Source of the DNA: Candidatus Bathyarchaeota archaeon RBG_16_48_13
Lineage (GTDB): Archaea; Thermoproteota; Bathyarchaeia; RBG-16-48-13
Length of the DNA stretch: 18,638 bases
Direction: 5' to 3'
NCBI GenBank assembly: GCA_001775995.1
Contig: MEZH01000004.1
Location: 21,642-40,279 of the forward strand
Below the pieces are notes generated by a model. That model saw nothing but the letters and a program-made list of their open reading frames with translations. It was not told where the DNA came from and did not search any database. A program made the translations under genes and the position numbers. Positions 1 to 18,638 of this stretch are shown piece after piece; positions within the stretch are counted from its first letter, which is position 1, and every line of letters starts with the position of its first letter.

Positions 1-261
1 CAATGGTTCAGCACCCATCACAGAAATATCATTGACTGTCCCCGAGACTGCAAGTCTGCCGATGTCACCGCCAGGGAAGAATAGGGGCTTAACCGTGCTG
101 GAATCGGACTTTAGAACTATGCCGTCTATCACCGCGGCATCGTCCAACGCCTCGAGGGGGACCTCAGCATTGCTTCCGCCGAGATATTTCACTATGTATT
201 CCTTTATTAGATCCTGCATTATTGAGCCGCCAGCTCCATGACCAAGAGTGACCATCTTCAT
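1..261 (-). CDS. hypE: Hydrogenase maturation protein HypE, 5' part; runs off the window start
   Basis: Not in the ORF track. Manual translation from ATG at 261 gives MKMVTLGHGAGGSIMQDLIKEYIV...LDDAAVIDGIVLKSDSSTVKPLFFPGGDIGRLAVSGTVNDISVMGAEPL. The HGxGG, DDAA and PLFFPGGDIG...GTVND motifs are diagnostic of HypE. AGGTG SD lies 7 nt upstream. Confidence 0.93.
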   Translation of the reverse strand, partial: MKMVTLGHGAGGSIMQDLIKEYIVKYLGGSNAEVPLEALDDAAVIDGIVLKSDSSTVKPLFFPGGDIGRLAVSGTVNDISVMGAEPL

Positions 262-357
262 AACGCTACACCTTAGAGTGAATCCATTTTGCAGATACTA
301 ACCTATGATTACGATCATCAATTCCTGACTAGAACCACATTTCCATCGACCAATCCG

Positions 358-645
358 TCACGGGAAGACCAGCTCAACGGATATCGCCTTTCTCTTCTGG
401 AAGTGCCATATCTCGGCTTTGGCGTTGAAAGCTTGCGCCCATTCTCTAAGAACCTGACGATCTGCTTCCTTGACCCTAGCCTTGCCGCTCTTTATTTGGA
501 TTAGAACTGTCTGAGCGCCTTTTCCTGCGAATATGTCTATTGGCGAGTGACTCGCAGCAGACCTCTGAGCGAGCCAACCCTCTTCTCGAAGCTTTATCAG
601 GGCTTTGTATTCGTATGCTCTGCCTCTGGCGTATTGCCTGTTCAT
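358..645 (-). CDS. Small Hjc-like (Holliday junction resolvase family) PD-(D/E)xK nuclease, 95 aa
   Basis: MNRQYARGRAYEYKAL..LREEGWLAQRSAASHSPIDIFA...VLIQIKSG follows the Hjc pattern G..E...L...G..V.RSA.S...D..A...(E/Q)xK. Start reassigned to ATG 645; the extension to 828 is low-quality sequence covering the intergenic promoter. Confidence 0.78.
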   Translation of the reverse strand: MNRQYARGRAYEYKALIKLREEGWLAQRSAASHSPIDIFAGKGAQTVLIQIKSGKARVKEADRQVLREWAQAFNAKAEIWHFQKRKAISVELVFP

Positions 646-728
646 GCTGAACACTGTCCTAAGAGAGATTGCTGAAGGATAAAAGAATATTCGAAGAATC
701 CTAGGCGAATCGAATAAACAAGAATGCC

Positions 729-742
729 AATTAATATATAGT
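729..742. promoter_or_regulatory. AT-rich TATA-like element in the divergent hjc-like/RACo intergenic region
   Basis: AATTAATATATAGT is the most AT-rich stretch between the divergent starts at 645 and 830 and can read as a TATA box on either strand. Confidence 0.4.
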
Positions 743-829
743 AAGGTCAGACATTTCACAAGAAAGGCGGCGTAAGAGGCGGACCTCCGCATATTCTGAG
801 ATAATACGTAGAGTTGTGTGATAGTCACA

Positions 830-2725
830 ATGGATAAGGCGAAAGTGCTTTTTCAGCCCGATGGCAAACGGAGTGAAGGCCAACCTGGAGAGAGCATCCT
901 TCATCTGGCTCAGAGGATGGGTCTGGATTTGAATTCCCTTTGCGGGGGGCTGGGCGTCTGCAAGAAATGCTTGATCGTGATCAAAGAAGGTGGATCCATT
1001 CTGTCGCCACTCACGGATACAGAAGCGAGATTCTTCTCTGAGGGAGAAGTGTCGGAGGGCTACAGATTGGCTTGTCGAACGTCCATCCTCCGCACAGGCG
1101 ACATAGTTGTTGAGATCCCATTTGAGAGCAGAACTGGCCAGATGAAGCTTCTGGCATCGGGTATTGAAGCTAAGGTCTCTCTGAATCCAGCTGTGAGGAA
1201 GGCGCTTGTCCAGCTGAGGAAGCCAACACTCAAGAATATCGAGGCTGATGCAGAGAATCTCCTGGCAACCATCAAAGAGAAATATGGGATTCGATTTGGC
1301 AGCCTCTCCTACGAGGTCTTAAAACGGCTGCCCGCAGCCCTCAGGGAAGGAAACTGGAATGTTTCCATCACAATACGCCAGGATGAAGAGGTCATTGCTG
1401 TCGAACCAAATGATACGACGGCTAGACTCTTCGGTTTCGCTGTTGATGTCGGAACCACGAAGCTCGCGGGGTATTTAGTTGATCTCTCGAAAGGGAAAGT
1501 TGTGGCGTCCGCGTCCATGATAAACCCGCAGGTACCTTACGGCGACGACATATTGTCGCGGATCACCTACACAAACAGCAATCCGGATGGGCTCAACAAG
1601 TTGGCTTCAACGGTTCGCGAGGGCATTATGAAACTCATAGGAGATTGCTGCGCGGAAGCAGGGGTAGAAAAGGAGGAGGTCTACGATGTCGTAGCTGTCG
1701 GAAATACGGCCATGCATCACATCCTTTTCGGGATCGACCCCGAGTACGTAGCGTTGGCACCTCACCCAGCAGCCATAAGGTCGTCATTAAACGTAAAAGC
1801 ACGCGAGATCGGTTTGAGGATCAGCGAAGGAGCATACGCGTATTCTCTGCCTCTGGTGGCAGGCTTCGTAGGTTCTGATGCGGTCGCCGACGGAATGGCC
1901 ACGGAGATACACATGAGCGAGGAGGTAGCCATGATGATAGACATTGGAACCAATACAGAAATCGTTTTGGGAAGTAAATACGGACTTGGTGCTTGCTCGT
2001 GTGCCTCTGGTCCAGCCTTTGAAGGTGCCCGCATAAAGAACGGCATGAGAGCAGCAACTGGTGCCATCGAGTCTATCTGGATTGAGCCTGATCTTAGGAT
2101 TCGCTACAAGACCATTGACTCCGCTGCGCCCAGGGGGATCTGTGGATCAGCCATGGTGGATGCCTTGGCGGAATTCCTGGTAAATGGCCTGATAGATAAC
2201 ACAGGAAAGATCAGAGTCGAGAAAGGACACCCCCAAGTGAGAAGGACAGACAATCTGTCCGAGGTAGTAATTGCCGAAAAGGGGGAGACGGTCGGTGGAG
2301 AGGAAATTACCGTAACTCAGGCTGACATTCGAGAGATTCAGCTGGCTAAAGCCGCCATATACACTGGGGCTTCAATCCTCATGAAGAACATGAGAATATT
2401 GCCGGAGGAGCTAAAGAGAATCTTCATAGCAGGCGCTTTCGGGAATTATGTCAACCCTGAGAACGCCAGGATAATTGGAATGTATCCGGATATAGCTTTG
2501 AGCAAAGTGAGATTTGTCGGCAACTCTGCTGGATCAGGGGCTAGGATGGCCCTCCTCTCCTACGACATACGCAGGATGGCTGAGATCGTCGCGAACAAGA
2601 TATCATACGTTGAACTCGCGGCAGATCCATCATTCAACAAGGAATTCATAAAAGCGATGTATCTACCACACGAGGAAGAGAAGCGTTTCAAAAACGTTAT
2701 GAAACTTCTGAGGAATGCGACCTAG
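830..2725 (+). CDS. ASKHA-domain ATP-dependent reductive activator of corrinoid proteins (RACo/AcsV/DUF4445 family) with N-terminal [2Fe-2S] ferredoxin domain
   Basis: N-terminal CGGLGVCKKC (CX5CX2C) plus RLAC supply the [2Fe-2S] ligands. ASKHA motifs VDVGTTK, IDIGTNTEI, GPAFEG, GICGS and AGAFGNY are present. Start is ATG 830 or GTG 818. Confidence 0.92.
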   Translation: MDKAKVLFQPDGKRSEGQPGESILHLAQRMGLDLNSLCGGLGVCKKCLIVIKEGGSILSPLTDTEARFFSEGEVSEGYRLACRTSILRTGDIVVEIPFESRTGQMKLLASGIEAKVSLNPAVRKALVQLRKPTLKNIEADAENLLATIKEKYGIRFGSLSYEVLKRLPAALREGNWNVSITIRQDEEVIAVEPNDTTARLFGFAVDVGTTKLAGYLVDLSKGKVVASASMINPQVPYGDDILSRITYTNSNPDGLNKLASTVREGIMKLIGDCCAEAGVEKEEVYDVVAVGNTAMHHILFGIDPEYVALAPHPAAIRSSLNVKAREIGLRISEGAYAYSLPLVAGFVGSDAVADGMATEIHMSEEVAMMIDIGTNTEIVLGSKYGLGACSCASGPAFEGARIKNGMRAATGAIESIWIEPDLRIRYKTIDSAAPRGICGSAMVDALAEFLVNGLIDNTGKIRVEKGHPQVRRTDNLSEVVIAEKGETVGGEEITVTQADIREIQLAKAAIYTGASILMKNMRILPEELKRIFIAGAFGNYVNPENARIIGMYPDIALSKVRFVGNSAGSGARMALLSYDIRRMAEIVANKISYVELAADPSFNKEFIKAMYLPHEEEKRFKNVMKLLRNAT

Positions 2726-2734
2726 CGTAGATTT

Positions 2735-2921
2735 ATGACGGAGAGCAGCTCTGAACTGGAAGGATCAGTTGAGATTCACGACCAATAAGGACAAGGCCCA
2801 GAAGATTCATGAAAGAGTAGCGTCCAAGTCCGGTGCCTGTTCCGTGTGCAGCGAGTGGTGCGTCTTCAAGATTTTGGATGAGTACATGGAGAAAGAGGGA
2901 CCTCCGGAAAAATGCTTCTAA
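2735..2921 (+). pseudogene. thiC: Remnant of the C-terminal Fe-S domain of a ThiC/BzaAB/BzaF-family radical-SAM enzyme
   Basis: Frame 2742-2921 reads RAALNWKDQLRFTTNKDKAQKIHERVASKSGACSVCSEWCVFKILDEYMEKEGPPEKCF*, matching the archaeal ThiC C-terminus pattern AR..LDW..Q......KA.K.......ACS.C...C. In-frame TGA at 2736-2738, the ATG at 2735 is out of frame, and the rest of the gene is absent. Confidence 0.8.
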
Positions 2922-2922
2922 T

Positions 2923-3381
2923 TTAGAGGCCTAGATCCATCTTCAATTCTTCCTTCAACGTCCTCAGCACCACCACGCTCATTGTTGAAATGATGCCATC
3001 CACCTTGCCCAAGATGTCCAAGATCTTGGCAAGACCTTCGCTTCCATTGGTTCTGACCTTTATGACAGCGTAATATTCTCCAGTTACGTCGTATATCTCG
3101 TAGAGGTCTTTCATTCTTAGAAGGTGTTCAAGGACATTCGCGTATTTCAGCGGATCAACTTTTAGATAGACGAGGGCCGTGAACCCTTTGCCGACCTTCT
3201 CTGGAGCAACAATCGTGTAGAAGCCCTTTATCACGCCTGCTTCTCTCATCTTCCTTACACGCAGATGGATCGTGGCTTCGCTGACCCCAAAATTACGTGC
3301 CAGATCAGCGAAGGAAGCCCTAGCGTCATGTTGAAGCGACGACAAAATCTTCTTGTCAAGATCATCCAACTTGCTTGCCAA
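2923..3381 (-). CDS. Lrp/AsnC family transcriptional regulator
   Basis: LDDLDKKILSSLQHDARASFADLARNFGVSEATIHLRVRKMREAGVIKGF is the Lrp HTH; C-terminal RAM domain contains YDVTGEY. TTG start. Confidence 0.95.
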   Translation of the reverse strand: MASKLDDLDKKILSSLQHDARASFADLARNFGVSEATIHLRVRKMREAGVIKGFYTIVAPEKVGKGFTALVYLKVDPLKYANVLEHLLRMKDLYEIYDVTGEYYAVIKVRTNGSEGLAKILDILGKVDGIISTMSVVVLRTLKEELKMDLGL

Positions 3382-3426
3382 AGGCAGATCCCCAATACGG
3401 AGGGTATTATTGAGTTAGCAATAGGA

Positions 3427-3435
3427 TTTATTAAA
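3427..3435 (-). promoter_or_regulatory. TATA box of the lrp gene
   Basis: Minus strand TTTAATAAA about 46-54 nt upstream of the TTG start. Confidence 0.5.
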
Positions 3436-3493
3436 TTAATCACGGTTTGCAGCTCTTGCAGCGAGATTCATCAAGAGGCGATGAGCAAGATTC

Positions 3494-4039
3494 TCAAACG
3501 CAAATTGTTAGGATGTCTTTCAGTTGCTCAGAGTCTTGGATAAGACGGATTTTGAATCTCATCTTCTCCAACAGTCCTATTTGTTTCGTTTCGTCGCCTT
3601 TCTTTAATAGTGTCAGGATTTTCAGCGAATTTCTGGTTCCGATCCTCTTAATCTCTTTCAGAGCCCTCCGTTTGTTCAGCACGTTTTGGAGAGTCGTTAA
3701 CGCGAATATCCTTGAAAAGCACTCATCTCTCAGAGGAAGGAATTCGACATCCGCCAAAACCAGATCAACATTTCTGAAGCTCAATGATCTTCTCTTGGCC
3801 TGCTCCAGCATCTTGAGGGATATATCAATTCCGACGACAAGTCTTGACCGTTTAGCAATCAAGGGTATCAGAAGGCCGGTTCCGCATCCAGCATCGAGGA
3901 CCGAATCCGCTTTGGATAGCGATAGGGCAGGCAAAATGGCACAGTATTTCGATTTCTGCTCAGGCAGATACAGCTGATCGTAGATCTCTGCCGTGCGATC
4001 ATATTTCTTCATGAGTGTTTTCTTGCGCTTGGAGTCCAA
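3494..4039 (-). CDS. Class I SAM-dependent methyltransferase (Methyltransf_11/25-like)
   Basis: Motif I VLDAGCGTG, acidic GIDIS, ADVEFLPLRDECF and N-terminal YDRTAEIYD. Substrate cannot be assigned. Confidence 0.9.
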   Translation of the reverse strand: MDSKRKKTLMKKYDRTAEIYDQLYLPEQKSKYCAILPALSLSKADSVLDAGCGTGLLIPLIAKRSRLVVGIDISLKMLEQAKRRSLSFRNVDLVLADVEFLPLRDECFSRIFALTTLQNVLNKRRALKEIKRIGTRNSLKILTLLKKGDETKQIGLLEKMRFKIRLIQDSEQLKDILTICV

Positions 4040-4046
4040 AGTGGTC

Positions 4047-4838
4047 CTAGCTCTTTGGTTTTGTAAAGAAGTCGCTGATTTTGCTTCCTTCAGATCTCTT
4101 TAAGATCTCTGCGCATTTCTTGACGTTTATCCTCTTGTATTCGAGGTTCATCGAATCCAGAAGAGGTTTGATGCCTTTGCCGAGTTTCGGCGCAGCTATG
4201 ATCCCTCGGATTTTCGGGTTTGTCTTAGAGAGGGGTTCAACATAACCCCTAAGTTGGATGACCGCTTCCTTTCTTACGGTCCCCCTCTTTATCTCAATTA
4301 TTACGGGGTTTCCTTCTTCGTCGACCCCGAAGATGTCTATGAAGCCTGTAGGTTGCATCTTCTCATCGATTATGCACCTGAAGTTTTCTTCAATTAGAGA
4401 GGGGCGCAGCATAATTGACTTTTTGATGTCTTCTTCTGACACGTATAAGGAGAAGGCGCCCTTATCGACGAGATTCAGAATAGTGACGAGGCTCAACTCA
4501 TCGAAAAGAATCTCCAGGGTCTCTCGTGGTTGGGATCTTATCGCCCTTATCTTGAGGTCAATACCGCTGACGAGTTCCGTTTGGATGATGCAACCCGGAG
4601 GCTGCCAGTTCACTGGCTCGTAACCCGTCGACCGGTGAATTAGGATGGATCTGTCTGATTTTATCATGACAAGGCGCTCTCCCCAATCCAGTTTTGAGGA
4701 GGCGCGGCCTTCATAATCTACTCGACAGTTCCCGACTATGAGCAGAACGCTTTGCTTGGCAACAGCATTTTGGATTACGAAGAGAGAGTCCTTTGGTGTT
4801 AAGTTCGGGTAGACGAAGAAATTGGTTTTCTGCAGCAT
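4047..4838 (-). CDS. nucS: Endonuclease NucS/EndoMS (mismatch-specific)
   Basis: CRVDYEGRASSKL..GERLVMIKSD.SILIH...EPVNWQPPG N-domain; catalytic IDIFGVD...IIEIKR...AVIQLRGY. Confidence 0.96.
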   Translation of the reverse strand: MLQKTNFFVYPNLTPKDSLFVIQNAVAKQSVLLIVGNCRVDYEGRASSKLDWGERLVMIKSDRSILIHRSTGYEPVNWQPPGCIIQTELVSGIDLKIRAIRSQPRETLEILFDELSLVTILNLVDKGAFSLYVSEEDIKKSIMLRPSLIEENFRCIIDEKMQPTGFIDIFGVDEEGNPVIIEIKRGTVRKEAVIQLRGYVEPLSKTNPKIRGIIAAPKLGKGIKPLLDSMNLEYKRINVKKCAEILKRSEGSKISDFFTKPKS

Positions 4839-4940
4839 ATAGGTGATCTACTCGATACGGGCGGCATCTGAGAGATTGGGCAATATTCATTCTATTAGGC
4901 ACATATCTATAAAAGATGTGGCATTCAAGCCAGAATAGAG

Positions 4941-4960
4941 AAAAAAGAAGAGGGAAAAAA
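4941..4960 (-). terminator. Oligo-T archaeal terminator downstream of albA
   Basis: Minus strand TTTTTTCCCTCTTCTTTTTT starts about 36 nt after the albA stop codon. Confidence 0.6.
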
Positions 4961-4995
4961 TGCGGTCTTCCCTTATTCTAACGGCAAATAACCCT

Positions 4996-5274
4996 TTAAC
5001 GAGTGAGGGTTATTTCTATTGTCGAGACGGCTCGAGTTCCGCCTTCTTCCACCGGCATCTCCTCAGTACCCAATTGGATGTTGCTTACCTTCATGTTCTC
5101 CATGAATCTGCGGCGGGTTATCTCCGCAGTATCTACAGCGGTGGTAATGGCTTGACCTCTTGCCTTCAGAGTCACTTCCTTTGTGTTGGCCGTGTTGAAA
5201 CAGGTTATTACCGCCAGCACATAGCTCATCACGGGCTTCTTTCCTACGTAGACAATATTTGTTTCTTTAGACAT
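4996..5274 (-). CDS. albA: DNA/RNA-binding chromatin protein Alba
   Basis: [15 protein letters not shown]...[24 protein letters not shown]...VSTIEITL; AGGTGA SD upstream. Confidence 0.97.
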
Positions 5275-5519
5275 AGCGTTTTCACCTATTTGGTATTTCT
5301 GGAGTTTTTGGATTCAATGTTTTTGCCGTTTTAGGCAGAATTTATTCTGCATTTATTGTACTTATCTTTTTCCATCCTTGAAATGAGGGACAAATGATCT
5401 GATTATTCATGTTCAACACCTGTGTTCGCGTTCCTTAAGGTTGCCCTTGCCGTTATCCGCTGGGTCAGTTGAAGAGTATTCGGGTTATCAGAAGCCCGTT
5501 TTTCTAGCGATGACAGTGT

Positions 5520-8105
5520 TCACCAACTCTTTGACTTTATCTGAGAGTAGCCTTTCTCATTTCTCACCAAGGTCATGTAGTGGTCTACATATTCGCTTAT
5601 GTCTTCGTGGGCAATGATGAATATTTGACGGAAAGTCTTCTTCATAGCATCCAGAACCTCGAAGAACCCTTTCCTTCGTTCCTCATCGCTGCTAGATATG
5701 CATTCATCCATTAAAAGGCTGTAGTAGTCAGCTTTGACCCTGGAATCCAAGATACTCGCGGTGAAGGCCAGTCGCAGAGCTATCAGAAACTGATCTTGAG
5801 TACCGCCACTGAATACCACTTGTTCCTTGTATCCTCCGGCTTCCGTGGAATGGGCTTGGAATTTGAGATCCTCAGATATCTGGAGATCGCTGTAGCGGCC
5901 ATCGGTTATTGTTGGCAGGATCTGATTGATGATATATCGCGCATATGGTATCACCTTATTCCTCAATTTCCTGCTGGTCTCACTGATCTCCATTCGAGTT
6001 CGATCAATCACAGCTTGATTGAGTTTGAGATCTTCAACCTTGATCGCCATCGCTGGATATGCATCATGGGATTTCTCTAGATGCTGAAGTTCCTGGCCAA
6101 GGGCGTTCATAGTCGATTGTCTCGAGACGTATTGATTTTTTAGGTCGTTGAAGGTCTTTGAAGCATTATCAGTCTCCATTTTCATCTGATCATGGACCGT
6201 CTCCACGTAAGCCAAGTTCTCTATGCCTTCCGGTTTGGTATTGAGTAGCTCTGTCAATTCTGCCTCTATTTCGATGATCTCTTTCAGAAGTTCTTTTGAC
6301 CTCTTGTCAGGTTGACCACGTTCTAAGTCATGAATTCTGTCTTCTTCATTCTTCTTGTTCGCGGACAGTCGGCTCTTCGCATCCTTCATGTCCTCAAATC
6401 GCTTGATCTGATTCCCGATGTCAGATTCGATTTCCACCTTCTTTCCCTCTTCATCTATTCGGCTCTGAAATAGATTGATTCTAGTTGAAGCAGCATCAAG
6501 AGCGTCTTTCAATTCGGTGAGTGCAACCTCGCTGTTTCTGCATAGTACCTTGAGTCCATCGAGAGAATCTTGTCCCGTTGTCTCATCAATTTTTGAGCGA
6601 AGAACACTCAATCTCTTTTCAATTTCCTGAGAAGAGCCAAAGCATGTCTTGTTCTTTAGACCATTGAGTTCGCTCTTGACCTCTTTGAGGCGTTCCTCAG
6701 TGGACACTATTTCACGAGCTCCTGCCTGAAGTGTCAGGTGTGTTGCCGAAAGCTTCTCCATCTTGAAATACCTCGCAAAGCAGTATGAACTGAGCGCTAA
6801 ACAGGCAATTGCGGGAAGGAACATGAATATGAATAAAATGGCTGAGGAAGCTAGAAGCAATCCAGCTATCAGGGAGATTATCGAGGCCACCAAATATCGG
6901 CTCTTATTTGTTTGAAGTCTCGCGAAGTTCTGTGTGGAGTAACCTTTCAAGCCAATTCGGGTCATCTCGATAAGTTGAGATTTCTCCCTGGATTCGAGAT
7001 CCTTCGAAAGATCTTCAAGCTTCTCTTCAAGGTTCTTGTAGCTGTCCAAGTCTTCCGACAAATGAATGTATTCGGGTTCAATGGTCCTGAGCAAGTTCTG
7101 TTGTGTTTCGAGCCTTTTTTCGGCTTCTAATATTTTTCTCTTCAAGTCGATCTTATCTTGGCGGGTATTTTCCAAGTCCTCGAAGCTTTGGGAGATCTTC
7201 CTAAGGGCTCCAAGCTTATCTTCAATCCCTTCGTACTCCTTCAGTTGATGGGCTAGTTCCCCTAACCTCTTGCGACTTTTCGCTAGGGCATCAATTTCTT
7301 CATCAATCCTTTCTTTCAATTTCATTTTCTCGTGAAGCAATTCTTCTTTGGTTTTGATCTTTCCCAACCAGTCGAACTTCCAAAGGACCGCCTTCTTCAT
7401 TTCGATTTCTTCCGAGGCGAGATCCAGCTTGCCCTTGAGCTCACTGGTCTCTCTTTCGAGCTGTATCATTCTAGTCTGCTTTTCTTCGTAGAGTTCCCTT
7501 TCTCGCCTGACATTGTTGAATTCGATCCAAATTCGCTCATATTCTTCGCGAACCGCTTTCAATTTTCCTTGAAGAGCTTCGTCAGCCTTGTCAAAGGCCT
7601 CCATGCCCATGACCTTGTTGACTAGTTGCTCTCTGGAGCTCTTCTCGAGTTTCCTTAAGACGTCTAGGTCCTTTTGCCTCACATAAACGAGACGAGTGAA
7701 TGAGTCCCGATCCATTCCTGTTATCCGGTCTATCTCTTCACCGATCTTGGTCAGATTTGTCATAGAAGAACTTCTTGCGCCATCTCTAATCTGGTTCAGT
7801 CTCGCTCTATGACCGGTTCGCAGACCGATCTCTCGCTCCAAGATGTATCGCTCCGTTCCCGACGTGAACTCGAGTTTCAGTTTAGCGCTTTCTTTCCCCC
7901 ATGTTATGACGTCTTCGCGACTCGCCTCCTCGGCACTCTTTCCTTTCCTTAAGCCGTATAGAGCGTATTCCATGCTCTCAAGGAGTGTTGATTTCCCGCT
8001 CTCATTACCGCCGAACAGTCCTATCTTGCCCTCATCGGGGAACTCTAGCGTGATAGAGTCTCCAATCATCTTGAAGCCCGAAACAGATAACCGGTGGATG
8101 ATCAC
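5520..8105 (-). CDS. Rad50/SbcC-like SMC ATPase of YhaN/SbcE type, with a central hydrophobic segment and no zinc hook
   Basis: Walker A GGNESGKST, Q-loop YVRQKD, signature FSGGTQDQFLIALRLA, Walker B LLMDE, H-loop IIAHED, long coiled coils. Residues about 404-447 are hydrophobic. The GTG start overlaps the upstream stop (GTGA). Confidence 0.9.
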   Translation of the reverse strand: MIIHRLSVSGFKMIGDSITLEFPDEGKIGLFGGNESGKSTLLESMEYALYGLRKGKSAEEASREDVITWGKESAKLKLEFTSGTERYILEREIGLRTGHRARLNQIRDGARSSSMTNLTKIGEEIDRITGMDRDSFTRLVYVRQKDLDVLRKLEKSSREQLVNKVMGMEAFDKADEALQGKLKAVREEYERIWIEFNNVRRERELYEEKQTRMIQLERETSELKGKLDLASEEIEMKKAVLWKFDWLGKIKTKEELLHEKMKLKERIDEEIDALAKSRKRLGELAHQLKEYEGIEDKLGALRKISQSFEDLENTRQDKIDLKRKILEAEKRLETQQNLLRTIEPEYIHLSEDLDSYKNLEEKLEDLSKDLESREKSQLIEMTRIGLKGYSTQNFARLQTNKSRYLVASIISLIAGLLLASSAILFIFMFLPAIACLALSSYCFARYFKMEKLSATHLTLQAGAREIVSTEERLKEVKSELNGLKNKTCFGSSQEIEKRLSVLRSKIDETTGQDSLDGLKVLCRNSEVALTELKDALDAASTRINLFQSRIDEEGKKVEIESDIGNQIKRFEDMKDAKSRLSANKKNEEDRIHDLERGQPDKRSKELLKEIIEIEAELTELLNTKPEGIENLAYVETVHDQMKMETDNASKTFNDLKNQYVSRQSTMNALGQELQHLEKSHDAYPAMAIKVEDLKLNQAVIDRTRMEISETSRKLRNKVIPYARYIINQILPTITDGRYSDLQISEDLKFQAHSTEAGGYKEQVVFSGGTQDQFLIALRLAFTASILDSRVKADYYSLLMDECISSSDEERRKGFFEVLDAMKKTFRQIFIIAHEDISEYVDHYMTLVRNEKGYSQIKSKSW

Positions 8106-9274
8106 GTGCTCTCCTCCAAGTATTCCTTTCCAAGATCCTTCACCTTTTCGAGAAGTCTCCGTTCATCCTCGGTCTCGGCGCTGGCTATGAGATCATCAAG
8201 GTGCCTCTCGAAGGCCTGCTTGGGTGTACCGATTCTCTCGAAGAATATTCGGCCATACTCTTCTACGATAAGGTCCGTTCTGTCTAGGCTGAAGTGAAAG
8301 AAGAGATTCTGGGCAATTCGGTAGAGGTCGACTATCCTGAACTGATTATATTGGGCTTGAGATATGCCGCCTTTGAGGACCAGTCGAATTATAGCTTCTT
8401 GATCCTTGTATTGGCCGAGGAATGTGGGGATAAAATCGTTGAGGTTCCCACTTTCTTTTGTGACTGACAAATCCAGCGATTGCATATTTCTGGTCTTCAG
8501 AGGGATGTGTTCCCATCTAACCTTGGATCCTTCTAGCTCTATCCAAAGAAACCCTTTCTTGTCGTTGAGTTCGTTCCACGTCAGCCGTTCAATGGAGCCC
8601 GGGTTCCCGATAAGGCACCCTCTATGCTCCCTAACAAAGGAGTTGTGGAAATGACCTAGAGCGAGATAGGTCAGGCCCTTAACAACATCATCAGCATACA
8701 CAGGGCTCTGATTGATGTAATCTGGAACGGAGGAAACGACACCCAGTCCGCGAAAAGCTGCGTGGAGCAAGAGAATGTTGTAATCTCCGTCAAGCGGAAT
8801 CTTCTCTCCCTTTAGAGGATCTGTTGATTCATCCTGAGTGTTGTAGGATTTCCCCGAGAGGCAGACCGTAGCACCGTTTACCTCTACAACGTCCTGTTGC
8901 AGGGTATCTGACTTGTGGAAAACTCTTGCGAGACCTGCTGACTCGAAGTTCTCTATTGCCAAATGGGTATATTTGCCAATCTTCGGGACATCATGGTTTC
9001 CACCAATCATGAAAATACGGATACCAGCATCATGAAGTCTTCGGATATTTTCCATGAGGAAGACGCTGGTAGCGTTGGTTGGGGTTACCCGGTCATACGA
9101 GTCGCCAGTTATGAGAAATAGATCTGCCTTCCTATCTATTGCGGAGTCGACGACGGTGGAGAAATTCCTGTTCAGATCATTCTTTCTATCCATAGCCAAG
9201 GCAAAGTTGGATATGTTGAAGGTTCTATCTAGGTGAAGGTCGCTGCAATGGACTATTTTGACGGTATTGCTCAT
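8102..9274 (-). CDS. Mre11/SbcD/YhaO-like metallophosphoesterase DNA nuclease
   Basis: All five phosphoesterase motifs present: SDLHLD, GDSYD, GGNHD, LLHAA, LGHFH, plus NPGSIERL. Capping domain and C-terminal helical SMC-binding region. Start reassigned to ATG 9274 (MSNTVKIVH). Confidence 0.93.
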   Translation of the reverse strand: MSNTVKIVHCSDLHLDRTFNISNFALAMDRKNDLNRNFSTVVDSAIDRKADLFLITGDSYDRVTPTNATSVFLMENIRRLHDAGIRIFMIGGNHDVPKIGKYTHLAIENFESAGLARVFHKSDTLQQDVVEVNGATVCLSGKSYNTQDESTDPLKGEKIPLDGDYNILLLHAAFRGLGVVSSVPDYINQSPVYADDVVKGLTYLALGHFHNSFVREHRGCLIGNPGSIERLTWNELNDKKGFLWIELEGSKVRWEHIPLKTRNMQSLDLSVTKESGNLNDFIPTFLGQYKDQEAIIRLVLKGGISQAQYNQFRIVDLYRIAQNLFFHFSLDRTDLIVEEYGRIFFERIGTPKQAFERHLDDLIASAETEDERRLLEKVKDLGKEYLEEST

Positions 9275-9355
9275 GCTTGACCTACCCCGGATGTTCCCCC
9301 GCACAATTCTCAAGTTATGCTTCTCAGAGCCTCATCGATAATGTGTAATCGATCC

Positions 9356-11029
9356 TCAAATCGACTTTTCGGTTGGTCCTTGCCATACTATGATGCCGCC
9401 TTCTAGGCTTTTCACGTCTTTAAAGCTCATTCTCTCCTTGAGGAAGCGCGCTGCATGATAGCTCGTTATCCCATACTTACATATTGTTATTACTTCTTTT
9501 TCTCGATCGAGTTCATTACTTCTTTTCCAAAGCTCGTTTAGCGGTATGTTTGTGGATTTGGGGATGTGACATTCCTTGTAGAGCTTGGGTTGGAGCACGT
9601 CCACCAGTTGAAGATCTTCTCCTCGCATCATTCTTTGGAGGAGATCTTTTCCGTTAATGGACACGTATGCGCCTTTGAGTTTGTTGAGGGCGACGTTCCC
9701 AGCGGTTATTATCGAGTCAAGTGCGGGACTATAGGGTGGAGCGTAAGCCAGATCAAGTTTGGAGAGATCATCGCATGTCATTTTCTTATAGAGCGCCGTG
9801 GCCATAACATCTATACGTTTGTCCACTCCGCGCTCTCCCACAATCTGACAACCTAGGAGCCTGTGGTCGGGTCTATTGACCATGGTCTTCATGGTGATGA
9901 TTCTAGCGCCCGGGTAGTATTGGGGGTGATCCCAAGAGTTGGTGAAGGTGACCTCAATATCGAAGTCAAGCTTCCTAGCTTCGATTTCGCTTAGACCGGC
10001 TTTGGCCACTGAAAGATCAAAGAGTCGGGCAATTTGGACGGGTGCTACTCCTCCAAATTCTACTTCTCCTCCAGCGGCATTCTCCCCAGCTACTCGTCCC
10101 TGCTTGTTGGCTGTAGAACCGAGAGGGGCCCATATCGGTCGACCCGTCACAAAGTCGACAGTCTCAACGCAATCGCCAGCAGCCAGAATATTTGGATCAC
10201 AGGTATACATCTTCGAATTAACTCTGATAGCTCCTGTTTCGCCTATCTCCAACCCGGCTTCCCTTGCCAAGGTGACCTCAGGCTTCACGCCAATTGAGAT
10301 TATTGCAAGGCCAGCCGCGATCTTTCTTTTGTCAGTCTCCACATATGATATGCTCCCTTTGGCGTCTTCATCGAAGGCTCTAACGGATTCGCCCAGAAAG
10401 AATTTGATACTTTTATTCTTCAAGTACTTCTCTACCAGAAAGGCCATGTCGTCATCCAAGATGGGTAGAATCTGCTCCAGTTTCTCGACGATTGAGACGT
10501 CCAGTCCAGAGATTAAGAGGCTCTCAGCCATTTCGAGACCTATGAGACCAGCCCCAACTATCACCGCTTTCCTTGGTTTCCGTTCAGATATGAAGTCCCT
10601 AAGATTGGAACCGTCTTCCATGGATTTTATAGTAAATACTCCGCGAGAAGAAGCGCCCTCGATTGGGAGTTTTATCGGGTTTGCCCCAGTCGCGATAAGG
10701 AGTTTCCTGTATGTTACATGGAGAATGCAATCTGTGGAAAGGTCGCGAACCACCAATTTTCTCGCTTTTCTGTTTATTCCTTCGACCCTATGATTGACCT
10801 TCACATCTAAGTCCAGAAACTCCTTGAACCAGTCTGGAGAACGGACTATGAGCTCGTCTGAATCCTCTATCAAGCCTGAAATGTAATATGGTAGGCCGCA
10901 CCCAGCGAAGGAAACGTAGTCACCTTTCTCAAAAACAGTTATCTGGAGGTTGGGATTACATCTCCTCGCCCGAGCCGCAGCCTTCATTCCTGAGGCGTTT
11001 CCACCAATGATCACGAATTCGGACTCCAT
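9356..11029 (-). CDS. CoA-disulfide/persulfide reductase (NADH oxidase family) with C-terminal rhodanese domain
   Basis: IIGGNASG FAD motif, active site SFAGCGLPYY, NAD motif GAGLIGLEMAE, AAGDC, LDLAYAPPYS, rhodanese HIP...NIP...ICKYG. Start reassigned to ATG 11029 with GAGG SD; the extension to 11275 overlaps the divergent promoter and PPOX gene. Confidence 0.92.
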   Translation of the reverse strand: MESEFVIIGGNASGMKAAARARRCNPNLQITVFEKGDYVSFAGCGLPYYISGLIEDSDELIVRSPDWFKEFLDLDVKVNHRVEGINRKARKLVVRDLSTDCILHVTYRKLLIATGANPIKLPIEGASSRGVFTIKSMEDGSNLRDFISERKPRKAVIVGAGLIGLEMAESLLISGLDVSIVEKLEQILPILDDDMAFLVEKYLKNKSIKFFLGESVRAFDEDAKGSISYVETDKRKIAAGLAIISIGVKPEVTLAREAGLEIGETGAIRVNSKMYTCDPNILAAGDCVETVDFVTGRPIWAPLGSTANKQGRVAGENAAGGEVEFGGVAPVQIARLFDLSVAKAGLSEIEARKLDFDIEVTFTNSWDHPQYYPGARIITMKTMVNRPDHRLLGCQIVGERGVDKRIDVMATALYKKMTCDDLSKLDLAYAPPYSPALDSIITAGNVALNKLKGAYVSINGKDLLQRMMRGEDLQLVDVLQPKLYKECHIPKSTNIPLNELWKRSNELDREKEVITICKYGITSYHAARFLKERMSFKDVKSLEGGIIVWQGPTEKSI

Positions 11030-11068
11030 CAATGATGCCTCTGCAAGATCATCAGATCGGCAAGTTCT

Positions 11069-11076
11069 CATATAAA
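11069..11076 (-). promoter_or_regulatory. TATA box of the CoA-disulfide reductase gene
   Basis: Minus strand TTTATATG about 40 nt upstream of ATG 11029. Confidence 0.55.
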
Positions 11077-11227
11077 CCTGATTAAGATTTGATAGTAAAA
11101 GGTATCGTTGTATGCTCAAGTGGCAAGAGCGAGCGACGAAAAGAAGATCACGAGCAATTTGATGTACATTCATGGAAAGAAAGGGATAAACTCTCATAGG
11201 TGCAACAGATGTTGGTGATGAAGAATA

Positions 11228-11632
11228 ATGGCCAACAAATTCTCTGATAAGGCAAAAAAACTCTTGAAGAGTCAAGAAATAGCTAGAATAGCGACTTTAA
11301 CGAAAGAAGGCTACCCTCACGTAGCTCCAATGTGGTTCGTAGCAGATGACAGATACGTATACTTTACCACGGATTCAACCTCCTTGAAGATAGCCAACAT
11401 CGAAAAGAATAGCAAGGTCGCGGTGCTGGTAGACTCTCAGGACTGGCATAATCCTGAAGGTATTTTGATCCAAGGTAAAGCAGAGGTATTAAAGAAGGGC
11501 GACGGAGACTTCAGATACTCTCTAAATCTAATGATTGGTAGATTCCCCTGTGAGAAAAAGTATGAAGGACCAAAGCAAAGGGTAATACGAGTAACCCCGA
11601 TCAAGATGGCTTACTGGAAGTTAGATACTTGA
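11228..11632 (+). CDS. Pyridoxamine 5'-phosphate oxidase-like (PPOX class, FMN/F420-binding split barrel) protein
   Basis: ARIATL..EGYPHVAPMWF...YVYFTT...SLKIANIEKNSKVAVLVD...ILIQGKAE. Confidence 0.9.
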   Translation: MANKFSDKAKKLLKSQEIARIATLTKEGYPHVAPMWFVADDRYVYFTTDSTSLKIANIEKNSKVAVLVDSQDWHNPEGILIQGKAEVLKKGDGDFRYSLNLMIGRFPCEKKYEGPKQRVIRVTPIKMAYWKLDT

Positions 11633-11707
11633 GCCTTTGTTGAATACAATTTTACAGCAGATGAAACAGCGATAATCGAGGTTTACAGAGTCCGAACTGG
11701 ATCTATA

Positions 11708-11721
11708 GAAATTCTTATATG
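11708..11721 (+). promoter_or_regulatory. BRE/TATA of the Sm-like gene
   Basis: GAAATTCTTATATG about 40 nt upstream of ATG 11761; GAGG SD at about 11750. Confidence 0.5.
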
Positions 11722-11760
11722 ATGATGAGGTCATATTCGCCCATTGCTTGAGGCCTAGTA

Positions 11761-11994
11761 ATGGAATCCAATAGAAGACCGCTGAAGTCCTTACTGAAGA
11801 ACTTGAACAACGTGGTTCAGGTGAAGTTGAAGAATGATCTGGAATACAAAGGACGGATGGTCCAATGTGACTCTTACATGAACCTCATAATGGACCATGC
11901 CACCGAACACAGAGGCGGCGAATTGACAGCCAACTATGGATACATTTTTGTTCGGGGCAACAATATTCTCTATATCACGGTGCCCAATGCTTAG
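11761..11994 (+). CDS. Sm-like (Lsm/SmAP) RNA-binding protein
   Basis: Sm1 VQVKLKN..EYKGRM..CDSYMNLIM..A.E and Sm2 YGYIFVRGNNILYI. Confidence 0.95.
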   Translation: MESNRRPLKSLLKNLNNVVQVKLKNDLEYKGRMVQCDSYMNLIMDHATEHRGGELTANYGYIFVRGNNILYITVPNA

Positions 11995-12122
11995 GATTGC
12001 TTCAGTAATCTTAGCGCCGGGGGAGAAATGGTCGATAGAGCCATTTGCGGCATGATATGCAAGAATTGCGATACTAGTACGAGAATGTTATGAAGATAGT
12101 TGTCTCGAACCAACCCGTGTGG

Positions 12123-14162
12123 TCACTCTTGTAGAACCGCAGATCTGTCTCTCTTATACTCATCAACCAATTTTGAAAGGTCCTGGACGGCTTCTTCTTC
12201 TCCGCTTGATCTTATCGACTCCTTCAGGACCATTCTAAGGATAGATGGGTCTACGTATGGCAGGCCCTCTATCCATGACAACTCCAACGCCCCACTCGGG
12301 ATCACTGGAACCTCCCCGCGAATGAAGGTTTCCTCAGCTTGGTGGGAAATTGGTGTGGCGGAGACCACTATCCTCACACCCAGATTAACCAAGTTGAGGG
12401 CAGTGGAGGCCCCACCGCCGCGTCCGTCGATCAACAAGATAGCATCTCCATTTTTTATGTTGTAAAGTTTTGAGGCTATGTCTATTCCTTCGGTCGTGAA
12501 GGAATCTATCGGCTTCAGTAGGAGCAGTTCCTCCCTGACCTTCATGAGGTTGACTCTCTTGAGAAGCTCAAGGCGCTGAAGATAACCCTGTATCTCGACA
12601 TCTTTTGCCTGAAGCTGTTTCTGGAGGTTGTTGACCCCCCTTCTAAGGTTGAACCACTCTCGTTCCTTCTTTATCTCCATCTCTTCCTTCGACCTTTTTC
12701 GAGACAATTCTTTCTCGAGACTCTCCCTGGAAGCCCCAAGTTCAGTCAATGCCCTTTGTAGATTTTCGATTTCACCTCTAAGTTTCTCTATGAGCATACT
12801 CTGATCAAAGACCTTTGCCCTTAGCTGTTTTACCGGAGCTTGTGTTTCTTCTGACGTCAATAATCGCTTGGTTTCGGTCACCTCGACTGGAGGAGAAATT
12901 TCGCTCTTCTTGGCAAGGGCTTTAAAAGCCTTCACAATAGGGTATCCCCTTACCACAAGGGTCTTGACCTCGTCGACGGCAACCATGGAGGGATTTTCAG
13001 AAACGAATACCTCGATCTGCTCAAACTTGTTCTTATAATGCCGGTAAGCTTTGGCTGCGGCGGCCAAGGCATCCCTCTCATGAAGATTTCTGACTTCCAT
13101 TCCACTCTTCGAGGAGAATTCTCCAGCCAATTCTTGCTTTTCTGAGACCGACAAGGAGTATTCTGGAATGAAGACAACAAGTCTTAAAGTTGCCGAAAAT
13201 TTCTTCACAAATTCAGGGAGCGGTCTAACGTCTGTAGCTATGATGACTGCCTCGCCGAAGTCTGTCAAAAGGCGCGTGAGGTCTCCTCTGGATAGGCCTT
13301 TCTGGCTCTTTAAATGAAGCACCTCGCCCTTGAAGGATAGAAGGGCGATACCGCAAGTGGCGCCAGGGTCAAGACCCACAATAAGTCTTCTCTCATGGTC
13401 TTTGCGACCAACTTGGATATCGCGCAAGCTCGTGGGATAATGGCTTAGGAAATCTATCTTTTCCTTGTACACAGGCAGTATGGAGACTCTGATTGACCCC
13501 CCTCGAAAGGGCCTGACAAGCCCCGCAAGCTTCACTCGTGGGGCATAAACTACGAACTCTCCCTTGTCCAATCCAAAGTCAGATTTCTCCCTGAAAAGGT
13601 CGAAGTCCAAGCCGGACCTTTCCAAGACCCTCTTTATTGAGTTTGTGACTCGAAGGATCGAGGTGTGTACGCTGCGCCTGTAGCGACTTTGGCTTGAACC
13701 ACCCGGACCGAGGCTGACGTTGCGGGTCACAGTAATTCGCGTCTCATCCTCTAAGAGTTTGACCTCTGCACCTGCGCTCTTGCCAGCAAGGCGAGCGCAG
13801 GCTTCGGCCTCCTCCAACGGATTGAGTCTCTTAGGGGAAGGCAAGCCATACTCCACAGCCAGCTCTTGTAGACCTCTTTGTTTCGGGGGGGCCCCCGTCA
13901 CTTGAATGAGACGTAAGTTTGATGGAACAGAAGAGACGAACTTCCGGAGACCTTCAATATCAGACGACAGTTCGAAGACATTATCCGTAGCTAAAATTGC
14001 CGGTTTATACAGAGAAATGAGTCTTGACAACTGAAAGAAGTTTATCTCAGGAAACCTCTCTAAGACTTGTTCATCCTCTAGAACCACAAGGGCGTAACGA
14101 GGATTTCTTGAGAAAGGCGAGCCGCCGGATAAAACGTCGATTCCGAAGATAACTACGGTCAT
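12123..14162 (-). CDS. DUF460 family protein (predicted RNase H/YqgF-like fold nuclease with coiled coil)
   Basis: N-terminal IFGIDV...ILATDNVFEL...LIQVTG, central IVGLDPGATCGIALL...IIATDV...HERDALAAA..AY, then coiled coil and C-terminal domain. ATG 14162 (TTG 14165 alternative). Confidence 0.85.
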   Translation of the reverse strand: MTVVIFGIDVLSGGSPFSRNPRYALVVLEDEQVLERFPEINFFQLSRLISLYKPAILATDNVFELSSDIEGLRKFVSSVPSNLRLIQVTGAPPKQRGLQELAVEYGLPSPKRLNPLEEAEACARLAGKSAGAEVKLLEDETRITVTRNVSLGPGGSSQSRYRRSVHTSILRVTNSIKRVLERSGLDFDLFREKSDFGLDKGEFVVYAPRVKLAGLVRPFRGGSIRVSILPVYKEKIDFLSHYPTSLRDIQVGRKDHERRLIVGLDPGATCGIALLSFKGEVLHLKSQKGLSRGDLTRLLTDFGEAVIIATDVRPLPEFVKKFSATLRLVVFIPEYSLSVSEKQELAGEFSSKSGMEVRNLHERDALAAAAKAYRHYKNKFEQIEVFVSENPSMVAVDEVKTLVVRGYPIVKAFKALAKKSEISPPVEVTETKRLLTSEETQAPVKQLRAKVFDQSMLIEKLRGEIENLQRALTELGASRESLEKELSRKRSKEEMEIKKEREWFNLRRGVNNLQKQLQAKDVEIQGYLQRLELLKRVNLMKVREELLLLKPIDSFTTEGIDIASKLYNIKNGDAILLIDGRGGGASTALNLVNLGVRIVVSATPISHQAEETFIRGEVPVIPSGALELSWIEGLPYVDPSILRMVLKESIRSSGEEEAVQDLSKLVDEYKRDRSAVLQE

Positions 14163-14213
14163 CAACTCATCTTTCCAAATATGAACTATGAGCTCCAGCA
14201 GATTTAAGGTAGA

Positions 14214-14717
14214 CTACCTTATCAATGCGGGGAGACGTTTCCTGACAAGAGTGGAAACGGGCACGCCTATGATGGCGCCCACAATGATCTGAATTGTGTT
14301 CCCGAGAACCTCTGTTAGAGCAACTGGCATGCCGTACCCCAATATGAAGGATTCTGCCAGGAAGTAACCTGTTACCATGACTGTACCTCCCGCCAGGACT
14401 GCCAAGACATCCCTAGTAAACGTTCTTCCGTCAGCAATAAGTCCTACGACCAAGCCTTCAAATCCTTTGATGATCAAGGTGAAAGGAGCGAAATACCCAT
14501 AGCCGGCCCATAGGTCGGCCAAAGCAGAGCCGAGTCCACCCGCAGCCCCGCCGATGTAGGAACCAAAGGTCAAGGCCGTGGTAAAAATCATCGCGTCGCC
14601 AACATTAATGTAGCCTCGGGTAGGAGGATTGGGTATCTGGATAAGAAAGGTGGCTACAGTAACAAAAGCAGTCATAACAGCAGTCATGGCGAGCCTGATG
14701 ACCCGCCTTTGACTCAT
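14214..14717 (-). CDS. ECF transporter substrate-specific S component (HmpT/PdxU2-like)
   Basis: About 167 aa, highly hydrophobic. MTAFVTVAT...IPNPPTRGYINVGDAMIF...GAAGGLGSALADL..GY..FAPFTLIIKGFEG. Start is ATG 14717 or TTG 14735. Confidence 0.88.
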   Translation of the reverse strand: MSQRRVIRLAMTAVMTAFVTVATFLIQIPNPPTRGYINVGDAMIFTTALTFGSYIGGAAGGLGSALADLWAGYGYFAPFTLIIKGFEGLVVGLIADGRTFTRDVLAVLAGGTVMVTGYFLAESFILGYGMPVALTEVLGNTIQIIVGAIIGVPVSTLVRKRLPALIR

Positions 14718-14738
14718 ATACTCTTCTTTTTCCAATGG

Positions 14739-16379
14739 CTACGCATTTCCTCTCAATTGATCATGCTCAGTCTTCTTAAATCTTTTATCAGTACATGCTT
14801 TTACGAAGCCGTAGTAAGCTGGGTCTGGTTTTCCAGGTCTGCTCTTGAACTCAGGATGAAACTGAGTCGCCAAGAAAAAGAACTTGTCAGGTAGCTCTAG
14901 GATCTCTTTCCTGAGTCCGTCTGGACTAGCGCCAGAGAAGACTAACCCTTTTTTGTTTAGAGTTTCCCAGTATTTCGGGTTTACCTCAAATCGATGGCGA
15001 TGTCTTTCCATGACAATGTCGTTTTGATAAAGTCTATGTGCGATGGTCTCAGGCTCAATCATTATCGGCTGCGCGCCGAGTCTCATTGTAGCGCCTTTTC
15101 TTGTGACGCCCTCCTGTTCAGGCATCAAATCAATGACCGGATGGAGCGTTTCAGGATTGACCTCTGTGCTGTTGGCGTCTTCCAAGCCGCAAACGTTCCG
15201 TGCGAACTCTACAGTCGCGAGCTGGAAACCGTAGCAAATGCCCAAGAACGGCGTGTCATTCTCCCGCGCAAACTGTATAGCCCTTATCTTTCCTTCAACC
15301 CCCCTGGGTCCAAAGCCGTATGGAACAAATATTCCATCATATTCTTCCAGAATCTTGACCTTTTCGCAGTCATCCTCCAGCGTTTCAGATTCGATATAGT
15401 CTATTTCAACCTTAGTCTTGCAGGCCGCCCCGGCGTGCTTTAAAGCCTCGTTCATGCTGACGTAGCTGTCGACCAGCGTCACGTATTTCCCCACCAGGGC
15501 TATCCTGATCTTAAAATCCGTTTTCAGGAAGGAGTCAACTATCCTGTCCCAAACGGACCAATCAGCTTTCCTGCCATTCAGGCCTAAGCGAGTGCATATA
15601 TAATCACCCATGCCCTGGGAATCAAGAATCGAGGGCAGCTCGTATATGCACCCCACATTATATGAGCAGAAGACACCTTCTTCAGGGATGCTTCCAAACA
15701 GTGCTATCTTCTTCCGAGCTTCATCATCGATCATCTTTGTGCTGCGTGCGATTATGACATCGGGTTGAATGCCGATCCGTCTCAATTCATTCACGGAATG
15801 TTGAGTGGGTTTAGTCTTGAACTCCTCGGTCACGTCCAATATGGGAACCAATGAGACGTGAACTGAGATTGTGTTGGGTGAACCCTCTTCCAGACGGAGT
15901 TGGCGGAGAGCTTCAAGGAATGGCAGACTCTCTATGTCTCCTACAGTGCCACCAACCTCAATCAGCATGATGTCCACTTTGTCGCCCGAACCGACAGCCC
16001 TGATTCGGCTCTTTATTTCGTCAGTTACTTGAGGGACGACTTGAACGCATTTGCCAAGGTAGTCACCTCGTCGCTCCATATCGATTACAGACCCGTAAAT
16101 TTGACCAGTAGTCATATTGTGGTCTTTGTGGATGTTGATGTCCAGGAAACGCTCATACGAGCCCAGATCAAGGTCAGCCTCGCCGCCATCCTCTGTGACA
16201 TAGACCTCTCCGTGAATATGAGGGTTCATGGTGCCCGCATCCACATTGACGTAAGGATCTATCTTCAAGGCTGTGACGGAGAACCCTCTCGTCTGAAGCA
16301 TCTTGCCGATTGATGATGTGATTACTCCTTTGCCTACACTCGACAAAACTCCACCTGTAATAATTACAAACTTTGACAT
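14739..16379 (-). CDS. pyrG: CTP synthase
   Basis: GGVLSSVGKG, KIDPYVNVDAGTMNP..HGEV, EVGGTVGDIE, KTKPTQHSV, glutaminase GICYG, RHRHRFEVN, QFHPEF. Confidence 0.98.
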   Translation of the reverse strand: MSKFVIITGGVLSSVGKGVITSSIGKMLQTRGFSVTALKIDPYVNVDAGTMNPHIHGEVYVTEDGGEADLDLGSYERFLDINIHKDHNMTTGQIYGSVIDMERRGDYLGKCVQVVPQVTDEIKSRIRAVGSGDKVDIMLIEVGGTVGDIESLPFLEALRQLRLEEGSPNTISVHVSLVPILDVTEEFKTKPTQHSVNELRRIGIQPDVIIARSTKMIDDEARKKIALFGSIPEEGVFCSYNVGCIYELPSILDSQGMGDYICTRLGLNGRKADWSVWDRIVDSFLKTDFKIRIALVGKYVTLVDSYVSMNEALKHAGAACKTKVEIDYIESETLEDDCEKVKILEEYDGIFVPYGFGPRGVEGKIRAIQFARENDTPFLGICYGFQLATVEFARNVCGLEDANSTEVNPETLHPVIDLMPEQEGVTRKGATMRLGAQPIMIEPETIAHRLYQNDIVMERHRHRFEVNPKYWETLNKKGLVFSGASPDGLRKEILELPDKFFFLATQFHPEFKSRPGKPDPAYYGFVKACTDKRFKKTEHDQLRGNA

Positions 16380-16407
16380 TCGAACCCACTTACCAACCTA
16401 TTCTAAA

Positions 16408-16432
16408 GTTCTTCAATAGACAATTGAAGAAC
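16408..16432. repeat. Perfect 10-bp inverted repeat upstream of pyrG
   Basis: GTTCTTCAAT-AGACA-ATTGAAGAAC read directly from the sequence. Confidence 0.85.
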
Positions 16433-16442
16433 GTAAAACTGA

Positions 16443-16450
16443 CTATTAAA
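16443..16450 (-). promoter_or_regulatory. TATA box upstream of pyrG
   Basis: Minus strand TTTAATAG, 64-71 nt upstream of ATG 16379. Confidence 0.5.
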
Positions 16451-16497
16451 TTTGAGAACAAAATGAGGCTATCAACGCATGGATTGACGCTGGCCAG

Positions 16498-17193
16498 TCA
16501 GTTCCTAACCCCAAAAACGGCCAGATGATCTTTGTCGTAAGGCTCGAGCCCGATGCGGTCTGTGACCACAATGTTCCTTGATCTCAGGATCTGGAGCTCA
16601 GCTTCGAAAACTCTGGAGGGCGCTTTGGTGGCGTCTATGCTCCGGGCTTTTATCATCAGTACTATTCTGCCACCTTTCTTCAAGAAGAAATCGGCGTTGT
16701 CGGCCAGTAGCTTCGCTTGCTCAGGCTGTGCTACGTCGCTGTAAATCATGTCCACTATCCCCACTTGGCCGGAGTAATTGCTAGGGAATCGCGCATCAGC
16801 CAATATCGGTAGTACATTAGGCCTGTGCGTGCTGACTTTTTCTATCAGTTCCCGGAAGGATCGATGTGCGAAGTCAACGCAATAGACGCAACCTCTCTCA
16901 CCTATGATGTCCGAAACGTGGCTGACAGTCGTCCCCGAAGCCGCCCCTAAGTAGAGTACTCTTTCCCCAATTCGTATCGGCGTCCTCAGACCACCTTTGA
17001 TTATCACGGCTGAAAGTTTACTCCTATAAGGATCCCATAGCCTGTACTCACACCCTCTGAAGGAGAGTAATTGCTCGCCGTATGACGTTCGGCCGGGGAC
17101 CAGATTGATTGTGGCCAGCCTACGACTTCTATCTTCGAGCGTCAACCAAAATGTGTTATCCGCGGCTTCGACGGCCTTTGCCTCTGTGACCAT
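16498..17193 (-). CDS. flpA: Fibrillarin-like rRNA/tRNA 2'-O-methyltransferase
   Basis: NLVPG..YGE...YRLWDPYRSKL.A, VLYLGAASGTTVSHVSDI, DVAQPEQA, KARSIDAT, LEPYDKDH. Start reassigned to ATG 17193 with AGGAGG SD. Confidence 0.97.
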   Translation of the reverse strand: MVTEAKAVEAADNTFWLTLEDRSRRLATINLVPGRTSYGEQLLSFRGCEYRLWDPYRSKLSAVIIKGGLRTPIRIGERVLYLGAASGTTVSHVSDIIGERGCVYCVDFAHRSFRELIEKVSTHRPNVLPILADARFPSNYSGQVGIVDMIYSDVAQPEQAKLLADNADFFLKKGGRIVLMIKARSIDATKAPSRVFEAELQILRSRNIVVTDRIGLEPYDKDHLAVFGVRN

Positions 17194-18394
17194 TCGGTGT
17201 CCTCCTTTCGGTCCTTCGCTCAACAACTTTCTCGCGGACCGGAGGCCGCGGGTACTTTGTCTTTATCTCTCTTACTCTGGTGTCCAGCTCCATTTTCAGC
17301 CTCTCACCCATGAATTCTCCTTTGAAAGCATCTACTCTTACAGCTATGGCGATCTTGCCTGACAGCGCCCGAGCTATCTTACCTCTCTGCCATCTTAAAG
17401 CTTGATGAATGTCCTGGTGTTGAAATATCGCGCCGTGTTTCGGGGGCAAAGCTCCGGTCTTCATGGATCGGAATAGGGCTTTCTCAGCTCCCAAGATCTG
17501 TATCGTGCTAGCGGGCATTCTAGATATGTTCTCTAGCCCTCCAGCCAGAGAGATTAATCTCGCGCCAAGAGAGGATCCCGCCAGCATCTTGACGTTAGGA
17601 GCAACTTCACCCATCAGCTTTTCCACATAACCGTCCAGCTTTCTTCTTGCCTTGTATAGTTCCATGATGCTAGCACTAAGATCTCGAATAGTCTCTAGGT
17701 CATTCTCATCCAAATCCGCGCCCATAGAGGAGCTAATAACATCAGCTATGACACGGGACCTCGATTCGGGTATCTCCATATCTTTCAGATTATCCAAGGT
17801 GAAGTTTTGTCTTGCACCGAGCAGGTTCACAAGCCTTAGAAACGTATCGTGTTTTTCAATGAAGTTGTTCAATTCGGGGAAATGGTAGCCATACCATTCT
17901 CGAACCCTTGTTGAGAAGATATTTAGAGAGCTATCCAGTTCATCTATCGCATGAATGGCCTGAATCAGAAGTAGATCCCGTTTATGAGCGGCTTCTTTCA
18001 CCGCAACCCTTGAGATGGAAGTTGAAACCGTTCTGGAGAGCTCCCTTAGAGCTGCCTCGTCATCAACATACCTCAGCTCAGTCGCGACCTTTGGCAGGTC
18101 CGCCCTCAGTCTCTTTCCCGTCTCGGTTGGTCCCACGACCTCTACACTAAAACCCAAATCCCTTTGGACTACGTCTGCTAAGCTCTTTCCCTCGAAGTCG
18201 AAGACATCAAATCCATTCAGGGCGATCCTGCTTATTAGGGACGTGAGCTCCGGAACGAGCAAGCCTTTGCCAACCATCTTGAGGGCATTGACTATCGATT
18301 CTGCCCTGTTGACAAAGAGCTCCTTGTCTATTACCTCCCCTTTCTCGTCGAAGGCGAAAAAACCGATCACCGTCTCTATTATCAGGGCTTTCAC
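17156..18394 (-). CDS. nop5: C/D box sRNP scaffold Nop5 (Nop56/58)
   Basis: LRVREW-like TRVREWYGYHFPEL, VAPN...LAG..LGARLISLAGGL, PASTIQILGAEKALF, PKHGAIFQH, RGKIARAL..K.AIA.RVDAF. GTG start; adjacent to flpA. Confidence 0.97.
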   Translation of the reverse strand: MKALIIETVIGFFAFDEKGEVIDKELFVNRAESIVNALKMVGKGLLVPELTSLISRIALNGFDVFDFEGKSLADVVQRDLGFSVEVVGPTETGKRLRADLPKVATELRYVDDEAALRELSRTVSTSISRVAVKEAAHKRDLLLIQAIHAIDELDSSLNIFSTRVREWYGYHFPELNNFIEKHDTFLRLVNLLGARQNFTLDNLKDMEIPESRSRVIADVISSSMGADLDENDLETIRDLSASIMELYKARRKLDGYVEKLMGEVAPNVKMLAGSSLGARLISLAGGLENISRMPASTIQILGAEKALFRSMKTGALPPKHGAIFQHQDIHQALRWQRGKIARALSGKIAIAVRVDAFKGEFMGERLKMELDTRVREIKTKYPRPPVREKVVERRTERRTPNGHRGKGRRSRG

Positions 18395-18431
18395 TCGGAT
18401 CTACTCGCTCCAAGACTCTGTAATTGATCGA

Positions 18432-18451
18432 CTTTAAAGCTTATCTTTAAG
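18432..18451. promoter_or_regulatory. Back-to-back TATA-like elements of the divergent nop5/pyrD promoter
   Basis: CTTTAAAG (palindromic) and CTTTAAG lie in the 92-nt gap between the divergent starts. Confidence 0.45.
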
Positions 18452-18486
18452 CCCGAAGCAAGAGACTCTGGGAGGGGCGAGTTGCA

Positions 18487-18638
18487 GTGCCAAGTAATTT
18501 GGCTGTGGACATAGCGGGGTTGCAACTTAGGAATCCCACGATTCTCGCTTCAGGGGTTTTAGGCATCTCGGGATCAACCCTCCGCCATGCTGGCGACGTC
18601 GGAGCTGGCGCGGTCATCACACAGTCATTGGGCTTGAA
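18487..18638 (+). CDS. pyrD: Dihydroorotate dehydrogenase (family 1), 5' part; runs off the window end
   Basis: Not in the ORF track. GTG 18487 with GGAGG SD gives MPSNLAVDIAGLQLRNPTILASGVLGISGSTLRHAGDVGAGAVITQSLGL, matching L.V.I.GL.L.NP.ILASG...GAGAV.T(K)S. Confidence 0.88.
   Translation, partial: MPSNLAVDIAGLQLRNPTILASGVLGISGSTLRHAGDVGAGAVITQSLGL

Follow-up and report, generated by a model that had tools for sequence, protein, structure and literature searches.

The zinc hook is commonly taken to be universal in Rad50 and essential to it. The window analyzed here, i.e., the whole stretch of 18,638 nucleotides from a Bathyarchaeia genome, carries adjacent genes for an Mre11-like and a Rad50-like protein, and the latter has no such hook. 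The locus raises the question of what occupies the apex of this Rad50, and where in the cell a complex built on it would act. A sequence-only reading had proposed a membrane-tethered SMC protein that could act in DNA uptake, anti-plasmid or antiviral surveillance, or repair at the membrane, and we examined both parts of that proposal.

The identity of the two proteins was established from family matches, structural models and motifs. The rad50-like frame runs open for 861 codons, and conserved ATPase motifs flank its central hydrophobic segment. The protein matched the Pfam model AAA_23 (5.7e-16, 60 bits versus a cut-off of 27), and its top NCBIfam matches were archaeal Rad50 models, every one scoring well under its cut-off: the Rad50 equivalogs gave 41-104 bits against cut-offs of 700-1087, the highest being NF003034 with 103.5 bits against 700. 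The PDB sequence matches were Rad50 heads (5f3w, 8.6e-21; 3aux; 3qf7), and the top Foldseek match of the AF2 model (mean pLDDT 86) was the Rad50 of 7zr1. Together with a Q-loop (Q144) conserved among 64 relatives, the motifs listed in Table 1 make up the split ABC ATPase head of the Rad50/SbcC superfamily (Walker A, Q-loop, signature, Walker B, D-loop, H-loop); the protein is a Rad50/SbcC-type ATPase with intact catalytic motifs.

The co-oriented Mre11/SbcD gene that accompanies members of this superfamily is adjacent as well, its stop codon overlapping the rad50 start by 4 nt. Its product matched Pfam Metallophos (4.7e-13) and, under the cut-off, NCBIfam Mre11_Sulfo (2.7e-28), and contains all five Mre11 motifs: I, DLH (D25/H27); II, GD (70); III, GNHD (105); IV, LLLH (181); and V, GHFH (220). 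A homologue of this gene lies directly upstream of the hairpin-bearing Rad50 gene in 67 of the 67 loci with enough upstream DNA. The initial description of the locus as a Rad50-like SMC without CXXC and an Mre11-like partner is borne out by the Rad50 family matches, the missing CxxC and Mre11 motifs I-V.

Table 1. Features of the rad50-like gene, its product and neighboring genes (window coordinates; residue numbers refer to the 861-aa protein; conservation in the 64-sequence alignment).
Feature	Coordinates	Strand	Details
Rad50/SbcC-superfamily ATPase, hookless, with apical hydrophobic hairpin	5520..8105	minus	861 aa, GTG start
Walker A GGNESGKS, residues 32-39	7989..8012	minus	G32, G37, K38 invariant
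Extra block, outgoing arm, residues 303-353	7047..7199	minus	missing from 749-752-aa forms; paired with 525-586
Apical hydrophobic hairpin, residues 404-444	6774..6896	minus	41 aa uncharged, at protein midpoint
Hairpin helix 1, residues ~404-422	6840-6896	minus	AF2
Hairpin turn, residues 423-425		minus	AF2
Hairpin helix 2, residues ~426-444	6774-6830	minus	AF2
Extra block, returning arm, residues 525-586	6348..6533	minus	missing from 749-752-aa forms; paired with 303-353
ABC signature SGG, residues 766-768	5802..5810	minus	S766 invariant, G767/G768 nearly so
Walker B LLMDE, residues 797-801, then D-loop SSSD	5703..5717	minus	D800, E801, S805, S806, D807 at least 90% conserved
H-loop AHE, H833	5604..5612	minus	H833 at least 90% conserved
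Mre11/SbcD-like phosphoesterase	8102..9274	minus	390 aa; ATG 9274, open frame up to TTG 9313
Alba chromatin protein	4996..5274	minus	next gene downstream; Pfam Alba 1.4e-18; context, link to the system not implied
Endonuclease NucS	4047..4838	minus	NCBIfam NF003270, 242 bits vs cut-off 216; context

No CxxC occurs anywhere in the 861-aa protein (its cysteines are at 435, 442, 488, 522 and 802), which thus lacks the zinc hook of canonical Rad50. In the AF2 model, helices 169-422 and 426-733 fold back on each other at 423-425 to form the long antiparallel intramolecular coiled coil typical of the superfamily; at its apex, helix 391-422, the turn and helix 426-487 follow one another, and the hairpin is modelled with pLDDT of 89-93. 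Compared to the shorter forms, the two antiparallel strands are lengthened in step by the paired extra blocks, so that the hairpin stays at the apex. Self-BLAST detected no internal repeats in the coiled-coil arms.

The peptide singled out by the sequence-only reading matches residues 404-447 (6765-6896, minus strand) letter by letter; its estimate of about 40 uncharged residues becomes 41 (404-444), with basic borders formed by K401 and R403 before the segment, and R445 and K448 after it. The Kyte-Doolittle maximum in a 19-residue window was 2.63, a value reached once when the protein was shuffled 2000 times; values above 1.6 were confined to windows within residues 402-444. The helical hydrophobic moment of the hairpin was 0.52, compared to 0.95 for coiled-coil windows; such a low moment suggests that the hairpin helices are uniformly hydrophobic rather than amphipathic. 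The hairpin was kept in 64 of 64 aligned relatives (core of 34-50 aa, mean 41), and the border residue was K or R on the N side in 62 and on the C side in 61 of the 64. The 8-aa flanks contained, on average, 3.0 and 2.4 K/R residues versus a background of 1.3, and 0.6 and 0.9 D/E residues versus 1.4; these charges read as the positive-inside pattern on both sides. The sequence of the core is weakly conserved while its hydrophobicity is retained; the hairpin contains P431, and relatives often have P or N halfway along it.

A pair of hydrophobic helices, each of at least about 19 residues, with a short turn between them and a positive-inside pattern in the flanks, carries the sequence hallmarks of a membrane anchor. 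On these grounds, the apical hairpin is most likely inserted in the membrane with both of its ends cytoplasmic, and the Mre11-Rad50 nuclease is probably tied to the cell membrane through it. With a turn of about three residues, which in the 861-aa protein includes no polar residue, a monotopic (half-membrane) hairpin and a fully spanning one look alike. The idea of a membrane-tethered SMC, therefore, stands as far as a conserved two-helix apical hairpin with membrane-anchor hallmarks is concerned, and its membrane insertion is still a prediction.

We then asked how widespread the hairpin is. All 120 homologues listed (734-1010 aa) lacked CxxC and contained a hydrophobic segment of 34-50 aa, placed at 0.46-0.50 of the protein length. 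The same segment was found in all but three of the full-length proteins (at least 560 aa) among the 150 best representatives at 50% identity (580-1311 aa), and the hairpin-bearing representatives came from Bathyarchaeia, Asgard archaea, Thermofilaceae and some bacteria. When only the ATPase heads were used for a tree, computed by a quick method and with several long branches, 39 hairpin proteins were on one side of a branch with SH-aLRT support of 96, and 13 hook-bearing Rad50s, including 10 from the order or class to which the window belongs, were outside. The hairpin side took in proteins of bacterial MAGs (Chloroflexota, Caldisericota and one named 'SMC family ATPase [bacterium]'). As judged from the alignments and this tree, the hairpin is the defining trait of a very large, barely studied clade and is not peculiar to a Bathyarchaeia gene; the homologues correct the initial picture of an oddity of one protein.

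The closest studied relative is SbcE (YhaN) of B. subtilis, the parallel that had been drawn in the sequence-only reading and that agrees with the published description: SbcE has no CxxC, its central domain is hydrophobic and insoluble and contains a conserved proline, it binds the nuclease SbcF (YhaO), and it acts in double-strand break repair and in transformation (Krishnamurthy et al. 2009/2010, Nucleic Acids Res 38:455, PMC2811018). Shared by SbcE and the 861-aa protein are a Rad50/SbcC-like ABC ATPase, long heptad arms, a hydrophobic center that lacks CxxC and includes a proline (on the SbcE side by that description) and an adjacent gene for an Mre11/SbcD-like nuclease. The YhaN model PF13514 (AAA_27) scored 18.4 bits on the 861-aa protein, under the gathering threshold of 22; some relatives passed it (two at 23.8 and one at 26.7 bits, nine representatives scanned), and the protein-language-model neighbors of the 861-aa protein were Atlas clusters with PF13514 in 63-98% of members. 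The differences are that the 861-aa protein is archaeal, that the operon partners of its relatives are NurA and HerA and not YhaM, and that Bacillus also keeps SbcCD, whereas the hairpin Rad50 is apparently the sole Rad50 of its genome. The hairpin Mre11-Rad50 is best read as an archaeal counterpart of Bacillus SbcE/SbcF (YhaN/YhaO).

Two further systems should be compared. Canonical archaeal Rad50-Mre11, encoded in the herA-mre11-rad50-nurA operon (Pyrococcus furiosus, Methanocaldococcus jannaschii, Sulfolobus; PDB 5f3w, 3aux, 3qku), provides the heads that are the top sequence and structure matches, and has Mre11 and the NurA/HerA partners in common with the hairpin type, whose relatives have an operon of the same kind. 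It differs at the apex, where the hairpin type has no CxxC hook, and the hairpin protein is apart on the head tree from the hook Rad50s of its own class. Arcadin-4 (Rkd4) of the crenactin cluster of Thermoproteales is likewise a Rad50-like ATPase and its model NF053563 matched the 861-aa protein (7.3e-18); however, it reached 64 bits where the cut-off is 860. In Infirmifilum, the protein of arcadin-4 type has retained CxxC, adjoins an actin gene, has no Mre11 partner and falls outside the hairpin clade. Literature searches returned no description of a membrane-anchored Rad50, archaeal or otherwise, in agreement with the earlier statement that no characterized archaeal example was known.

A search of this genome, which is 75% complete, yielded no Rad50 with a hook; one could lie in the missing part. 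The second Rad50 candidate was an SMC-like gene split over the ends of two contigs (C6 and C8) with a gene for an Nse4-like kleisin next to it, and was rejected as a Rad50. None was found in five other hairpin-bearing genomes either, where the AAA_23 matches were taken and each ORF was inspected; the sole other CxxC protein in these genomes was of the actin-linked arcadin-4 type, and a CxxC protein of 802-804 aa in Thermofilaceae, considered as a hook Rad50, was assigned to that type as it adjoins actin. The zinc-hook model PF04423 gave only sub-threshold noise in the five genomes, responded in just 8 of 14 control genomes and was dropped. Among 40 relatives of the class, 11 had the hook type and 2 the hairpin type (three hairpin genomes including this one), and the two types were together in none of the 41 genomes.

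The reading that we consider likely is that this complex is the lineage's own Mre11-Rad50, with its apex tethered to the membrane, doing ordinary DNA-end processing. The gene pair (9274-5520, minus strand) codes for a nuclease of Mre11 type and for an ABC ATPase of the Rad50 family, whose antiparallel coiled coil ends in the two ~19-residue hydrophobic helices with their tight turn rather than in a zinc hook. The hairpin would be embedded in the cytoplasmic membrane with its two ends facing the cytoplasm, and the ATPase-nuclease head would reach into the cell at the tip of an arm ~235-290 residues long, which would measure some 35 nm when fully extended. From this tethered position, the complex would use ATP to recognise DNA ends and process them with its nuclease, in partnership with a NurA/HerA resection pair whose genes lie at another place on this contig; hairpins associating sideways within the membrane would probably take over the pairing of apices from the hook.

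An alternative on function, which we consider rather unlikely, is that the membrane-anchored complex deals specifically with DNA at the envelope (uptake and exchange, or destruction of plasmid or viral DNA) and not for general double-strand break repair. A membrane tether would place the nuclease at the entry site of foreign DNA; besides contributing to transformation, SbcE gathers at the poles of competent B. subtilis cells (PMC2811018), and rad50 and herA-like genes adjoin the Ted DNA-import system in some Thermoproteales (PMC9905601). A superfamily-level PADLOC match to LmuB (51 bits) points in the same direction, but the PADLOC matches are generic SMC/ABC ones, weaker than those to Rad50, and a reading as a defense system was dropped on that account. 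The neighbors of the pair are housekeeping genes (Alba, NucS, a CoA-disulfide reductase-like protein, CTP synthase and fibrillarin), i.e., neither a defense island nor a DNA-uptake locus. The partners are standard NurA and HerA: NurA-HerA-Mre11-Rad50(hairpin) operons were found in 25-33 of 80 loci of relatives, the genes are ordered Mre11-Rad50-NurA-HerA in one member of the 862-aa subfamily to which the Rad50 of the window belongs, and in this genome a NurA-like/HerA-like pair, 34% and 32% identical to that member's NurA and HerA, lies ~73 kb off on the same contig. The apparent lack of a hook-bearing Rad50 here, and the separation of the two types across the 41 genomes of the class, also argue against a specialised complex. 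The operons of relatives, the genome's own NurA/HerA pair, the Alba and NucS neighbors, and the fact that no sampled relative has both types favor the ordinary end-resection role; the context speaks against a special surveillance device, one of the roles considered in the sequence-only reading.

A second alternative, on structure, is that the hairpins stay outside the membrane and, contributed by two or more apices, form a soluble bundle of hydrophobic helices, a dimerisation device replacing the zinc hook. The hairpin is exactly at the position of the hook, the job of which is apex-apex pairing; the two AF2 helices are regular and continuous with the coiled coil; and the center of SbcE is reported only as hydrophobic and insoluble, not as membrane-bound (PMC2811018). 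However, each of the 64 aligned members contains 34-50 consecutive uncharged residues, the low hydrophobic moment leaves no polar face for the surface of a bundle, and K/R collars stand at both borders. Moreover, a core that drifts freely while its hydrophobicity stays is typical of lipid-facing helices and not of a specific protein interface. Taken together, these observations make a soluble bundle improbable.

That the segment is a functionless chance stretch, or an artefact of annotation or frame, is contradicted by its conservation and has a negligible probability: the 861-codon frame is open with ATPase motifs on either side, the position and character of the segment are kept in hundreds of proteins of 580-1311 aa, and so few shuffles reach its hydrophobicity.

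We return to the membrane-tethered complex in ordinary DNA-end processing and to its meaning for these organisms. There is a whole clade of Mre11-Rad50 complexes without a zinc hook, with a membrane-type hairpin instead, and such a complex apparently includes the only Rad50 in this genome. A broader proposition, which we hold plausible but rate slightly below an even chance, is that in Bathyarchaeia such as this one, in Thermofilaceae and in several Asgard lineages, the sole Mre11-Rad50 is permanently membrane-tethered, an ancient hairpin clade shared with SbcE/YhaN having replaced the zinc hook. If so, DNA ends would be processed at the cell envelope, and apices would be paired by hairpins in lipid. 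Should the hairpin indeed lie in the membrane, hairpin-bearing archaea, Asgard lineages included, would organise the repair of breaks or the processing of ends at the envelope. This is relevant to how the arms of Rad50 work and how its apices pair, as well as to a possible connection of repair with DNA exchange; the question of membrane binding concerns well over a thousand protein clusters, of which SbcE is the only studied relative.

We examined the hydrophobic mid-protein segment of P0001, the 861-aa hookless Rad50-like protein of the window, and the observation stands. The sequence-only reading had placed the segment at nucleotides 6765-6896; these code for residues 404-447, and the peptide given for them is exact. 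Residues 404-444 are free of D, E, K, R, H, N, and Q, basic residues flank the run as had been described (K401 and R403 before it, R445 and K448 after it), and the protein indeed lacks any CxxC, the motif of the canonical zinc hook. The hydrophobicity peak (19-residue Kyte-Doolittle) is 2.63, a value matched by 1 of 2000 shuffles of the same protein, and windows above 1.6 are confined to residues 402-444. The AlphaFold2 model, based on a 64-sequence alignment, shows a hairpin composed of a helix (391-422), a turn (423-425), and a second helix (426-487), with pLDDT of 89-93 across the hairpin and a mean of 86 for the whole model.

P0001 matches the Pfam models AAA_23 (5.7e-16), SMC_N, and SbcC_Walker_B; its top NCBIfam matches are archaeal Rad50 equivalogs at 41-104 bits, below their cut-offs of 700-1087. 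The top PDB sequence matches are Rad50 heads from M. jannaschii, T. maritima, and P. furiosus, and the top Foldseek match of the model is Rad50 of the C. thermophilum MRN complex. The Walker A, Q-loop, signature, Walker B, D-loop, and H-loop motifs are all found and conserved. The adjoining phosphoesterase gene overlaps rad50 by 4 nt. Also encoded in the window are fibrillarin, Nop5, NucS, and Alba. The host belongs to Bathyarchaeia as a divergent member: many proteins bearing the name Bathyarchaeota or Bathyarchaeia share 70-72% identity with its CTP synthase.

Coordinates of the features discussed (window positions, unless a genome and contig are named; G000 is the window's own genome)
Feature	Position	Strand	Remarks
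rad50-like gene, 861 residues	5520-8105	-	open reading frame
Mre11/SbcD-like calcineurin-like phosphoesterase	8102-9274 (frame open to 9313)		directly upstream of rad50; motifs I-V
Hjc-like resolvase domain protein	358-828	-	DNA-transaction gene around the cassette
NucS	4047-4838	-	DNA-transaction gene around the cassette
Alba	4996-5274	-	DNA-transaction gene around the cassette; directly downstream of rad50, same strand
DUF460 protein, 680 aa	12123-14165	-	long C-terminal coiled-coil-like region; no NCBIfam match
NurA-like (380 aa) and HerA-like (480 aa) pair	G000:C4:111372-113940 (L144 3373-5941)		same contig, ~73 kb from the cassette
Split SMC-like gene	G000:C6:13641-14921 and G000:C8:2-2302 (L025, L026)		two contig ends; third such gene; next come an Nse4_C-like kleisin (267 aa) and a 201-aa gene
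138-aa ORF of a same-order relative	L027 (G013:C1:543689-546964) 1363-2780		74% identical to residues 770-861 of P0001
802-aa Rad50-like protein of Infirmifilum	L139 (G041:C49:96000-111000) 5986-10592		mid-protein CxxC; two genes from an actin-family gene

The hairpin had been reported from this one protein; it is real and is not a one-off, since all 120 homologues listed (734-1010 aa) lack a CxxC and have a hydrophobic segment located at 0.46-0.50 of the protein length. Searched exhaustively with HMMER, a set of 1.84 billion cluster representatives yielded 1762 matches at E <=1e-10. Among the best 150 of these, the full-length members (>=560 aa; actual span 580-1311 aa) are hookless with a central hydrophobic segment, apart from three, ranked near the bottom of the list, that have a mid-protein CxxC in its place. 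In the 64-sequence alignment the uncharged core spans 34-50 aa (mean 41), with K or R bordering it on the N side in 62 and on the C side in 61 of the 64 sequences. K/R number 3.0 and 2.4 in the 8-residue flanks, versus a background of 1.3, and D/E 0.6 and 0.9, versus 1.4. For the core helices, the helical hydrophobic moment is roughly half the value in coiled-coil windows, and the core sequence is scarcely conserved, whereas many residues in the heads are invariant. Lipid-embedded helices with both ends cytoplasmic, rather than a specific soluble interface, fit the evenly spread hydrophobicity, the ~19-residue length of the two helices, the minimal turn, the two-sided basic collars, and the free sequence drift. 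We infer that the hairpin of P0001 inserts into the membrane: it is a genuine, deeply conserved feature whose most likely role, predicted from these properties, is that of a membrane anchor.

The tree rests on 309 columns from the two halves of the head, with the hairpin and the arms left out (IQ-TREE quick search, LG+C20). All 39 hairpin proteins, bacterial MAG proteins among them, fall on one side of a branch (SH-aLRT 96), and all 13 hook-bearing proteins, ten of them from the order or class of the window's host, fall outside it. Head HMM scores tell the same story: the hairpin type scores 86-248 bits for the N half and 97-220 bits for the C half, and the hook type of the same order or class 61-93 and 23-43 bits. 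Therefore, the hairpin was not gained recently in this lineage through loss of the hook, and the P0001 gene sits in a branch of the Rad50/SbcC family that is old and distinct. Within it, 12 archaeal members form a subclade (support 98) that includes P0001, forms of 749-752, 862, and 1010 aa, and a Heimdallarchaeota protein. Compared to the 749-752-aa forms, it has extra blocks at 303-353 (outgoing arm) and 525-586 (returning arm), a matched elongation of the two strands, which is what an antiparallel coiled coil demands.

Scanning one genome per prokaryotic species, we found 80 loci with a hairpin Rad50, in Bathyarchaeia, Asgard lineages (Hermod-, Heimdall-, Odin-, Thor-, and Promethearchaeota), Thermofilaceae, a few Thermoplasmata and DPANN, as well as in certain bacterial MAGs. 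Wherever a locus has sufficient upstream DNA (67 loci), the gene immediately upstream of rad50 is Mre11-like and co-oriented with it, and clustering of flanking ORFs recovered HerA (Pfam DUF87) in 33 and NurA in 25 of the 80. Two gene orders result, NurA-HerA-Mre11-Rad50 and Mre11-Rad50-NurA-HerA; the second is that of the window's own subclade and also appears in the precomputed annotation around P0006, an 862-aa relative of the same subfamily. NurA and HerA genes are absent beside rad50 within the window, and a NurA-like/HerA-like pair is found elsewhere on the contig, 34% (E 3e-41) and 32% identical, respectively, to the NurA and HerA of locus L032, where NurA comes after the hairpin Rad50. 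This divergent NurA-like protein scores 14.8 bits on the Pfam NurA model, under its threshold, and is missed by that model alone. L032 itself (JANKMU010000024.1) is labelled 'Tenericutes bacterium', and in the head tree its hairpin Rad50 is nested among archaeal members; this label may reflect an error of binning or of naming.

In G000 (849 kb, 75% complete), the other SMC-like genes number two, and both were rejected as a second Rad50: one codes for a 1193-aa SMC, and the other is the split gene followed by an Nse4-like kleisin. The same trio, an SMC-like gene (641-976 aa) and then genes of ~260 and ~200 aa, also occurs in two Bathyarchaeia and one Hermodarchaeum genome. Five further genomes with a hairpin Rad50 come from Thermofilaceae (two), Hermodarchaeum (one), and Bathyarchaeia (two); their other AAA_23 proteins are SMC and the same kleisin-linked SMC-like protein, to which the Thermofilaceae add a CxxC protein. 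In the one Thermofilaceae case inspected, Infirmifilum, this protein, the only hook-bearing Rad50-like one found in that genome, adjoins actin and is thus of the arcadin-4 type (arcadin-4/crenactin arrangement). A hook-bearing Rad50 (~700-820 aa) is present in 11, and the hairpin type in two, of 40 relatives from the same order or class. In one relative, G013 (a single 1.19-Mb contig, 66% complete), the hairpin Rad50 is reduced to a 138-aa C-terminal remnant immediately ahead of a NurA-domain gene, with no Mre11 and no remaining rad50 upstream; the pair looks decayed. Hook and hairpin occur together in none of the 40 relatives or G000, many of these genomes being incomplete, and the distribution fits replacement rather than addition.

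The nearest described system is Bacillus subtilis SbcE (YhaN) with SbcF (YhaO). SbcE resembles SbcC without the CxxC; its unique central domain has a hydrophobic first half and a conserved proline and is insoluble upon expression; the Mre11-like SbcF is its interaction partner; and SbcE has a part in double-strand break repair and transformation, collecting at the poles of competent cells (PMC2811018). The parallel to YhaN/SbcE that had been drawn is thus borne out, the term "membrane protein" not being applied to SbcE in that paper. Protein-language-model neighbours of P0001 fall in clusters with PF13514, the YhaN model, in 63-98% of members; P0001, itself under the threshold of that model, would work like SbcE and belong to the same hairpin-bearing branch. 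A membrane-anchored Rad50, archaeal or other, is not described in the literature searched, in agreement with the earlier statement that no characterised archaeal example was known. In some Thermoproteales, the Ted DNA-import system has rad50 and herA-like genes as neighbours (PMC9905601), and a tie between hairpin Rad50 and DNA exchange is possible.

The gene pair of the window is most likely the working Mre11-Rad50 of its host archaeon, and P0001 is a new archaeal case of a known, barely studied sort of protein. The wider implication, absent from the literature searched, is that a hookless, membrane-tethered Mre11-Rad50 would be the sole form in several archaeal lineages, an idea that is easy to test.
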